A program made the position numbers and the translations under genes. A DNA stretch of 64,000 nucleotides, from contig JAJEGF010000081.1 of assembly GCA_022820025.1 (NCBI GenBank), forward strand, positions 48,608 through 112,607, in the 5' to 3' direction. Within the stretch, counting starts at the first letter, position 1. The number at the start of each line of letters is the position of its first letter. The DNA is from Chloroflexota bacterium (GTDB lineage Bacteria > Chloroflexota > UBA11872). Positions 1-64,000 of the stretch are shown piece after piece. Under the pieces are notes generated by a model, which was given only the letters and a program-made list of their open reading frames with translations, had not been told where the DNA came from and made no database searches.

Positions 1-7
1 TGAACGC

Positions 8-1558
8 GTGCGTGCCTCAGTAGCGAGTGGCCGCTTGGCGCCTCTTCGATCAGTGCTTCGTTCCCGCTGGCTACCCGGCCTCGGCATTGCTCTTGTCCTG
101 GCCGCGTTCTACTGGCCTAGTGCCGTCACTCGCGCAGGGGGCGGGGATTGGGGTCAATTCCAGACCTTCGGATACATGGGCGGAATCGCTCATCCACCTG
201 GCTATCCGCTCATCATCGGCAGCATCTATTTGGCAACGCGGATCTTCAGATTCGCCGAGCCGGCCCACGTGGCAAATGTCGTGGGTGCCACATACGCCGT
301 CGCATCCGGCGTTGCGCTGTTCTATGCCGGTTGGCTCATCACACGCTCGCGCCTCGCCGCCGTGGTAGCCACAGTGGTATTCGCCACGGGTTACAGCATC
401 TGGGCCGAAGCCTCGCAAGTCGGCTTCGTCAGTGTGCAGACGTTGCTGGTTTTTCTGATGGTCGCGACGCTGGCAGCGTACGAGGACAAGCCAACGGCAA
501 CGCGTCTCATCGCTGTCGCGTTCGCCACCGGCCTGTCGCTCACCAACCATGGCCTCAGCATCTTCATGCTCCCTGCAACCGTCGTGGTCGTGGCAAGCCG
601 CCGTTACCCAGGCACGGCACGCCCGCGCGTGCTGACGCAAGCCGCTGCGGCCTTGCTCCTTGGCCTCACGCCGTGGCTCCACGTTCTTCGTGGACTCGTG
701 GTGCCGGTCCCGATCGATCGCCCCGAGAACCTGACGCGGCTCAGCCTCAGTGACCTTCGACGCCAGGTTTTCGATAGGTCAATCGCAAAGGAGAGCCAGA
801 CCGGCGCGTCCGACCAACTGTTGGAGACCGGCCGGCAGAAGCTACTCGCCGAGTGGCCATCCTTTGCCCACGACACGCTTCGCGAATACGGCTGGGCCTG
901 GATCGCGCCCTCCCTCGTCGGCTGGTGTGTCCTGCTACGTCAGCGTCCGCGCCTGGCCGCCTGGCTTGCCTGGACCGGCGTTGCCACGTTGTGGTTTTCG
1001 CTGGTCACGCCCCCCCTCCTGGACAGCGATCGCTACTTTGCCGTCATCTATGCGCTACTTGCCGTCTGTTTGTCGGCGGGCATCGGATGGTTCATCAGCG
1101 CAGTCCCCCAGTTCGTTGGCGTCTACATCACCCAACGACGTCGGACCCTTTCAATAGTCGTAATGCTAGTGGTCCTGATCGCCGTCGGCCTCCGTATACA
1201 CCAACAGCTCACCGGACCGGCACGCATCAACGTCGTCCGGCTGCGCGAAAACGCGGAAGAACAGGCCGAAATCGGCCTGGGCATCGTGCGGCACATGGAA
1301 CCGGGCGGCGTCTACTTCACGAACTGGACGTCCTCCTGGTATCCGCGCTACGCCAGGCACGTCCTCGGCGTTGACCGCGATCTCAGCATTGAGACTGTGG
1401 ACTTCGGGAGCATGGGCTTCGAGCGCGCCGCCGATATCTTGGCGGGGGGCCGGCGCCTCTACCTCCAGCGTTCCACCCCGCAGTACGAAGAAGCATTCAG
1501 TCTCGTCAAGCGTTCCGGCGTCTTCTACGAAGTGTTCCCCAAAACCAAGCCGGCTTGA
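8..1558 (+). CDS. DUF2723 / TMEM260-like GT-C polytopic membrane protein (putative protein O-mannosyltransferase-like). Start is GTG at 8 and could extend upstream of the window.
   Basis: 516-aa ORF. Multiple TM segments. Conserved N-terminal block GGDWGQFQTFGYMGGIAHPPGYPL typical of DUF2723. Paralog of 1754..3280. Confidence 0.6.
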   Translation: MRASVASGRLAPLRSVLRSRWLPGLGIALVLAAFYWPSAVTRAGGGDWGQFQTFGYMGGIAHPPGYPLIIGSIYLATRIFRFAEPAHVANVVGATYAVASGVALFYAGWLITRSRLAAVVATVVFATGYSIWAEASQVGFVSVQTLLVFLMVATLAAYEDKPTATRLIAVAFATGLSLTNHGLSIFMLPATVVVVASRRYPGTARPRVLTQAAAALLLGLTPWLHVLRGLVVPVPIDRPENLTRLSLSDLRRQVFDRSIAKESQTGASDQLLETGRQKLLAEWPSFAHDTLREYGWAWIAPSLVGWCVLLRQRPRLAAWLAWTGVATLWFSLVTPPLLDSDRYFAVIYALLAVCLSAGIGWFISAVPQFVGVYITQRRRTLSIVVMLVVLIAVGLRIHQQLTGPARINVVRLRENAEEQAEIGLGIVRHMEPGGVYFTNWTSSWYPRYARHVLGVDRDLSIETVDFGSMGFERAADILAGGRRLYLQRSTPQYEEAFSLVKRSGVFYEVFPKTKPA

Positions 1559-1753
1559 CTGGTCACCTGCGATCAGCATTGGCTCGGTAGCCGATGGCGG
1601 TCTCGCCGCCCATCGGGATTCTTGGCAACATTGTCCGTGGAAGTCGAATCTCGCCCCGAGATGCCGGCGAAGGAAGTCGTTTGGGCAGATTGGCCTTAGG
1701 CCGCCTGGCTATCGATTCCCCCGTCGATCTCGCATTCCTGACTGCTTGATCTT

Positions 1754-3280
1754 GTGAAAACGACCCGATCCGCGCTTCAGCGTGCCCTCTGCTCCCGCTG
1801 GTTGCCGGGGGTGGTGGTTGGCATGACCCTGGGTCCGTTCTATTGGCTCAGTGCCGTAACCCGGGTCGGCGGCGGCGACTGGGGACAGTTTCAAACCTTC
1901 GGCTACATGGGCGGAGTCGCTCATGCACCCGGCTATCCGCTCATCATTGGCAGCATCAATCTGGCAACGCGCGTCATCCGCATCGGCGATCCGGCGCACC
2001 TCGCCAACATCGTGACGGCGTCATTCGCTACCGCGGCCGGCATTACGCTCTTCTATACCGCCTGGCTGATCACACGCTCACGCCTGGCCGCCTCCGTCGC
2101 CACCGTCGTTTTTGCGACCGGCTACAACATCTGGGCCCAGGCAACGCAGGCCGGCCACATCAGCGTGCAGACGCTGCTTCTGTTTCTTGTGGTCCTGACA
2201 CTTGCGGCCTACGACGAGCGCCCCAACCCGGCAAGGTTGGCCGCGGTTGCCTTTGCCACCGGGCTTTCGTTCACCAACCATGGCCTCAGCGCATTCATGC
2301 TTCCAGCGACGGCGCTCGTCATCGCCACCCGCCGCTTTGCCGGCATCACATCCCCGCGCACACTCTTAGCCGCCGCCGCGGCGGGACTTATAGGGCTGAC
2401 GCCCTGGCTGTACATTCTGCGTGGTCTGCTCGTGCCGGTTCCTGCCAATCGACCTGAGACCATCGAACGCCTCAGCCTCGGAGACGTTGGGCACCTTGTA
2501 TTCGGAAAGCCGCTCGAAGGCGTGGGCGAAAGCGGCGCCGTTGAGTCCCCGTTTGAGAATGGACGCTTGGCAATCCTGGCCGAATGGCCGGGCTTCGCGC
2601 ATGACGTGCTTCGAGAGTTCGGCTGGTTCTGGATCGCCCTCGTCATCATTGGCTGGCTCGTATTGGCGCGCCAGCGTCCGCGGCTGGCCGGCTGGACGGC
2701 CTGGACTGGACTTTCCACCCTGTGGTTCGCGCTGGCCACACCACCGTTTCTCGACAGCGATCGATACTTCTCAGTCGTGTTCGCGCTGATGGCAATCTGT
2801 CTCGCGGCGGGTATCGGCGCGGTGCTCCATCGAGCTCCAACGTTACGTGCGGCATGGGGGCCAACGCAGGCGCGGCACGTGGCAATTGCCGTTGGCCTGG
2901 TGTTTTTACTCGCCACTGGACTTCGCCTGCATCAGCAACTCACCGGGCCGCCCCGCATCAACGTGATGCGCCTACGGGAAAACGCCGCTGAGCAAGCCGA
3001 AATCGGCCTGCGAATCGTTACCAACATGGAGCCGGGAAGCGTGTACTTCACGAACTGGACATCCTCGTGGTATCCGCGCTACGCCCGACACGTCCTGGGC
3101 TTTGACCGAGACCTGCGCATCGAGACCGTGAACTTTTGGACAATGGGAATCGACCGAGCCGACACGGTCCTTGCCAGTGGCCGACGCCTCTACCTGCAGC
3201 GCTCAACGCCGGAGTACGAGCAAGCGTTCAATCTCGTCAAACGCGCCGGCGTCTTCTACGAAGTCTTCCCCAAGGCGTAG
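1754..3280 (+). CDS. DUF2723 / TMEM260-like GT-C membrane protein, tandem paralog
   Basis: 508 aa, GTG start. Same GGDWGQFQTFGYMGG..HAPGYPL block and colinear similarity to the ORF at 8..1558 over its full length. Confidence 0.6.
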   Translation: MKTTRSALQRALCSRWLPGVVVGMTLGPFYWLSAVTRVGGGDWGQFQTFGYMGGVAHAPGYPLIIGSINLATRVIRIGDPAHLANIVTASFATAAGITLFYTAWLITRSRLAASVATVVFATGYNIWAQATQAGHISVQTLLLFLVVLTLAAYDERPNPARLAAVAFATGLSFTNHGLSAFMLPATALVIATRRFAGITSPRTLLAAAAAGLIGLTPWLYILRGLLVPVPANRPETIERLSLGDVGHLVFGKPLEGVGESGAVESPFENGRLAILAEWPGFAHDVLREFGWFWIALVIIGWLVLARQRPRLAGWTAWTGLSTLWFALATPPFLDSDRYFSVVFALMAICLAAGIGAVLHRAPTLRAAWGPTQARHVAIAVGLVFLLATGLRLHQQLTGPPRINVMRLRENAAEQAEIGLRIVTNMEPGSVYFTNWTSSWYPRYARHVLGFDRDLRIETVNFWTMGIDRADTVLASGRRLYLQRSTPEYEQAFNLVKRAGVFYEVFPKA

Positions 3281-3375
3281 ATCTCGGGCCGCCGATCCGC
3301 GGCCTTCGTCGCGGCCTCACCAGATATCCTGCGCACGACAGCCGGCGGCGCCGGTCAGGGAAAAGGCACCACCGC

Positions 3376-4578
3376 ATGACTGACACGATCGACCGGATCA
3401 CGGTAGCGCCCATTCCCGCCCGCCATTGGACCGAACTGGGGCGCAACGCCTACACGCCGGAAGGCCTCGGCGAGACTCGCACCGAATGGCTCATCCGAGC
3501 CTGTACGACCTCCGGCGCGGAGGGCATCACCAACGCCCGACACACCGTGGCCGCCGAAGGCGGCAGCGTGACCCGCCTGGTCGCCGACCTGCGCGAGGTT
3601 TTTCTGGGCCGCCCGGTCAATTCCCTGCTTCGATTCTCCAACGGCCATGCGGTAGCCGCCGGCTCGGAAGTTCGCCAGGCGCTCTCGTCCTGGGGCTGGA
3701 TGGACATCCTGGCCGTGGACCTCGTATCCCGGAGTCGCGGTCAATCGATTGCCGCGTTGCTTGGCGAACGCCGCCGCGACCGCATTCCGGCCTACGAATC
3801 CACCACCTACTTTCAGGACCTCCTTCATCCCCAGCGCGGCCTGGCCGAGGTCATTGGGCACGCCCGCCGCGGATTCGCACACGGCTTCCGACAGTTCAAG
3901 ATCAAGGTCGGACGCGGCGGTCGAGCCATGACTCCGACGGCCGGACTCCGTCGCGACATCGACGTAGTCCTGGGCATTCGCGACGCGCTCGGCCCGGACG
4001 TCGACCTGATGGTCGACGCAAACTTCGGCTACGACCACCAGCCCGACAACCTTGCCGATTTCATCCGTGAAACAAGCCCGGCCCGCCTCACCTGGCTCGA
4101 AGAAATGATCACCGCCTCCGTCGAGGGCTACCGGACGCTTCGTGAGCTACAAGCCGCCCACTGCCCTGAAACTCTGCTGGTCGCTGGCGAAGTGGACGGC
4201 AATCCGCCCTCGGGCGCCTTCGTGGACCTCATCGAGCAGCAACTCATTGACGGCTATCAGCCCGACATCGTGCGTATTGGGCTCCTGCGCTGGACGCAGT
4301 TGGAAGGCCGATTGGCTGAAAAGTCAATCCTCCCGATCCCGCACAACTTCGGCAACGGCCGCTTCGGCCTGATCGCCGGGCTGGCCCTGGCGACAAGCCT
4401 CGACAGCTGGGTTTCCCTGGAGGACGAGCGCATTCGCCCGAATGTCTACGCCGACGACGAGCTAACGCTGGTCAACGGCGCCTATCGGGCTCCCGATGGC
4501 CCTGGTCTTGGAATCCGGGTCGATGACGACGCCTATGCACGCATCGGCGCTCCCAACGAGGTGGTCATCCGCACATGA
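3376..4578 (+). CDS. Enolase-superfamily enzyme (mandelate racemase/muconate lactonizing enzyme-like, possible sugar-acid dehydratase)
   Basis: ATG at 3376 follows the end of the upstream gene. The longer ORF-track start overlaps the previous CDS. KIKVGRGG...DVDLMVDANFGYD block is typical of the MR/MLE C-terminal barrel. Confidence 0.6.
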   Translation: MTDTIDRITVAPIPARHWTELGRNAYTPEGLGETRTEWLIRACTTSGAEGITNARHTVAAEGGSVTRLVADLREVFLGRPVNSLLRFSNGHAVAAGSEVRQALSSWGWMDILAVDLVSRSRGQSIAALLGERRRDRIPAYESTTYFQDLLHPQRGLAEVIGHARRGFAHGFRQFKIKVGRGGRAMTPTAGLRRDIDVVLGIRDALGPDVDLMVDANFGYDHQPDNLADFIRETSPARLTWLEEMITASVEGYRTLRELQAAHCPETLLVAGEVDGNPPSGAFVDLIEQQLIDGYQPDIVRIGLLRWTQLEGRLAEKSILPIPHNFGNGRFGLIAGLALATSLDSWVSLEDERIRPNVYADDELTLVNGAYRAPDGPGLGIRVDDDAYARIGAPNEVVIRT

Positions 4579-5612
4579 GAATCCTGCTGACTGGTGCAAC
4601 CGGACGCATCGGCGCCAACGTCGGCCGCCGCATGATCGATAACGGTCACAGCGTGCTTGGCTTCACGATGCCCAACGACCCGCAGGCTTCCAAGCTGGCC
4701 GCCATCGGGGCCCACGTCATCACAGGCCATCTTGAGTCCCTCGATGACGTCCGGCGCGCCATGGCCAACGTCGATGCCGTCTTTCACCTTGGCGCCGCAT
4801 TCCAGGCCGGGGGGCCCTTCTCCCCGGAGCAGTACATGCAAATCAACGTTCAGGGAACCTTCAATGTTTTCGAGGCCGCTCGCGAGCGCGCCGGCGCCAT
4901 TCGGCACCTGGTCTTTTCCAGCACGGACGCCACCCTCGACAAGTACCCGCCGCAAGGCAACCCCGAAGTCCTGAACGAGCAATCGCTAACGCAGACGCAG
5001 ACGGACTGGTATGGCTTCACCAAAATTCTTGGCGAGCGCCTGGCCGATCGCTACGTCCGCGCCGACGGCCTGCCCATTACCGTATTCCGCTTCCCCTGGG
5101 TCTGGGGCGCCGGCGAGTTCCTGGACTTCCCCCACTTCCGGCTGTCGTTCTTTCTCGAGTCCTTCCGCGGCCGCAACGATCCGACCGGGAAACAAACCCT
5201 CGCCGCCCTCAAGGCCCTCGATGCCGGCGACGATCCCCTCGTGATCGCGCTTGACGCTAACGGCCGAACCTGGAAAAAGCACACGCTCGACGTCCGCGAC
5301 ATCGTCCAGGCATTCGAGCGGGTCCTCGGCGTACAACAAGCGTTCGGTGGCGTCTACCAGCTTGGAGGGCCCGAACCCTTTACCTGGCGCGACGCCGTTC
5401 CGGTGGTTGCGGAGGCCCTGGACCGCCGCGTCGTCGAGGCGCGCATGGCGGGCATGCCGCCCACCTTTTATGAATTCGACCTCGGGGCGGCGCACCGGGA
5501 CTTTGGCTTCCAGCCCCGGCACCACTGGCGATCGACCCTGGCCGAAGCCGTTCGGTATCGAGAGTCCGGAAGCGACGCCATTATTCCAACGGCCGTTGAG
5601 GGAGATTCCTAG
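4575..5612 (+). CDS. NAD-dependent epimerase/dehydratase (extended SDR)
   Basis: N-terminal Rossmann motif MRILLTGATGRIGANV. ATGA overlap with the upstream gene. Confidence 0.7.
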   Translation: MRILLTGATGRIGANVGRRMIDNGHSVLGFTMPNDPQASKLAAIGAHVITGHLESLDDVRRAMANVDAVFHLGAAFQAGGPFSPEQYMQINVQGTFNVFEAARERAGAIRHLVFSSTDATLDKYPPQGNPEVLNEQSLTQTQTDWYGFTKILGERLADRYVRADGLPITVFRFPWVWGAGEFLDFPHFRLSFFLESFRGRNDPTGKQTLAALKALDAGDDPLVIALDANGRTWKKHTLDVRDIVQAFERVLGVQQAFGGVYQLGGPEPFTWRDAVPVVAEALDRRVVEARMAGMPPTFYEFDLGAAHRDFGFQPRHHWRSTLAEAVRYRESGSDAIIPTAVEGDS

Positions 5613-5619
5613 TCCGTCG

Positions 5620-6996
5620 TTAGGCAGCCACCAGAGCCGCCGCCTCGCGTCCCGCGATCCGCCCATACGCAATGCCCAGGCAGAGTCCGCCTGTGTATCC
5701 CCGCGTGTACAAGCCGCCCACGTCCGCCCCCGCCGCAAAGAGCCCGGGAATCGGCTGTCCCGCCAGGTCCAGGATCTGGGCGCGCTCGTTCGTGCGCGCG
5801 CCCCCGTACGTGAACGTGGCGCCAGGCAGACATCGGATCGCGCGGAATGGTGGGGAGTCCAAGGGCTGTAGCCCACCGCTCCTCGGCACGCTCAGCATCG
5901 ACAGATCGTTCGCCGCGGCTGCCGCGTTGTGTTCATGCAGGGTGTTGATCAGTGGCGCCTTGACCACGCCCCAGCGGCAGAACATCTGGTCCGCCAGCGA
6001 CTCAAGGTCCGGCGCCTCCAGTATTTCGCCGCCCGCATTTCGAATGTTCTCCATCCGGCGATCCACGGCGCCCGGACTCTCACCCATGCCAGTCGCCCGC
6101 AGCTTGCGAACGCGCTCGTCGAAGACTAGAAAGCACAAGGCCTCGGGCTGATGCACCACGGCATGGACCGTCACTTCGTCTCCCAGGAACTCATCGTCGA
6201 ATCGCTGACCGTGAAGATTCACGAACACCGAGAACTGGCTGAAGTCCGGCTTTACGCTCGCAAAATTGTGCACCCCCGTCTCCGCGGGCGGCGCCGGAAT
6301 CATGTGCCCGTAGAACCGACCGAAGGGTCCCGCCGTGCCCGCGCCCGCCTCCAGCGCCGCCAGGAATCCGTCGCCGGTGCTGTACGCGTTGCCGCGCACG
6401 ATCACGTGATGCGCCCAGCGGCCAAAGTACCGGGCGCGCAGGTCGGGGCTCGCCTGGAATCCCCCCGTCGCCAGCACCACCGCTCCGGCCGAAACCTCCA
6501 CCGTCCGCCCGCCGCCGCGCGCTTCCGCGCCGGACACACCGCCGTCTCGCCCGATGCGAAGCGACCGCAGCCCGGTACTCGTCAGAATCGTCCCGCCCGC
6601 GGCCTCCACACTCGCCGCCAGGTCATTCATGAACGTCCGCGAGTCAGGTCGGAACGCGTGTACGTACCGTGCGAACTTATACGGCGTCGGATCCAACTGT
6701 TCTTCGATCTGCAGACCCAACGACTCGTACCAGGCCACACCTTCCAGGTAGTTCTCAACCAGGGCCTGGCCCATGGCTGCATCGCCGCCGGGCTGCACGC
6801 TCAACCATGCGTCCACATTCGCCGCCGTCCAGGCCGCCCCACCGGAGACGGCCGCCGACCCGCCGATTTCAGGCGCCTTCTCGAGTACGAGCACCGATGC
6901 GCCTTGTTCCAACGCGGTCCGAGCTGCCGTTAATCCGCCGATGCCGGCGCCGGCCACCACCACGTCCGCTTGCAGGTGATCGAATGCTTCCTTCAT
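5620..6996 (-). CDS. FAD-dependent oxidoreductase (fumarate reductase / 3-ketosteroid dehydrogenase flavoprotein-like)
   Basis: N-terminal dinucleotide-binding motif VVVAGAGIGGLTAA...VLVLEK. 458 aa. Confidence 0.65.
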   Translation of the reverse strand: MKEAFDHLQADVVVAGAGIGGLTAARTALEQGASVLVLEKAPEIGGSAAVSGGAAWTAANVDAWLSVQPGGDAAMGQALVENYLEGVAWYESLGLQIEEQLDPTPYKFARYVHAFRPDSRTFMNDLAASVEAAGGTILTSTGLRSLRIGRDGGVSGAEARGGGRTVEVSAGAVVLATGGFQASPDLRARYFGRWAHHVIVRGNAYSTGDGFLAALEAGAGTAGPFGRFYGHMIPAPPAETGVHNFASVKPDFSQFSVFVNLHGQRFDDEFLGDEVTVHAVVHQPEALCFLVFDERVRKLRATGMGESPGAVDRRMENIRNAGGEILEAPDLESLADQMFCRWGVVKAPLINTLHEHNAAAAANDLSMLSVPRSGGLQPLDSPPFRAIRCLPGATFTYGGARTNERAQILDLAGQPIPGLFAAGADVGGLYTRGYTGGLCLGIAYGRIAGREAAALVAA

Positions 6997-7124
6997 TTGC
7001 CCAATCTCGCGAAGTCGCGCGCTGGCGCCAAGCCTACGGACGCTACGTCGCTGCCGTCACCTGGGCGACGGCCTTCGGCCGGGTATCGTGCTCCTGCGCC
7101 GAAAACCGCTTGCGGTGAATCGCA

Positions 7125-7505
7125 ATGACTGACTCAGCCGCCTCGCCGGCCGAACCGCGCATCGTCCACCTTGGCCAGGGCATCGCCGAGCGTTCCGACT
7201 GGGGAACCATCGAGTGGCTCGCCAACCGCCGCCTCACGCCCGGCTCCGAAATGACGTTCGGCCACGTGCGCCTCGAACCGGGTGCGTCCAACCCCCGCCA
7301 CCTCCACCCCAACTGTCATGAACTGCTATTCGTGGTCGAAGGCGCCATCGATCACGAACTCAGCGGCGTCACGGTCCGCCTCGAGGCAGGTGACCTTCTC
7401 CACATCCCGATCGGCGCGCCCCACCAGGCCCACAATAGCGACGACCGGCCCTGCGTGGTTGTCGTCACCTACTCAACGGAAGACCGTCAGACTCTGCCCG
7501 CCTGA
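7125..7505 (+). CDS. Cupin-domain protein
   Basis: 126 aa. His-containing cupin motifs (RHLHPNCHELLFVVEG ... HIPIGAPHQAHN). Confidence 0.55.
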   Translation: MTDSAASPAEPRIVHLGQGIAERSDWGTIEWLANRRLTPGSEMTFGHVRLEPGASNPRHLHPNCHELLFVVEGAIDHELSGVTVRLEAGDLLHIPIGAPHQAHNSDDRPCVVVVTYSTEDRQTLPA

Positions 7506-7532
7506 TTGCTCGACAAGTTTGGCGCCAGCCGT

Positions 7533-8519
7533 CTACGGCCAGATCCCGGTCTCCTGGTACCACGCCACCGAGTCAACCAGAGTCTCCTGCACCGGACGAA
7601 CGCGAAACCCAAGCTCGGCTACGGCCCGCGCGTTCGAGAAGTACAGGTATCGGGACCCAACGGCCACCTCGTCCGGCGTCGCCGGCGGCTTCCATCCCAG
7701 CCACAGCCCCGGAGGTTCCAGCAAGGCGGCCAGAACACGCAAGCCGCCCGACGGCAATCCAACCCGCGGCGCGCGCGACTCCAGAACCGCCGCCCCCAGA
7801 TCGGAAAGCTGGGCGTACGTAAGGTTATGCCCCGTCAACAGGTATCGACGCCCGCGCACGCCTCGCTTGGCCAGCCTCACCAGTCCCTCGGCCACGTCTC
7901 GCACATCGACGACGTTTACGCCGCCGGCCGGCGCACACCTGACCCGCCCCCTGATCAGCGGCCCCAGCATTTGCTCGGCGTGCCGACCGTGATCCCACGG
8001 ACCCAGCACCGTCCCCGGGCTGGCGATCGTCACCGGCAGTCCGCGATTCGCGGCCTCCAGGGCCAGCCGCTCGCCGGCCCGCTTGTGCTCGGCATACATC
8101 AAGCGCGCGGACGCCGGCTGCACGTCCGCGTCTTCATCCATCACGTCGTCCGGCCTGTCCGCCAGGCCAACCGCGGCGAGCGAACTCACGTGCACCACGC
8201 GGACCGTACCGGTACTTGCCGCCCAATCCACCAGGTGACGCACCCCATCCACGTTGACCGCACGCTGCGTCGCTTCGTCCCCGCGCCAGAACGACTGATC
8301 GGCCGCCAGGTGAAAAATCCAGTCAAAGCGTGCATCGGGAAACGTGGCGGCATCGGTCACATTGCCTGTGATCCGCGACACCGGCACGCCGTCGAAGGCG
8401 GCATCCGCCCACGGATCGCACGGCAACACCAGCGCTGTCACCGCATGTCCGTCCTCCGTCAGGCGCCGGATCAGTCCCGAACCGATCTGCCCCGACGCGC
8501 CCGTCACGAAGCAGCGCAC
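7533..8519 (-). CDS. NAD-dependent epimerase/dehydratase (SDR)
   Basis: N-terminus RCFVTGASGQIGSGLIRRL. GTG start. Confidence 0.65.
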   Translation of the reverse strand: MRCFVTGASGQIGSGLIRRLTEDGHAVTALVLPCDPWADAAFDGVPVSRITGNVTDAATFPDARFDWIFHLAADQSFWRGDEATQRAVNVDGVRHLVDWAASTGTVRVVHVSSLAAVGLADRPDDVMDEDADVQPASARLMYAEHKRAGERLALEAANRGLPVTIASPGTVLGPWDHGRHAEQMLGPLIRGRVRCAPAGGVNVVDVRDVAEGLVRLAKRGVRGRRYLLTGHNLTYAQLSDLGAAVLESRAPRVGLPSGGLRVLAALLEPPGLWLGWKPPATPDEVAVGSRYLYFSNARAVAELGFRVRPVQETLVDSVAWYQETGIWP

Positions 8520-8523
8520 CTGG

Positions 8524-8898
8524 CTAGTCGCTCGCCGGCGTGTCCTTCACGCTGAAAGAAAGTTCTCCCAGCCCTTGCACTTCAAAGCCTATCGTCACCT
8601 CAACCACGCCCTCCGGCAGGCTGACGCCCGTGCCCCCGAGCACCGATGTTCGGTTCAACGCCAGGCTGAACGGTGACTCCGGCGTGACGTCCGTAAAGGC
8701 ATGGCGCTCGCCGTCGACCTCGAAGAAGCACGAGTCCAGCGTGAGCACGCCACCATTGACCGCAAGCGGCAGTAGCCGCCGCGCGTAACCCGATCCAAGC
8801 GTGTTCTTCAGTTCCAGCTGAAATCCGTCATCGGTCCGCCGCAGGCTGCCCCGTACGTACAGCCGTCGCAGCAGAAACCCGGGAACCTGCAGTGGCAT
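8524..8898 (-). CDS. Hypothetical protein, translationally coupled to the upstream aldolase
   Basis: ATG at 8898-8896 overlaps the aldolase stop (ATGA). 124 aa. No recognisable motif. Confidence 0.4.
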   Translation of the reverse strand: MPLQVPGFLLRRLYVRGSLRRTDDGFQLELKNTLGSGYARRLLPLAVNGGVLTLDSCFFEVDGERHAFTDVTPESPFSLALNRTSVLGGTGVSLPEGVVEVTIGFEVQGLGELSFSVKDTPASD

Positions 8899-9548
8899 CA
8901 CACGCCCCCTTCACTCTGCATCATCCTATAGAGTTCGATTTCTGCGTCCACGAGGTCGCGTGGCAGGCGCTGCGCACCCGGACGACTCGAAGCCAGCAGC
9001 CAAATGTGTGCCAGCCGCTCAGTCAGTCGGGTCATTTCCAGCGCATCCACCGGGTCGCGTCCTACCGTTAAGGTGCCATGGTTTGCCAGGAGCACGGCCC
9101 GCCGTTCGCCTAGCGCGGCTACCGCGCGTTCAGCCAGGTCCTTCGACGCGGCCGGTGCGTAGCTACTTACCGCAACTTCACCCCCGAGGTAGACCACCTG
9201 TTCGTCAACGAACGCCGGAATCGACTCCCGCCGCACCGCCATCGCGCTCGCATGCACCGGATGTGCGTGCACCACCGCCTGGACATCCGGTCGGGCAGCG
9301 TAGATTGCCCCGTGCATGAGCGATTCTGACGATGGCAGGCCTTCGCCCTCGATCGGATCGCCCGCAAACGTCACGGTCACGACGTGCTCCGCCTGCAGAT
9401 CCGCATAGGGCACGCGAGTCGGCGTGATGTGCATCGTGCTCTCACCCTCGGCACGCGCGCTCACGTTTCCCGCGGACCCCACCACGAGTCCATCGCGATG
9501 CATCGTCCGCGCAACCTCGGCCACGGCCGCCTTGAGACCGAGCGCCAT
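8898..9548 (-). CDS. Class II aldolase/adducin-family protein (FucA/AraD-like)
   Basis: 216 aa. GSAGNVSAR ... HAHPVHA metal-binding His motifs typical of class II aldolases. Confidence 0.7.
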   Translation of the reverse strand: MALGLKAAVAEVARTMHRDGLVVGSAGNVSARAEGESTMHITPTRVPYADLQAEHVVTVTFAGDPIEGEGLPSSESLMHGAIYAARPDVQAVVHAHPVHASAMAVRRESIPAFVDEQVVYLGGEVAVSSYAPAASKDLAERAVAALGERRAVLLANHGTLTVGRDPVDALEMTRLTERLAHIWLLASSRPGAQRLPRDLVDAEIELYRMMQSEGGV

Positions 9549-10988
9549 CTAGAGCGCGTCCTGCACAAAAGTCTCTAGTCGCGCCCGTAAGGCAAGCCAA
9601 CGCTGGTAGTGATCCGCGTAGGCCGGGGCCTTCGTCATGTCCGGTTCGCGCCACACGCCGGGTGGCGCCAGTGCGTCAGCCGCCTCAACCTGACCACCAT
9701 AGTCCGGTGCCGCCGCAGCCAGCGCCGCGCCCCAGGCCGACGCGGCCACTCCCGGAAACGAACACACCGCACTGCCGGTCACGTTCGCCAGAATCTGTCC
9801 CGCTGCCGGCGCCCGTGCATACCCGCCGGTCAGACGGATCGGACCCGCCGCCGCCGCGCCGTCCAGCGCCAGCCGGTTCCCGTAAACCGCAAACCCCAAG
9901 TCCTCCAGCACGGCCGTACCCAGTACCTCGGCCGTCGGGGCGCCCGTCACGAATGGTGACGGACTCAACATGCCCGTCACGCTCAGGCCGGGAACACTCC
10001 AGTCCGTCACCCGCAATCCCGAGAGCGCGAACACGCCCGCCTCGGCGGCCGACGCCTCGCTCGCAGCCGCCATCGTGAGTTCACCCGACCGGTGCTGCGA
10101 CCGCAGCCATCCGTAGCCAGTGCCCCCATCCCCGGCGTTCGCTTCCGCCATCAGCCCGCCACCCATTCGCAGCCCGCGCCACACTCGCGAATCGCCAGTG
10201 TGAGTCTCGGCTGGCCGAAGACACGTAGTGCTCCATCCCGCCGCTACACAGTCGGCGTCTGAGGCCGCGCCTCTCGTAGCCAACTCTGCGGCATGGCTGT
10301 CCGGCCAGGCCGCCGAGACCAGGCAGTCGGCATCCAATGTACTGTCTGGGCGAACTCGTGCCGGGGCCGGCTCTCGTTCCACTACGGGAAGTACTGACCG
10401 AGCCCAGGTGGGAATCAGGCTCATGGCCCAGGCGTCGGCCTCAAGATCCCATGCTCCCGTCTCCATCGCCGAGATATCCGTGAGCACGGGTTCCGCCCCA
10501 AGGCGTTCGGCAACCCAGCCCTCAAGCGTTCTGAGCTTCGCGGCGGCCTCGCAAACTTCCGGTCGTTCCTCCGCCAGCCACCGCAACTTCCCGGGCCAGT
10601 GAATCATCGCCGGTGCGTGGCCAGTCACGGCCAGCACCGGCCGGTCACTCTCCGCCTCCACGCTCGCCCCGGCCAGCGCTGCGCGCACATCGTCATTGCC
10701 AGAGGCGAAGAGCACCTCGTCCTGTGCATCCACCACGATCAGACTGTGTCGGCACGCCGCCACGCCGATGGCCGCTACCCGCCGGCCTGCGCAGACCTTG
10801 TTCAGCACCTCCACGCAAGCAAGCCAGATTCCGTCCAGGTCCAGGTCGCGCTCGAAATCCACGAGCGACATCGGCGCTCTCGCGCGCTCGCATCGCGCCT
10901 GTCCCGCCTCCCGCCCCTCCGGAGAAACGGCCACCGCCCGAATCCCCGACGACCCGATGTCAAGACCGACATAGACCCGCTCACGCAT
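9549..10988 (-). CDS. FGGY-family carbohydrate kinase (divergent, Ala-rich)
   Basis: N-terminal YVGLDIGSSGIRAV and C-terminal GGYARAPAAGQILANVTG blocks of the FGGY fold. Confidence 0.5.
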   Translation of the reverse strand: MRERVYVGLDIGSSGIRAVAVSPEGREAGQARCERARAPMSLVDFERDLDLDGIWLACVEVLNKVCAGRRVAAIGVAACRHSLIVVDAQDEVLFASGNDDVRAALAGASVEAESDRPVLAVTGHAPAMIHWPGKLRWLAEERPEVCEAAAKLRTLEGWVAERLGAEPVLTDISAMETGAWDLEADAWAMSLIPTWARSVLPVVEREPAPARVRPDSTLDADCLVSAAWPDSHAAELATRGAASDADCVAAGWSTTCLRPAETHTGDSRVWRGLRMGGGLMAEANAGDGGTGYGWLRSQHRSGELTMAAASEASAAEAGVFALSGLRVTDWSVPGLSVTGMLSPSPFVTGAPTAEVLGTAVLEDLGFAVYGNRLALDGAAAAGPIRLTGGYARAPAAGQILANVTGSAVCSFPGVAASAWGAALAAAAPDYGGQVEAADALAPPGVWREPDMTKAPAYADHYQRWLALRARLETFVQDAL

Positions 10989-12000
10989 TTCGTCCCAGGA
11001 CTTCCGGATTCACGATCCGTGCAGGCCGCACGCCATCCAAAAACGCCAGGAAATCGTCCACCACCATGGCCGAGTAGCGCTGCACCGTGGCGTCCGTGGC
11101 GCCCCCGATGTGTGGAAGCAAAAGCACGTTCGGCGCATCCAGCAAGGGGTTGTCAGGCCGTATCGGATGCGTATCGAACACGTCGAACGCGGCTCCGGCC
11201 AGGCGTCCGTCGTGCAGCGCCGCGGCCACATCGTCCGCCTCCACCACACCTTCGCCCGTCGTCGCGACCAGGCGCGCGCCTCTTGGCATGCGGCGTATCG
11301 CCTTCGCGTCGATCAGTCCCCTCGTCGATTCAATCGACGGGCAATGCACCGCCAGCATCGTGGACATTGCCAGCAGGTCCTCCCAGGAATTCGGCTCGCA
11401 TCCGGCTGCCCGAATCTGTGCGTCATTCAATGCCGGATCTACGGCCAGCACGCGCGCGCCAAATGCCGAGGTCAGCCGCGCCGTCTGACGACCGATTCGC
11501 CCCAGGCCAACAATCCCCACGACCTGGCGACCAAGCTCCGAGCCCCGCATCTCCGCGTAGGCCGTCACGGGGTCATTCCAGCGGCGCTCTGCCACGTACG
11601 CGGCCGCCTCTGGTATGGCTCGCAGCAGCGTCAGCATCATGGCGATCGTCAGTTCCGCCACCGCTTTCGCGTTGCGGCCGGGCGCATGCGTCACCACCAC
11701 GCCGGCGCGCGTTGCCGTCTCGATGTCGACGTGCCCGGAATTTCCACGGCAAACCCCCACAAACCCGAGTTGTGGCGCCGCCTCGAATGTTTCGTCCATC
11801 ACGAAGTCAGCCTCCACGAACAGCCCCAGCACTCCGCGCGCGTCTAGCTCCTTGCCGAGCTCCTCCGGATCCGCCAGCTCCAGCGTCTCCGTCCACGGCC
11901 TCACAACCACCTCAGCCACTCGTTCCAGGCGCCTCAGCTCCACTGGATCGAGTTCAACCAGGCTCAACACGCGCGGCCGCGTGGCCGCCGCCGCCGTCAT
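10981..12000 (-). CDS. D-isomer-specific 2-hydroxyacid dehydrogenase
   Basis: NAD-binding GIVGLGRIGRQTAR motif plus catalytic-domain blocks. Confidence 0.7.
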   Translation of the reverse strand: MTAAAATRPRVLSLVELDPVELRRLERVAEVVVRPWTETLELADPEELGKELDARGVLGLFVEADFVMDETFEAAPQLGFVGVCRGNSGHVDIETATRAGVVVTHAPGRNAKAVAELTIAMMLTLLRAIPEAAAYVAERRWNDPVTAYAEMRGSELGRQVVGIVGLGRIGRQTARLTSAFGARVLAVDPALNDAQIRAAGCEPNSWEDLLAMSTMLAVHCPSIESTRGLIDAKAIRRMPRGARLVATTGEGVVEADDVAAALHDGRLAGAAFDVFDTHPIRPDNPLLDAPNVLLLPHIGGATDATVQRYSAMVVDDFLAFLDGVRPARIVNPEVLGRNA

Positions 12001-12027
12001 GCGCAGATGCGCCCGCGCGGACTTTCC

Positions 12028-12909
12028 CTAAGGCACATATCCCCAGCGGGCTTCGGCCTCGTCCGCGGCGTCAATAGCCTCGGCGAGCGCCTGCGCGCTA
12101 GCCAGCGCGGCGTCGGGCGACGCCGTGCCAAGCAACACATGCACCTCTGCCGCTTCAAGGCTCAAGTCCCGAATGCGCTGCACCCATGGCGCCAGGCTGC
12201 GCTCGTCGTATTCGTAGGTCACCGGCTCCACGGGTGACTGCAGCGTCCGCGTCCACCCCTCCGCGTTATGTCCATGCAGACGCACCACCGCCAGGTCATC
12301 CACTGTCGTCATGTCAAACGGGGGATACCAGTCGTCGCTCTCGGACGGGAAGTCTGCAATCACCGTGCCGACTTCAAGCTCAATCAGCGTCTCCAGCGTT
12401 GATTCCTGGTTCACCGGCACTTGCCAGGTTGGATGCCGGAATTCGACCGCCAACGGCAGTTCCGGCAACTCCTGGCGAACCCGACCCAGATACTCTCGCC
12501 CCGCGGTGCCGGCTTCGAACCACGGCGGAAACTGCAGAATGACCGCCCCCAGCCGCCCCGCGGTCCGCAACGGCTCCAGCGACGCCCGAAAATCCTCGAA
12601 CAGCACACCGGGGGGCTCCACCGCAACATCCGTCCAGGACTTCTTTCGGCGCGGATCCGCCCCCGGCCGACGCTGATAAAGCGTCAGTCCTCCAAAGGCC
12701 ACCACGTCGAACCTGAAACCGTCCGGCGACCGATCGACCCACTCCTGCACGCGCTCCGGCTTTGGAATCCCGCTGAACACATTCTCGGCTTCAACTACCG
12801 ACGCGTGTTGGGCGTAGACGCCCAGCATTTCATTCGGACGCGTGCGTGGCGGGTAAATCTCCTTCAGCCGTTGCCAGCCCCGCGTGCCGTACCGGCGGAC
12901 TGCGGTCAC
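12028..12909 (-). CDS. DUF72-family protein
   Basis: GTG start. N-terminal YGTRGW and later GFRF..V. pattern are typical of DUF72/UPF0759. Confidence 0.55.
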   Translation of the reverse strand: MTAVRRYGTRGWQRLKEIYPPRTRPNEMLGVYAQHASVVEAENVFSGIPKPERVQEWVDRSPDGFRFDVVAFGGLTLYQRRPGADPRRKKSWTDVAVEPPGVLFEDFRASLEPLRTAGRLGAVILQFPPWFEAGTAGREYLGRVRQELPELPLAVEFRHPTWQVPVNQESTLETLIELEVGTVIADFPSESDDWYPPFDMTTVDDLAVVRLHGHNAEGWTRTLQSPVEPVTYEYDERSLAPWVQRIRDLSLEAAEVHVLLGTASPDAALASAQALAEAIDAADEAEARWGYVP

Positions 12910-13238
12910 ACGGCCTTCCCGGCGTCGTCACTGCCGACGCCTCGCCGTGCTGACATTCGCTCAATCTCGCGCCGGTATTCGCGGTCCCGCCAGCCCTCGA
13001 TCGCCCGCATCCCGGGTCCAAACAGCACCGCCACGTGTGCGGCCAGCGCAATCAGCCAGAACAGCATTGGCCAGAAGAACCACAGGCTCTCCGGCGTCGT
13101 TGCCAGGTTCAACACCAGCAACAACAGCCCAATCGCCAGGAACACCCCCACGTGGGCCGCAAAACCAATCCGCGCGCGAATCCGCTCCGTGGCGCGACGA
13201 AAGGCGACGTCTTCGTCTGCCGTCGAGAGGTCGGCCAT
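12906..13238 (-). CDS. 2TM-domain small membrane protein
   Basis: Two hydrophobic helices in a 110-aa protein. Internal ATG chosen as start. Confidence 0.45.
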   Translation of the reverse strand: MADLSTADEDVAFRRATERIRARIGFAAHVGVFLAIGLLLLVLNLATTPESLWFFWPMLFWLIALAAHVAVLFGPGMRAIEGWRDREYRREIERMSARRGVGSDDAGKAV

Positions 13239-13293
13239 GTGCAAGAGCCCTTCTGCGCGCGCGCTGGGATTCTAGCCTTCAGCGCCTGGCGTG

Positions 13294-14679
13294 CTAGAGC
13301 GCCCGCAGCGCCGTCCGCAGCGCGTCTTCATCCCTGGGCAGCACCGTACGCATGTCCAGCCGCACGTGGCCCGAGTGGATTCGTCCGACGACAGGGGGCG
13401 AGCAGTTTCGAAGCCGCGCCGCCAATTCGTCAGCGCCCGTTCCCTCGTGCGCAATCTCGATCGCCACGCTCGGAAGCACCTGGCCCGGCAGCGACCCGCC
13501 GCCAACGGCCGCCGATGACGGCACCGGGCGCAACCCCGCCGTGCCATTCATCACCCGCTCGGCCCGCTCCCGCAGCTCGTCCAGTCCCGCCGCGATCATC
13601 CGCCAGACCGGGACTGTCGCCGGCGCCTCGTCCCGCAGGTAGTGCCCCAAGGTCGCTCGCAGCCCCGCAATCGTCATCTTGTCCGGCCGCAGCGCCCGCG
13701 CCAGCGGCCGCCGCGCAATCGGATCCACCACCTCGGCGGCGCCAACGATCACTCCAGCCTGCGGCCCTCCCAGCAACTTGTCGCCCGAGAACGTCACCAG
13801 ATCCGCCCCGGCATCCAGCGCCTCCCCGATCAGCGGCTCCCGCGCAAGCCCGTACGCCGTCGTGTCCAGCAGAGCGCCTGACCCCAGGTCGTTGATCAGC
13901 AGCAGGCCGCGCTCGCGCGCCAAGCCGGCCAGTTCGGCCGGGTCGGGCGACTCCGTAAACCCCATCTGGGCAAAGTTGCTGGGATGGACCCGCATGATCG
14001 CGGCCGTATCGTCATTCACCGCCCGTGCGTAGTCCTCCACCCGCGTCCGATTCGTCGTGCCCACATCTCGCAGTCGCGCCCCGCTCGCCTGCAGGATTTC
14101 GGGAATCCGAAACCCGCCCCCAATCTCGATTGACTCGCCCCGAGCCACCAGCACCTCGCGCCCCCGCGCGTGCGCCTCCAGCGTCAGGAACACCGCCGCC
14201 GCGTTGTTATTCAGCACCAGCGCCGCCGCGGCCCCCGTGACCTCGCGAACCACGTCCGAGATGTGATTCGACCGCGAGCCGCGCCGGCCCGTCCCAAGGT
14301 CATACTCCAGATCGCTGTATCCGCTCGCCGCCGCGTGAACGGCCGCCAGAGCCTGATCGCTCAGCGGCGCACGTCCCAGGTTGGTGTGAATGATTACGCC
14401 TGTGGCGTTGATAACGGGCTGCGGCGCCTCCTGAAGCACCAGCCGTGCTCGCAGCGCGCCCGCCTCCGCAATTGCGTCCGCGCATGACGCCTGATGCCCG
14501 CGCGCCACCGCGTTCCGTGCCAGCGCAATCTCGGCGCGAGCGGCCCGCACCGCCAACCGCGCCGGCACGTCCGGCGCCAGCCGCTCGATCGCCTGGGCCA
14601 CGACCTCCACCGAGGGGATCAGCCTGAAGTTCGCCCGCGCGTCGCTCACCTCACGCCCCAAACTTCTGCAGCCGCCCAC
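13294..14679 (-). CDS. selA: L-seryl-tRNA(Sec) selenium transferase
   Basis: Long colinear match to SelA blocks (VINATGVIIHTNLGRAPL, NNNAAAVFL, VARGESIEIGGGFRIPE, FSGDKLLGGPQAG). GTG start, exact start uncertain. Confidence 0.8.
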   Translation of the reverse strand: MGGCRSLGREVSDARANFRLIPSVEVVAQAIERLAPDVPARLAVRAARAEIALARNAVARGHQASCADAIAEAGALRARLVLQEAPQPVINATGVIIHTNLGRAPLSDQALAAVHAAASGYSDLEYDLGTGRRGSRSNHISDVVREVTGAAAALVLNNNAAAVFLTLEAHARGREVLVARGESIEIGGGFRIPEILQASGARLRDVGTTNRTRVEDYARAVNDDTAAIMRVHPSNFAQMGFTESPDPAELAGLARERGLLLINDLGSGALLDTTAYGLAREPLIGEALDAGADLVTFSGDKLLGGPQAGVIVGAAEVVDPIARRPLARALRPDKMTIAGLRATLGHYLRDEAPATVPVWRMIAAGLDELRERAERVMNGTAGLRPVPSSAAVGGGSLPGQVLPSVAIEIAHEGTGADELAARLRNCSPPVVGRIHSGHVRLDMRTVLPRDEDALRTALRAL

Positions 14680-15889
14680 CGTGCGCCAGCATCATCGCCA
14701 TGATCGACTGCGCCGGAAACACCCCCAGCGATCCCTGCCCACACGCCCGTTCGCCAAAAGACTGCACCGTGTCGGATAACACGTGCGCGCCCCGAATCAG
14801 GCAGGGCACCGGATGCCACGAGTGCTGCCGCATTCGCGACGGCGTGGAGTGATCTCCGGTCACCACCACCACGTCAGGCTCAAGCTCCATCAGCGTCGGC
14901 ACCATCCGGTCCATTGCCTCGAGAGCCCGCGCCTTCGCATCGAACTCGCCATCTTCGCCGCGGGCATCGGGCGACTTGTGATGAATGAAGAAATAGTCGT
15001 ACTCATCCCAGGCCGCCGCCAGCGCCGCCATCTGCTCGTCCACCGACTCCAACCCGTCAACCACCGCCATGCCCGCCACGCGCGCAAGGCCCTTGTACAT
15101 CGGGTAAGTCGCCAGGCAGACCGGCTGCAGCCCGTAAAGCGAGTGCAGGCTTTCCAGTTCCGGCAGCCCGGCATATCCCCGCATCAGCACAAAGTTCGCC
15201 GGGGACTCGCTCCCGATGCAATTGCGCACTGCCTCGCCAACCAGCCGCAGCACCGCGCTCGTATGTTGAGCTGTCGCGGTCAGCGGTTCCGGTTCGACCG
15301 GCGGTACGCCCACCGTCTGTGGGTCGGTCTCCTCGACCGCCGGGGAAAGATACGCGCCGCGAATAATCAGCACCGCCCGGTGTTGCGACTCCGTGGTGAA
15401 TTCCAGCTCCACTCCCGGAACTTCGATCTCATTCAGCCTCGAAACCAGCGTCTGATTGAGACTCGTATCTATACGTCCGGCCCTGCGGTCAACCACGATT
15501 CCCTGGTCATCCAGAGTGCAAAAGTTCAGCCGCACCCCGAGGTCGCCCGCGTCAAGTCGCAGGCCCAGTCCCAGCGCCGAGAGCGCGCCGCGTCCAATGT
15601 TCGAAGCGACCGGGTCGTAGCCGAACAAGGCCAAGTGACCTGGACCGCTCCCCGGCGTGATCCCCAGACCAACCGGCTGGCTCAGCCCGGTCTGGCCCTC
15701 CGCCGCCAGCCGATCGAGATTCGGCGTTGCGGCTGCCTCCAATTCGGTCGGCCCGCCGGCCTCGCGCGGCAAACCGCCCAGACCATCCAGGACCAGCAGC
15801 ACCAGCTTTGACCTCGCCGGTTGGGCCAGCGATTGAAGAAACGACGGATCAGCCAATGAACGACACGCCGAGGGGCACCGTCCCCACAT
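14651..15889 (-). CDS. Cofactor-independent phosphoglycerate mutase, archaeal type (ApgM family)
   Basis: LVLLVLDGLGG and VVVTGDHSTP metal-binding blocks. True start may be an internal TTG (about 15856). Confidence 0.6.
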   Translation of the reverse strand: MWGRCPSACRSLADPSFLQSLAQPARSKLVLLVLDGLGGLPREAGGPTELEAAATPNLDRLAAEGQTGLSQPVGLGITPGSGPGHLALFGYDPVASNIGRGALSALGLGLRLDAGDLGVRLNFCTLDDQGIVVDRRAGRIDTSLNQTLVSRLNEIEVPGVELEFTTESQHRAVLIIRGAYLSPAVEETDPQTVGVPPVEPEPLTATAQHTSAVLRLVGEAVRNCIGSESPANFVLMRGYAGLPELESLHSLYGLQPVCLATYPMYKGLARVAGMAVVDGLESVDEQMAALAAAWDEYDYFFIHHKSPDARGEDGEFDAKARALEAMDRMVPTLMELEPDVVVVTGDHSTPSRMRQHSWHPVPCLIRGAHVLSDTVQSFGERACGQGSLGVFPAQSIMAMMLAHGGRLQKFGA

Positions 15890-16004
15890 TATCTGGCCAC
15901 CCGTGTCCCGTCGCGACCGGTGCCGCGCTCACGCAAGAATCATCACGCCACGCCCCGCCCCTCGGTGCTAGCCTCAACCGAACCGATCCAACCCCTCGCC
16001 AGCC

Positions 16005-17087
16005 ATGCCTCCCAGGGTCCTTGTCGCCATGAGCGGCGGTGTCGACAGCTCCGTCGCCGCCGCCCTGCTCGCTAGCGACGGCTACGACGTCGTCGGCGTC
16101 ACCTTCAACCAGTGGCCGGCCGATCTCATGGCTCGCGCAACCGGCAACGGCTGCTGCACGCCGGACACCATTGACGACGCCCGCCGCGTCTGCGCCATCC
16201 TGGGCGTCCCCCACTACGTCGTCGATTACCGTCGCGAATTCGAAGCCGCAGTCATCGAACCTTGGATCAAGGCCTACCTCAACGGCCAGACCCCCAACCC
16301 CTGCGTCATGTGCAACCGCACCGTCCGCTTCGGATCCTTTCTCACCAAGGCCGACGAACTCGGCGCCGAGTTCATCGCCACCGGCCACTACGCACGCATC
16401 GAGACCGACCGATCCACCGGTCGTCGCCGACTCCTCACGGCCAGGCACCACGCAAAGGACCAGTCGTACGTTCTTCACGTCCTCGGCCAGCGCCAGCTGG
16501 CTCGCATCCTGTTTCCGCTCGGCGAACTGTCAAAGCCGGAGGTCCGCCGGCTCGCCACCGACGTTGGCCTGCCGGTCGCCCTGAAGGCCGATAGCCAGGA
16601 AATCTGCTTCGTACCCGACAACGACCATGCGGGCTATGTCCGCAACCACGGAACCACCGGCCCGGGCGAGATCGTCGATACCTCGGGAACAGTCCTCGGT
16701 CGCCACCATGGCCTCGAGGCCTTCACCCCCGGCCAGCGCCGCGGACTCAACCTCGGTGGCGGCGCCTCGCGCCGATATGTTGTGGATCTTGATGCCGGGG
16801 CCAATCGCGTCACCATCGGCGCCCAGGCCGAAGCCGCCGCCCGCCAGATCAACGTCGACAACGTGAACTGGGTAGCCAGCGCACCGCCGCAAGCGCCATG
16901 TCGCGTCGGGGTTCGCACCCGTTACCGCATGCCGTTGGCCGACGCCACGATCGTCATCGCCGCCAGCGGAGTCACCGTGGAGTTCCACGAACCGACATGG
17001 GCGCCGGCCCCTGGCCAGTCGGCCGTGTTCTATGACGGCGAAGAAGTGCTTGGCGGTGGAACAATCGCCGCCGTAACCGCTCGATGA
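16005..17087 (+). CDS. mnmA: tRNA-specific 2-thiouridylase
   Basis: PP-loop VAMSGGVDSSVAA and conserved Cys residues. 360 aa. Confidence 0.85.
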   Translation: MPPRVLVAMSGGVDSSVAAALLASDGYDVVGVTFNQWPADLMARATGNGCCTPDTIDDARRVCAILGVPHYVVDYRREFEAAVIEPWIKAYLNGQTPNPCVMCNRTVRFGSFLTKADELGAEFIATGHYARIETDRSTGRRRLLTARHHAKDQSYVLHVLGQRQLARILFPLGELSKPEVRRLATDVGLPVALKADSQEICFVPDNDHAGYVRNHGTTGPGEIVDTSGTVLGRHHGLEAFTPGQRRGLNLGGGASRRYVVDLDAGANRVTIGAQAEAAARQINVDNVNWVASAPPQAPCRVGVRTRYRMPLADATIVIAASGVTVEFHEPTWAPAPGQSAVFYDGEEVLGGGTIAAVTAR

Positions 17088-17419
17088 GCGCCAATCCGTT
17101 GGCCGGCCTGGACGCCTACTGCCCCCGCTGTTTCCGCCTGGTCTACAGCCAGGTCGTCTTTTGCCAGTTTTGCGGGCAGTTCATTCACCAAAACGCCCCG
17201 GCCGATTCTCGTCCGTGGGATTCACGTCCGCCGCAGGTACCGGTGGTCGCGCCCGTCGAGGCCCCCGCGGCTCCCAACATAGACCTGCCGGAGGATGCGC
17301 TGCCCTACGGAATCGCCGGTGGCGCCGCCGACGACGAGTCGCCTACCCAAGCCACCGACGCTCAGCCGTCCACGGCCTCCGACGTGCCTACCGGAAAAAC
17401 CGATACCGAATCAACTTGA
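17084..17419 (+). CDS. Zinc-ribbon domain protein with Pro-rich tail
   Basis: CPRC...CQFCG four-Cys ribbon. ATGA overlap with mnmA. Confidence 0.4.
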   Translation: MSANPLAGLDAYCPRCFRLVYSQVVFCQFCGQFIHQNAPADSRPWDSRPPQVPVVAPVEAPAAPNIDLPEDALPYGIAGGAADDESPTQATDAQPSTASDVPTGKTDTEST

Positions 17420-18068
17420 TCACAGCCTCCGGCCCGTCCACCCACCAGCGCAGCTTCTTCTTCTCCTCACGAGCCTCATAGCTGATCGGAACCTGGGCAA
17501 TCTGCTCACCGCGTGACACGAAGGCTGCGGTCAACTCCACTTCCAAATCGAAAGAGTTGGCCTGGAGGGTCACGCCCTCCAGCACCTCCCGCCGCCACAT
17601 CTTGTAGCAAGTCTCCATGTCGCGGATGGCTACGCCGTAGAGCAGATTCGTCAAGAGGGTGAGCGCCTGGTTCCCTGCCCGCAGCAGGAACCGTTGGCTG
17701 CTGAAATCGCGATATCCGTAAACCACGCGCGCCTCGCCGGCTTCAATAAGCTTGAGCATTGGCACGAAGTCCGTCGGGTCATACTCCAAATCCGCGTCCT
17801 GGATCACGATCACGTCCCCTTGCGCCTCCGCCAACCCCGTGCGCACGGCGGCGCCCTTGCCCTGGTTGACTGGATGCCTCACCACGTGAACCCCGGGCAC
17901 ATCGGCATCCGTAATCGCATCCAGCGTCCGGTCGGTTGAGCTGTCGTCCACCACGATGATCTCAATGTCCAGATCCAGCGCGGCGACCTGCTCCAGCACC
18001 AACGCGATGGTCTCCGCTTCGTTGAAAGCGGGAACGATCACACTCAGCCTGATTTGAGACCTCGCCAT
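17388..18068 (-). CDS. GT2 glycosyltransferase (polyprenyl-phosphate sugar synthase, Dpm1-like)
   Basis: N-terminal LSVIVPAFNEAETI, DD motif and IQDADL catalytic block. Confidence 0.7.
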   Translation of the reverse strand: MARSQIRLSVIVPAFNEAETIALVLEQVAALDLDIEIIVVDDSSTDRTLDAITDADVPGVHVVRHPVNQGKGAAVRTGLAEAQGDVIVIQDADLEYDPTDFVPMLKLIEAGEARVVYGYRDFSSQRFLLRAGNQALTLLTNLLYGVAIRDMETCYKMWRREVLEGVTLQANSFDLEVELTAAFVSRGEQIAQVPISYEAREEKKKLRWWVDGPEAVIKLIRYRFFR

Positions 18069-18769
18069 AGCTGAATTATGTCAAGAAATGAGTTTACGAT
18101 CACGCGCGGACTGTTGCCCGATTGCACGCCGGCCTGTCGCGGATAGTGCGTCACGCCAACCTGCGTGAAGCTGTGCCCGCCCCGCAGAGCGCGGGCGATC
18201 AGTTCTGCCGAGATCGCGGCGCCCCGTCCCGATATGAAATCGTCGACCGGCACGGCCTCGCGTCGGTAGAGCTTGAAGCCGCAGTCCAAATCCCGCACCC
18301 GGAATCCCAGGAGCAATCGCACCGAAAGACCCCAGAGCCAGGCGTTCAACCGCCGGTAGAACGGATCGGCTCGGTTGATCCGATATCCCAGCACGAATCC
18401 GTGCTCGTCCAGCGCGTCCACAACGGCCGGCAGATCCTCCAGCGAGAACTGCCCATCGCCGTCAGCACAGAAGATCAAGTCGCCTGTCGCGGATTCAAAC
18501 CCCGTCCGCAGCGCCCGTCCGTACCCCAAATTCGTGGGATGCGAAACTACCCGCACGCGCGGATCATTTTCCCCGATGGCGCCGGCAAGCGCCGCCGTGT
18601 CATCGGTCGACCCGTCATTGACGATGATGACCTCAAAGTCATCGGCAACACTCGGCAGGTATTCCAGCGCGTTGCCGATCACCCGCTCGACGTTCTCCGC
18701 CTCGTTGTGACACGGAAAGAAAACGCTGATCGAGGCCCATGGCGTGGGGCCGTCTGAAGCCTGCTGCAA
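18044..18769 (-). CDS. GT2 glycosyltransferase (Dpm1-like), tandem paralog
   Basis: ISVFFPCHNEAENV ... IVNDGSTDDT ... CADGDGQ motifs. The ORF-track N-terminal extension is Arg-rich and overlaps the + strand isomerase gene, so an in-frame TTG at 18769 was chosen as start (uncertain). Confidence 0.5.
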   Translation of the reverse strand: MQQASDGPTPWASISVFFPCHNEAENVERVIGNALEYLPSVADDFEVIIVNDGSTDDTAALAGAIGENDPRVRVVSHPTNLGYGRALRTGFESATGDLIFCADGDGQFSLEDLPAVVDALDEHGFVLGYRINRADPFYRRLNAWLWGLSVRLLLGFRVRDLDCGFKLYRREAVPVDDFISGRGAAISAELIARALRGGHSFTQVGVTHYPRQAGVQSGNSPRVIVNSFLDIIQLWRGLKSG

Positions 18770-18906
18770 GTCGGTCCCCCAGTCAGCTACCGGCTGGGCG
18801 CGAAACGATTGCCCGCCGACATTCGTCCGCCGGTGACTATGGCACACCACCCGCGCCCACTGGTACGCGGCATAATCCCAGGCCAAGTCCGCACGGGATC
18901 GGGCCG

Positions 18907-19734
18907 ATGCGCGTTTCCTACACCACCTACTCCGCGCCCGCCTGGCCGCTTGAACGACATCTCGCCGTCGCGGCCGAGTTGGGCTGTGACGGCCTGGAAC
19001 TCCGCAATCTCGACGGCCGGCCCATCGATCCCGCGATGCCCGAAGATCGCCGCGCCGCAATCTTTGACGCCGTCGCGGATGCCGGCCTCGAAATCTGTGT
19101 AGTCGGCAGCAGCTCGCGCTTCGCCTTCCCGTCCGCTGCCGACCGGCGACAGGCCGTGGAGCAAGCTGTGGCCTTCGTCGAACTCGCCGACGCATGGGAC
19201 GCCCCCATCGTCCGGGTCTTTGGCGGCAACTACGATCCCGGTCCCTCCGACGACGAAGTCAACGGCTGGGTGGCCGAGGCCTTGCGCGAAGTCGCCGTTG
19301 CGGCCGACGCCTATGGCATCCGGATTGCCCTCGAGACTCACGACGCCTTCTCGACCGGCCAACGCGCGCGGCGCGTCCTTGACCTTGCCGATCACACCGG
19401 CATCGGCGTCGTCTGGGACTTCGCCCATCCCGTCCGCCACGGCGAGACGGTTGATCAGACCTGGGATCTCATTCACCGCGAGGTCATCCACGCGCACTTC
19501 AAGGACATGAAGCTCACCGGCGGCGGTCGCGACGGTTGGGAATCGGTAGGCCCCGGTGAAGGCGACCTCCCATTGGCCGACATGGTCGGCCGGCTCGTTG
19601 AGGCCCGCTACGCTGGCTACATCTCCACCGAGTGGGAAGGCCGCGATCCCGACGGCGCCGACGACCCCACCGCCATGCTTCGCGCCCACACCGCCTCGAT
19701 TCGCGATCTGATCGCGCGAGCTCGCCCACGCTGA
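18907..19734 (+). CDS. Sugar phosphate isomerase/epimerase (xylose-isomerase-like TIM barrel)
   Basis: ATG at 18907 (MRVSYTTY). The ORF-track upstream extension is low-complexity. Confidence 0.6.
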   Translation: MRVSYTTYSAPAWPLERHLAVAAELGCDGLELRNLDGRPIDPAMPEDRRAAIFDAVADAGLEICVVGSSSRFAFPSAADRRQAVEQAVAFVELADAWDAPIVRVFGGNYDPGPSDDEVNGWVAEALREVAVAADAYGIRIALETHDAFSTGQRARRVLDLADHTGIGVVWDFAHPVRHGETVDQTWDLIHREVIHAHFKDMKLTGGGRDGWESVGPGEGDLPLADMVGRLVEARYAGYISTEWEGRDPDGADDPTAMLRAHTASIRDLIARARPR

Positions 19735-19857
19735 TAGCGCGGCCGTGCCGCCGCTTCGCCCGTATCCGCGTCGCCCGAAACAACCGTTGACTCGCCCGCC
19801 GGCCCCGCCTACGCTTGCCCTCGGAAAGGCGTCGATCGGGACGAGTACGCGCGACGT

Positions 19858-20101
19858 TCCACGCCAGAGAGTCGGGCCTCGTGCTGAAAGCCCGATCGTG
19901 GAAGCAGCGTCGAATGGCCCCGTGAGCCTCAGACCGAACGGCACCGCTCAGTAGGCTCTGACGGAGGCCCTCCGTAATCCGGGCAGGGTATCGAGTTACG
20001 GCTCCGTACCTGTGAGAAGCGCCCACGGCGCTTGAATTAGGGGTGGCACCGCGAAGGCCACGTACCTCTCGCCCCCTTGTGTGGCGAGAGGTTTTTGATT
20101 T
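19858..20101 (+). promoter_or_regulatory. T-box leader (putative Trp-specific) with intrinsic terminator upstream of trpE
   Basis: T-box consensus AATTAGGGTGGCACCGCG at 20035-20053. Terminator hairpin CCTCTCGCC/GGCGAGAGG at 20065-20091 followed by TTTTTGATTT. Upstream AGAGAG and UGGA candidate specifier (UGG=Trp). Strong SD AAAGGAGGGG before trpE. Confidence 0.65.
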
Positions 20102-20125
20102 AAGGCGCCAAAAGGAGGGGCCGAT

Positions 20126-21631
20126 ATGTTGTCCACTGCACCTTCACGCACGGACACATGCGCCTGGACGCTCCGGCAATTGCGGGCCGGGCGTGGCGTC
20201 CCCGTCTTTCGTGACATGCCGGCCGATCTCGACACCCCGGTCGCCGCCTACCTCAAGCTCCGCGGCGACGCCCCCTCATTCCTCCTTGAAAGCGTGGAGC
20301 GCGGCGAGGCCGTCGGCCGCTACTCCTTCGTCGGCGGATCCCCTCGCGCGGTCGTCCGACTTCGCGAAGGCCGGGCCACGGTCGCCAACCGGAGTGGACA
20401 GCCGGCGACCGGCGACTACGAAGACCCGCTGGAGTACATCGAGGGGCTACAGCACCCGTTCCCAATTGCCACGCATCCGGACCTTCCGCCCTTCCAGGGC
20501 GGCGCGGTCGGCTATCTCGGCTACGACGTCGCCGCCAACTTCGAACGGCTGCCCGTGCCCGAGCGGGACACACTCGGCGTTCCTGACGCCGTCTTCATGT
20601 ACTGCGACGACCTCGTCGTGTTCGACCACGTCACGCAGGTCCTGCGGCTCGTGACCCTCGCGCACCCGTCCGACGATGTCGACGCCGCGGTGGCTGCCGC
20701 TGAGGCCCGCCTCGATCACTTGGCCCAACGACTCGACGGTCCCTATGCCACGTCGCCGGCGCTTCCCAGTCCAAACGGTGAAGGCGCTTCCCAGAGCATG
20801 TCGCAGGCCGAATTCGAGGACTGCGTACGCCGAGCCAAGGAATACGTCGCCGCCGGCGACATCATCCAGGTCGTGCCCTCGATCCGGTTTAGCCGCCCGC
20901 TCAACGTCGATTCCTTCCAGGTCTACCGCTACCTGCGGCGCGTCAACCCCTCGCCATACATGTTCTTCCTGGACTGCGGCGATCTGCAGTTGGCCGGCGC
21001 CTCGCCCGAGATGCTGCTGCAGGCCGTCGAGGGACGCGTCCGCACGCGTCCGCTTGCCGGGACTCGGCCCCGTGGCGCAACGCCCCAGGAAGAAGCCGAA
21101 CTCGAGCGCGACCTCCTGGCCGACCCCAAGGAACTCGCCGAGCACGTCATGCTCGTCGATCTCGGACGCAACGATCTCGGTCGCGTCTCCAACCCCGGGA
21201 CGGTCAACGTCGACGACCTCATGTTCGTCGAGCGCTTCTCCCACGTCATGCACATCGTCAGCGATGTGAGTGGCCGGCTCAGTCCGAGCTACGGGGGCGT
21301 CGACGCGCTCCGCGCCTGCTTTCCGGCCGGCACCCTCACCGGCGCGCCCAAGATCCGCGCCATGGAAATCATCGCCGAACTCGAAGACCTGCGACGCGGA
21401 CCCTACGGTGGCGCCGTCGGCTACATCAGTCATTCCGGCGACATGGATACCGCCATCACCATCCGCACACTGCTTGCCCACAGCGGACGTGCCCACGTCC
21501 AGGCCGGCGCCGGGATTGTCGCGGACTCAGTCCCGGCGACCGAGTACCAGGAATGCGTCAACAAGGCTCGCGCGGTGCTGCAGGCCATCGAACTCGCGGA
21601 GGAGGCGGCACGTGCTGCTCGTCTTGGATAA
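20126..21631 (+). CDS. trpE: Anthranilate synthase component I
   Basis: 501 aa with chorismate-binding enzyme blocks. First gene after the T-box leader. Confidence 0.9.
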
Positions 21632-22196
21632 CTACGACTCCTTCACCTACAACCTGGTGCAATACCTTCAGGTCCTGCACGCCGACGTCGCCGTCTACCG
21701 CAACGACGCCGTGACGGTCGACGACATTGACGACATGTCGCCGGACGCCATCGTTGTCTCACCCGGACCCTGTACGCCACACGAGGCCGGGATATCCGTC
21801 GATCTGATTCGAGCCCTCGGCCCAACCGTGCCAACCCTGGGCGTCTGTCTCGGCCACCAGTCCATCGGCGAAGCCTTCGGGGGGCAGGTCGTTCGCGCGC
21901 CGGTCCTCATGCACGGCAAGACCTCGCCGATCGCCCACGACGGACGCCGCCTGTTCGCCGACCTGCCCAATCCGTTCGATGCCACCCGCTACCACTCCCT
22001 GATCGTGCAGCGCGAAGGCCTCCCGGATGAACTGGAGGTCACGGCCCAGAGCCCGGACGGGCTTATCATGGGAATGCAGCACCGTACGCACCCCATATAT
22101 GGCGTGCAGTTCCACCCGGAATCGATCTTGACAGCCGCCGGACCCGCGCTCCTGCGCAACTTCCTCATGCTGGCCGACGTGCCGGTGGCCGCATGA
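21612..22196 (+). CDS. trpG: Anthranilate synthase component II (glutamine amidotransferase)
   Basis: GTG start, [18 protein letters not shown] ... GVCLGHQ class I GATase motifs. Overlaps the trpE stop. Confidence 0.8.
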
Positions 22197-23218
22197 TCCC
22201 CGAGGCCATCCGTTCGGTCGTCGATGGTGATGATCTCGATCGCGGCACCGCCGGCGCCCTCATGGACGCGATTCTCCAAAACGAGATGACGCCCGCCCAG
22301 TTCGGGGCGCTCGTCACCGCCCTGCGTCTCAAGGGTGAAACCGCCGCCGAAATCGCCGGCTTCGCTGCCAGCATGATCCGCCATGCCCGGCGCATCGAAG
22401 TGGACGGTACGGCCCTCGTCGACACCTGCGGCACGGGGGGTGGGGTGACCCGCTGGGTCGGCGTGTCCACCGCCGCGGCCATCGTCGCTGCCGGTGCCGG
22501 CGCTGTCGTCGCCAAGCACGGCAACCGCGGCGTCACCCGGCCGGCCGGCAGCAGCGATGTGCTCGAAGCGCTGGGCGTAAACCTCATGGTCGGGCCCGAC
22601 CTGGTGGCCCAGGCGCTCGACGAAGCCCGCGTGGCGTTCATGTTTGCGCCGGCGTTTCATCCCGCCATGCGCTTTGCCGGTCCGCTCCGTCAGGAAATCG
22701 GCATCCGCACGGTCTTCAATGTCTTGGGGCCTCTCACCAATCCCGCTGGCGCACAGCGACGTCTGCTCGGCGTCGGCGATCCTGCGCTCGCTCCCACCAT
22801 CGCGGAAGCCGTGCGCCTGCTGGATATTGGTCGAGCGCTCGTGGTCCACGGCCACGGCGGGGTCGACGAAGTCTCCCTCACCGGCCCAACCCAGGTGCTC
22901 GATGTCAGGGATGGCATCGTCTCGGAATACGAGGTCAAGCCGGCTGACTTCGGATTGCCCGCCGTGGATCCGGCCGAGCTCGAAACCCACGATGCCCAGA
23001 CCGTAGCTGGCGCCACCCGTGCGCTGTTGGCCGATCAGCACGGTGGTCCTCGCCGCGATGTCGTGCTTGCCAACGCGTCCGCCGCACTCGTGGCGGCCGG
23101 GATCGTTTCGGACTGGCGCGATGGCGTCTCTCGTGCGGCCGACGCCATTGCCAACGGCTCGGCGCTGGCCTGCCTGAACCGTCTCGTTGAAGTCTCGAAC
23201 AGGAGCGACGGAGCCTAG
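22193..23218 (+). CDS. trpD: Anthranilate phosphoribosyltransferase
   Basis: ATGA overlap with trpG. TrpD blocks (GTGGD..., [10 protein letters not shown]). Confidence 0.85.
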
Positions 23219-23221
23219 GAC

Positions 23222-24001
23222 GTGATCCTCGACGAGATTGTCGCCCGTAAGCGCATCGACGTGGCGGCCCGCGTGGAGCGCGCCAATCTGTCCGAGATTC
23301 AGGCGCGACTCGCCCAACGTGGGCCCACGCGCTCGCTGTGGCACGCCCTTGACGAAGACGGCGTCGGCGTTATGGCCGAGATTAAGCGTCGCTCGCCCTC
23401 CGCCGGCGTATTTGCTGAAAACATCGATCCGTCCGCGTGGGCATCTCGCTATGAAGCCGGCGGTGCTGTCGCTATCTCTGTCCTCACCGACGAACCCTTC
23501 TTCGGTGGCTCGCACGCCGACCTGGTAGCGGCGCGTGCGGCAACTGAACTGCCGATCCTGCAGAAGGACTTCGTCATTACCGACTACCAGATCTTCGAGG
23601 CCGCGGCCTTCGGCGCGGACGCCGTCTTGCTCATCACCGGTCTCACGCTCGATCAGAACCTTCAGGCGCAGATTGAACTCGTCCATCGCTTGCAGATGGA
23701 AGCCCTCGTCGAGGTGCACACCGAGGAGGAACTCGACGAAGCCCTCCTCGCGGGCGCCCGCATCATCGGCATCAACAACCGCAACCTCCGCGAGTTCACG
23801 ACCGACCTGGCCGTCACGGAGGAACTGTGCAAGTTGATTCCCGAAGAAATAACCGTTGTCAGCGAAAGCGGCGTCCACGTGGCCCACGACGTGGAGCGGC
23901 TGGCCGCCGCCGGCGTCAGCGGCGTCCTGGTCGGCGAGTCCATCATGACCGCCGAGGATCCGCTGGCTCAACTCCGCATGCTGGTCGAGGCCGGCGAGTA
24001 A
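23222..24001 (+). CDS. trpC: Indole-3-glycerol phosphate synthase
   Basis: GTG start. IGINNRNL and EIKRRSPS motifs. Confidence 0.85.
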   Translation: MILDEIVARKRIDVAARVERANLSEIQARLAQRGPTRSLWHALDEDGVGVMAEIKRRSPSAGVFAENIDPSAWASRYEAGGAVAISVLTDEPFFGGSHADLVAARAATELPILQKDFVITDYQIFEAAAFGADAVLLITGLTLDQNLQAQIELVHRLQMEALVEVHTEEELDEALLAGARIIGINNRNLREFTTDLAVTEELCKLIPEEITVVSESGVHVAHDVERLAAAGVSGVLVGESIMTAEDPLAQLRMLVEAGE

Positions 24002-24008
24002 CCCGCGC

Positions 24009-24626
24009 ATGCTCATCAAGATCTGCGGCCTCCTGGAACCGGCCGATGGCCATGTCGCCGCGGCGGCTGGCGCCGATCTGCTGAGCGTGATCTTCGCGCC
24101 CGCCCGCCGCCGCCGCACGCTCGCCCAGGCCCGCGCAATCTTCGACGCCGCGCCGCCGCACGTGGAGCGCGTCGGCGTCTTTGTCGATGCCCCGCCCGCC
24201 GAAGTCAACGAAGTTATCGACGGCTGCCGCCTCGATCGCGTCCAGTTTTCCGGCGCCGAGACGCCCGACGACTGCCGCGCCTTCGGCGAGCGGGCCATCA
24301 AGACGCTCCGGCTGCCGCGTGACCTCGACAAGCTCCCGCGGTTTCCGGTCCCGCTATTCAACCTGGACGCGGACGTCGAAGGCCACGCAGGCGGAACCGG
24401 CGAGATCTGGGATTACGCGCTCGCACGCGAGACTTCCCACACCTACCGGGTACTCCTTGCCGGCGGCTTGACGCCCGACAACGTCGGAGCCGCCATTGCC
24501 GCCGTCCGGCCATACGGCGTGGACGTCAGTAGCGGCGTTGAGACCGACCGGCGCAAGGACCACGACAAGATCGAACGGTTCATCCGCAACGCGCGAGCCG
24601 CCTACGACACGGCGCTCGCGCCATGA
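24009..24626 (+). CDS. trpF: Phosphoribosylanthranilate isomerase
   Basis: MLIKICGL N-terminus, 205 aa. Confidence 0.8.
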   Translation: MLIKICGLLEPADGHVAAAAGADLLSVIFAPARRRRTLAQARAIFDAAPPHVERVGVFVDAPPAEVNEVIDGCRLDRVQFSGAETPDDCRAFGERAIKTLRLPRDLDKLPRFPVPLFNLDADVEGHAGGTGEIWDYALARETSHTYRVLLAGGLTPDNVGAAIAAVRPYGVDVSSGVETDRRKDHDKIERFIRNARAAYDTALAP

Positions 24627-25603
24627 CCCGCCTTCGCCTCGCCGCCGTGGGCTTCTCCCTGCTTGCGCTGGCCGCCTGCACGCACGGCCTGGAACTCGAG
24701 AACGGGCAACGACCGGTCCAGCCAATCACACGAGTCAGCTTTCTCTTTAACGAAGACCAGAGCGACATCGTTCTGACTGCGCCCACGAGCGTCGACCAAC
24801 AGGCCCCTGCCGCGGTCCCAGGCCCTGCGGTCGTCACGGCCTCTCCGCCGGCCGCAGCGCCGGCGCAGCCCACGGATGCCCCTGCGCCCCCAACTCCCTC
24901 GACCGCCGGGCAGGGCACGACGGCTGACCCGTCGCCAGCCGCCACTGCCGCGACTGGCAGCCCGACGCCAACGGCCGAGCCGACCCCGCTCCCCGACGTC
25001 GACGTCGCGGCCATTACCTCCGACGAGACAGCCAGGTCGCTCGTAATTCCAGCGACGGAAGTTGATCCAGGACTGGAAACCGTCGACGAGTCGTCCGACC
25101 CCACGGACTTCCTGTCCGAGGAACTTATGGCTCAGTCCGCCCTCTCAAGCTTCTACGTCAGTGGTAGCAGCCGCCAGCCCACCGGCGGCGGCCGCCCGGT
25201 CCAGCTTGTCCAGCGCCTGTTCGTTCATGCCAACACCGAGGGCGCGTCCCGGATGTTCGATGAGCTGGTCGACAGCGCCGCCCCAACATTCGCCATCGCC
25301 GCGCTGGGCTTCTTCCGCCAGTTCTATCCTGACCTTGAGCCCGGCACGCGTACATCTGATCAGTTCACGCTGGCGGATCAAAACCGCCTGATTGAAGTTC
25401 GAATCGACCCCAAGATCGCCCCCGAGGAACGCGAACTCGGCCCAGGCGACCCGCACATCTACTACTTGATTCTGCGCCAGGGTCGCGTGTCTGCCATATT
25501 CGAGCTTGTTTACCTGAGTGCCCAGGATCCGGGCGTCGTCACCGTCCTGGGTGAACGCCTGATCAACCGCATTCCGGGCGCGCTCGCCGGATCCCAGCCA
25601 TAG
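24623..25603 (+). CDS. Lipoprotein with Pro/Ala/Thr-rich linker inserted between trpF and trpB
   Basis: Signal peptide plus lipobox (LLALAACT). ATGA overlap with trpF and stop 2 nt before trpB. Low-complexity PAPT linker, then a globular C-terminal domain. Confidence 0.5.
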
Positions 25604-25605
25604 AG

Positions 25606-26808
25606 ATGCTGATTACGCGCGAGCTACCCGACGACGCCGGCTACTACGGCCCGTTCGGCGGCCGTTACGTGCCCGAGACGCTCGTCGCCGCGCTCGACGA
25701 ACTCGAAGCCTCGTTCCAGCGCCATCATCGCGATCCTGCCTTTGTGGACGAACTCGACAATCTGCTTCACTTCTACGCCGGTCGTCCCACCCCCACCTAC
25801 CACGCCACGAGCCTCAGCCAGGAGCTGGGTGGCGCTCAGATTTTCCTGAAGCGGGAAGACCTCGCCCACACCGGCGCCCATAAGATCAACAACGCGCTTG
25901 GGCAGGGCCTGCTCGCCCGCGTCAGCGGCAAGCGACGGGTCATTGCCGAAACCGGTGCTGGCCAGCACGGCGTGGCCTCCGCCACCGTCTGCGCCATGCT
26001 CGGCCTCGACTGCGTGGTCTACATGGGCGAGGAAGACGTCCACCGCCAGGCCCTCAACGTCGCCCGCATGCGCACCCTCGGCGCCGAAGTCATTTGCGTA
26101 ACGTCGGGCACCCGCACCCTTAAGGACGCCATCAACGAAGCCCTGCGCGACTGGGTCACCAACGTCGAAACCACCTTCTACCTCTTCGGCTCCGCCACCG
26201 GCCCGCACCCCTACCCCAAGATCGTCCGCGAATTTCAGCGTGTCATCGGCCGCGAAGCCCGCGCCCAGATCCAGGAACTCTCAGGCGCTCTGCCCGACAC
26301 CGTCGTCGCCTGCGTCAACGGCGGCAGCAACGCCATCGGAATCTTCTCCGCGTTCATCGAAGATCCCGACGTCAAGCTCATCGGCGTCGAAGCCGGCGGC
26401 CGCGGCGGTGACCAGGGCGAGCACGCGGCCACCGTGGAAAGCGGGACCCTCGGCATCCTTCACGGGTCACGCAGCCTGCTCCTGCAAGACGAAGGCGGGC
26501 AGATCATTGGAACGCACAGCATCGCGGCAGGTCTTGACTATCCGGGCGTGGGTCCGGAACTGGCCTACCTGCACCATGTCGGCAGGGCGGAGTTCCACAC
26601 GTTTGGCGATGACGCTGCAATGGATGCCCTTCAGTTGCTGGCTCGAACCGAGGGCATAATCCCCGCCCTCGAGAGCGCGCACGCCGTCGCCGGGGCAATC
26701 CGACTTGCGTCCGAGGCAAGCAGCGATCACGTCATCCTGGTCAATCTCTCCGGACGCGGCGACAAGGACATGGAGACCATCGCCGCCCAACTCGGCGAGC
26801 GCCCATGA
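25606..26808 (+). CDS. trpB: Tryptophan synthase beta chain
   Basis: PLP-lysine block [13 protein letters not shown]. 400 aa. Confidence 0.9.
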
Positions 26809-27593
26809 ACCGTATCGACTCGACCTTCAAGGCGGCCAACGCCGAATCGCGGCTGGTCCTGGCCCCCTACGTCACCGTTGGATATCCGACCCGTGAATCC
26901 GCCGTCGAATTGGCGCTCGCCTACGTTGAGGCCGGTGCCGACATGCTCGAAGTCGGCATGCCGTTCAGCGACCCCATCGCTGATGGCCCCACCGTGCAAT
27001 TGGCCTCGCAGATCGCGCTGGAAGGCGGCGTCTGGCTCGAGGACGCCTTCCAGATGATCGAGCGGATTCGTTCCCAGACCGAAATTCCGCTGGTCCCAAT
27101 GGGCTATGCCAACCCCTTCATGCACTACGGCTTCGGTGCGCTCGCGCGCGAGTTCGCGGCAGCCGGCGCTGATGGATTGATCGTGCCCGACGTTCTGCCC
27201 GAGCACGCCCACGACATCGAGGCCGCGAACGCCGAGCATGCCCTGCACCTCATCCGGTTTGCGGCCCCGACCACGCCGCTGCAGCGACTACGGCAAATCG
27301 GCGAGGGAGCCAGGGGCTTCATCTACTGCGTCAGCGTTACCGGCGTCACCGGCAGCCGCGCCGAACTTTCCGACAGTCTGCCTGCCTACCTGGCGCGCGT
27401 GGGCAAAGCCACAAGAATTCCCCGCGTCGTCGGCTTCGGAATCTCCAAACCCGAACACCTGCGTTCGCTCCACGGCCGCGCCGAGGGCGCCATCGTCGCC
27501 AGCGCCCTCATCGACATCGTGCAAGCCAGCCCGCCCGGCCGGGGCGTCGAAGCCGCCGCGGCCCACGTCCGCCGTCTCGCCGCCGCCGCATGA
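26805..27593 (+). CDS. trpA: Tryptophan synthase alpha chain
   Basis: YVTVGYP ... [14 protein letters not shown] motifs. ATGA overlap with trpB. Confidence 0.9.
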
Positions 27594-28594
27594 CACGCGT
27601 GATTCTCATCAGCCTCGGCCTGGCAGCCGCCGCCTACGTCCTCATCGTCCTGCGCACCGCCTGGCTCATCGTCCACCCCAATCGCCGGTGGCGTCCGCTC
27701 GACTGGGAGCCGCTGCCACTCAATCCGGCGCGCGTTTCATTCAGGTCGGCCGACGGCACCCGCCTCGCCGGCTGGATCAAGCCGCACGATAACCCCATCG
27801 CCACCGTCATCCTCGTCCACGGACTCGCTGTCAATCACACCGTGCTGGCCAATCGTGCCTACCGCCTCTGGCAACGGCGCTTCTCCGTCATGCTCTTCGA
27901 CTTCCGAGCCTGCGGCGAGTCCGAAGGCTCAACCAGCACCTGCGGCGTCCGCGAAGTCGCGGACCTTTCAGCCGCCGTCGATCTATGCCTGCACCAACCG
28001 GAGTTCGGCAACGCGCCCATCGTCGCCTTGGCCGACTCGCTTGGCGGCACCGTCACCCTCGCCGCCGCCGCGCAACGCCCGGAAATCAAGGCCGTGTTCA
28101 GCGACGCCGCCCCTATTTCGCTCCGGTCGGCAATCGACAAGGGATTCTCCGCCTACACCGGTCTCCCGGCGCTCCCGTTCAGGCGAGCCGTCGTCTGGGC
28201 CGCCGAACGCCTCACCCGCGAGAATGTCGACGATTTCTCTGTCGAAGACTCCATCGCCCGCATCGCGCCGCGCGCCATCTGCCTCGCGCACGGCCACCTC
28301 GATCCCCTGGTCGACGTGGCCGACGCACACCGGATGCACCAACGCGCTGGCGAGCCGTGCGAGCTCTGGCTCGAGCCAGCCGTCGGCCACGTCCTCGCCA
28401 GCGAAATCGACCCGGACGAATACGCCGACCGCGTGGCCGCCTTCTTCAAACGCGCGGTTTCGCCTCGGCACGCGCCCTCTCGACCCGAAGATCGGCGCAC
28501 CGCAAGGCAGTCGCTTGACCACTCCGGCGCACTTGGCCCGCAGACCAACGGCACCGACGAAACCGTGTCCGCGCAAACGTCCTCGAAGCCCTAA
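27590..28594 (+). CDS. Alpha/beta-hydrolase-fold protein with N-terminal TM anchor, coupled to trpA
   Basis: ATGA overlap with trpA. VILVHGL ... nucleophile elbow ALADSLGG. Confidence 0.55.
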   Translation: MTRVILISLGLAAAAYVLIVLRTAWLIVHPNRRWRPLDWEPLPLNPARVSFRSADGTRLAGWIKPHDNPIATVILVHGLAVNHTVLANRAYRLWQRRFSVMLFDFRACGESEGSTSTCGVREVADLSAAVDLCLHQPEFGNAPIVALADSLGGTVTLAAAAQRPEIKAVFSDAAPISLRSAIDKGFSAYTGLPALPFRRAVVWAAERLTRENVDDFSVEDSIARIAPRAICLAHGHLDPLVDVADAHRMHQRAGEPCELWLEPAVGHVLASEIDPDEYADRVAAFFKRAVSPRHAPSRPEDRRTARQSLDHSGALGPQTNGTDETVSAQTSSKP

Positions 28595-29103
28595 GCGCCG
28601 TCGTCCCATCGCGAGGCGCGCTCGTCGGTCTCGAACTCCGGCGTGCTGTACGCCTCCGCCTCCAGCAGTTCCTTCAGCTTCTCCAGCGAAACGGTCATCA
28701 CCAGGTCGGCGTCCCGTTTGGCCTTGCCGCCAATCCCAAAGAAACTCCGGCCCTCGTCATCCAGCTTCAGCACCCAGTCCACCTCGGTCCCTGTCAACGA
28801 GTGCTTGACCTGCACGCTGGCCCGATGCGGCTGAAACTCGGCGTAGCGCGTCGGCAGTCGATAGGTGAACACCCGGTGCTCGGCATCGAACTCCAGGATC
28901 TCAATCTCCGCGTCCGCCGCGCCGCTCACGGCCACCTTGCTCCCCACGCCCAACGGCTCGTCGCCGAGCTTCCGGACTTCGCTGACGCCGGGGAACCAGC
29001 GCACCAGCTCCGATCCGTCCGTCCACGCCCGCCACGCCGTGTCCGGGTCCGTATGGATGAACTGTTCGACCTTCTGGCCGATCACGATCCGCTGCGACTC
29101 CAT
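28591..29103 (-). CDS. SRPBCC (AHSA1/polyketide-cyclase-like) domain protein
   Basis: 170 aa. TDPDTAWRAWTDGSELVRWFPG N-terminal block typical of the family. Confidence 0.55.
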   Translation of the reverse strand: MESQRIVIGQKVEQFIHTDPDTAWRAWTDGSELVRWFPGVSEVRKLGDEPLGVGSKVAVSGAADAEIEILEFDAEHRVFTYRLPTRYAEFQPHRASVQVKHSLTGTEVDWVLKLDDEGRSFFGIGGKAKRDADLVMTVSLEKLKELLEAEAYSTPEFETDERASRWDDGA

Positions 29104-29196
29104 GCTGGCTCCTCACAGGCCGCCATTCGTGCGCCCGCCCCTATGGTACGCGCCACAAACGGTCTCGGCGCGTCCGTTCGGCGGTAAACTCGTCGC

Positions 29197-29286
29197 GGAG
29201 GGGTGCCCGAGTGGTTTAAGGGGCTCGTCTCGAAAACGAGTAGGCGTGATGAGCGCCACGTGGGTTCGAATCCCACCCTCTCCGCC
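29197..29286 (+). tRNA. tRNA-Ser (anticodon CGA)
   Basis: Acceptor GGAGGGG/CCTCTCC. Anticodon loop CUCGAAA. Long variable arm. T-loop GGTTCGAATCC. Confidence 0.8.
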
Positions 29287-29326
29287 GGACGCCGACGAAA
29301 GCCGCGCTTGCTAGCATTCGCCTTCA

Positions 29327-29414
29327 GGAGAGGTCGCCTAGAGGCTTAGGGCGCACGCCTGGAAAGCGTGTAGGGGGCAACCCCACGTGGGTTCGAATCC
29401 CACCCTCTCCGCCA
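29327..29414 (+). tRNA. tRNA-Ser (anticodon GGA)
   Basis: Acceptor GGAGAGG/CCTCTCC plus encoded CCA. Anticodon loop CUGGAAA. Long variable arm. Identical T-arm to the upstream tRNA. Confidence 0.8.
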
Positions 29415-29579
29415 CTCCGTCCAGCGCGTCACTACCGACACGGTGCCACCCGGCGCCCCCAATACCACCGCGCCAGAAAGACCCACGACTCCCGCAGAGA
29501 ATCCCTTGACGTAGCCAATACTAATACCTAGCCTTCGCCGTGGCCAAAGTTAGCCATAGCTAATGCAGAGTGTTAGCCA

Positions 29580-30680
29580 ATGCTTCACGGCGATTCGGTG
29601 TCTCTCGACAACACCGCATCCGGCGGTCGCCTCAGCCGGCGCCGCCTCCTGCGGATCGGCGCCGTCGGAGTCCTCGGCTCCACCGCCGCCGCCGCCCTCG
29701 CCGCCTGCGGCGAGTCCCAGGTCGTCACCGTCGAGAAGCTGCTGCCTCCCGAGCGGCAGACCGTCACCGTCTACTCCGGCCGCAGCGAATCCCTCGTCGC
29801 TCCCATCCTCGCCCGGTTCAGTGAAATCTCGGGTATCGACGTCCAGATCAAGTACGCCGGCACTCCGGCCCTCGCGGCCACCCTCCTCGAGGAAGGCTCG
29901 AACTCCCCCGCCGACCTCTTCTACGCCCAGGACCCCGGCGGCCTCGGCGCGGTCGAACCTCTCTTCGCCCCCCTGCCCCAGGACATCCTGGAGCGATCCC
30001 CCGACTGGGGTCGCCATGCCGATGGCCGTTGGACTGGTGTCACCGGACGCGCCCGCACGATCGTCTACAACAACCAGAAGTTCACCGAAGCCGACCTGCC
30101 CGACGACATGTTCGGCTTCCACGACTCCGCCTGGAAAGGCCGCATCGGCTGGGCGCCCACCAACGGGTCGTTCCAGGCCATGGTCACCGGCATGCGCGCC
30201 GTCTGGGGCGAAGACCGCACCGCCGAGTGGCTCCAGGGCATCAAGGCCAACGAGCCCATCGAGTTCCCCAAGAACACTCCGCAGGTCGCCGCCGCTGCCG
30301 CGGGCGAGATCGACGTCGGCTTCGTCAATCACTACTACCTGCATCGCTTCAAGTCCGAGCAGGGCGAGTCCTTCAACGCCGGCAACTACCACCCGCGCGG
30401 CGGGGGACCCGGAGCCCTTATCATGGTTTCCGGCGCCGGCGTCCTTGCCTCGGCGGCCAACCCCGAACCGGCGCACGCCCTCATCCGCTTCCTGCTCTCA
30501 GACGTGGGACAGAGTTACTTCGTGTCGAATACCTTCGAGTACCCCATGGCCCCCGGCGTCGTGACGCATCCCGGCGTCAAGCCGTTGGACACGATCAATC
30601 GCCCCGACATCACTCCCGCGCAATTGACCGACCTCGAGGGTACGCAGGCGCTCTTGCGCCAACTCGAAATCCTGCCCTAA
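29580..30680 (+). CDS. ABC transporter periplasmic substrate-binding protein (Fe3+/FbpA-AfuA-like family) with Tat signal/lipobox
   Basis: RRRLLRIGAVG twin-arginine signal and a Cys 9 residues further on (AALAAC). SBP family 1 fold. Followed by a fused-dimer permease. Confidence 0.6.
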   Translation: MLHGDSVSLDNTASGGRLSRRRLLRIGAVGVLGSTAAAALAACGESQVVTVEKLLPPERQTVTVYSGRSESLVAPILARFSEISGIDVQIKYAGTPALAATLLEEGSNSPADLFYAQDPGGLGAVEPLFAPLPQDILERSPDWGRHADGRWTGVTGRARTIVYNNQKFTEADLPDDMFGFHDSAWKGRIGWAPTNGSFQAMVTGMRAVWGEDRTAEWLQGIKANEPIEFPKNTPQVAAAAAGEIDVGFVNHYYLHRFKSEQGESFNAGNYHPRGGGPGALIMVSGAGVLASAANPEPAHALIRFLLSDVGQSYFVSNTFEYPMAPGVVTHPGVKPLDTINRPDITPAQLTDLEGTQALLRQLEILP

Positions 30681-30691
30681 CCCCGCGCCCA

Positions 30692-32326
30692 ATGGCCTCG
30701 GTCCCCGCAGTCGAACCCATCATCGGGTCATTCACTCCCCGCCGGTTCCCGCCCGTAGGGCTGACACTCCTCGCCCTGGCGGTCACCGCGCTCCTCGTGT
30801 TGCCGGTGATCTACCTGGGCATCAGGTCATTTGACTCGGGGATCGAGGCCTGGCAGTTGCTGGCGCGCCCCCGCATCGCGGCCGTCATTGGCCGAAGCCT
30901 TCTACTCGTCGTTTCAGTCACGGCGGTGGCCACCGCCCTGGCCCTACCCATCGCCTGGCTCCTCACGCGCACCGACCTTCCCGGCCGCCGCTGGTGGATG
31001 GTCGTCATGGTCCTGCCCCTCGTCATCCCCAGCTTCGTCTACGCCCTTGTCGCTGGCACCGCCCTCGGCCCCCGCGGCCTCGTCCAGCAAGGTCTCGAAG
31101 CCCTCATCGGCGTCCCCGAACTACCCTCCATCTACGGCTTTCCCGGCGCCCTGTTGGCCCTGGCGCTCCTCACCTATCCCTACGTCCTGCTGCCAACCAC
31201 GGCTGCATTTCGCCGCCTGGACCCTGCCCTGGAGGAAGTCAGTCGCTGCCTCGGCCGCGGTGCGCTGCGCACCTTCGCCACTGTCACCCTCCTGGCCCTC
31301 CGCCCAGCCATTGCGGCTGGCGCCCTGTTAGCCGCGCTCTACACCCTCTCCGACTTCGGCGCCGTCTCGCTCCTGCGCTACGAGACCTTCACCGCAGCCA
31401 TCTTCGTCCAGTACCAGTCCGCCTTCGACCGAGCCGCCGCCGCTGCCCTCTCGCTAGTCTTGGTGGCCGCCGCCATCGCCATCGTCGCTCTGGAGGCCCG
31501 CAGCCGCGGACGTTCCCGCTACCACGCCCTCGGCCCGGGCACGAGCCGCGAGTTCCGTCCCATCCCGCTGCGTCGCTGGCGCTGGCCCGCGCTGACCGGA
31601 CTAGGCCTGGTCGCGTTCTTCACCACCCTTGGCCCGGCCGCCGTGCTTGTCTACTGGCTGGTACGCGGCCTTGCCGCCGGCGAAAAGCTCCTCGAACTGG
31701 TCGAGCCCCTCGTCAACTCGGTCGGCATATCCGTCCTGGCCGCCGCGATCCTGCTGGTCGTGGCCGTCCCAATAGGCGTCCTTCTCGTGCGCTATCCCAG
31801 CCCGATCTCTCGCTTGGTCGAGCGCGGATCCTACGTTGGCTTCGCCCTGCCCGGTATCACCGTCGCCATCGCCTTTATCTTCTTCGGCATCAACGTGGCG
31901 CGGCCCATCTATCAGACCCTCGTACTCCTGCTGGCTGCCTACGTCGTCCTTTTCCTGCCCACCACCCTCGGCGCGGCCCGAGCCGGCCTTCTGCAAGTCG
32001 ATCCCCGCACCGAGGAAGCCGCCCGCACCCTCGGAAAAAATCCCCGCCAGGTTCTCTGGCGGGTCACCATCCCCGCCGTCCGCGGCAGCCTGGCCGCCGG
32101 CGCCGCCATGGCCTTCCTGCTCGTCATGAAAGAGCTCCCGGCGGCACTCCTGCTTGGCCCTATCGGCTTCCGCACCCTCGCCACCGTCACCTGGGCCGCC
32201 GCCCACGAAGCCTTCTTCGCCCAGGCCGCATCCTCGTCGCTCCTGTTGATCGTCGTCGCCTCGCTGCCCCTCGCCTTCATCCTGGTTCGGCGCGGCTCTG
32301 CTGGAATCCTGCGCGCCTCCGGCTAG
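30692..32326 (+). CDS. ABC transporter permease, fused two-domain (FbpB-like)
   Basis: ATG at 30692. About 545 aa with two repeated 6-TM permease halves. The ORF-track upstream extension overlaps the SBP gene. Confidence 0.6.
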   Translation: MASVPAVEPIIGSFTPRRFPPVGLTLLALAVTALLVLPVIYLGIRSFDSGIEAWQLLARPRIAAVIGRSLLLVVSVTAVATALALPIAWLLTRTDLPGRRWWMVVMVLPLVIPSFVYALVAGTALGPRGLVQQGLEALIGVPELPSIYGFPGALLALALLTYPYVLLPTTAAFRRLDPALEEVSRCLGRGALRTFATVTLLALRPAIAAGALLAALYTLSDFGAVSLLRYETFTAAIFVQYQSAFDRAAAAALSLVLVAAAIAIVALEARSRGRSRYHALGPGTSREFRPIPLRRWRWPALTGLGLVAFFTTLGPAAVLVYWLVRGLAAGEKLLELVEPLVNSVGISVLAAAILLVVAVPIGVLLVRYPSPISRLVERGSYVGFALPGITVAIAFIFFGINVARPIYQTLVLLLAAYVVLFLPTTLGAARAGLLQVDPRTEEAARTLGKNPRQVLWRVTIPAVRGSLAAGAAMAFLLVMKELPAALLLGPIGFRTLATVTWAAAHEAFFAQAASSSLLLIVVASLPLAFILVRRGSAGILRASG

Positions 32327-32372
32327 GCCACCCGCGTATCATGCGGGTCCCGGTCCCCTCGCAGGACGCGCC

Positions 32373-33734
32373 ATGTACAACCCGCACCTGCATCTTCTGA
32401 TCGACGACCACGAAGTCCTCTACCGCGCCGGCCTCACCCGCTTCGTCGAACAGCCCCAGCGTGTGTCCCTCGAACCGGTCCTCAAGCCGGAAATGCCCTG
32501 GGAACACGGCCACGTATCGCTCTGGGGCTCCGTCCTGCACGACGGCTCTGACTTCCAGATGTGGTACTTGGCCATACCCCCCGAACGCCGCCGGGGCTAC
32601 GACCGCATCTGCTACGCCACCTCGTCCGACGGCGTCAACTGGACGCGGGGCGACTTCGATCGCTACCCCCTCCCCGAAGCTCCCCGCAACAACCTCGTCT
32701 ACCGGGACGAGCAACTGCCCCGGATTCACCGCAGTCACCCGTTCACCGTCATCCGCGACCTCCTCGAACCCGACCCGCAACGCCGCTACAAGTTCGTCGG
32801 CTACATGAACGACGCCGACCACAACCGCGGCTATTCCGTCGGCTTCAGCCCCGACGGAATCGACTGGACCTGCGCCCCCCGCGTCCTCCTCCCCCGCGGC
32901 GACCGCACCGCCGTCGGCCAGGACTTCGTCAACGGCGGCTTCGTCATGACGTCGCGCGGCGACAACCGCGGCCGTGACCGGGAGGCCGGCCACATGACCC
33001 GGAGGGACATTGCCGTCTCTCGGTCACCTGACCTCCTGGACTGGACGCCCGGCGTCCGGGTCTTTGAGGGTGACGACGACGACCCGCCCGGAACCGAGTT
33101 CTACGGTATGCCCCTCTTCATGTGGGGCAATCAATGGATCGGATTCCTGGAGTACTACGACCCGCGCAACGAGGTCCTCAACGTCCAACTCACCACCAGC
33201 CGCGACGGCGACCGCTGGGAACGCGCCTGCTCGCGCCGAACCTACTTCGACGTTGGCTCCTCCGACTCCTGGGAAAGCACCTGGGTCGTCTTCCCGCCGT
33301 CCCCGCCAATCGTCGTCGGCGACGAGATGCTGCTCTGGTACACCGGCCGTCCCCTCGCCCACCGCCGGCTCCCGGAACTCACGTTCGCGTCCTCAATCGG
33401 CCTGGCCCGTGCCCCGCGCGACCGCTTCGCCGGCCTTCGCGCCGGTCCCGACGGCGGCGAACTCACCACCGACTGGGTTGAAGTCGGCGGCCCGCGCCTG
33501 CTGCTCAACATCGGAGCCGCCGCCGGCTCCCTCTCCGTCGCCGTCACCGGCGACGACGCCCAACCCATCGCGGGATTCGACCATTCGGACTGCGATCTCG
33601 GCATAGAGAACGGAGTCGACGTCGAAGCCACCTGGAATGGCCGCGACCTCGCCGCCCTTGTTGGACGCAGCGTCCGCCTCCACATTCGCATCACCTACGC
33701 CACCCTCTACGCCTACCGATTCGTCGACGCCTGA
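32373..33734 (+). CDS. Predicted beta-propeller glycoside-hydrolase-like protein (GH32/43/130-superfamily-like), paralog of 61633..63222
   Basis: Shares N-terminal blocks with 61633..63222 (LxxDDxxL/IE, xWY, SxDGxNW). Confidence 0.4.
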   Translation: MYNPHLHLLIDDHEVLYRAGLTRFVEQPQRVSLEPVLKPEMPWEHGHVSLWGSVLHDGSDFQMWYLAIPPERRRGYDRICYATSSDGVNWTRGDFDRYPLPEAPRNNLVYRDEQLPRIHRSHPFTVIRDLLEPDPQRRYKFVGYMNDADHNRGYSVGFSPDGIDWTCAPRVLLPRGDRTAVGQDFVNGGFVMTSRGDNRGRDREAGHMTRRDIAVSRSPDLLDWTPGVRVFEGDDDDPPGTEFYGMPLFMWGNQWIGFLEYYDPRNEVLNVQLTTSRDGDRWERACSRRTYFDVGSSDSWESTWVVFPPSPPIVVGDEMLLWYTGRPLAHRRLPELTFASSIGLARAPRDRFAGLRAGPDGGELTTDWVEVGGPRLLLNIGAAAGSLSVAVTGDDAQPIAGFDHSDCDLGIENGVDVEATWNGRDLAALVGRSVRLHIRITYATLYAYRFVDA

Positions 33735-33748
33735 AAGCAGAAGTAGCC

Positions 33749-35032
33749 ATGAGTGACCTCGCTCTCCTCGGCGGACAGCCCGTCCGTACCAAACCCTTCC
33801 CCCAATGGCCCATCGTCGAAGAGTCCGACGTCCAGGCCGTCGCCGATGTCGTTCGCAGCGGTGCCTGGGGGCGCCTCGGCGCCACCCAGGTCCACGAATT
33901 CGAGAAGGCCTTCGCCGCCTACCAGGGCGCCGCCTACGGCCTCAGCGTCAACAGCGGCGGCGTCGCCCTCGAACTCGCCCTGATGTGTCTGCACCTGCCG
34001 CGCGGCGCCGAAGTTCTCGTCCCCGCCTACACCTACATGGCCACCGCCACCTGCATCCTCCGCGCCGGCCTCACCCCCGTCTTCGTCGACATCCACCAGG
34101 ACACGTACAACATCGACCCAGCCCGGCTTGAGTCCGCCGTCACCGACCAGACCGGCGCCATCCTCCTCGTCCATTTCGGCGGCCTGGCCTGCGATATGGA
34201 CGCCGTCCTCGCAGTCGCTGAGAAACACGATCTCCGAGTGATTGAAGACTCCGCCCACGCCCACGGCGCCACCTGGAAAAATCGCGGCCTAGGCACCGTC
34301 GGCGACGTCGGTTGCTTCAGCTTCCAGGCCAGCAAGAACCTCAACGCCGGCGAAGGCGGCATGCTGCTCACCAACGACGCCCAGATCTACACCCGCGCCA
34401 TCGAGTACCACGACCTCTGGGCCGGCGGCATGCTCGAACGCGAGGGCCAGCTTGGCCAGGGCAGCATGCGTTCCGGCGCCACCTGGGACTACCCCGTCGC
34501 CGCCTCCAGCAACCGCATGCCCACCTACCAGGCCGTCCTGCTTCACCGCCAGCTCGAGCGCTTGGAGGAACAGACCGAGCTTCGCGCCGCCAACGGCGCC
34601 TACCTCGACGACCTGCTCGACGACCTCGAAGGCATCCAGCCCCGCCGCCAGGACGACTGGGTCACCCGCGATTCCCGGCACCTCTACATCTGCCGCTACG
34701 ACCCTGACGCCTTTGACGGCCTCCCCCGCGAAACCTTCATCAAGGCTCTTAATGCCGAAGGCATCCCCGCCGCCCCCGGCTACGGCCGAGCCCTCCATCG
34801 CACAGGCCTCTTCCAGGACCGCAACGGCGAACTCGCCCGTTTCTGGAATCGCAACGGCGGCGAGCCAGACATCGACTACCAGGCCGCCCCCTGCCCTGTT
34901 ACCGAGCGCCTCTGCGCCGGCGAAACCCTCTGGCTCAGCCAGAACGTCTTCCTCGACACCCCCGAAGGCATGACCCAGATCGCCACCGCCATCGAAAAAA
35001 TCCGCGCCTCCGCCTCAGACCTGATGTCGTAG
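33749..35032 (+). CDS. DegT/DnrJ/EryC1/StrS-family PLP-dependent sugar aminotransferase
   Basis: N-terminal LLGGQPVR..FPQWPIV and family-wide blocks. 427 aa. Confidence 0.75.
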   Translation: MSDLALLGGQPVRTKPFPQWPIVEESDVQAVADVVRSGAWGRLGATQVHEFEKAFAAYQGAAYGLSVNSGGVALELALMCLHLPRGAEVLVPAYTYMATATCILRAGLTPVFVDIHQDTYNIDPARLESAVTDQTGAILLVHFGGLACDMDAVLAVAEKHDLRVIEDSAHAHGATWKNRGLGTVGDVGCFSFQASKNLNAGEGGMLLTNDAQIYTRAIEYHDLWAGGMLEREGQLGQGSMRSGATWDYPVAASSNRMPTYQAVLLHRQLERLEEQTELRAANGAYLDDLLDDLEGIQPRRQDDWVTRDSRHLYICRYDPDAFDGLPRETFIKALNAEGIPAAPGYGRALHRTGLFQDRNGELARFWNRNGGEPDIDYQAAPCPVTERLCAGETLWLSQNVFLDTPEGMTQIATAIEKIRASASDLMS

Positions 35033-35096
35033 GGGCGCTTCGCGAAGCACCCCTCTCCCGCTCGAGGCGCCTCACCAACCGCTCGACCCTGCGTCC

Positions 35097-37286
35097 CTAC
35101 GCCCACTCCCCCTTAGGCTCCGGCCACGGCAATTCTTCCCGCGCCCCTCCGTTCGGCCCCCACCCAAAGTCCGCCCACCCGCGTGAGACATATAGCCGCG
35201 GTGCCGGAAAACCGTCATACAAATGCACGTGAAGCGGCGCGCCGTCTCGACCGTCACGACCCCGAAACAGCACGTAGCTTCCCCGGTAGTCCTCGAACCG
35301 ACCGATCTGCGCGCACTCCGCAAACCGCGCCGGGTCCTCGCCAAACACCCGCGCCGCATGCTCTAGCGCCACCCGTGCTTCCGGCCCCCGATCCGCTGGC
35401 GCCGGCGGCCAGATCACGTCACACCACAGCGGCAAATCGCCTGCGTCCGACTCGCCCTCGGCCGTCGTCACCCACGTCGGGGTCGACCACGCAAACCCGC
35501 CGTTCGCCTGCGTCACCCGCACGTAGTACCAGGTCTCCCTCGCCAGCGGCGCCGGATCCGCCCATTCCACGCTTGCATCCAGGCTGCCTGGCAGCTCCGT
35601 ATGCGCCAACCGGTTGCCTCGAATTATGTCAACACGATCGATCGGCGCGGTCCCATGCACCACAACGCGCAGTTCGACCGACCCATCGCTCGCCACCTCG
35701 GATCCCGCCGGCTCACCGTTCACCTGCACGTCCAGCAGAATCCGGTCTCCCGTCGTCGCGTACGTCCGACGCCCGAAGAACGCGTCGCGCACGCCCTGCC
35801 GCGTCAACTCCGGCGCGAACACCGCGGTCAGCGCGCTCCGCACCGAAAACGGACGCCGCGGCGTCTGGCCCTGGCCGAATCGCGGCCACACGTCATACCC
35901 CGGATGCCCTGCGTGCTCGTCCGCCATCCCCACGCTCGCGAACTTGTAGCCGCGCTGCAGTCCCTCGAACACGTACCACTCCGCGTGCTGGTGCATGGCC
36001 GAAATCTCGATTGTGGGCATCACGTCTTCCACACCGTCGCCGTACCGCTGCCAATCCGATCGCTGCGCCGCGTGCGACCCGATAAACACCTTCCCGTTGG
36101 TCGCTCGCACAGACTCGATCGTCCCGGCGATCGTGTCCTCAATCACCAGGTCCGCGTCGTCCTCCATGAACCACACCGTCAGGTCCCCGGCCGCCCGCCG
36201 CCGCTCCCACGGCGTGCGCTCGTACCCCAGGAACGTCACGAACCGCCCCGGCTCGTGCCACCTTCGCGCCGTCCGTTGCAGCTCCGCCCACATCTTCCGC
36301 ACGTCCAGCACCGGCGGACGGTTGAACGCCCCCGTCGCCCGCCCCGGCGTCGAGTAGATGTGGTCGGTCAGGCTGTAGAAATCCAGCCGCGCCTTGTTCC
36401 GCGCGTAGTCATGATTCCACTCCGCCGTCCCCGTCGCGTCGGCGTAGTCCGCATGACAGTGCATGTCGCCCCAATAGACCCGCTCGCTCGGCTCCACCTG
36501 GCAACGAATCGGGTTCGACGTTCCCGACACTGACCCGTCTGCGCCCGTCACCGTCAGCCGATGCACGCCTGGCCGCTCGAAGCGCAGCCCCTCGACTTCG
36601 ACAATCCCCCCGTCGTCTTCCGCAACCGAAGCGCTGGCAAGCTCAACCCCATCGACGCTCACCTGTAGTTCGCCCACGTACGCCGCCCCCGGATTCGAAC
36701 TCGCATCCTCGGCCCGCACGTGCAGCGCAAACGGCTCGTCCAGACCCACCACCGAGGGCGCGGTAACCCCCAGCTTCGCCGGCGGCCCCGGCACGATGGA
36801 GGCCGTCACGCAGTACGGCAGGTACGTCCAGGTCCCGTCCCCCGCGTGGTCCACCGCCACGTAGTAGTTGATCCGCTCGATGCTGTACGCCGGCGCCGCG
36901 GTCGGCTCGCCCGCCCCCACCCGCAGCACCACCTCGTCCCCATGCCGCAGCTCACCCCGAACCACCCGCACCTCGCAGAACCGGTTGTCCTTGTACGTCT
37001 GCGCCAGGTGAACCAGCTCCAACTCCGCGTCCCCATCCGTCTCCACCGTCACGTAATCCCAGCCGCTGGGATCCTCTGTCTGCGGCAAATACGCGCACGG
37101 CACATTGGTCTGGTCGTTCCAAAAACTGATCGCCCCGCCGTCCCGCACCGGCTGATCTCCGCACCGGTACGCAAACGTCCAGGTCCCTAAGCTCCCCGCC
37201 ACAATCTCGATCGCGTGCCCGGGTTCCTCATTGAATGCAACCGTCAAATCCTCCTGGTAGCAGTCATCCCTCGGCAGCTCACCCAC
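35097..37286 (-). CDS. Large hypothetical protein with PHP-like metal-binding motif (DUF3604-like)
   Basis: 729 aa. WGDMHCHADYADATG and DFYSLTDHIYS His-rich blocks. GTG start preceded by GGGAAAGGGAGGG. Confidence 0.4.
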   Translation of the reverse strand: MGELPRDDCYQEDLTVAFNEEPGHAIEIVAGSLGTWTFAYRCGDQPVRDGGAISFWNDQTNVPCAYLPQTEDPSGWDYVTVETDGDAELELVHLAQTYKDNRFCEVRVVRGELRHGDEVVLRVGAGEPTAAPAYSIERINYYVAVDHAGDGTWTYLPYCVTASIVPGPPAKLGVTAPSVVGLDEPFALHVRAEDASSNPGAAYVGELQVSVDGVELASASVAEDDGGIVEVEGLRFERPGVHRLTVTGADGSVSGTSNPIRCQVEPSERVYWGDMHCHADYADATGTAEWNHDYARNKARLDFYSLTDHIYSTPGRATGAFNRPPVLDVRKMWAELQRTARRWHEPGRFVTFLGYERTPWERRRAAGDLTVWFMEDDADLVIEDTIAGTIESVRATNGKVFIGSHAAQRSDWQRYGDGVEDVMPTIEISAMHQHAEWYVFEGLQRGYKFASVGMADEHAGHPGYDVWPRFGQGQTPRRPFSVRSALTAVFAPELTRQGVRDAFFGRRTYATTGDRILLDVQVNGEPAGSEVASDGSVELRVVVHGTAPIDRVDIIRGNRLAHTELPGSLDASVEWADPAPLARETWYYVRVTQANGGFAWSTPTWVTTAEGESDAGDLPLWCDVIWPPAPADRGPEARVALEHAARVFGEDPARFAECAQIGRFEDYRGSYVLFRGRDGRDGAPLHVHLYDGFPAPRLYVSRGWADFGWGPNGGAREELPWPEPKGEWA

Positions 37287-37489
37287 AACACCCTCCCTTT
37301 CCCTCGTCCGCTGGAACGAGGCTCACAACGCCGTCAGAAACCACGAACGCCTCCTACGCCGTTGCCTTTCGGAAGAGCGACTGTGTCTGGCAAACGGCGA
37401 AGCTACGGAACGACTCTCCATCTTTCTCCCGCGTCCAGGCAGAACGAGCGACTCCGCCAGGCGTCAAACTCGTCAGGGCCGCGCCGCTG

Positions 37490-37645
37490 TTTCCCTCTCC
37501 AAGGAGACCCTTCCGTAACCCGATGGACCGGTGTGTGGTGACAATCCCTTCGAGGAGCCGCCATTCTTTCCCCTCTCCAAGGGGAGAGACAGATTCGGGC
37601 GTCCTCGGCCGAAATCGGTGAGGGGTCTTCCGGTCGAGGCCCCTG
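37490..37645 (+). repeat. Conserved intergenic element, copy 1 (about 150 nt; 3' 80 nt about 90% identical to copy 2)
   Basis: GAGCCGCCATTCTTTCCCCTCTCCAAGGGGAGAGACAGATTCGGGCGTCCTCGGCCGAAATCGGTGAGGGGTCTTCCGG aligns with 41757-41837. Contains hairpin CTCTCC-NNGG-GGAGAG whose loop varies while the stem is preserved. Confidence 0.55.
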
Positions 37646-37740
37646 CGCCAACTCGGTCCCCTGTGACCCTTCCTTCTCCGGGGCCGCTTCGCTGCTCATG
37701 GCTCGAATGACCCTCTACCATCGCGCGAACACCAGTCCGT

Positions 37741-38091
37741 CTAACACGCCTCACTGTCGCCTCGATGCTCCCCCATCTCCTCCAGCATCGACCGAATCGT
37801 CGTCGCCGCCACGTCCAAACCTCGAAAGTAGACCTCCCGATACGTGTCGTCCGAAGCCCCGAAGTAAAAGTGAGTAGGCGCGTACTGAATGCCCGCGAAC
37901 GACCTGGCCTGTATCGATTCCGGACCAAAGACGTCGGCAATCACGGCGGTCGTGTCTTCTCGCCACCTCTGAAACTCCCGCGATCCAACCACCCGCTCCG
38001 GCGACCGCCACGCCAGTTCCTTGAGTCGTGGTACGGCTTCCAACGCCCTGGTCAACTGCTCGACTGCTTCCGCGTCAGCAGGCATTGTCAT
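37741..38091 (-). CDS. Hypothetical protein
   Basis: 116-aa ORF with normal amino-acid composition. No recognisable motif. Confidence 0.35.
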   Translation of the reverse strand: MTMPADAEAVEQLTRALEAVPRLKELAWRSPERVVGSREFQRWREDTTAVIADVFGPESIQARSFAGIQYAPTHFYFGASDDTYREVYFRGLDVAATTIRSMLEEMGEHRGDSEAC

Positions 38092-38155
38092 CCGACAACC
38101 TCACGAACCCGTCCCCGCCGCCACACACAGCCTGTCACCGGAGTCCCGGTAAGTC

Positions 38156-39268
38156 CTACAGCCAGGGATTCGTCGGATCCTCCAGCGGCAACGCAATCGG
38201 ACGTCCTTCCAGGTGCGACCGGTACGCCCCCACCAGCATCTCCACCCCGATCAGCGCGTCCTGGCCCGTACAGGTCGTCGGTCGGACCTCGCCGCCGTGA
38301 ATCAGCCTGACCAGTTCGCAGCCGTGCACGTGGTTGCTCCACGTCATGGTCTCCACGCCGTCGGGCGCCCAGCCATCGCTACCGTCGATCTCTTCCCATT
38401 CCAGGTCGCCCGCGGTGGGGAACACGTCCCCGCGCGGCAACACGTGAAACTGCCCGCGTGGCTGATTGCGCATGGTCACCAGCGCGTGCTGGTAGTAGCA
38501 GTCCGCCCCGAGCCGGTCCGAGCCGTACGATCCGTCGCCCACCGGCACTGATTCGAAGGTTCCAATCACGCCACCGGGAAAGAGATACGTGGCCGAAATA
38601 CGGTCGCCGGCAATCGGCCCGGCCCCATTCTCGGAGTGACCGACCGCATCGGCTCGCGTCGCGGGCCGCCCGTCCTGCAGCACCAGCCCCGACACCTGCA
38701 CGGGCGCCTCGCCCACCAGGTACAGCATCGCGTCGAACACGTGCGGCGCGTGGATCATCGACTCCTCAACGCCCACGCGGTGGTCGCCCTTGTCCATCGC
38801 ACGAATTCGCGTCAGCGGCCCCCACTCGCCGGCCTCGCCGCGCGCCCGGATCGTCTGCATTCCCGGGTGCTCGCGGCTGCGGTGCGCCAGGATCACGTGC
38901 GTCCCCGCCGCCTCGGCCGCGGCCATGACCTGCCGCGCTTGGTCCGCCCACGGCGCCAGCGGCTTCTCCACGTACAAGCCCTTGGCCCCGGCCTCGATCG
39001 CCGCCAGCGTTTCCTCGACCCGCCCGTCGTCGTACCAGTGCCGCGCGATCGCCACGATGTCCGGACGCTCTCGCTCCAGCATCTCGCGGTAGTCCGCGTA
39101 CGTCCGCTCCGCCCCGCAGGCCGCCGCCAGCTCGTCGCGCCCCGCGTCAACCGGGTCCGCCAGCGCCACCATCCGCACGTCCGGATTGGCCTGCCACGCC
39201 CGATGCAACCCATGCCCGGCCCCGCCCAGGTCGCTATTCGCAATCGTCACCGCACGCAACGCAGACAT
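38156..39268 (-). CDS. Gfo/Idh/MocA-family oxidoreductase
   Basis: N-terminal Rossmann fold and EKPLA motif. 370 aa. Confidence 0.7.
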   Translation of the reverse strand: MSALRAVTIANSDLGGAGHGLHRAWQANPDVRMVALADPVDAGRDELAAACGAERTYADYREMLERERPDIVAIARHWYDDGRVEETLAAIEAGAKGLYVEKPLAPWADQARQVMAAAEAAGTHVILAHRSREHPGMQTIRARGEAGEWGPLTRIRAMDKGDHRVGVEESMIHAPHVFDAMLYLVGEAPVQVSGLVLQDGRPATRADAVGHSENGAGPIAGDRISATYLFPGGVIGTFESVPVGDGSYGSDRLGADCYYQHALVTMRNQPRGQFHVLPRGDVFPTAGDLEWEEIDGSDGWAPDGVETMTWSNHVHGCELVRLIHGGEVRPTTCTGQDALIGVEMLVGAYRSHLEGRPIALPLEDPTNPWL

Positions 39269-39326
39269 CGGCAGCTACTTCCGGGTCCCGCAAGCCGACG
39301 GGAGTCTACTGGCTAGCGTGGACCGC

Positions 39327-40118
39327 CTACTGGATCGACCGGTACCGCCACACCGCCAGCGGCACGAACACCGCCATGATCCCCGCCATCCAGGCCAGCG
39401 CCCACACCAGCGGCTCCCAGAAGTCCGTGCCCAGCGCCAGCCCGCGCATCGCGTTGACCGTGTGCGTCACCGGGCTGTTCTCGGCGACGACCTTCAGCCA
39501 GTCGGGCATCGTCTCCACCGGTACGAACACCGAGCTCACGAACACCAGCGGAAACAACCACACGAACGACGCCACCTGCGCCGTCTCCGCCCGCCGCACG
39601 CTGGTGCCGATGGCCGCCGAGATCCAGCAAAACGTCTGACCGAACAGCACCGCCACGAAGGGCATCGCAATCGCCCCGGCCACCGTCCCGTGGTACCGGA
39701 ACCCGATCAGGAATCCCACGCCCAGCATCAACCCCACCACGAATACGTTCCGCGTGGTGTCCGCCAGGATCCGCCCCGCCACCACCGCCGACCGCGCCAT
39801 CGGCAGCGTGCGATAGCGATCGATCATCCCGCTCGTAACGTCCACCGCCAGCCCCACGCCCGTCTGGGTCGACCCGAACAACACCGACTGCGCCAGGATC
39901 CCAGGCAGCAGGAAGTCGATGTAGTCCACCGGCCCCGTCTGGATCGCCCCGCCGAACACATACGCGAACAGCAGCACGAACATCACCGGCTGGATCGTCG
40001 AAAACACCAGCAGGTCCGGCTGCCGCCGGTAGGCCAGCATGTTGCGCTTCCACAGTTGCAGGATGTCGCCCGGCGCATAACGCGCCTCCACCCGCAGCGC
40101 GTCCATTGAAACCACCAT
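39327..40118 (-). CDS. ABC-2 type transporter permease
   Basis: 263 aa, six TM helices. ATGA overlap with the upstream ATPase gene. Confidence 0.6.
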   Translation of the reverse strand: MVVSMDALRVEARYAPGDILQLWKRNMLAYRRQPDLLVFSTIQPVMFVLLFAYVFGGAIQTGPVDYIDFLLPGILAQSVLFGSTQTGVGLAVDVTSGMIDRYRTLPMARSAVVAGRILADTTRNVFVVGLMLGVGFLIGFRYHGTVAGAIAMPFVAVLFGQTFCWISAAIGTSVRRAETAQVASFVWLFPLVFVSSVFVPVETMPDWLKVVAENSPVTHTVNAMRGLALGTDFWEPLVWALAWMAGIMAVFVPLAVWRYRSIQ

Positions 40119-41113
40119 CAGACCGCTCCCGTGGGCGCCTCGGCCGGCTCGCTCTCGGCCCGATGCCCGGTCAATGACAGGAACACTTCATCCAGCGTCG
40201 GCTGCCGCAGCCCGATGTCAGCAATCGCTACCTCGGCCTCGTCCAGCCGCCGCACCACCCCGGCCAGCCGCGCCGGCCCGTTGGAGACCGCCACCGACAC
40301 CGTGCCCGTGGCATCGTCAACCGTCGGCGGCCCCTCGCCCTCGGCCTCCAGCACCTCCCGTACCTGGTCCAGCGCCGCCAGGTCGCTCACCCGCACGGTC
40401 AGGTGCTCGCCGCCCGACCGTGCCTTCAGGTCCGCCGCCGTGCCCTGGGCGATGATCCGCCCGTGGTCGATCACCACGATCTCGTCCGCCAGTTGATCGG
40501 CTTCTTCCAGGTACTGCGTCGTCAGCAGCACCGTCGTCCCGGTCGCCACCAGCTCGCGAATCACCGTCCACAGCTCGAGCCGCGCCTGCGGATCCAGCCC
40601 CGTCGTCGGCTCGTCCAGGAACAGCACCTCGGGATCTGCCACCAGGCTCGCCGCCAGGTCCAGCCGCCGCCGCATCCCGCCGGAGTAGGTCCTGGCCGCA
40701 CGGTCGGCCGCGTCCGTCAGATCGAATCGCGCCAGCAGTTCGCCAGTGCGTGTCGCGGCCCTCGCCCGTCCCATGTGGTACAGGTTCGCCACCATCTCCA
40801 GGTTCTCGCGGCCCGTCAGCGTGTCGTCGATCGCCGCCGACTGCCCCGCCAGCCCGATCAGCGGACGCACCCGCGTCCGCTCGCGCCGCACGTCGAACCC
40901 CGCCACCGTCGCCGAACCCTCGTCCGGATCCAGCAGCGTCGTCAGCACCCGCACCAGCGTGGTCTTGCCGGCCCCGTTGGGCCCCAGCAGGCCCAGCACC
41001 GTCCCCGTGTCGATCTCCAGGCTCACCCCGGCCAGCGCCTGCACGTCCCCAAAAGACTTGTGAACGTCGCGCACAACCACAATTGGGGCGCTGCCGTTAG
41101 AACGGTCGGCCAT
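40118..41113 (-). CDS. ABC transporter ATP-binding protein (DrrA-like exporter ATPase)
   Basis: Walker A GPNGAGKTTL, signature YSGGMRRR, Walker B LLFLDEPTTGLD. Internal ATG at 41113 preferred over the ORF-track start. Confidence 0.75.
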   Translation of the reverse strand: MADRSNGSAPIVVVRDVHKSFGDVQALAGVSLEIDTGTVLGLLGPNGAGKTTLVRVLTTLLDPDEGSATVAGFDVRRERTRVRPLIGLAGQSAAIDDTLTGRENLEMVANLYHMGRARAATRTGELLARFDLTDAADRAARTYSGGMRRRLDLAASLVADPEVLFLDEPTTGLDPQARLELWTVIRELVATGTTVLLTTQYLEEADQLADEIVVIDHGRIIAQGTAADLKARSGGEHLTVRVSDLAALDQVREVLEAEGEGPPTVDDATGTVSVAVSNGPARLAGVVRRLDEAEVAIADIGLRQPTLDEVFLSLTGHRAESEPAEAPTGAV

Positions 41114-41243
41114 TAGCTCCGCATCTCCAGTCCTGCCTGGCACGCCGGTCCCAAGACGCAACCCGGCAATTGTCGCACGCACCGAAGCGCCGGAAAGGTT
41201 GCTTTCTCACGGTCCGCGAAGGACGAGGATTCCTCCGACTGGG

Positions 41244-41681
41244 CTAACGCCGCCTCTTCCGCACCCGCACCACCACCTGCCCGTCCCGCACCTCCACCGG
41301 AAACGTCCGCGCCCGTACCCGTTCGTCGTACAGCGCCTGCCCTGTCGTTATGTCAAATTCCCAATTGTGGAACGGGCACCGCAGGATCTCGCCCTCCCGC
41401 TCGAACTCCCAGTACCCCACCTTGTCGGACACCGGATGCGGCCGAATCCGCCCCCGGCACAGCGGTCCGCCCCGATGCGGACAGTGATTCAGCATCGCGT
41501 ACAACTCGCCGCCCACATTGAAAACCGTCACCCCATACCCCAGCGCCCCCCTCACCTCCCGCCGCTCCCCCGCCGGCAACTCGGCCAACGGACAAACCAC
41601 AACCTCGTCAGACCCAGCCACCGTCACGTGCTCCGATGCCGCTGGGGAACCCAGCAAGACTCCTCGCTCCCCCCAAGCCAC
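41244..41681 (-). CDS. Rieske [2Fe-2S] domain protein
   Basis: CPHRGGPL and CPFHNWEF cluster-binding boxes. GTG start with a GGAGG SD. Confidence 0.7.
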   Translation of the reverse strand: MAWGERGVLLGSPAASEHVTVAGSDEVVVCPLAELPAGERREVRGALGYGVTVFNVGGELYAMLNHCPHRGGPLCRGRIRPHPVSDKVGYWEFEREGEILRCPFHNWEFDITTGQALYDERVRARTFPVEVRDGQVVVRVRKRRR

Positions 41682-41699
41682 GGCCGCTCTTCCTCCGTC

Positions 41700-41850
41700 T
41701 CCCCGTGGAAACCTTTGCGTAACCCGAGAGGCGAATGCGCGGTTTCAGTCCATTCGCGGAGCCGCCGTTCCTTCCCCTCTCCTGGGGGAGAGGCAGATTC
41801 GGCCGTCTTCGGCCGAAATCGGTGAGGGGTCTTCCGGGCAACCACCTGTC
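41700..41850 (+). repeat. Conserved intergenic element, copy 2
   Basis: See copy 1. Located between the Rieske gene start and the amidohydrolase gene end. Confidence 0.55.
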
Positions 41851-41942
41851 GGGTTTTGCAAAAGCCTCTTCGGGGAGTGAATTGGGATGAGGATCTTCCC
41901 CCGCCACTCCTCGCAGGACACGAAGGCATGCAGGGAGAACAG

Positions 41943-43052
41943 CTACAACCGGAACGCCGCCCGCGCCGTCTCGCCAAAAATGTTGTTGCGCATCTCGGCT
42001 GGAAAGTCCGGCGCCACCGACGTCGGCGAGTCCCAGTCCCAGTGCGGGAAATCGCTCGCGTACACCAGCGTCTCGTCCGCTCGAGCCTGCTCCAGGAACC
42101 AGTGCAGGTCCTCGCGCGATCCCGGCTGCTCCATCGGCTGCGTGCCCACCCGGATGTGATCGCGGAAATACTCACTCGGCAGCCGCTTCACCCACGGCGT
42201 GTAGTCCCGCACCGCCTTCCAGTCGGCGTCGAAGTGGTTCAGCAGTCCTGGAATCCACCACGTATCCACTTCCACGAACACCCACGTCAGCGTCGGAAAC
42301 TTCTCGAACACCCCTTCGCAGATCAGGCTGGCCGTATGCGCCTGCGCGATCTGCGGACGCGCCATCCGCATCTCCAGGTAATAGGTCGGGAAACCGGCCG
42401 CCGTCGGCGGATTTGTCTGACCCCGCCCCTCGCCCCCGAAGTGCGTCACGATCGTCAGCCCGTACCGCTCCGCCGCCTCATAAATCGAGTGATAGATCCG
42501 GTTCCCGTACGGATGACGTCCGCCCGCCGGCAGCATCACCCCCACCACCGCCGGGTGATCCCCCAGCCGCTCGATCTCCTCCACCGCCAGCACCGGATCG
42601 TTCGGCCCCACCGCCAGCGTCGCGCGGAACCGCGGGTCCTTCGCCACCCAGTGATCCATCGTCCAGTCGTTATGCGCCCGGCAGATCGCCGCCGCGTAAT
42701 CCAGGTTCGTCATCCCCACCGTCGGGTACACCATCTGCCCCGTCAGGATCGCCACGTCGAACCCGTACGGATCCAGGTGCTCCTTGACCGTGAACTCCGC
42801 GAAGTCCGTGTCCTCGTCCACGTCGTGGTCGGTCCGGTAGCCGTGCGAGTTCGGCATGTTCGTCCAGCCGCCGTTAGGAAACATGGACCCGAAGTCCTTG
42901 ATTTCCTGCACGTACTGCCGTGGCAGATAGGGAAAGATCTCGTCGATCTTGTGCCACAGGTGGTGACAATCGCAGTCCACCAGGTACGGCGCGACTTTGC
43001 GATACGTGGGCGCCCGCTCGGCGGGGCGGGGCAGGGAGTCAACGGCCGCCAT
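41943..43052 (-). CDS. Amidohydrolase-2 (ACMSD-like metal-dependent hydrolase) family protein
   Basis: N-terminal VDCDCHH metal-binding motif. Internal ATG at 43052 chosen. Confidence 0.6.
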   Translation of the reverse strand: MAAVDSLPRPAERAPTYRKVAPYLVDCDCHHLWHKIDEIFPYLPRQYVQEIKDFGSMFPNGGWTNMPNSHGYRTDHDVDEDTDFAEFTVKEHLDPYGFDVAILTGQMVYPTVGMTNLDYAAAICRAHNDWTMDHWVAKDPRFRATLAVGPNDPVLAVEEIERLGDHPAVVGVMLPAGGRHPYGNRIYHSIYEAAERYGLTIVTHFGGEGRGQTNPPTAAGFPTYYLEMRMARPQIAQAHTASLICEGVFEKFPTLTWVFVEVDTWWIPGLLNHFDADWKAVRDYTPWVKRLPSEYFRDHIRVGTQPMEQPGSREDLHWFLEQARADETLVYASDFPHWDWDSPTSVAPDFPAEMRNNIFGETARAAFRL

Positions 43053-43073
43053 GACTCGACTCCAGCGCAATCC

Positions 43074-44504
43074 TCAGCGCAACGCCGATGGTATCCCACC
43101 CACCCGCGGCCTGGGCCAGATGGCGGCAATGAGCAGAACGGGGACCAGCGTCACCGTCGTCAGCGCAACGGCCGCCGTGGCGACCGCAACCGGCCACGGC
43201 CAGTCGGATGTCACCAGCCGCCAGAGCGACTGCGCCTTGCTCCGCGTCGGCTCCGCCGCGCCGTGAGCGACAAACTCGAGATCCTGATCCGGCCATGTCA
43301 GCTCGCCGTTCACCCAGAGCCGCCCGTCCTTGAACCGATCCCCCTTCACCATCCCAACCCGCAGAGATGCCGTTGGCTCAACGTCAGCCACGACTTGCAG
43401 AAACACTTGACGCCCCTCGTCCGCGGTCAAGAGGGGAACGTCGATATCGATCCACGCCGGAAGATCGCCGGCGGGGACTTCGACCCGTCCCTCCCGGAGC
43501 ACGCGGCCCTGCCCCGAGTCAAAGCCCTCCAGCACCCGCCAGATCGCCTCGCCCGACCGCCGCTCGGGGTCACGATTCGCCAGCGGCACGCTCAGCCCTG
43601 AAACCGCACCCGCCGGCATGGGAAACCCCTGCGCCAACGACTGCTCAGTCTCAAGGCTCACCCAGTACGTCACGTGTCCCGCTGTCGCTCGTGAATCCAC
43701 CAGCGGCACGCGATACGCAAGCCCCGCGAAGAGAACGCCAACGGTCAAGACCGCGAGAGTCGACCCGATAGTCACCCGCTTGATTTGACGCTCGCTGAAC
43801 GTGTCTCCAAATGGATTTGACCGGGCCAACGCCGCAGCGGCGCTCAGGGCTATCAGGAGGGTCCCCCCAAACTCAAGGGTCTCCTCCATCACCACCATGA
43901 GATCACTTGCCCGGCCTCGGAACACCGCCAGGGTCACCGCTTCGCAGAGCAAAGCGAACAACCACACGGCCAGGCCCAGCGCGAACGGCGCCCGAACGCT
44001 TCGAGTCCGCAGCCCGCGTACCCAGAAGATCCCCATCAGAATCGCAAAGGCCGCGATCAGCGGGCTCACCAGCAGAACCCAGACATACGGGCCGGCGCTC
44101 GCTATCAGATCGACGCCCAGCAGCCGCGATCCGATAGCCGGCACGATCGTCGAATGAACCTCGGTCGTCTCTTCCCAGCCCAGTACGAGTGCTGTGCCCG
44201 ACAGCACAGCCCAGCCACCAACGGCAATCCGACCTTCACCTCGTCCACGACTCACAACAGCCGCCAGCATTGCGAGCACGCCCAAGACCAGCAGGGCTGC
44301 GGTTGAAGCCCGGTTCGCCAGCCTGCCCTCATAGTCGATGTCCGGGTTCAGATCTCGCGGAATCGACTCCGGCGCCAGCCACCCGGGAAACGCCAGGCTC
44401 ACCAGGTTCGGAACCACCACCCCACCCCACCAGAACAGCACCGCGCCCAGCAGCAGCAGCCGCCCGACCCAACCCGCCCGCGGCCTCGTCACCAGCGTCC
44501 GCAT
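43074..44504 (-). CDS. Polytopic integral membrane protein, hypothetical
   Basis: About 475 aa with many hydrophobic helices. No kinase or transporter motifs seen. Immediately downstream of the response regulator. Confidence 0.4.
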   Translation of the reverse strand: MRTLVTRPRAGWVGRLLLLGAVLFWWGGVVVPNLVSLAFPGWLAPESIPRDLNPDIDYEGRLANRASTAALLVLGVLAMLAAVVSRGRGEGRIAVGGWAVLSGTALVLGWEETTEVHSTIVPAIGSRLLGVDLIASAGPYVWVLLVSPLIAAFAILMGIFWVRGLRTRSVRAPFALGLAVWLFALLCEAVTLAVFRGRASDLMVVMEETLEFGGTLLIALSAAAALARSNPFGDTFSERQIKRVTIGSTLAVLTVGVLFAGLAYRVPLVDSRATAGHVTYWVSLETEQSLAQGFPMPAGAVSGLSVPLANRDPERRSGEAIWRVLEGFDSGQGRVLREGRVEVPAGDLPAWIDIDVPLLTADEGRQVFLQVVADVEPTASLRVGMVKGDRFKDGRLWVNGELTWPDQDLEFVAHGAAEPTRSKAQSLWRLVTSDWPWPVAVATAAVALTTVTLVPVLLIAAIWPRPRVGGIPSALR

Positions 44505-44522
44505 CCGCTCCACGTCGCGGCG

Positions 44523-45218
44523 TCAGCCATGCTTCCGCAGCACGTACCCCACCCCAGGCCTTGTCACCAGGTGCCGTGGATCCGCCGGATGTCGCTCGAT
44601 CTTCTCCCGCACCCGCCGCACATACACCCGCGCCAGGTGCCGGTCCCCCGCATACTCCGGCCCCCACACCTCGTCGACCAGTTGCGCCGGCCTGAACACC
44701 CGGTCGCGGTTCCTCGCCAGGAACCGCAACAGTCGAAACTCCGAGGCGCTCATCGCCACCGGCCGCCCCGCCACCCGCACCTCCGCCGCCGCAAAGTCCA
44801 CGGTCAGCCCGGCCGACGCAAACGGAGGCCACGCCCCCGCCGGCGCCCGCCACAGCACCGCCCGCAGTCGCGCCAGCAACTGATCCAGGTCAAACGGCTT
44901 CGCCAGGTAATCGTCCACCCCCGCCTCCAGCGCCCGCGCAATCCCCTCGTCATCCCCGGCCAGCGTCATGGCAACCACCGGCGCCTCACATACCTCGCGC
45001 AGCCGCGTCAACACGCACAGCGCCTCCACGTCCGGCAAGCCCAGATCAAGCAACACCACGTCGGGCGGGTCGGTTTGGGCCTCCGTCAGACCTCGCGAGC
45101 CAGTCCCGGCAAACACCGCCCGGAAATCGCCCACCGCCAGGTCCGCGCGCAGCTGCCGCACGTACCGCAGGTCATCCTCAACCACCAGCACCAGCGGGCG
45201 CTCGCGCCTGCCCCTCAT
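44523..45218 (-). CDS. Two-component response regulator, OmpR/PhoB family
   Basis: Receiver-domain DD...D (VVLLDLGLPD) and C-terminal winged-helix block (YVRRVREKIE). Confidence 0.75.
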   Translation of the reverse strand: MRGRRERPLVLVVEDDLRYVRQLRADLAVGDFRAVFAGTGSRGLTEAQTDPPDVVLLDLGLPDVEALCVLTRLREVCEAPVVAMTLAGDDEGIARALEAGVDDYLAKPFDLDQLLARLRAVLWRAPAGAWPPFASAGLTVDFAAAEVRVAGRPVAMSASEFRLLRFLARNRDRVFRPAQLVDEVWGPEYAGDRHLARVYVRRVREKIERHPADPRHLVTRPGVGYVLRKHG

Positions 45219-45342
45219 GCAGCGTCCCCTCGTCCGCGCGTAGCTCGTCTGCCCTCAACCGCGCATGGTGCGACACCCCGCGTGAGCCCGCACGCCCAAC
45301 CAACCACCCGCTCGCCAAACTACGAACCCGAAACATAAGATT

Positions 45343-46005
45343 ATGTCTATTCGCCGCCGCAAGGGTCCCCAGCCCATGGCCAGCAACCAGTCGGACTACC
45401 CCGTCCAGTTCTCCGTCGACTACCCCGACCGACCCCTCAACCGCCTCACCACCCTCGTCCGGCTCATCATGGTCATCCCCATCCTCATCGTCGCCGCCCT
45501 CATTCCGGGCTTCGTCAACAGCGGCCAGGCCGGCACGGACCAGGTGTCAATCTCCATCCCGCTCGTCTGGCTGCCCCTCGTCCTGATTCTGGTCTTCCGC
45601 CACAAGTACCCGCGCTGGTGGTTCGACTGGAACCTGGAACTCAGCCGCTTCGTCTACCGCATCGAGGTCTACGTCCTGGCCCTGCGCGACGAATACCCCT
45701 CCACCGACGACCACCAGGCCGTCCACCTCGACATCGACTACCCCGACGCCCAAACCGACCTCAACCGCTGGCTCCCCCTCGTCAAGTGGCTCCTCGCCAT
45801 CCCCCACTACATCGTCCTGGCCATCCTTGGCATCCTCGCCTTCGTCGCCGTGGTCCTGGGCTGGATCATGGTCGTCATCACCGCCCAGTACCCGCGCGCC
45901 CTCTTCGACTTCATCGTCGGCGTCATCCGCTACGGCGCCCGCGTCCAGGCCTACGCCTTCATGCTCACCACCGACCGCTACCCACCCTTCCGCCTCGACC
46001 CCTAA
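45343..46005 (+). CDS. DUF4389-family membrane protein
   Basis: VDYPDRPLNRLTTLVRLIMVIPILIV and a second repeat (DIDYPDAQTDLNRWLPLVKWLLAIPHYIV) typical of DUF4389. Confidence 0.5.
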   Translation: MSIRRRKGPQPMASNQSDYPVQFSVDYPDRPLNRLTTLVRLIMVIPILIVAALIPGFVNSGQAGTDQVSISIPLVWLPLVLILVFRHKYPRWWFDWNLELSRFVYRIEVYVLALRDEYPSTDDHQAVHLDIDYPDAQTDLNRWLPLVKWLLAIPHYIVLAILGILAFVAVVLGWIMVVITAQYPRALFDFIVGVIRYGARVQAYAFMLTTDRYPPFRLDP

Positions 46006-46312
46006 CCCCCCTCCAAGCGCCCCAGGCCAGCGCGTCTAGTCAACCGCAGTCCGGGGCGCACTAGCGGATGGTCAAGCCGCTCGTCCCAACGTGCATCGCC
46101 CCACCTGCCCGCACTACGAACCTACGCACCTACGCAACCCCAAGAAACCAAAACATCACCGCTACGGGCCATCGCGACGCCTCGTCATCCACATGGATAC
46201 AATCACGGCGATACTCGCCGCCGTGCACAAGTGACGGCGCGGTGTTCAAATCAGTCCGATGTGACGAGCTTCACAGAAGTCAGCTACGCGGCTTAGCCAA
46301 GAGGCGACATCA

Positions 46313-46519
46313 ATGAGCATTCGCCCAAGCCGCTTGCGCTTGGCCCCGGCGGCTGTCGTCTCCCTGCTGCTTCTTGCAATTGCGGCCGGCTGTCAACGGG
46401 TGACGGTACAGGAATCTCAGGAAGACCGCGTCGAGTGCCGCTCGCCGTTTCACGGGGATCCCATGCCCACCAAAGACAATCCCGTGCCGACCGCGATCAT
46501 GCGCTGCAATGACCCCTGA
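46313..46519 (+). CDS. Small putative lipoprotein (68 aa)
   Basis: Signal peptide plus lipobox LLAIAAGC. AGAGG SD. Immediately upstream of the PD40-LRR gene. Confidence 0.35.
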   Translation: MSIRPSRLRLAPAAVVSLLLLAIAAGCQRVTVQESQEDRVECRSPFHGDPMPTKDNPVPTAIMRCNDP

Positions 46520-46880
46520 GACCCGTTCGAGCCAAAGCTACATAGAGTCGCAGGCAGGAGGAGTCGGGATAGTGCCTCCGTCGGCATCCACCGGTACCAC
46601 GAGCTACAACAGGCGACTGCGGACGCCTCCGACCAGCAACGCCGGCGACCTTCCCGCACCAGTTGGACCCGAGGACGATCGATGCGCTAAACCAGCCGGA
46701 CTGACAAGGGTTATCACGGCGCCAGTCATGCGCTTGAGCCCGTCGCCGACCGCCGAAGAGTCTTTGACGAGCCAGAATGGGGCCTGTGAAGCTCTGCCGG
46801 CCTAACGCACATGATGTTTCGACAGGGCCCGAGTCATCTGGTTGAGGCAATACAACTACCCGACTTTGCGCAACCGACGC

Positions 46881-49205
46881 ATGAGTCGCTTTAAACGCAC
46901 CGCCTTGACCGCCAGCCGCGCGGTCGTGACTGTCCTCATCCTTGGAGCGTTCACCGGCTCGATTTCGCAGAACGCAGCGCTCAATGTTGGCGCGACGAAA
47001 GAGACTTTGGCGGCGTCCAAGAGCGGCAGTCGGCTAGCAGACCTTCGGCAGACTGCTGTGCAGGCCCCAGGATCTGCAACGATCCCCCCTTCCCGCAAAG
47101 CTCAATCTGCACTCTCAGAGACGCACCACTCCGCACTCGCCTCAATCTCAGACGACGAACCGCATTCGTTGCTGGCCGTTGCCGGTGGTGCTGCATCCGG
47201 GCAGAGCCAGTCCGAAGTTCAAGCAGAAAGGCGCGGTCTCGTTCCATCGTTATCACTTGCGCCCGGCACACCCGGGTCGTGCCAGGTCTATGGTTCGGCA
47301 GAGCGCTCGCACCGTCTCGACTACGGCCTCCACCGCAGCGGTTTCGACGCTGACCCTCTCTGGACCCGGGACATCAGCGGCTTCGAGACTCCTCCGCACT
47401 GGAGCACGGATGGCCGGTGGATCGTGTTCGGCGAGGGCGCCGAGGTGCACATGGTCTCGATGGATGGCAGGCAGTTCTTCCGGCTCGTTCGTGAATCCGA
47501 CGACTTCCATATCGGCTCGGCGCACTACGCCTTTAACCGACTGACGGGACTTGACGTATCCAGCGACGGAGCCGCGCTGGTGTACGCCGTGTGCTGGACG
47601 TATGTGAGTGGTGGAAGTCGGAATATGCAAACGATAAGGATTCCGCCGGAAGGTGGACGTCCGGGGCGTGCAATCTGCTTGGATTTCGACGCCTTGGCCG
47701 AACGTGTGGGGGAGTGCCCCACACGCAATCCGATGATTTCCGACACAAAAATTCTCACGTATCCGTCCGGCGACTCGACCTTTCGGGTCAAGGACGACTT
47801 CTACGAGGTCACGCTGGTTCGGCTCGATCAGGGAACGTTCACGCGTCTCCATCCAGGCAACTTTCCAGCGTTCTCGCCGGACGGCACACGGATTGCTTTC
47901 GTTGCCCAGGACGGGCGCGATGGACCCTCACGTCTCTACACCATGACAACGGACGGCACCGACGTGCGGAACCTGGGCGTCGCGCCGGTTAATCATCCGC
48001 CGCGTTGGTCGCCGGACGGCTCGCGCCTCGCATACGTCCTAGGGGACGAACACCCCTACGCGATTTACACGATCAACGCCGACGGGACTGAACGACAGTA
48101 CCTCTCGACTGCGATCAGCGGACCGGCGTGGTCGCCGGACGGCTCGCGGGTCGCGTTTGCCAAGGCCGACGGTCGCTCGACGGCGGTCTACACGATCGCT
48201 GCGGATGGAACGGACGCTCGGCCACTGACGACCCTACGTGTCGAGCCAGCCTGGGCATCAAGCATTGAGTGGTCGCCGGACGACTCGCGGCTCCTGGTTG
48301 CGTTTACTTCGTCCGTCTGGGTGGTGGCCCTTGACGGCGAATCCATGCACGAGCTGGTGAAGGTGCACGAGTCGCCGCACGTATACGAGGCGCGCTCCGT
48401 GCCCGCCTGGTCGCCCGATGGGACGCGGATCGCGCTGTACCAACCTTCGGAAGGTGGCAGCGGATTCCGTTACAGCGGCGGCGAGGTGGTGCTTGCCAGC
48501 CTGGCGTCGGATGGGTCGGACCCCCGGATGTTGGTCCGCGATCACGATGGTTTGATGGCGGAGCGTCAGGAAGATCTCGTGGTCAAGATCCCGGCGACGC
48601 CGGCGTCGTGTCGTGCCGGCGTGGTGGTATCGGCGCCCCTGCGCAACGCTGGCTTGGTCCGGGATTGCGAAACGCTGGTGGGACTACGGCACGACCTGTT
48701 TGGTACCGCCGCCACCAACTGGGGACGCGATGTTCCCGTAAACGACTGGGAGGGGGTGTCCGTTTCCGGCCCTCCTCCCCGAGTCAGGAAATTGGACTTC
48801 GGTGACGGGTCACTCGGTGAGTTCGCCCATGGCGGGGTCCTTCCGACGGCGTTGGCGGAGTTGGAATACCTTGACAGATTGGACCTCTCGGGTAATCGGT
48901 TCACCGGCCCGATTCCTGCCGAGTGGGGCCGGCTGACGAGGCTTCTCGTGCTGGACCTCTCCGACAACGATCTGACCGGCGAGATTCCAACTGAGCTGAG
49001 CGGCCTCGGCCGCTTAAGGGTCCTGGACCTCTCCAATAACGCGCTATCCGGTCCCATTCCGCCCGAGTTGGCCAAGATCGAGACTCTTCGAGAGTTACAA
49101 CTCGGCGGCAATTCACTGACGGGCTGTATCCCAGCCACGCTTTCGAATCTGCGGGGTATGGACACGTCGCTCTTGGGCCTTGAGCGGTGCGTGCCAGAGA
49201 CATGA
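46881..49205 (+). CDS. Secreted protein with TolB-like PD40 beta-propeller repeats and C-terminal plant-type leucine-rich repeats
   Basis: Signal peptide after ATG 46881. Repeated (A/P)WSPDGSR(I/V)AF motifs (PD40). C-terminal 24-residue LRRs LDLSxNxLTGxIPxELxxLxxLxx, four to five copies. Confidence 0.6.
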   Translation: MSRFKRTALTASRAVVTVLILGAFTGSISQNAALNVGATKETLAASKSGSRLADLRQTAVQAPGSATIPPSRKAQSALSETHHSALASISDDEPHSLLAVAGGAASGQSQSEVQAERRGLVPSLSLAPGTPGSCQVYGSAERSHRLDYGLHRSGFDADPLWTRDISGFETPPHWSTDGRWIVFGEGAEVHMVSMDGRQFFRLVRESDDFHIGSAHYAFNRLTGLDVSSDGAALVYAVCWTYVSGGSRNMQTIRIPPEGGRPGRAICLDFDALAERVGECPTRNPMISDTKILTYPSGDSTFRVKDDFYEVTLVRLDQGTFTRLHPGNFPAFSPDGTRIAFVAQDGRDGPSRLYTMTTDGTDVRNLGVAPVNHPPRWSPDGSRLAYVLGDEHPYAIYTINADGTERQYLSTAISGPAWSPDGSRVAFAKADGRSTAVYTIAADGTDARPLTTLRVEPAWASSIEWSPDDSRLLVAFTSSVWVVALDGESMHELVKVHESPHVYEARSVPAWSPDGTRIALYQPSEGGSGFRYSGGEVVLASLASDGSDPRMLVRDHDGLMAERQEDLVVKIPATPASCRAGVVVSAPLRNAGLVRDCETLVGLRHDLFGTAATNWGRDVPVNDWEGVSVSGPPPRVRKLDFGDGSLGEFAHGGVLPTALAELEYLDRLDLSGNRFTGPIPAEWGRLTRLLVLDLSDNDLTGEIPTELSGLGRLRVLDLSNNALSGPIPPELAKIETLRELQLGGNSLTGCIPATLSNLRGMDTSLLGLERCVPET

Positions 49206-49399
49206 GGACAACTCCTCAAAGTGACGTTCGTGAAGTCCTGCGGACAGCCGAGCGGTGAATGAAACGTCGCTCACCCACCCGCCCACGGATCAATCACCTC
49301 AACCCCACACCCCCAAAAACCCCTCCACATCCCGCGTCGCCACACCCATCCCCTTGGAGCGCGCGATTGCCGCAGTCTGGCAGTCCGCTTGACTGATCA

Positions 49400-49830
49400 C
49401 CCGACGCACATCGCGGCGGCCGGCCGCAACCTCGGCTTACGCCTGGACGGCCGCCGCGTCAAAGGCCAGCACCCGCCTGCCCAATACCTCGCCAAACAGT
49501 TGATCCACGGCCGTCGCTAACCCATCGCAACGCCATCCCCCCAGCAGCGGCCCGATCCCCGTGCGCATCTCAGATTCGGTCACCGCGGTCACGAACAACC
49601 CGCCAGTGTCCTGTCGGTCCGCTCAGGCCGGCAACGCGGGCGCCGGGCGTGCCCGCGTCAACTCCGAAGTAACGTTCGTGTCCAGGACGATCACCCGCCC
49701 TTACCTCAGTCGAACCGCGGCGCCTCCCGCATCGGCTCCCGCGGCGGAATCGCCAGATCCACGCCCCTAAGCGGCTTGAACAGCTCGTGAATCGCCGTAG
49801 CAAGATTGCGCACGGGCCGTTTCGAGCGCT
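49400..49830 (-). pseudogene. Decayed VapBC/FitAB-type toxin-antitoxin remnant
   Basis: Minus-strand 49706-49830 encodes PVRNLATAIHELFKPLRGVDLAIPPREPM, paralogous to the C-terminus of the intact RHH antitoxin at 53885..54130. DNA is about 80% identical for roughly 70 nt and then diverges. Minus-strand 49430-49560 encodes a 43-aa PIN/VapC-like fragment (…RRVLAFDAAAVQA*). Confidence 0.3.
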
Positions 49831-49962
49831 CCTCGCATGCGGCCTCGTCCGTCGAGAGCGAGGCTCTGTTTCGCCTGGGTGGCGGCCGCGGCGGCGGTGG
49901 ATTCGGTTTTGGTCGTGGAGCCGTACCGCTGCGCGGTGCCGAGTCGTCGTGGCTCTCGCGCG

Positions 49963-50460
49963 TCACCCAGCCGGCACGCTGTACTCCGCCCGTACGACTT
50001 CGATGGCCCGGTCGTGACATGCGTTGTTCAGCTTGTCGTCAATGGCCACGGGCACTTCCGGCCCTGACATCGTTCGCATTTCCAGCATTCGAGCCTTGAT
50101 CTCCACCTCGGGGTCGTACTGGTGCCACCACAGGAACTTCCACTCGTCGCTGATTGCCTTGAAATGCTGCTTCGCGCCTTCGGCTTTGGCCGACTTCATT
50201 GAGGGATCGACGGTTATCAGCGCCAGCGCAAGCAGCGATGCCAGCATGGCCAGCACCGCGCTCACCCACGGCGGCAACACATCGATCACAAAGCTTGAGC
50301 CGGCAAAGAACGACACGGCAGCCACGGCGGAAATCAGCCACTGGTGCTGCCGCCGATATCGATCGGTCAACGCCGCGAAATACAGGTAATTGCGCTCAGC
50401 GTCGAGCCGCCCATCCCACGCTATCTGCGCAATCCCCGCCTGGGAGATTGCCTCAGCCAC
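49963..50460 (-). CDS. 2-TM membrane protein, possible SLATT-like effector
   Basis: N-terminal amphipathic helix (YLYFAALTDRYRRQHQWL), two adjacent TM helices, then an about 75-aa helical C-terminal tail. GTG start. Confidence 0.4.
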   Translation of the reverse strand: MAEAISQAGIAQIAWDGRLDAERNYLYFAALTDRYRRQHQWLISAVAAVSFFAGSSFVIDVLPPWVSAVLAMLASLLALALITVDPSMKSAKAEGAKQHFKAISDEWKFLWWHQYDPEVEIKARMLEMRTMSGPEVPVAIDDKLNNACHDRAIEVVRAEYSVPAG

Positions 50461-50521
50461 CCAAGCACTTCTGGCTGGTTGGACTCGCCCATTTTGGCCC
50501 GCGTCATAGCCAGGTCAGGTG

Positions 50522-51043
50522 TCATTGGGGCCCGCTTGCATCAAGAAACTGCCGTAGCCGCTGGTTGACTTCCTGATGCGGCAAGAAAACCTCGGGATCG
50601 TCGATCCGGCGCTCCATCGCATCGGCCAACCGCGCGGCGCCACATAAGCCAGCCGCGTACAGCCGGTCGATAGTCCACAACACTCCGTGCACGCGCCGGC
50701 CCTCCGCTTCAGCCACCTGCCGTAGGCGCTTATCGGCAGTGAGCAGCAGGCTGTTCTCGTGATGTCGCGCTGCAACGAGGCAGGCGCAGTCCGCCAGCGA
50801 GAGTGCGGCGTGCTCGGTTCTCAGCGCGAACGACTCGCGGGTCTGGTCGAGTGAGAGTTCTACAGTCGCAAACCCGGCGCTTTGCAGATAGCGCCACTCC
50901 AGGTCTGTGAGATTCAGCAGTTCAGAGCGTCGGACGATCGCCGGAACAAGGAACTGATACGGCAGCTCCAAAGTGACCGCATGCAGCTGAACCTTGTGCA
51001 GGTCGATCAGGCAGCACGCGTCGATGACGATCCGACGGATCAC
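50522..51043 (-). CDS. PIN-like domain protein (DUF4411/DUF3368-like), putative toxin or nuclease of a two-gene module
   Basis: Acidic residues in VIDACCLIDL ... LADCACLVAA ... LLTADKRL. GTGA overlap with the upstream HTH gene. Confidence 0.5.
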   Translation of the reverse strand: MIRRIVIDACCLIDLHKVQLHAVTLELPYQFLVPAIVRRSELLNLTDLEWRYLQSAGFATVELSLDQTRESFALRTEHAALSLADCACLVAARHHENSLLLTADKRLRQVAEAEGRRVHGVLWTIDRLYAAGLCGAARLADAMERRIDDPEVFLPHQEVNQRLRQFLDASGPQ

Positions 51044-52428
51044 GCCGTACGACGGCTCGCTATTTCAGGGACCGGAATCTCGGCTTCCAGTGCCGCTCGT
51101 GATTTGGACGCTTCGCGGACATCAGGGGTGGCGTAGCTGGTACGAGCCTCGATCCGACCCTGCCGATCGTGGATAACCACCTCCGACCGGCTGCCGATCG
51201 CGATTTCTCGCGCGGCGGAAATCGCGTCCGCCTGCGTTGGGTGTGTCGATGTTGGCCTTCGAACGCCGATGCTCTTGACCGCCCACCGGCCCAGATACGG
51301 GACGACGTGCTGGGTCTTTCGAGACGCCTCGCGTCCTTCCTCAAACTCTGCAGCGCTCGGGCCTCGCAATTCATCCCCGACTTCACGCAGCGAGCGCCGC
51401 AACAGCTCAGCACCTCGGAAGGGTGCGAACAGCTGCTCGCCCAGCCCGCGCCAGACTAGGTCCTCAAACCGTTGCGGCTTCTCGAAGGCGCCCAGGCCCT
51501 CGTTTTGGGCGATCGGATCTGGCTCCCGCTCGCGCCATGCCCGCAAACAGCCGCGAAACGCACGATCGAGAGCTGCCGCCGAGACAACCCCGACCTCGCG
51601 CAACCGGGTAAGCATCACCGACGCCGAGACGCCATACATAAGTTTCAGGCGGACCAGTTCGCCATAAGTAAACCCATGCCGGTTGCTCCCCGCCTGCGCT
51701 CGCAGGTGCTCTTCGGGGACTAGAAAAGCCTGAGCGAATCGGTCAATCGTCTTGTCACGCCGAAGGTGCGAGTCGGCAACTGAATGGACTGCGCGCTCCG
51801 CCAGCTCGCGGGCCAGGGTCAGGCGACGGCTTTCGATCCGGGCCCTGCTGGAGACCACGATGGCTTCGGTATCTGGCCGAGATCCAGCCAGCTTGACGGT
51901 GCAGACGAGACCATCGAAACGTGCGGGCAGGTCGACTTCGATCAACTTAATGCCCTTGGATTCCAGCAGGCCGGTCATGCTGGGGATCGGACCCGAGCCG
52001 AGATTCCAGTCCCGGCGCAGTCGGTTCGCCAGCCCCTCGGCGTCCTCCAGGCTTCGGATATGAACGGGGCCCAGACTGCCGAACGGGTCAGGCGCCGGCT
52101 CTAGGTCCAGGATGTTCTCGATGGCCAGGTAGCTCTCAAGCTGCTCGGTGATCAGAACCTCGGCGCGGGCGCGGTCCTTGGCCGACGTACCTGGGTGCCG
52201 GCGGAACTCGACCGCCTCCAGCCCCTCCACCTGGCCTCCAAATAGGAAGTCCAACGACACGTCGAGCGCCTGGCCCAGACCGACCAGCACTCGCGAACTC
52301 GGCATCATCTTGCCGGCCTCGTACTTGCTGATCGCCTGCACCGAAACCGACGGCGACATGCGCATGGCAAGCTCGCGCATGGACAATCCCGCCTTCTTCC
52401 GCGCCAACCGCAGCCGCTGCCCGAACAC
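51040..52428 (-). CDS. Three-domain protein: XRE-family HTH, degenerate ImmA/IrrE-like (COG2856) domain lacking HEXXH, and C-terminal DUF2188
   Basis: HTH: RLRLARKKAGLSMRELA...SVQAISKYEAG. Middle: TLARELAERAVH aligns to the ImmA (F/L)TLAHELGH zinc site, but His-Glu are replaced. C-terminus: HVVPYLGRWAVKSIG...EVVIHDRQGRIEARTSY, a DUF2188 signature. Confidence 0.55.
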   Translation of the reverse strand: MFGQRLRLARKKAGLSMRELAMRMSPSVSVQAISKYEAGKMMPSSRVLVGLGQALDVSLDFLFGGQVEGLEAVEFRRHPGTSAKDRARAEVLITEQLESYLAIENILDLEPAPDPFGSLGPVHIRSLEDAEGLANRLRRDWNLGSGPIPSMTGLLESKGIKLIEVDLPARFDGLVCTVKLAGSRPDTEAIVVSSRARIESRRLTLARELAERAVHSVADSHLRRDKTIDRFAQAFLVPEEHLRAQAGSNRHGFTYGELVRLKLMYGVSASVMLTRLREVGVVSAAALDRAFRGCLRAWREREPDPIAQNEGLGAFEKPQRFEDLVWRGLGEQLFAPFRGAELLRRSLREVGDELRGPSAAEFEEGREASRKTQHVVPYLGRWAVKSIGVRRPTSTHPTQADAISAAREIAIGSRSEVVIHDRQGRIEARTSYATPDVREASKSRAALEAEIPVPEIASRRTA

Positions 52429-52458
52429 CCCGTCCTCCCCCCGCCCTCAGTGGTTGAC

Positions 52459-52474
52459 GATTACTCTTGTAATC
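52459..52474. promoter_or_regulatory. Perfect palindrome GATTACTCTTGTAATC upstream of the XRE-fusion gene (candidate operator)
   Basis: Lies 31 nt upstream of the GTG start at 52428, in a locally AT-richer stretch. Confidence 0.35.
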
Positions 52475-52931
52475 CGTGGAATTCTACCAAGGGTTGATAA
52501 CTGACCGCGTCCGGCTCGATCTGATCAGGCCAGCGTTGAGTCGTAGGCCTTGGCAGATCGCCACCGCTGACCAATCAGAGCGCGGTCGGCAACACAGGCA
52601 AGAGTGCGCTTGCATGCGCCTACTGCAACGCAATCACCCCGCCCCCTCCGGGTCGTATGAAAGCCGCTCCGCCGTCATCACCGCCCACCAGTCCGGCGAC
52701 TCGATAGCCATCGCCGGTCAGCTAGTCCAAGACTTCGACCAGGACTCAAGCGGCAGCTGATCGTCCGAGGCAGACGACGCGGCCAAATCGTGAATCTAGC
52801 CATCAGCCGCAGAGTCGTTCGATCGGCATCCCCAGCCGCGAAATCAAGCACTGTCTGGGGCGGCCGGGGTGAGCCGTGAGCCCAGTGGCGATAGGAGTAT
52901 CCTGAACAGGCGTGATCGGGGAGGCGCTCGA

Positions 52932-53165
52932 ATGCCAAAGGTGCTCCAACAGAAGACAACGGTGCTGCCAGGTGGCAGGGTTGAAATTGTCAGCCCGGAG
53001 TTGCAGGAGGGCCTGACCGTGGATGTGGTGGTGCTGCATGAGCCCAAAGCAAGCGACCGCTCCGTCATGGACATTCTCAACAGTGGGCCAGAGCGCCGTC
53101 TGTTCCAGACAGCGGAAGAGGTGCGGGCCTACTTGGCGCAAGAAAAGGCATCGTGGGACCGCTGA
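52932..53165 (+). CDS. Putative antitoxin of a VapBC pair
   Basis: 77-aa protein upstream of, and overlapping, the PIN gene. ATG at 52932. Confidence 0.45.
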   Translation: MPKVLQQKTTVLPGGRVEIVSPELQEGLTVDVVVLHEPKASDRSVMDILNSGPERRLFQTAEEVRAYLAQEKASWDR

Positions 53166-53608
53166 CCCTGCCTCTCAGTGGCTTGGTCTATCTCGATGCC
53201 AGCGGCCTCATCTATACCGTGGAGCGCATAGAGCCGTACCGCACGCTGCTGGAACCCATGTGGCAGCAAGCGCAGGACGGAAACCTCACCCTCGTGAGCA
53301 GCCCCGTCCTTCTGGTCGAGGTGCTTGTAAAGCCTTTGCAAGATGGCAACACCGAGATCGAAATGCAGTACCGCGAGCTATTTGGGTCCAATGTGGTGCG
53401 ACTGCTCGACGCCGCATACTCGGTGTTTGAGGACGCCGCCCATCTACGCGCCGAGACGGGCCTGAAGACCCCCGACGCCCTCCACGCCGCGACGGCTCTG
53501 CAAGCTGACAGCACCTGCTTTGTGACGAACGACACCGACTTCCGCCGCGTCCCAGGCTTGCCTGTCGTCGTATTGGACGACCTCCTCAAAGCGGAAAGCC
53601 AAGCATGA
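53153..53608 (+). CDS. PIN-domain ribonuclease toxin (VapC-like)
   Basis: LDASGLIY ... DALHAATA ... FVTNDTDF acidic-residue pattern of PIN. Start uncertain (GTG 53153 or TTG about 53186). Confidence 0.65.
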   Translation: MGPLTLPLSGLVYLDASGLIYTVERIEPYRTLLEPMWQQAQDGNLTLVSSPVLLVEVLVKPLQDGNTEIEMQYRELFGSNVVRLLDAAYSVFEDAAHLRAETGLKTPDALHAATALQADSTCFVTNDTDFRRVPGLPVVVLDDLLKAESQA

Positions 53609-53884
53609 GTCTGGCAATGGATGGCAGAGTTGCCCTTATCCGGAGGAGGGTGCCAACGGACCAGACTGAGGACATCGTCAGTGCCTGATGCAATCATCGC
53701 GGAGTTGTGGCGAATCAAGGACGCCATGGCGTGCGAGCACGGGTACGACGTCAGAGTGATGGCCGCCTACCTTCGCGACAAGGAACAATCGCGCCGGTCG
53801 AGCCAGGCCAGCACCCGCGGCTCCGGGTTCGTGTGCATCAGTTCCGAAACGACGCTGGTGTCGAGAACGATCATGGTCGAAGCC

Positions 53885-54130
53885 TCAATCAAACTTCATC
53901 GGGTCGCGCATCGGCTCATGTGGAGGAATGTCCAGGTCCACGCCGCCTAGCGGCTTGAACATTTCGTGAATGGTCGTTCCCAGGTTGCGCACCGGCGCCG
54001 CGTCCCGGCTCAGCGCTTCCCGCAGAATCTCGCGAGCCTCCTGCTCCATCGAACGGCCATGCTCGGCCGCCCGAATTCGCAGCCGCCGCTTTAAGTCCTC
54101 GTCCAGGTTGCGCACCGTAATGCTCGCCAT
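53885..54130 (-). CDS. Ribbon-helix-helix antitoxin (FitA/VapB 'plasmid stability protein' family), apparently orphan
   Basis: MASITVRNLDEDLKRRLRIRAAEHGRSMEQEAREILREAL is the canonical N-terminus of this family. GGAGG SD. No PIN gene downstream on the same strand. Confidence 0.65.
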   Translation of the reverse strand: MASITVRNLDEDLKRRLRIRAAEHGRSMEQEAREILREALSRDAAPVRNLGTTIHEMFKPLGGVDLDIPPHEPMRDPMKFD

Positions 54131-54159
54131 GTCTCAGCCTCCGTCGGCAGTGCCGCCTT

Positions 54160-54232
54160 GCACTGCATTGACCGCAATGCACGCAACGCTGCGTAACTCG
54201 GCAATGATCGCAATGCAATCATTGCTGCAAAT
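54160..54232. promoter_or_regulatory. Array of GCAATG/CATTGC palindromes upstream of the RHH antitoxin gene (candidate operator)
   Basis: TGCATTG-accg-CAATGCA (54164-54181) and GCAATGAT-cgcaatgca-ATCATTGC (54204-54228). Confidence 0.4.
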
Positions 54233-54258
54233 CCCAGCGACCCCACAGCCTCCGACCG

Positions 54259-56217
54259 CTACGCGGCCGCCTCCGGATCGTGATAGAACCGCTCCGCCGT
54301 CAATACCGCCTCCCAGTCCGGCGGCCTGAACGCTTCTTCACCCGTTCGCCGCGCCGCCTGCACCAATTCGCCGACGTGGTGCAGCGCCGCCAGCTTGCGG
54401 TCGTGGTTGCGGTCGCGGTCCGCTCGTAGCTCGTCCAGTTCTCGGCTTGTCGCCATGTCCAGTCCTTTCAAAATCCAATCGGCGTATCGGTAGCCCTCGG
54501 CCCGGAACTTCCCGCGCGAGGCCCGCCCCGTGTTGTAATCCGCCAGCGCCTCGCGGTAGTCCCCGCCCCGATGGGCGATGTGCGACGCCATCAGGTTCGC
54601 CGCGTACTCCAGCGAGGCGAACGGGTCGAACGTCCGCCCCCGCATCGACGGATGCCAGCGCGGGATGATCTGCGCAATCCCCTCCGCCCCCGCCCGGCTC
54701 ACCGCCGTCGGGTTCCAGCCCGACTCCATCACGATCTGCCGCCGGAACACCTGCGTGTCGTAGCCCACCGCCCGCGCATATCCATCCGCGAACAGCTCCA
54801 GCGGGTTCACCCGCTCGCCCGAAACCCGAAACGTCTCCGGATCGATCCGCCCGCCCGGCGTCGCGTCCAGGTGCAGGTGATGCCCCGTGCTATTCCCCGT
54901 CGAGTCGCACAACCCCAGCGTCTCCCCCGGTTCGACGGCATCGCCCACCGCCAGGCTCGGAGGTTCGTCAAAGTGCAGGAACCGCCACAGCACCCCCTCC
55001 GCATCTCGCAACGCCACCGCGTTCCCATACGGAAACCCATCCCGCACCCCCGGATCCCGCGTACTCGGCCGCTCCGTCGACCACACCGCCGCCACCACCC
55101 CCGCCCCCGGCGCCCTCACCGGCCGCCGATACACCGACCCCACCGCCACCGCCAAATCCAGCCCCCCATGCCGGTAGCTGCCGCGGTCCACGCCGAAGAC
55201 CGAGGTGACCCGGATCGTGCCGTCCAGCGGCGACGCCAGCGCTTGCGGCACGGGCGCAGGCTCGGGTGTCGGCGTCGGCGTCGCACGCCCCATCGGCAAC
55301 GCCATCGCCGTCGTCAGGTCGCGCTCGAGCTCAGAGTGGGCCGCCGGCGCGAAGTCATGCCAGTGGCCGCCGCGCTCCTGGCCCACGAACCAGCACAGCG
55401 CCTGTGCTTGAGGAAGGGCCTCGGCCACCACGGAAGCCGCGTCCTGCAGCCAGCCCGCGTGATAGTTGACCGCGGGCCGGTGCGGCGGGTCCGTACCTCG
55501 CGCCGCCGTGTTGAATTCGGTAATCCAGACGGGCAGATGATCCAGGCCGAGCGCGGCGTGATTTTCGGCCCAGGTCTCCGCTACGTTCAGCCCGAAACGC
55601 CAGCCCCTCTCGTGGCGGGTCTGCAGGTCGTCGGCCACCGAGAGGCGCGGATTGCCGTACACGTGCACGCTCAGCACATCGGGCGGCCCCGCGATGCGCT
55701 TCCACGCATCCAGGAGCGCGTAGTCGAGATCGGCCCAGGGCGAGCCTTCCGGCGATTGCCCGGCCCTGGCGTGCAATCGGCTGGGGTGGAACGTCGCCAC
55801 CGGAATGCTGGCCAGCCGCGCGTCGGGCAGCGCCTGCTGGCACTGCGCGATGAAGGCCCGCAACGCGCCCTCGACCAGGCGCCAGCCACGCGCGCCCTCC
55901 AGCTGCGGCTCATTGCCCGGTTGCAGAATCAGCCGCCCGCCCAGGTGACGCAGCCGGCTCAACTCCCGGAGAGCGGCGTCATAGGCCGTGCGCTCAGTGT
56001 CCGTGCGTGCATACGCCTGCCCCTGCCGCCAGTCCACCCGCAGCAGGACCTCGCTCGCCGGATGCCGGGTCGCGAGCGCCTCGATCCGCGGCATGGCCTG
56101 GCTCGGGTGGTGCGGATCATCGGGGGCTACGCCCTCCAGGTAGACCAGCTCCACGAACGGGGTGCCGTCGGGATACTGCCGCTCCGGGTCCGGCCAATGC
56201 AGCCCAACGCGCATCAT
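54259..56217 (-). CDS. Three-domain cell-wall hydrolase: N-terminal glycoside-hydrolase-like domain, M23 (LytM) peptidase, C-terminal lytic transglycosylase (SLT)
   Basis: M23: GGLDLAVAVGSV...GHHLHLD. SLT: ESGWNPTAVSRAGAEGIAQIIP. N-terminal domain with WITEFN. Confidence 0.65.
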   Translation of the reverse strand: MMRVGLHWPDPERQYPDGTPFVELVYLEGVAPDDPHHPSQAMPRIEALATRHPASEVLLRVDWRQGQAYARTDTERTAYDAALRELSRLRHLGGRLILQPGNEPQLEGARGWRLVEGALRAFIAQCQQALPDARLASIPVATFHPSRLHARAGQSPEGSPWADLDYALLDAWKRIAGPPDVLSVHVYGNPRLSVADDLQTRHERGWRFGLNVAETWAENHAALGLDHLPVWITEFNTAARGTDPPHRPAVNYHAGWLQDAASVVAEALPQAQALCWFVGQERGGHWHDFAPAAHSELERDLTTAMALPMGRATPTPTPEPAPVPQALASPLDGTIRVTSVFGVDRGSYRHGGLDLAVAVGSVYRRPVRAPGAGVVAAVWSTERPSTRDPGVRDGFPYGNAVALRDAEGVLWRFLHFDEPPSLAVGDAVEPGETLGLCDSTGNSTGHHLHLDATPGGRIDPETFRVSGERVNPLELFADGYARAVGYDTQVFRRQIVMESGWNPTAVSRAGAEGIAQIIPRWHPSMRGRTFDPFASLEYAANLMASHIAHRGGDYREALADYNTGRASRGKFRAEGYRYADWILKGLDMATSRELDELRADRDRNHDRKLAALHHVGELVQAARRTGEEAFRPPDWEAVLTAERFYHDPEAAA

Positions 56218-56474
56218 CGCGGCCCCACCCCCAACGCCGCGCCCACCACCCCGGACAGCGCGGTGCCGCCTACCGTCCGGATCGGCCGCAACTCCGCGAG
56301 AAACTGCGCCTTGGTGAAATTCGACCCACCGACGTGGGCTTCGGGCGCCTTCAGGTCCTCGTGCGGTCGCCCAAGGTCAATCCCGCTGTAGCCGGAGCCG
56401 GAGCCGGAACCGCCGAGGTCGGCGCCAATAACGCTTGGGACGTGAACAGTCCCGCCAAGCAATGGAACGAGCAT
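56214..56474 (-). CDS. Small Gly-rich hypothetical protein coupled to the lysin gene
   Basis: ATG at 56474 preceded by AAAGGAG. Stop overlaps the lysin start (ATGA). Confidence 0.4.
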   Translation of the reverse strand: MLVPLLGGTVHVPSVIGADLGGSGSGSGYSGIDLGRPHEDLKAPEAHVGGSNFTKAQFLAELRPIRTVGGTALSGVVGAALGVGPR

Positions 56475-56816
56475 GTGGTCTCCTTTGGCCTCGTCGGATT
56501 CCAGCCCCCGCCGCCCTGCCGAAGACCCGAGTGTTGCCTTCCTGTGTACACCCACTGTACACTCATCGTAGACGGTTCGCAAACCTTCGGATACTCCACA
56601 TGCCCAGCCTCGCCCGCCGCCCGCTGCGTCCAGCCCGACTCGCCGCCCGCAGACCCTCGCGTCACGCGTTGGGCGTGGCCGCTCATGGCGCCCCGGAAGC
56701 CTGCCCTCAAGCGCCCAAAAGCACCCCGCCGCGCCTCAAGAGTTTTTTGGAAACGGAATTAGTCACTCCTGGCTTAGCGTGCTACAATAGGGCAGTTGAG
56801 CAGACAGGGGCGACAC

Positions 56817-57695
56817 ATGGATCTCATCCGAATCTTCCAGCGATTCCCGAGCAACGAAGCGTGCATCGCGCACCTGGAATCGGTTCGCTGGGGCGATGAG
56901 CCCGCGTGCCCGCACTGCGGCTCGAAGCACATTGGCCGCAAGTCGGACGGCATCGGCCGCTGGAATTGCCACGACTGCCACGCCAGTTTCACGGTCCTCT
57001 CGGGAACCATTTTCAGTAACACGCGAACCGATCTCCCGAAGTGGTTCTTGGCGATCTCCCTCGTATTGAACGCGAAGAAGTCCATATCGAGTCCGCAGTT
57101 GGGGCGCGACCTGGACATCCCGCAGAAGACCGCCTACCGGATGCTCATGAAAATCCGGTCGGCGATGGTGGCGGACCTGGACCTGTTCACCGGCATCGTG
57201 GAAGCCGATGAATGCTACGTCGGCGGCAAGCCGCGCAAGCGCAACCGGCGCGACGATGACGACAACTACCCGCAGGCGCCGCGTGGCCGCGCGACGCGCA
57301 AGCTCCCAATCGTGGGAGTTGTCGAGCGGGGCGGGAAGGTGGCCGCCGAACCATCCCCGCGCGTCACCACGGCGAATCTGTCGGCATTCCTGAGCCGCCA
57401 CGTGGACCGTGACGCGGCACTGCTGATTACGGACCAGTTCCCCGCCTACCGGCGCATCGGCCACACCATGCGCCACGCGACGGTTGACCACGCGGCCCGC
57501 TACGTGGACGGCGAAGTCCACGTCAACACGCTCGAAGGATTCTGGGCACTGTTGAAGCGAGCATGGTGGGGCGCGCATCACCACTACTCGAAGCGCCACG
57601 CGCACGCCTACGTGACGGAAGCCTGCTACAAGTACAACGTGCGCGAGTCCGCCAACCCGTTCAGCGCGTTCCTGCGGGATGCGGTCGCCGCCTAG
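56817..57695 (+). CDS. IS1595-family (ISXO2-like) transposase
   Basis: N-terminal FPSNEACIAHLESVRWGDEPACPHCGS zinc-ribbon and the DDE-like body typical of the family. Confidence 0.75.
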   Translation: MDLIRIFQRFPSNEACIAHLESVRWGDEPACPHCGSKHIGRKSDGIGRWNCHDCHASFTVLSGTIFSNTRTDLPKWFLAISLVLNAKKSISSPQLGRDLDIPQKTAYRMLMKIRSAMVADLDLFTGIVEADECYVGGKPRKRNRRDDDDNYPQAPRGRATRKLPIVGVVERGGKVAAEPSPRVTTANLSAFLSRHVDRDAALLITDQFPAYRRIGHTMRHATVDHAARYVDGEVHVNTLEGFWALLKRAWWGAHHHYSKRHAHAYVTEACYKYNVRESANPFSAFLRDAVAA

Positions 57696-57734
57696 CCGTA
57701 TGATGCGCGGGCGCGCCCGCAGCGAGCGTTGCCC

Positions 57735-59243
57735 ATGCCCTGGCTCAACAAGCTCTACTTTGGCGATTGCTTCACCATCACGCGCGAGCACCTACGCAAT
57801 GCCAGCGTGGACCTGATCTACCTGGACCCGCCGTTCAACTCGCAGCGCCAGTACAACTCGATCTACAAAGACGAAACCGGCCGGCCGCTCCCGGACCAGA
57901 CGGACGCCTTCTGCGATATGTGGGAACTGGACCCCGAGACTGAGCGCAGCATCCGCGCCGCGCCTATCCTGATGCGCGACCACGGGCTCGACGATGCAAC
58001 GGTCCAGCTTTGGCAACAGTGGATGCGCGCGCTGCGCCATACAAACCCGCGCCTGCTCGCGTACCTGGCCTATATGTCGCTGAGGCTCCTGGACTTTCAC
58101 CGCGTGCTCAAGCCGACCGGCTCGCTCTACTTGCACTGTGACCCGACCGCTAGCCACTACATCAAAGTGCTCTTGGACGCGATATTCGGCCACGCCAGCT
58201 TTAGGAACGAGATTGTCTGGTGCTACACCGGCCCATCGAATACGCGCCGCTGGTTCCCGCGCAAGCATGACGTTGTGCTCTTCTACGCTCGCACGCAACA
58301 GGCGTACTTCAATCGTGACGCGGTGCGAATCCCCTACAGCGACGAAACGCTCGCGCGCCGCGGCCGCATTGAAGGCAAGCGCAGCTATATCGCGCCTTCA
58401 GTCGAAACGCAGGAACGGCGAACAGACGTTCAGGTCGATAAGCGATTCGGGCAGGGCAAAGTACCGGAGGATTGGTGGTCTGACATCCCGATCCTGACGA
58501 ATCAGCGTGAGCGCCTGGGCTACGCGACACAGAAGCCGCTGGCGCTGCTGGACCGGATTATCGAAGCTTCCTGCCCGCCGGACGGCGTGGTCTTGGATCC
58601 GTTCTGCGGTTGCGCGACCACGCTGGAAGCCGCGCACAACCTGGGCCGCCGTTGGATCGGCATAGACATCGCCATCCACGCTATCCGGCGCGTGGCCAGC
58701 GTGCGGCTCAAAGACCGCTGCGGACTGGTTGAAGGGGAGGATTACACCATCCAGGGCGTGCCCAGCACGCTTGAAGGGGCGCAGCTCCTCCACGAACAAG
58801 ACCCGTACCAATTCCAGCGATGGGCGGTCGCCGAAGTCGAGGGCTTTGTCACGTCGAAGCAAACGGCGGACGGCGGGATTGACGGACGGCTCTACTTCGA
58901 CGTGCCTAGCGAGCCGGACTTGCAAAGCATGGTGCTGGAAGTGAAGGGCGGGGCGCACGTGCGGATTACGGACCTACGCGCACTGCGAGCGGTCCTAGAC
59001 GACGACCTGGCCCTGATGGCCGGACTCATCATCATGGAGCCGCGCAGTCCGCACCAAACGCGCAACTTCGAGCGGTACATGGCGCAGGCGGGCGTGCTGG
59101 AAGTGCTGGGGCGGGAATACCCGCGGATGCAAATGCTCACGGTGCCCGAGATCCTGGACGGGAAGCGGTTCGACACGCCAACGGTGGCGGGCGTGCATAT
59201 CCCACAGCCGGTCCTCCCAGGCATTCAACGCGCCGAAGCCTAG
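57735..59243 (+). CDS. DNA methyltransferase (N6-adenine/N4-cytosine class, DPPFN motif) fused to a C-terminal Mrr-cat/PD-(D/E)xK nuclease-like domain
   Basis: DLIYLDPPFNSQRQYN (motif IV). C-terminal DGGIDGRLY ... EVKGG resembling the Mrr catalytic core. Stop codon lies inside the right IR. Confidence 0.6.
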   Translation: MPWLNKLYFGDCFTITREHLRNASVDLIYLDPPFNSQRQYNSIYKDETGRPLPDQTDAFCDMWELDPETERSIRAAPILMRDHGLDDATVQLWQQWMRALRHTNPRLLAYLAYMSLRLLDFHRVLKPTGSLYLHCDPTASHYIKVLLDAIFGHASFRNEIVWCYTGPSNTRRWFPRKHDVVLFYARTQQAYFNRDAVRIPYSDETLARRGRIEGKRSYIAPSVETQERRTDVQVDKRFGQGKVPEDWWSDIPILTNQRERLGYATQKPLALLDRIIEASCPPDGVVLDPFCGCATTLEAAHNLGRRWIGIDIAIHAIRRVASVRLKDRCGLVEGEDYTIQGVPSTLEGAQLLHEQDPYQFQRWAVAEVEGFVTSKQTADGGIDGRLYFDVPSEPDLQSMVLEVKGGAHVRITDLRALRAVLDDDLALMAGLIIMEPRSPHQTRNFERYMAQAGVLEVLGREYPRMQMLTVPEILDGKRFDTPTVAGVHIPQPVLPGIQRAEA

Positions 59244-59380
59244 CACGCTAAGCCAGGAGTGACTAATTCCGTTTGGAAAAAACTCTTATCGCGCACGCGA
59301 GGCCCCAATTCCCCCCGCCTCAGCGCCTACACTCACACCCCAGGCAACGTCCCGATTCGCCGCCTGGAGGCCTCGGCCAC

Positions 59381-61636
59381 ATGAACCTCGTCGGCTACAC
59401 CGACCGCCTCACCGCCGCCCCCGGCGACACCGTCCGCTTCATGGTCAGCAGCCACTACCCGCGCTACCGCGCCGACCTCGTTCGCCTCATCCACGGCGAC
59501 GAGTCCCCCGCCGGCCCCGGCTTCAAGGAGCGCCACGTCCCCTCCCCCATCAACGCCCACTACCCCGGCCGCTCCAAGCCCATCCACAGCGGCTCCTACG
59601 TCCACATCCCCGCCCACCCCGCCCTCGACACCCTCACCAGCTTCACCCTCACCGCCTGGACCTACCCCACGACCCCCGCCAACGGCCTCCAGGGCCTCAT
59701 CACCCGCTGGACCGGCGACCAGGGCTTCGCCCTCGTCATCGGACCCGATGGCGACCTCTCCCTCCACCTCGCCGACGGCCGCAACCCACCCGTTCACGCC
59801 GCCACCGGCGCCCCCCTCACCGAGCGTGTCTGGACTTTCGTCGGCGCCAGCTACCACGCCCCCACCGGCCGCGTCACCCTAATCCAGCAACCCCTCCGCC
59901 GCTGGCCCATCGCCCCCGACCAAGCCCTCGTCACCCACGACACCCCCGCCGCCAACATCCAGCCAGCCGCGGACACCCCGCTCCTCTTCGCCGCCCTCAC
60001 CGCCGGCCCACCCCAACGCACCGGCCCCATCGCCGCCCCCTACAACGGCAAGCTCGACTCCCCCCACCTCCACGACCGCGCCCTCTCCCCCGTCGAATTG
60101 ACGGCTCTGGCCGACCCCACCACCGACGAACCTTCAGGTGACCCGCTGGCCGCCTGGGACTTCAGCCTCGACATCGGCAGCTACCGCGCCACCGACACCG
60201 GTCCCCACGGCCTCCACGGCCAGGCAGTCAACATGCCCACCCGCGGCGTCACCGGCCGCAACTTCACTGGCGCCGAAACCAACTTCAACCGCGCCCCCCA
60301 CGAATACGGCGCCATCCACTTCCACGACGACGACGTGGAGGACGTGGCCTGGGAGTCCGACTTCCAGCTCACCATCCCGCCCGACCTACCCAGCGGCGTC
60401 TACGCCGCCCGCCTGCGCGCCGGCGACGACGAGGACTACCTTCCCTTCTGCGTCCGCCCACCGCGCGGCACCGCCACCTCTCGCATCGCCGTCCTCATGC
60501 CCACCCTCACCTACGTCGTCTACGCCAACTTCCGCGACATCGACGGCGGCTTCTGGGACAAGGAACGCGTTCCCAACGCCGACCCCACCCTGCACGAACC
60601 CGAGTTCGCCTACATCCGCGCCAACGGACTCCCCGGCCTCTATGAGCGTCACTCCGACGGTTCCGGCACCACCCACGTCTCCCACTTGCGCCCCATCCTC
60701 AACATGCGGCCCAAGTTCCGCTACCGGGTCTGGGCCGCCCCCTCCCGTTTCCCTGCGGACCTCTACCTCATCGACTGGCTTGAAGCCACCGACCAACAGT
60801 TCGACGTCATCACCGACCACGATCTGCACGCCGAAGGCGCCAACCTGCTGGACCCCTACAACGTCATCCTCACCGGCTCCCACCCCGAGTACTGGACCTC
60901 CGAAATGCTGGCCGGCATGCGTACCTACCTCGGCCAGGGCGGGCGCCTGATGTATCTCGGCGGCAACGGCTTCTTCGGCGTCACCACCATCGACCCCGAG
61001 CGCCCCCACATCGCCGAGGTCCGCCGCTGGGGCACCAGCTGGCCCTTCGAGATGCCGCCCGCCGAACGCATCCACAGCACCACCGGCGAGCCCGGCGGCA
61101 CCTGGCGCAACCGCGGCGCCCCGCCAAACGGCCTCGTAGGCATCGGCTCCTGCGCGGCCGGCTTTGACCAGGGAGCACCCTATGCCCTTCAGCCCGACAG
61201 CTTCGCTCCCCGCGCCGCCTTCGTTTTCAAGGACATCGGCGACGACGAGCTCATCGGCGACTGCCCCTCCCTCGTCGTCCGCCACGGCGCCGCCGGCTAC
61301 GAGATGGATCGCCTCGACTTCAGCCTCGGCACCCCGCCCCACGCTCTGTTGCTGGCCTCATCCGTCGGCCATTCCGAGCGCTACGCGACGTTCGCCGACG
61401 AACGCCTTGAATTCACCCAGGGCAAGGACGGCATGGCGACCGACGCCCCGCCCCCGGCAGATGGCCCCCACGCCTTTGTCCGCGCCGACATGGTCTACTT
61501 CGAAACCCCAAACAACGGCGCTGTCTTCTCCGTCGGCTCCATCGCCTGGCGCGGCTGCCTCTCTCACAACAACTACGACAACACCGTCTCCCGCGTCACC
61601 GCCAACGTCCTCCGTCGCTTCGCCGCCGACCAATGA
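59381..61636 (+). CDS. N,N-dimethylformamidase large-subunit-like protein (DmfA2 family)
   Basis: N-terminus MNLVGYTDRLTAAPGDTVRFMVSS...LVRLIHGDESPAGPGFKE typical of the family. ATG at 59381, downstream of the IS right end. Confidence 0.5.
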   Translation: MNLVGYTDRLTAAPGDTVRFMVSSHYPRYRADLVRLIHGDESPAGPGFKERHVPSPINAHYPGRSKPIHSGSYVHIPAHPALDTLTSFTLTAWTYPTTPANGLQGLITRWTGDQGFALVIGPDGDLSLHLADGRNPPVHAATGAPLTERVWTFVGASYHAPTGRVTLIQQPLRRWPIAPDQALVTHDTPAANIQPAADTPLLFAALTAGPPQRTGPIAAPYNGKLDSPHLHDRALSPVELTALADPTTDEPSGDPLAAWDFSLDIGSYRATDTGPHGLHGQAVNMPTRGVTGRNFTGAETNFNRAPHEYGAIHFHDDDVEDVAWESDFQLTIPPDLPSGVYAARLRAGDDEDYLPFCVRPPRGTATSRIAVLMPTLTYVVYANFRDIDGGFWDKERVPNADPTLHEPEFAYIRANGLPGLYERHSDGSGTTHVSHLRPILNMRPKFRYRVWAAPSRFPADLYLIDWLEATDQQFDVITDHDLHAEGANLLDPYNVILTGSHPEYWTSEMLAGMRTYLGQGGRLMYLGGNGFFGVTTIDPERPHIAEVRRWGTSWPFEMPPAERIHSTTGEPGGTWRNRGAPPNGLVGIGSCAAGFDQGAPYALQPDSFAPRAAFVFKDIGDDELIGDCPSLVVRHGAAGYEMDRLDFSLGTPPHALLLASSVGHSERYATFADERLEFTQGKDGMATDAPPPADGPHAFVRADMVYFETPNNGAVFSVGSIAWRGCLSHNNYDNTVSRVTANVLRRFAADQ

Positions 61637-63222
61637 CCCGGTCAACCCCCTACAACGGCATCCAACACCCCGCCGAGTGGCCGCCCCGCACCATCGAACC
61701 CGGCGGCGATCCCCTGCCGGTTCCCTACCTCGCCAACCCGCCGTGCGTCATCCCCATCGACGTTGGCCGCCAGCTATTCGTCGACGACTTCCTGATTGAA
61801 CACACCACGCTCCGCCGCGTCTTTCACGCCGCCAAAGTCCACGAAGCCGCGCCGGTCCTATCCCCCGAGACCGACCTCGAACTCAACCGCGGCCACTGCC
61901 CGGTCGCGGCCCCGTTCAACGATGGCGCCTGGTACGACCCGGCCGACCAGACCTTCAAGCTCTGGTACCACGCCGGCTGGTTCGACGGCACCGCCCTGGC
62001 AACCAGCCGCGACGGTATCAATTGGGAACGCCCCTCGCTGGACGTGGTTCCCGGCACCAACGCCGTCATCGCGCACCCGCCCGACTGGCGACGCGACGGC
62101 GCGCTGGTCTGGCTCGACGCCGACGCCGAACTGGCCGAGCGCTTCAAGATGTTCATCTTCTGGCGCCATCCAGAGCGCCACGAAGGCCTCATCTACACCT
62201 CGCCCGACGGCATCCACTGGAACGAACGCGGCCCCACCTCCCAATGCGGCGACAACTCCAGCTTCTTCTATAACCCCTTCCGCCAGCGGTTCGTCTTCAG
62301 CATCCGCCAGAGTTGGAACCGCCGTGCGCGCTTGTATTTCGAACACCCGGACTTCTTGCAGGCCGCTCGCTGGAGCACCGACCAGCCGGTTCGTTGGGCG
62401 CGCGCCGACCGGTTGGACCGCCCCGATCCATTCCTGGGACTGCGTCCCCAGCTATACGACGTAACCGCCGTCGCCTACGAGAGCATCATGCTCGGCGCGT
62501 TCGCAATCTTCCACGGACCCGAGAACCCCGACGCCGCCAGCATCAGCCGCCCCAAGATCAACGACCTGCAACTCGCCTACAGCCGCGACGGCTTTCACTG
62601 GCACCGCCCGCACCGCCAGGCCTTCATCGGCGCCAGCCGCCGCTGGGGCGATTGGAACTACGGCTACATTCACGCCGGCGGCGGCCTCTGCCTGGTGGTT
62701 GGCGACGAACTCTGGTTCTACTTCGGCGCCTTCTCCGGCCACGGCTCCGTTCTCAAGCCCGGAGAGTTCGGCGGCGACTACGAGCAGGACAACGCCATGT
62801 ACGCCGGCGGCCACACCGGCCTGGCCACGCTCCGTCGCGATGGCTTCGCCTCCATGCACGCCGACGGCCACGGTGGCGTACTGGCCACCCGGCTGGTCAC
62901 CTTCAGCGGCTCGCATCTCTTCGTCAACCTGGACGCCCCGCAGGGCGAGCTTCGAGTGGAAATCCTCGACGAGCGCGGCGACGTCATTCACCCGTTCTCA
63001 CGCGCCAACTGCCGGCCGCTCACCTTCGACACCACGTGTACCCGTGTGAAGTGGAACGGCGTCGACGAACTGTCGTCGTTGGCCGGCCGCCCAGTGCAGT
63101 TCCGCTTCCGCCTGCGTGATGGCGACCTCTACGCCTTCTGGGTCAGCGCAACCAACTGCGCCGCCAGCAACGGCTACCTCGCCGCCGGCGGCCCCGGACT
63201 CTCCGGACCTGTCGATGTCTAG
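61633..63222 (+). CDS. Predicted beta-propeller glycoside-hydrolase-like protein, paralog of 32373..33734
   Basis: Shared blocks with 32373..33734 (IDVGRQLFVDDFLIE, KLWYHAG, SRDGINWERP). ATGA overlap with the DmfA2-like gene. Confidence 0.4.
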   Translation: MTRSTPYNGIQHPAEWPPRTIEPGGDPLPVPYLANPPCVIPIDVGRQLFVDDFLIEHTTLRRVFHAAKVHEAAPVLSPETDLELNRGHCPVAAPFNDGAWYDPADQTFKLWYHAGWFDGTALATSRDGINWERPSLDVVPGTNAVIAHPPDWRRDGALVWLDADAELAERFKMFIFWRHPERHEGLIYTSPDGIHWNERGPTSQCGDNSSFFYNPFRQRFVFSIRQSWNRRARLYFEHPDFLQAARWSTDQPVRWARADRLDRPDPFLGLRPQLYDVTAVAYESIMLGAFAIFHGPENPDAASISRPKINDLQLAYSRDGFHWHRPHRQAFIGASRRWGDWNYGYIHAGGGLCLVVGDELWFYFGAFSGHGSVLKPGEFGGDYEQDNAMYAGGHTGLATLRRDGFASMHADGHGGVLATRLVTFSGSHLFVNLDAPQGELRVEILDERGDVIHPFSRANCRPLTFDTTCTRVKWNGVDELSSLAGRPVQFRFRLRDGDLYAFWVSATNCAASNGYLAAGGPGLSGPVDV

Positions 63223-63336
63223 CCGGCCGCCGACCGACGGCGCGTCGCGTCGGTCCACCGCCTGCCTTAAGTTAAGCGTCGCCGCCCCGGTTGCCATCTA
63301 CGGTCGCCGGTCCGCCCGAGACGAAGGGATCGACTA

Positions 63337-64000
63337 GTGGCCCGAGAGTTCGACCGAACCGAGGAACGACACGCGGTTCCGATGCCGCCGCCGCTGGACT
63401 TTCCTGAGAACGGCAGCCCTGAAGCTGACGTGCTGGCGGAGGTCGAGGCGCGAATGTCGAAGGACCCCTACCCCGTCGAACGAAACTTCGGTGTCAGCTA
63501 CGTCGGCCCGCCCCACGACATAACGGAGAGCATTCGCCCCCTGACCGCCGGGTCCTTCTTTGTCGAGTGGGCACGCGACATGAACCCCGGCGCGGATCTC
63601 TTCGAGAAGGAAGCCGTGCGCATGCTCGGCTCCCTGCTTGGCCATCGCGACGCCGTCGGCTTCATCACCAGCGGCGGCACCGAGTCGAACCTTCTCGCAC
63701 TCCGCCTCGCACGCAACCTGGGATCCAAGTCCGAGCCCGAAGTCGTCCTGCCAACCACCGCCCACTACAGCTTTCGCCTTGGCGCCGAGCTCCTCGGCCT
63801 CCGCCTCCGCGAAGTCGACGTGGACGAGACCATGCGCCCCGACCTGCGACACGTCGAGCGGCTGCTGAACCGCAACACCGTGGCTCTGGTCTGTTCGGCG
63901 CCCGAGGGCAACTACGGCCAGCTTGATCCCGTCGAGGAGTTCGCCGACCTGGCCCAACGCAAAGGTCTGTACCTGCACGTGGACGCCGCCTTCGGCGGAT
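63337..64000 (+). CDS. Group II PLP-dependent decarboxylase (partial, runs off the window end)
   Basis: TSGGTESNLLA and HVDAAFGG blocks. Open frame from GTG 63337 to the window end. Absent from the ORF track only because it is truncated. Confidence 0.6.
   Translation, partial: MAREFDRTEERHAVPMPPPLDFPENGSPEADVLAEVEARMSKDPYPVERNFGVSYVGPPHDITESIRPLTAGSFFVEWARDMNPGADLFEKEAVRMLGSLLGHRDAVGFITSGGTESNLLALRLARNLGSKSEPEVVLPTTAHYSFRLGAELLGLRLREVDVDETMRPDLRHVERLLNRNTVALVCSAPEGNYGQLDPVEEFADLAQRKGLYLHVDAAFGG

Follow-up and report, generated by a model that had tools for sequence, protein, structure and literature searches.

What function is left to a regulator that keeps the fold of a zinc peptidase without its zinc ligands, that holds a DUF2188 domain in its own reading frame and whose stop codon overlaps the start of a PIN-like gene? 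This question is raised by two genes, here termed A and B, which lie on the minus strand of a 64-kb stretch of Chloroflexota DNA, referred to as the window. Both open reading frames and their overlap were found as originally predicted: A starts with GTG, the Shine-Dalgarno sequence GGAGGA being located 4 nt upstream, and its stop codon shares the tetranucleotide GTGA with the GTG start of B (51040-51043, minus strand). The pair is a DUF2188-fused form, predicted to be non-catalytic, of the known RosmerTA or CapH-CapP-fusion plus PIN kind and not a new kind of system. Functionally, it is rather likely to be a two-gene toxin-antitoxin (TA) or abortive-infection-type module of the RosmerTA and CapH-CapP-fusion plus VapC-like class, a reading which includes, by analogy, the assignment of A as a putative RmrA-like antitoxin and repressor. 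The features on which the following sections are based are collected in Table 1.

Table 1. Position of the two genes, their domains and the elements of the control region within the window; residue numbers refer to the protein encoded by gene A.
Feature	Position	Strand	Basis
Gene A, 462-aa HTH / pseudo-M78 / helical domain / DUF2188 fusion	51040..52428	minus	ORF, Pfam, PADLOC, AF2
XRE-type helix-turn-helix, residues 1-66	52231..52428	minus	HTH_3, PDB matches, Foldseek
M78/ImmA/IrrE-like domain without zinc ligands, residues 151-280	51589..51978	minus	PF06114, Foldseek
Degenerate zinc motif R207-E-L-A-E211, replacing HEXXH	51796..51810	minus	family alignment
Helical C-terminal domain of the family, FExLVWRGLG motif, residues 281-357	51358..51588	minus	near-invariant columns, AF2
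Fusion junction/linker, residues 358-371	51316..51357	minus	low pLDDT, high dN/dS
DUF2188 domain, residues 372-433	51130..51315	minus	PF09954, PADLOC PDC-S16, AF2
C-terminal tail of low confidence, residues 434-462, bridging to the start of gene B	51043..51129	minus	pLDDT, dN/dS
Gene B, 173-aa PIN-like (COG2405/DUF3368-type) putative nuclease toxin	50522..51043	minus	Pfam PIN, conserved acidic residues
Proximal box GTCAACC, 24-30 nt upstream of the start codon	52452..52458	minus	conservation
Inverted repeat GATTACTCTTGTAATC, GATTAC-N4-GTAATC, between -10 and proximal box	52459..52474	minus	sequence
-10 candidate TAGAAT, preceded by TGG	52481-52486	minus	conservation only
Candidate operator O1, TCAAC-CCTTG-GTAGA, imperfect inverted repeat overlapping -10	52483..52497	minus	conservation

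The regulator and its zinc site

The original reading of A as an XRE-type helix-turn-helix (HTH) followed by an ImmA-like domain and DUF2188 was upheld by Pfam HMMs, AlphaFold/Foldseek matches and family alignments. Residues 1-360 belong to a highly conserved HTH-M78 family of about 360 aa, which corresponds to RmrA of PADLOC; 16 RmrA models were matched, the best one with an E-value of 1e-34 over residues 4-306. The AF2 model of the entire protein possesses a pLDDT of 83.4. For the HTH, Pfam HTH_3 was identified at residues 6-62 (E 7.6e-13), sequence matches in the PDB comprise P22 C2, the 434 repressor and ImmR, and Foldseek yielded a TM of 0.85 to P22 c2. The helical domain, whose columns are nearly invariant in the family and which is built from helices in the AF2 model, is a candidate for the toxin-binding region. 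Five full-length orthologues of 462 aa (68-86% identity) are free of stops and gave an overall dN/dS of 0.17-0.32 for A. L010 was left out of the dN/dS comparison due to indel misalignment. Purifying selection was found across all folded domains (dN/dS 0.07-0.38), with values of 0.07-0.23 for the HTH, 0.07-0.20 for the helical domain and 0.18-0.38 for the fused DUF2188; the linkers mostly exceed 0.4.

The middle domain had been proposed to be ImmA/IrrE-like, and this holds true: Peptidase_M78 (PF06114) scored 26.7 bits against a gathering cut-off of 22, covering residues 158-276 and profile positions 4-122 of 123, and the best PDB matches of the AF2 model were IrrE (3dti) and CapP (7t5t), both with a probability of 1.0, IrrE being the top match (E 1.2e-3, 171 columns). 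Likewise, the proposed replacement of HEXXH was confirmed by the family alignment, in which RELAE lines up column for column with HELAH or HELGH of the relatives. The third zinc-ligand position is D225 in A, and the family-invariant D146 is replaced by glycine. Among 102 unfused relatives, histidine at positions 207 and 211 and aspartate at position 146 are found in each, glutamate at position 225 in 101. Within the 12 proteins of the fused clade, position 207 is always arginine and position 146 always glycine, position 211 is Glu, Gln or Ala in 11 (Glu, Gln, Ala or His over the clade) and position 225 varies between Asp, Glu, Ser and Lys, while the catalytic glutamate E208 is kept in 11. Altogether 7 of 134 highly conserved columns are altered in this clade, amongst them the zinc ligands H207 and H211 as well as D146. 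Judged from these columns, the loss of the active site in the fused clade is specific, and the M78 domain of A is predicted to be a pseudo-peptidase. Because the zinc ligands are absent, signal-induced cleavage is predicted to be impossible in A.

Loss of the zinc site arose several times independently in the HTH-M78 family. At least four other lineages are devoid of it, and the PIN toxin gene found there is still under purifying selection, which argues that toxin neutralisation requires no proteolysis. The fused clade and these lineages hence constitute natural catalytic knock-outs. One further protein (P0013/L001) carries H207R without the fusion, with DUF2188 also gone. The dN/dS of the M78 domain amounts to 0.12-0.31 in the fused orthologues as compared to 0.08-0.11 in the HEXXH-intact Chloroflexota relatives, i.e., it is approximately doubled.

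The fused DUF2188 domain

DUF2188 (PF09954) was identified in A with 69.4 bits (cut-off 22, E 3e-19), covering residues 373-432 and the entire profile (positions 1-62 of 62); the PADLOC model PDC-S16 was matched with an E-value of 4.8e-21. In the AF2 model its core is predicted with pLDDT >90 and shows the layout beta-beta-beta-alpha-beta-beta. Standalone DUF2188 proteins of the cassette (72-78 aa) share 39-58% identity with it. The fused domain is the orthologue of a third gene of the cassette itself, which is transcribed divergently in related loci and has here been moved into the frame of A; the fusion is restricted to one Chloroflexota clade. The junction is missing from the 360-aa relatives, shows a dN/dS of 0.16-1.9 (mostly >0.45) and falls below a pLDDT of 50 at residues 361-369. 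The tail, which stands in place of the YGNDPxPPKG end of standalone DUF2188, is likewise predicted with pLDDT <50 and shows a dN/dS of 0.37-0.83. Its final five codons (-SRRTA), abutting the start of gene B, are invariant in DNA. A function of this tail as degron was considered and dropped, as the invariance resides at the DNA level directly upstream of the gene B start; the complete lack of synonymous change makes a nucleotide-level constraint, imposed by translational coupling, the more likely cause.

An exhaustive profile search for DUF2188 architectures revealed tandem repeats and a fusion to CopG_antitoxin (P0209), so that two antitoxin-type DNA-binding proteins fused to DUF2188 are at hand, the HTH-M78 protein of gene A being the other; a word-indexed search with the DUF2188 segment gave 5 matches and was uninformative. 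By means of HHpred, a HicB-N-like fold was proposed for DUF2188, which relates it to the toxin-binding domain of HicB, the HicB N-terminal domain and DUF2188 (PDB 5JN6, RPA3313) having a small module of beta-sheet and helix in common (PMC13621843). As PDC-S16, DUF2188 is a defence candidate of PADLOC that recurs beside CapH/CapP-like regulators and CBASS, and a preprint (bioRxiv 10.1101/2022.04.27.489752, citing Burroughs & Aravind 2020) already notes its link to HTH plus M78 operons. Gene A represents a Rosetta-stone fusion, which argues that DUF2188 and the HTH-M78 protein work as parts of one complex. The combination of the DUF2188 fusion with a dead zinc site had been considered undescribed, and no description of it was found in the searchable literature.

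The PIN partner, the control region and the distribution of the cassette

Gene B had been described as PIN-like with an acidic pattern of the DUF4411/DUF3368 type. The first part of this assignment stood: PIN (PF01850) was matched with 29.4 bits (cut-off 23.6) over residues 40-112 only, and the conserved acidic residues were found to be intact. Of 51 distinct members of the family, 50-51 keep D8, D14, E41, D85 and D104, and 48 have Asp or Glu at position 126; all six, including D126, are present in gene B. The second part was not reproducible, as neither DUF4411 nor DUF3368 matched gene B in current Pfam even at E<=10; the DUF3368 label is found on orthologues of gene B only and stems from precomputed annotation. 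The PADLOC RmrT toxin models gave no match with gene B either, and PDC-S70 was matched weakly. The dN/dS of gene B is 0.21-0.33. A 165-aa SLATT-like ORF downstream of B was considered as part of the module and rejected, as it adjoins B only in the window and in L004; at other loci it is either missing or follows the PIN gene at a greater distance.

Upstream of A, a perfect palindrome had been proposed as autoregulatory operator, a proposal that did not endure. The repeat GATTACTCTTGTAATC consists of 6-bp arms and a 4-nt spacer rather than being a perfect 16-nt palindrome, and the 64-kb window holds 41 perfect inverted repeats of this 6+4+6 make-up and 325 when spacers of 0-10 are allowed. Furthermore, it varies in six orthologous upstream regions, in which the flanking TCAAC, GTAGAAT and GTCAAC are invariant. 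GATTAC-N4-GTAATC is thus probably not the operator. A sigma-70 consensus scan of positions 50300-52900 found no promoter. TCAAC together with GTAGAAT is unchanged in seven orthologous upstream regions, the proximal GTCAACC box is invariant in the fused clade, and across several phyla most of the 71 distinct loci possess a TCAAC box between -20 and -38. In unfused Chloroflexota relatives the place of O1 is occupied by a perfect TCAAC-N5-GTTGA. The TCAAC boxes flanking the TAGAAT -10 are the better operator candidate, to which A would be expected to bind.

A total of 793 homologues of A were found, the top ones being proteins of 360 aa with HEXXH. Within genomes, the family was recorded at 80 loci from Chloroflexota, Vicinamibacterales, Gamma- and Alphaproteobacteria and Latescibacterota, of which 71 have an intact HEXXH, 74 the HTH-M78 plus PIN pairing and about 65 a full PIN gene. 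A PIN homologue is found downstream in 77 of 83 tabulated loci, and the co-location of A and B homologues, on which the original prediction had depended, hence applies to nearly all loci. Of the 78 genome loci that could be assessed, 48 encode DUF2188 as a separate, divergent 74-aa gene. Another 27 loci are without any divergent partner; this two-gene version is common, which argues that DUF2188 is not required for neutralisation. At 15 loci of Rhodobacterales, a CBASS operon of the order DUF2188-CapV-CD-NTase-E2 takes the divergent place; on plasmids of this group DUF2188 is its leading gene. The family was also found on 48 plasmid records, 35 of them conjugative or mobilizable, and on one such plasmid DUF2188, a CBASS phospholipase and a nucleotidyltransferase are annotated divergently from an 'XRE regulator' and a hypothetical protein, whereby the CBASS identity of this operon was confirmed. 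The cassette is very conserved, horizontally spread and plasmid-borne, and its two-gene, three-gene, CBASS-linked and fused forms can be compared directly. In the window, no DUF2188 or CBASS operon is located upstream of A; the divergent genes next to it, about 440 bp away, form an unrelated pair of a 98-aa ORF and a PIN gene. The neighbouring TA genes and the M23+SLT 'lysin' reported for the window are real. Taken together, overlapping co-oriented genes, an antitoxin of the DNA-binding type and pairing across genomes and mobile elements were found, as is generic for type II TA systems.

Known systems, proposed mechanism and competing explanations

The closest known system is RosmerTA (RmrT/RmrA; Millman et al. 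2022; Ernits et al. 2023, NetFlax node D25), which includes spr1629/1630 (RipAB) of S. pneumoniae and consists of a Zn-peptidase antitoxin with its toxin. The pair shares with it the antitoxin built from an N-terminal XRE HTH and ImmA/M78, but A lacks HEXXH and carries the additional C-terminal DUF2188. The adjacent, translationally coupled PIN gene is a putative toxin that corresponds to none of the RmrT models of PADLOC; RmrT toxins are heterogeneous, and in NetFlax ImmA/Rosmer antitoxins are reported to pair with PIN-like toxins. The match of A to NCBIfam antitox_spr1629 is weak (47 bits against an equivalog cut-off of 335), as are those to PADLOC capH (E 2.8e-4) and capP (E 9.8e-4). With CapH/CapP, A has the HTH repressor plus M78 in common, which in relatives is encoded divergently from DUF2188 or from DUF2188-CapV-CD-NTase-E2; however, the window lacks the regulated divergent operon, DUF2188 has become part of the regulator and A is devoid of zinc ligands, so that the signal-induced cleavage which defines CapH/CapP is predicted to be inoperable. 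The preprint by Lau et al. 2022 (bioRxiv 10.1101/2022.04.27.489752) describes a 'CapH-CapP fusion + vapC-like' operon near DISARM as well as 'DUF2188' operons under CapH/CapP. The pairing of an HTH-DUF955 fusion (COG2856) with a PIN protein of COG2405/DUF3368 was described in 2017 (Matelska et al., PMC5499597), and predicted three-component systems of HTH, DUF955 and PIN of the COG2405/DUF3368 or DUF4411 type (PMC5499597; Makarova et al. 2009) show the same trio and gene order; these accounts presuppose an active protease and leave out DUF2188. Finally, ImmR/ImmA of ICEBs1 and DdrO/IrrE of Deinococcus follow the same logic of an M78 fold with an XRE HTH partner but consist of two separate proteins with an active HEXXH that cleaves the repressor, and comprise neither a toxin gene nor DUF2188.

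From RmrA/RmrT, spr1629/1630 (RipAB), ImmR/ImmA, DdrO/IrrE and CapH/CapP we infer the following mechanism. Gene B would encode a PIN-fold nuclease toxin and gene A its cognate antitoxin and autorepressor. The HTH of A would occupy the TCAAC boxes around the -10, thus switching the operon off, and the remainder of A would bind the PIN toxin directly and keep it inactive. In relatives with an intact HEXXH, the M78 peptidase may be turned on by a signal from stress or phage, whereupon the regulator would be cut, the divergent DUF2188 (or DUF2188-CBASS) operon derepressed and the toxin freed. In the fused Chloroflexota clade this proteolytic switch would be gone and the M78 fold retained as scaffold or sensor. 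DUF2188, as a small alpha/beta fold of the HicB-N-like type, may serve as binding module, co-antitoxin or sensor, which in the fusion would be supplied stoichiometrically in cis and no longer be induced transcriptionally; toxin release would then occur via turnover or displacement of A and not via self-cleavage. A more far-reaching version is considered unlikely. It assumes DUF2188 to be a genuine third component, HicB-N-like, that either perceives the trigger or helps to neutralise the toxin, with its capture and the loss of the zinc site marking a switch from protease-gated to protease-independent activation. If true, the fused protein would be a natural 'single-chain' three-component defence system which reveals protein contacts.

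Instead of a working module, the locus could be a decaying relic without current function, where loss of the zinc site initiated the pseudogenisation of a cassette gained by horizontal transfer and the fusion was neutral. Sister loci in the same clade are indeed in decay, as L001 carries a stop and L003 a frameshift in the PIN gene and the DUF2188 segment of L006 is scrambled, which argues that the module is dispensable, and the unfused H207R protein devoid of DUF2188, the recurrent zinc-site losses elsewhere in the family and the doubled dN/dS of the M78 domain point in the same direction. However, the stop-free full-length orthologues, the purifying selection that acts on each folded domain, the fused DUF2188 included, with near-neutral values mainly in the linkers, and the constrained PIN gene with all of its acidic residues speak against decay, as do the conserved promoter boxes, Shine-Dalgarno sequence and GTGA coupling and the restriction of change to the few conserved columns named above. 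A relic is therefore regarded as quite improbable.

A similarly small chance is given to a module that is primarily a CapH/CapP-type transcriptional regulator rather than a TA pair. Neighbouring defence genes would then be under the control of the HTH-M78 protein, PIN and DUF2188 would act as effectors, either regulated or accessory, and A would be a constitutive, non-cleavable form. The Rhodobacterales CBASS operons, the operons described by Lau et al. and the conserved boxes in the shared intergenic region would fit this idea. Yet in almost all loci, irrespective of what stands upstream, translational coupling ties the PIN gene to A, a hallmark of toxin/antitoxin pairs that argues against a pure regulator; moreover, the loci devoid of a divergent partner and the window itself, with its unrelated upstream neighbours, offer no such operon to be controlled.

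For the M78 domain, read here as a pseudo-peptidase, residual catalysis via E208, E211 and D225 or another metal is highly improbable: E208 is mostly retained, two of the three ligand positions are acidic in A and the domain is under purifying selection, but a working alternative site should be conserved, and positions 211 and 225 vary in the fused clade, position 207 is invariably an arginine unable to ligate zinc and the invariant D146 has become glycine.

Domain architecture and loss of the zinc site

The module comprises a fusion gene (gene A) and a coupled PIN gene (gene B), the stop of the former overlapping the GTG start of the latter within GTGA. Gene A had originally been read as an HTH, an ImmA-like and a DUF2188 domain in one protein, and this reading was correct, as follows from the Pfam matches, from 16 PADLOC models of RmrA (the RosmerTA antitoxin) matching residues 4-306 (best E 1e-34), from a PADLOC match between PDC-S16, a candidate of DUF2188 type, and the C-terminal domain, from a sub-threshold NCBIfam match to the spr1629 repressor/antitoxin family and from an AlphaFold2 model, built from a 120-sequence alignment, whose middle domain best matched IrrE (3dti) and CapP (7t5t) in the PDB and whose HTH best matched phage repressors. 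The model was confident (pLDDT 83.4, pTM 0.70), with pLDDT <50 confined to residues 361-369 and 438-462. Gene B was found to match the PIN family PF01850; D8, D14, E41, D85 and D104 are kept in 50-51 of 51 distinct family members, position 126 is D/E in 48 of them, and all six residues (including D126) are present in the gene B of the window.

Features of the module and its surroundings
Feature	Position	Strand	Details
Gene A	51040-52428	-	462 aa; GTG start; GGAGGA Shine-Dalgarno 4 nt upstream
HTH_3 (gene A)	residues 6-62		Pfam E 7.6e-13
Peptidase_M78 (gene A)	residues 158-276		Pfam 26.7 bits; gathering cut-off 22
DUF2188 (gene A)	residues 373-432		Pfam 69.4 bits
Residue 146 (gene A)	51991-51993	-	
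Alternative frame of the junction	51060-51413	-	
Gene B	50522-51043	-	173 aa; GTG start; PF01850 29.4 bits, cut-off 23.6
Inverted repeat (6+4+6)	52459-52474		
165-aa ORF	49963-50460	-	61 nt downstream of gene B, same strand
FitA-like C-terminal remnant	overlaps 49706-50020	-	
98-aa ORF and PIN pair	52869-53608	+	divergent from gene A; PF01850 E 1e-15
FitA-like RHH antitoxin	53885-54130	-	followed by truncated 41-aa PIN remnant; pair spans 53767-54130
M23 peptidase and SLT transglycosylase protein	54259-56217	-	652 aa

A homologue search with gene A returned 793 proteins, of which the 11 closest (67-94% identity) possess the fused architecture (439-473 aa), the remainder of the top list being HTH-M78 proteins of about 360 aa with 56-74% identity to residues 1-360. 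The predicted loss of HEXXH was found to be real and specific; HELAH or HELGH is present in 102/102 aligned unfused proteins, whereas Arg replaces the first His in 12/12 fused proteins and E, Q or A the second in 11 of the 12. Position 225 in the E-K-A-M-x-R-F-A motif, the probable third zinc ligand, is Glu in 101 of the 102 unfused relatives and D, E, S or K in the fused clade (D in the window protein). No more than seven of 134 columns that are ≥95% conserved in unfused proteins differ in the fused clade, H207, H211 and D146 among them. D146, invariant in the 102 HEXXH-intact relatives (motif LGxDPIPS), is Gly in the fused clade and is likewise altered in two further lineages losing His ligands (L060, G; L059/L077, V). 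As its replacement covaries with His-ligand loss, D146 is probably an active-site residue, the covariation suggesting one hitherto unrecognised in this M78 subfamily; G or V was thus seen in three independent lineages, all also lacking the His ligands. At least four further lineages among the 80 genome loci have independently degenerate zinc sites (HELAR in L034, YELAH in L054, YDLAR in L059/L077, CELGR in L060), and two of them (L054 and L059/L077) retain the full PIN gene.

Cassette layout, fusion origin and distribution

Neighbourhood look-ups, together with 80 loci drawn from a species-level genome collection, revealed a conserved cassette in which a 360-aa HTH-M78 gene is followed, with a 4-bp overlap, by a PIN gene of about 170 aa, full-length in about 65 of the 80 loci. 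In 48/78 assessable loci a DUF2188 gene (about 74 aa) is transcribed divergently, its start lying roughly 60-110 bp upstream. The standalone DUF2188 proteins are strongly conserved (MSKKNQHVVPH..GWAVKGAGN.RATSVH.TQ.EAI.AAR...LIHG.NGRIRERNSYGNDPFPPKG) and 39-58% identical to gene A residues 368-441. Fused proteins were found only in Chloroflexota MAGs (L003, L004, L005, L047 and the degraded L006), and these loci lack the upstream DUF2188 gene; the fused domain is therefore the cassette's own third gene, relocated in frame between regulator end and PIN start, whereby its terminal YGNDPxPPKG motif was lost and a disordered tail gained. Since an unfused 360-aa Chloroflexota protein (P0013, locus L001) with the ancestral C-terminus carries RELAH, H207R is suggested to have come before the fusion; at this locus DUF2188 is absent and the PIN gene contains a stop codon. 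An exhaustive profile search over 1.84 billion representatives gave 4573 DUF2188 matches, among the best 150 of which the HTH-M78 fusion was confined to the query's cluster, other architectures being tandem repeats and a CopG_antitoxin-DUF2188 fusion (P0209). A metagenomic relative (P0121, 111 aa) holds the DUF2188 part and tail as a separate protein, its N-terminus matching the junction translated in another frame; this reflects either a frameshift that split the fusion or an error in sequencing.

The module is of a known kind. Matelska et al. (PMC5499597) reported PIN genes of the COG2405/DUF3368 type preceded by HTH-DUF955 fusions, which matches the gene layout identified here, as does RosmerTA, where a Zn-peptidase antitoxin is combined with varied toxins including PIN-like partners (Millman et al.; Ernits et al.); S. 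pneumoniae spr1629/1630 was shown by experiment to be a Rosmer toxin-antitoxin pair. The DUF2188 association is likewise in the literature, as Lau et al. (bioRxiv 10.1101/2022.04.27.489752) listed DUF2188 operons under CapH/CapP-like regulators as well as a CapH-CapP fusion with a vapC-like gene adjoining DISARM, both matching the cassette. The fused zinc-less form, of which no description was found in the searchable literature, is a new variant confined to one Chloroflexota clade, useful as an experiment of nature but no class of its own.

Identity within the 360-aa family is 56-67% between Chloroflexota, Vicinamibacterales, Gamma-/Alphaproteobacteria and Latescibacterota, and members occur on 48 plasmid records (35 conjugative or mobilizable). 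On conjugative Rhodobacterales plasmids (15 loci, e.g. NZ_CP123588) the divergent DUF2188 gene heads an operon that also encodes, in this order, a patatin CBASS phospholipase, a CD-NTase and an E2-like protein; opposite it lies the HTH-M78 and PIN pair (L058, 947-3940; L084, NZ_CP123588.1 36287-42354). In the gammaproteobacterial locus L013 a set of CBASS genes is instead located 3' of the PIN gene, and DUF2188 stands without operon partners in other loci.

Selection, regulatory DNA and proposed mechanism

Five full-length orthologues (window, L004, L005, L047, L003; 68-86% identity) were compared by Nei-Gojobori dN/dS, which was 0.07-0.23 for the HTH, 0.12-0.31 for M78, 0.07-0.20 for the helical C-domain, 0.18-0.38 for DUF2188 and 0.21-0.33 for PIN, as compared to 0.16-1.9 (mostly >0.45) for the junction (358-371) and 0.37-0.83 for the tail (434-462). 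As M78 values are 0.08-0.11 in HEXXH-intact Chloroflexota relatives, constraint on the pseudo-peptidase is relaxed about two-fold yet clearly present. Sister loci L001, L003 and L006 do show decay, as would be expected of a decaying relic; set beside these ratios, such a relic is unlikely. As is common among toxin-antitoxin and defence genes, the module is dispensable and subject to turnover. Between gene A and L005 (4001-5386) divergence is mosaic, dS being 0.12-0.25 over HTH-to-M78 and 0.9-1.5 over junction, DUF2188, tail and PIN; since the 3' half of L005 is also closer to L003, recombination between lineages within the cassette is suggested.

While the architecture and zinc-site loss of the original prediction stood, its DUF4411 label for gene B and its palindromic operator did not: the proposed palindrome is an inverted repeat of a form that occurs 41 times in the window, and it occupies columns variable in all orthologues. 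Invariant across the fused clade are instead TCAAC at -69, GTAGAAT at -59 to -53 (within a TGG-TAGAAT extended -10-like element) and GTCAAC at -30; a simple sigma-70 scan found no promoter. In most of 71 distinct loci from several phyla, a TCAAC box recurs between about -20 and -38, usually with a second TCAAC or GTTGA 30-55 nt further upstream, and at the site of the window's TCAAC-CCTTG-GTAGA, unfused Chloroflexota loci carry a perfect TCAAC-N5-GTTGA. Since conservation within the protein is highest in the HTH, the TCAAC boxes are the likely operator.

Gene A probably serves as autorepressor and as antitoxin of the putative PIN nuclease encoded by gene B. The regulator of HEXXH-intact relatives would be cut by a peptidase that responds to a signal, in the manner of CapP/CapH, ImmA/ImmR and IrrE/DdrO, and this cleavage would induce DUF2188 (or DUF2188-CBASS) and release the toxin. 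In the fused clade the proteolytic gate would be gone and DUF2188 tethered to the antitoxin. As DUF2188 is kept under selection without catalysis and is elsewhere fused to an unrelated antitoxin domain, a binding role (co-neutralisation or sensing) is more likely than one as protease substrate or inhibitor; a resemblance to the toxin-binding N-domain of HicB was proposed (PMC13621843) and was not confirmed in this analysis. A reading of gene A as a pure CapH/CapP-like regulator is improbable. That the fused protein is still an active enzyme with alternative ligands is, beside the loss of its His ligands, highly improbable.

Neighbouring genes

The module resides in a toxin-antitoxin-rich hotspot. 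The 165-aa ORF scores weakly and below threshold against SLATT_4 (NCBIfam, 27 bits vs cut-off 55) and against CBASS '2TM effector' models (PADLOC, E 3e-5); it adjoins the module only in the window and L004, lies further downstream of PIN in L008 and L047 and is a fragment in L005. Related Chloroflexota MAGs (L001-L003) share the flanking M23+SLT, DMFA2_C, DUF4389 and response regulator genes in synteny. Pfam gave no match for the first ~320 residues of the window M23+SLT protein, whose counterpart in these syntenic loci measures 327 aa.

Follow-up and report, generated by a model that had tools for sequence, protein, structure and literature searches.

An intact IS1595-family tIS carrying a DNA methyltransferase joined to a putative Mrr-type nuclease domain

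In a 64,000-nucleotide stretch of a Chloroflexota genome (the window), a transposase gene and a DNA methyltransferase gene lie together between inverted repeats (IRs), and the 3' part of the methyltransferase gene encodes a domain resembling restriction nucleases. The locus therefore raises two questions, namely where the mobile element begins and ends, and what such a fusion protein does as the passenger of an insertion sequence (IS).

Ends of the element and its insertion site

An intact IS1595-family tIS, an IS with passenger gene, occupies positions 56754-59271 of the window (2,518 bp). Its ends and the adjoining target are made up as follows.

56717-56745 (no strand): left target flank, outside the IS, part of a repeated intergenic element up to and including AAGAGTTT, the left half of the repeat's central palindrome; from flank match
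56746-56753 (no strand): left copy of the 8-bp target-site duplication, TTTGGAAA; identical 8-mer at 59272-59279
56754-56784 (+ strand): left IR (IRL), 31 bp, CGGAATTAGTCACTCCTGGCTTAGCGTGCTA; perfect reverse complement of 59241-59271
59241-59271 (- strand): right IR (IRR), 31 bp; the TAG stop of the methyltransferase gene makes up its inner 3 nt
59272-59279 (no strand): right copy of the target-site duplication, TTTGGAAA; from the identical 8-mer and the empty site L102
59280-59315 (no strand): right target flank, AAACTCTT atcgcgcacgcgaggccccaattcc..., outside the IS; from uninterrupted target copies and L102

IRL and IRR pair perfectly (31/31), and the 33-nt core of the inverted repeat is found at two sites only in the window, with none expected by chance. 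The preliminary description had placed the ends further out, at 56738 and 59287, with 47-bp terminal IRs containing two mismatches, and the longer repeat does exist: the 47-nt arms 56738-56784 and 59241-59287 pair except for GG versus CC. If the element owned these imperfect 47-bp ends and had no recognisable target duplication, this pairing would be accounted for, as would the arms of the relative L003, which are complementary at 49/49 nt. However, this anatomy is refuted by the orthologous empty site L102, in which the left target flank runs directly into the right one, the 8 nt shared by the two window flanks are the only copy of the 8-mer, and AAGAGTTTTTTAGAAAAAACTCTT is already present. 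The apparent 47-bp arm is thus the sum of a 31-bp IR, the 8-bp duplication and 8 bp of pre-existing palindrome, the two apparent mismatches come from the centre of the target duplication, where the palindrome is broken, and the element owns only the inner 31 nt.

Several other observations speak against the longer ends, which we consider practically refuted. Uninterrupted AAGAGTTTTTTNNAAAAAACTCTT with the same flanks was found in 17 copies on GC-rich metagenome contigs, and the flank …caccccgccgcacctcAAGAGTTT is present in 17 uninterrupted metagenome copies and also beside the L005 copy of the element. The central dinucleotides are direct and not inverted both in the window (GG/GG) and in L005 (AG/AG), where the duplication is TTTAGAAA. 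The outer 16 nt are absent from L008 and eight more distant relatives, and the CG[GC]A... termini are kept clade-wide and are directly adjoined by perfect 8-bp duplications in eight relatives (L008 TGGGGAGA, L012 ATATATAA, L014 ATTCGATG, L015 AAGAATTA, L016 AAAAATAA, L017 ATTTTCTT, L022 TTCACTTT and L113 AAGATCAA). The 49-nt arms of L003 fit an inversion between two copies lying in oppositely oriented target repeats: the left flank of L003 belongs to the reversed type, and synteny is lost at that point.

The target was the AT-rich middle of the palindrome in a repeated intergenic element, of which 8 bp were duplicated on insertion; the genome has about 70% GC, and the GC content of the IS is 61-65% versus 70-73% in the flanks. 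Homologous IRs were found in L003, L005, L006, L008 and more distant relatives; in L112 and L114 no repeat scored above threshold, L011 gave no clean duplication, and no further copies of the IR or of the target palindrome were found in the window search. The target repeat has no match in Rfam, and a search of the whole window with Rfam returned two tRNA-Ser genes only. An 8-bp target-site duplication is also the one stated for the IS1595 family (PMC5704250).

Transposase and methyltransferase genes within the element

The promoter and both genes lie on the same strand.

56760-56788 (+ strand): predicted sigma-70-like promoter with extended -10, almost wholly within IRL, reading into the transposase gene
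56817-57695 (+ strand): IS1595-family transposase, 292 aa; from Pfam, NCBIfam and residue positions
57735-59243 (+ strand): cargo gene; its 502-aa product is a beta-class DNA methyltransferase ending in an Mrr-type nuclease-fold domain; from Pfam N6_N4_Mtase
58152-58533 (+ strand): variable central segment of the cargo (variable region at about residues 165-255), between motif IV and AdoMet motif I; from nucleotide identity to L005 and L006
58767-59159 (+ strand): Mrr-type PD-(D/E)xK domain, about residues 345-475; from fold comparison and homolog scan
58869-58871, 58881-58883, 58938-58940 and 58944-58946 (+ strand): putative catalytic residues D379, D383, E402 and K404

The transposase matches Pfam DDE_Tnp_IS1595 (PF12762, 1.8e-30), Zn_ribbon_IS1595 (PF12760, 4.3e-11) and the full NCBIfam model NF033547 (transpos_IS1595, 1.8e-48, positions 1-215 of 215), in agreement with its earlier description as ISXO2-like and IS1595-like. 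Its N-terminal zinc ribbon, CxxC...CxxC, is contributed by C31-C34 and C51-C54, and the acidic residues D131, D206 and E240, together with K247, give the signature D, D, E(x6)K. The element is intact and probably transposition-competent. The promoter, composed of TAGTCA, a 17-nt spacer and TG-c-TACAAT, has no second promoter-like site beside it in 56600-59450; L003, L005, L006 and L008 retain TGCTACAAT, and no terminator was found between the two genes. The IRL promoter reads into a two-gene unit, a DDE transposase followed by a single-polypeptide methyltransferase-nuclease fusion.

The cargo had been described as an N6/N4 DNA methyltransferase of roughly 500 aa with a DPPFN motif, and this holds: Pfam N6_N4_Mtase matches residues 25-318 (4.8e-43), the catalytic motif IV is DPPFN at residues 31-35, and the FxGxG-like AdoMet motif I (DPFCGCATT, residues 288-296) lies C-terminal to it. 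Its best solved relatives are M.BceJIV, M.RsrI, M.MboIIA and CcrM, to which the methyltransferase core (about residues 1-320) is related with phmmer values of 5e-27 to 1e-13 and Foldseek values of 6.5e-19 to 3e-15; since the best structural matches are N6-adenine enzymes, the cargo is probably a beta-class N6-adenine methyltransferase. These relatives have 250-360 aa and no nuclease-fold domain, in contrast to the cargo. [quoted passage not shown] In PADLOC, generic Type II, Type III and orphan methyltransferase models match the methyltransferase part only, with no match for the transposase or the nuclease domain, and public annotation lists the cargo family as plain DNA methyltransferases, with members occurring on plasmids.

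The gene sits between the transposase and IRR, inside the IRs, and its TAG stop (59241-59243) is the innermost 3 nt of IRR, so that the cargo is integral to the element as first proposed. The same proposal regarded such cargo as unusual for this IS family; we find instead that IS1595 is a known tIS family, tIS with passenger genes being described as restricted to IS1595 and IS66 (bioRxiv 10.1101/2021.05.26.445724; PMC11891212). The IS1595 tIS ISNha5, MTnSag1 and tISCpe8 resemble the window element in having one DDE transposase that starts with a zinc ribbon, short IRs at both ends, an 8-bp duplication (PMC5704250), and passenger genes downstream of the transposase within the IRs (PMC5704250; PMC11891212; bioRxiv 10.1101/2021.05.26.445724), but the passengers named in these papers are a transcription regulator and lincomycin-resistance/mobilisation genes, not a methyltransferase-nuclease fusion. 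In view of Furuta et al. 2010 (PMC2853133), a methylase passenger in the IS1595 family may already be on record. The transposon-like units of Furuta, Abe and Kobayashi 2010 are, like the window element, bracketed by IRs and an 8-bp duplication and were checked against the empty site of a related genome. These units carry restriction-modification (R-M) genes, and single-chain enzymes with allelic diversity in the recognition domain, as in the window clade, belong to the same study. They have no transposase of their own, and the authors did not identify the mover, whereas here the transposase lies inside; also unlike them, the window element has its R and M functions, if both are real, in one polypeptide. 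The literature covered on IS1595 and methyltransferase or methylase passengers, with ISfinder and the 2009 family paper outside its scope, does not describe the window element.

Movement as one piece and exchange of recognition cassettes

The unit of transposase, methyltransferase and IRs was found in unrelated contexts of other genomes (at least five contexts among close relatives), so the IRs do flank copies elsewhere, as the preliminary description would lead one to expect. Two copies of the transposase-methyltransferase unit are present in one Dehalococcoidia genome, and at least 20 loci were found in many phyla; relatives are annotated as Chloroflexota/Dehalococcoidia. In a genome scan, all methyltransferase relatives of at least 44% identity with an intact upstream region (the rearranged L013 and L020 being left out), and three more distant ones, are immediately preceded by a transposase gene on the same strand; they span Dehalococcoidia, Kaistiaceae, Vicinamibacterales, Rhodospirillales, Poribacteria and others. 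Conversely, no transposase relative examined down to 45% identity lacks the methyltransferase cargo, and three more distant ones have it as well. The unit is old and coherent and has been mobilised as one piece, both between genomes and inside them.

In beta-class methyltransferases the target-recognition domain sits between motif IV and AdoMet motif I, and it is here that otherwise near-identical elements differ. Nucleotide identity of the window element to L005 and L006 is 42-65% in 58152-58533 and 91-100% elsewhere, except for 78-79% in 57952-58051; at the protein level, identity is 98-99% for the transposase, 97-98% for the C-terminal domain and 58-71% for the N-terminal part. The same pattern of cassette differences is seen between L009 and L022, which share one genome. 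These comparisons show that recognition-domain cassettes, as predicted from their position, have been exchanged between elements; for Type IIG enzymes, Furuta et al. 2010 (PMC2853133) described such allelic diversity of the recognition domain.

The close bond between the two genes could also mean that the nuclease domain serves transposition, for example by second-strand cleavage at the element ends, and that the fusion is machinery rather than cargo. Across 15 loci, the transposase and the nuclease-like domain rise and fall together in their identity to the window (r = 0.99), as expected of tightly linked, co-evolving genes, several relatives have a 4-nt overlap between the two genes, and Tn7 offers a precedent in the restriction-enzyme-like TnsA, which does second-strand cleavage at its ends. 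We nevertheless consider a role as machinery very unlikely. The fusion gene commonly stands alone, without a neighbouring transposase gene (about 60 of 80 loci), and its recognition domain varies between elements with identical IRs, so that the fusion protein cannot be reading the element ends. Moreover, the IS1595 elements MTnSag1 and tISCpe8 transpose without such a gene (PMC5704250).

Possible activity of the cargo

The resemblance of the C-terminus to an Mrr PD-(D/E)xK core, noted in the preliminary description, was borne out by the motif DGGIDG...EVK (D379-G384 and E402-K404), and by fold comparison, which gives an Mrr-type alpha-beta-beta-beta-alpha-beta core. Mrr_cat (PF04471) matches 33 of 46 close homologs that are 60-87% identical to the window protein (E <= 0.01, best 5.8e-6). 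Unlike these homologs, the window protein itself lies below any Pfam reporting level for Mrr_cat, and its isolated C-terminal 179 aa gave no Pfam match at E up to 10. The domain shares the signature GDxGxDG ... (E/Q/S)-V-K-G/S-G with the catalytic domain of Mrr, MspJI and AspBHI. D383, E402 and K404 are invariant in the 46 close homologs, and D379, D383 and K404 over 82 family members down to about 27% identity, with E, Q or S at position 402.

AspBHI and MspJI are the closest structural relatives of the nuclease domain and, like Mrr_cat, come from modification-dependent enzymes, which would fit a Type IV (Mrr/MspJI-like) enzyme that restricts methylated DNA, or else an anti-defence factor, an option raised earlier. 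However, LlaBIII, FokI, BspD6I and PaqCI, which use the same fold on unmodified DNA, score equally well. Type IV enzymes sense the modification through a separate N-terminal reader domain, to which the Mrr, MspJI and AspBHI nucleases are joined, whereas in the window protein the nuclease-like domain is attached to a methyltransferase, which takes up residues 1-320 and is intact, with DPPF and FxGxG-type motifs; no dedicated reader of modified DNA, or any other domain, was found there. An enzyme cutting its own methylation product would be suicidal, and we think a methylation-dependent activity very unlikely.

A weightier alternative is that the cargo is a solitary (orphan) DNA methyltransferase only. 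No conserved neighbouring restriction gene, or partner other than the transposase, was found in 80 loci; annotation gives the family no function other than methyltransferase, and plasmids are among its carriers; CcrM provides the precedent of an essential accessory C-terminal domain (PMC6787082), and NA-iREase1, the Pfam family of "inactive restriction endonuclease", also matches 6 of the 46 homologs. Most solitary members have S or Q in place of E at position 402. Yet Q-x-K is a normal catalytic variant in Mrr/MspJI, the IS-borne clade retains the canonical E-x-K, and the deep invariance of D379, D383 and K404 also speaks against a purely accessory domain. Furthermore, in the sister element L113, whose methyltransferase is 37% identical, an HNH nuclease (8.3e-14) replaces the Mrr-like domain, and the swap of one nuclease fold for another, not for another DNA-binding fold, argues that nuclease activity is the selected function. 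On balance the orphan methyltransferase seems to us rather unlikely.

The cargo is most likely a self-contained R-M-like enzyme with a putative nuclease, and we give this explanation of the whole IS1595 tIS about an even chance. The nuclease-fold and methyltransferase domains share one polypeptide, and the absence of a conserved partner in the 80 loci indicates that the cargo gene works alone. Through its central recognition domain, the beta-class methyltransferase would recognise a specific unmodified sequence and modify an adenine in it, and the tethered Mrr/FokI-like PD-(D/E)xK domain may cut DNA with unmethylated sites, by analogy with Type IIC/IIG enzymes. The IS would thereby be hard to lose (addiction), useful to its host (defence), or both, and exchange of recognition cassettes between elements would change specificity.

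Type IIC/IIG enzymes such as MmeI, BpuSI and Eco57I likewise have a PD-(D/E)xK-type nuclease, methyltransferase and recognition domains in one protein, need no partner gene and shift specificity through recognition-domain exchange. The characterised single-chain enzymes of the MmeI/BpuSI type have an N-terminal nuclease, a gamma-class methyltransferase and a C-terminal recognition domain, whereas the window cargo has the reverse order, with a beta-class methyltransferase, an internal variable region (the recognition domain being mid-protein) and then a C-terminal nuclease-fold domain (putative). To our knowledge, a beta-class methyltransferase with a C-terminal nuclease is not an established restriction-enzyme architecture, and because of this non-canonical layout we do not file the cargo in the Type IIG/IIC family; it may only work like one. 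More tentatively, and with less confidence than in the reading of the single element, the window element may belong to a large, phylum-spanning clade of IS1595 tIS consisting of self-mobilising single-gene R-M modules that swap cassettes, also within one genome, and in which transposase and enzyme form a co-evolved selfish unit; its uncharacterised layout would be a beta-class adenine methyltransferase with a C-terminal nuclease of Mrr type or HNH type.

For annotation, the data give exact boundaries for an intact IS and illustrate that a target duplication that is AT-rich and nearly palindromic can give the false impression of a longer, imperfect IR. New here are the cassette differences between near-identical elements, the sister element with HNH in place of Mrr, and the widespread solitary fusion gene, which is common and yet carries no annotation beyond "DNA methyltransferase". 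Across many phyla, the transposase and the methyltransferase-nuclease fusion have spread as partners, with recognition cassettes, and even the nuclease module, being exchanged on the way. With an inactive nuclease, the element would be a vehicle spreading orphan adenine methylases, with a bearing on epigenetic variation and restriction evasion; if it is active, these elements would be compact mobile R-M units with a new single-chain enzyme layout and a potential source of new specificities.

Element boundaries and gene content

The two repeat arms, at 56738-56784 and 59241-59287, are 47 nt each and differ solely at the central dinucleotide, GG versus the expected CC; the 33-nt core of the repeat has no further occurrence in the window, the chance expectation being 0. 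In a related element with an 87% identical transposase (L008), the outer 16 nt are missing and an 8-bp direct repeat, TGGGGAGA, adjoins termini starting CGCATTTAGTCA. The window 8-mer TTTGGAAA, at 56746-56753 and 59272-59279, lies in the same register as this duplication, and in another copy (L005) TTTAGAAA flanks the element on both sides, so the two "mismatches" fall at the centre of a direct repeat, where it is not palindromic. Distant relatives carry clean 8-bp duplications beside CG[GC]A... ends (ATTCGATG, AAGAATTA, AAAAATAA, ATTTTCTT, TTCACTTT, ATATATAA and AAGATCAA). Scanning metagenome contigs for AAGAGTTTTTTNNAAAAAACTCTT returned 21 stretches, with 17 matches in GC-rich contigs of one assembly that share the window's flanks for ∼25-30 nt per side. 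Among the matches is an orthologous locus without the element (L102), both sides of which align to the window's element flanks at 87-90% identity, the two alignments overlapping by exactly the 8-mer. From these duplications, the uninterrupted AAGAGTTTTTTNNAAAAAACTCTT copies and the overlap at the empty site, the element therefore spans 56754-59271, with a target duplication in agreement with the 8-bp direct repeats of the IS1595 family (PMC5704250). The preliminary description of 47-nt near-perfect inverted repeats with two mismatches placed both arms correctly, but not all of the 47 nt belongs to the element, as L008 and L102 indicate. The perfect repeats and intact duplication suggest that the insertion is recent or still active.

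Features of the element (both ORFs in the same orientation)
56754-59271: entire element, 2,518 bp, with perfect 31-bp inverted repeats and an 8-bp duplication
56760-56788: predicted sigma-70-like promoter (TAGTCA, 17 nt, TG-c-TACAAT)
56817-57695: IS1595-family transposase, 292 aa (Pfam DDE_Tnp_IS1595, 1.8e-30; Zn_ribbon_IS1595, 4.3e-11)
57735-59243: N6_N4_Mtase protein (cargo), 502 aa (Pfam, 4.8e-43 over residues 25-318; DPPFN at residues 31-35)

The transposase, previously called ISXO2-like, falls in the IS1595 family by its Pfam match and by NCBIfam transpos_IS1595 (1.8e-48, entire model covered), and retains both CxxC pairs and D131/D206/E240. The cargo is indeed a DPPFN methyltransferase of about 500 aa, whose stop codon, TAG, lies within the right repeat, as first proposed, and takes up its three innermost positions. 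The predicted promoter, the only such site in 56600-59450, lies nearly all within the left inverted repeat and is kept in relatives. No terminator-like site was found between the two genes in a scan of the same interval, and in several relatives the genes overlap by 4 nt. The GC content of the element is 61-65%, versus 70-73% in the flanks.

Repeated insertion into an AT-rich target

The element is an intact transporter IS of the IS1595 family; it inserts into AT-rich sequence and makes 8-bp duplications, and in this lineage its recurrent target has been the AT-rich centre of a single repeated intergenic element. The intergenic element is oriented and ∼75-80 nt long (window 56717-56753 plus 59272-59315; loci L090-L109), with the consensus ...gaaa(a/t)gcaccccgccgcacctc AAGAGTTTTTT(G/A)GAAAAAACTCTT a(c/t)gcgcgcgaa..ccccatttc. 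One metagenome assembly (LXNI01) has at least 17 uninterrupted repeats in its GC-rich contigs, in both orientations; examples are L107 6153-6176 and L105 3429-3452 and 3603-3626, the two in L105 being 174 bp apart. No match to the repeat was found in Rfam, and candidate readings are a REP/MITE-like sequence or an operator-like palindrome upstream of genes. A second repeat, ∼75 nt in length and containing a pair of short hairpins (CCCCTCTCC..GGGGAGAGG and ATTCGGCCG..CGGCCGAAAT), has two copies in the window, at 37559-37632 and 41771-41840, and the metagenome contigs L092 and L108 also carry it, at ∼90% identity.

The single exception to the 8-bp duplication is the closely related copy L003, with TTTCCAAA versus TTTGGAAA; its left flank is the target repeat in opposite orientation, and window synteny breaks exactly there, a pattern to be expected after inversion between two inverted copies. 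The element and everything rightwards are common to both loci at 84% identity, and the left flanks (leftwards of window 56738 and of the L003 repeat arm at 3104-3152) are unrelated, the comparison setting UvrD/HAD genes against a Peptidase_M23/SLT gene, which suggests IS-mediated inversion in one lineage. L102, closer to both the window and L003, is empty, so either independent hot-spot insertions or precise loss took place.

The methyltransferase-nuclease-fold cargo

Residues 1-320 of the cargo form a methyltransferase of the beta class. Its closest relatives of solved structure, M.BceJIV, M.RsrI, M.MboIIA and CcrM, are N6-adenine enzymes; together with the DPPF motif, this suggests that the cargo methylates adenine. 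[quoted passage not shown] Mrr_cat was matched in 33 of 46 homologs (60-87% identical; best 5.8e-6), the fold table lists AspBHI (9.2), LlaBIII (9.0), AF1548 (8.9), FokI (8.4) and MspJI (8.1), and D379, G381, D383, G384, V403, K404 and G406 are invariant across 82 family members, D379, D383 and K404 among them matching the Mrr-like C-terminus originally recognized. On these grounds the Mrr-type assignment appears correct. The IS-borne clade has E at position 402, where other family members have S or Q. Methylation-dependent activity, also raised at the outset, is unlikely because a modified-DNA reader domain is absent. Since domain order and methyltransferase class differ, the cargo is not a member of the Type IIC/IIG family and would work at most like such an enzyme.

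Carriage of a combined methyltransferase/nuclease gene was at first considered unusual for this IS family. Transporter ISs have, however, been described before and are reportedly confined to the IS1595 and IS66 families (bioRxiv 10.1101/2021.05.26.445724), and named IS1595 passengers include a regulator or lincomycin-resistance/mobilisation genes (PMC5704250, PMC11891212); passenger carriage is thus typical of the family. Furuta et al. 2010 list the IS1595 paper of 2009 with other accounts of IS-flanked R-M systems and solitary M genes, and the authors also describe transposase-less R-M units with inverted repeats and 8-bp duplications (PMC2853133). Neither this cargo nor the clade-wide association was found described in the literature, ISfinder and the 2009 paper lying outside the scope. 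The element first described is real and was mostly interpreted correctly, with its boundaries corrected and the claim of an unusual cargo rejected.

Distribution, cassette exchange and nuclease replacement

The unit of transposase, methyltransferase and inverted repeats is mobile, its other copies lying in differing gene contexts (L003, L005, L006 and L008). A scan of species-representative genomes with an alignment of 46 methyltransferase sequences returned 80 loci. Wherever the upstream sequence is intact and the methyltransferase shares 44% identity or more with that of the window, an IS1595 transposase lies directly upstream on the same strand, and likewise at three loci of greater divergence; at two others, L013 and L020, the transposase match is displaced or fragmentary. 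Hosts of the linked loci include Dehalococcoidia, Kaistiaceae, Vicinamibacterales, Rhodospirillales, Poribacteria, Cytophagia and others. Three additional transposase relatives (63-74% identity) all have the methyltransferase downstream, and over 15 loci the identities of transposase and C-terminal domain to the window correlate with r = 0.99 (from 99/97% to 32/27%), pointing to long evolution of the pair as one unit. At ∼60 loci (35-42% identity) the same fusion occurs without a transposase, also on plasmids, and clustering of neighbouring ORFs over the 80 loci gave no recurrent neighbour besides the transposase; the fusion is thus an old, solitary, single-gene family with one IS-borne clade.

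Several loci differ in organization. In L014 (4088-5001) the transposase is split in two frames, in L074 (2733-5678) an insertion interrupts the methyltransferase, and the Arenicellales relatives L031 (5001-5888) and L063 have no C-terminal nuclease-fold domain; all are decayed or variant. Two tandem, transposase-free paralogs of the solitary fusion in Fimbriimonadales (L039 4714-6309 and 6807-8369, AP024673.1) possibly act as a pair on both strands of an asymmetric site. The genes around some copies resemble a defence or mobile neighbourhood, with an MmeI-type Type IIG gene next to the L112 copy (L112 1-2815) and, left of the window copy (∼51700-56217; L001 1-4740), a PIN/FitA-like toxin-antitoxin pair, an HTH_3-Peptidase_M78-DUF2188 protein and a 652-aa Peptidase_M23+SLT protein.

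Related elements that are 91-100% identical in nucleotides elsewhere (78-79% in 57952-58051) are only 42-65% identical in 58152-58533, the segment between motifs IV and I where beta-class enzymes have their recognition domain. The same mosaic is seen in two copies ∼180 kb apart in one Dehalococcoidia MAG (L009 and L022, CBDDQX010000001.1), which are 84-100% identical save a ∼400-nt methyltransferase segment at 45-54%, and so carry different recognition cassettes; cassettes are being exchanged between elements. A role of the cargo in transposition is unlikely, since the fusion often occurs with no transposase and its recognition domain changes while the inverted repeats stay constant.

A sister transporter IS (L113 3424-5718; transposase 68% identical, 23-bp inverted repeats starting CGGACTTAGCC..., duplication AAGATCAA) carries a homologous methyltransferase (37% identity) in which a terminal HNH nuclease domain (8.3e-14) replaces the Mrr-like domain. 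That a different nuclease fold has taken its place argues for nuclease activity as the property that selection maintains. The main rival, which we consider less likely than the restriction-modification reading, is that the cargo is a methylase and nothing more, its nuclease fold serving as a DNA-binding accessory like the SAND-like C-terminal domain of CcrM (PMC6787082). We put at about an even chance that the cargo acts by itself as a restriction-modification-like enzyme, in which the methyltransferase and recognition domain would locate and methylate a specific site and the tethered nuclease would cut unmodified DNA, giving the element addiction and/or defence value, with cassette exchange changing specificity. 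The significance lies not in a single element but in a widespread, co-evolving transposase-methyltransferase-nuclease unit, with exchange of its recognition cassettes and swapping of its nuclease module.
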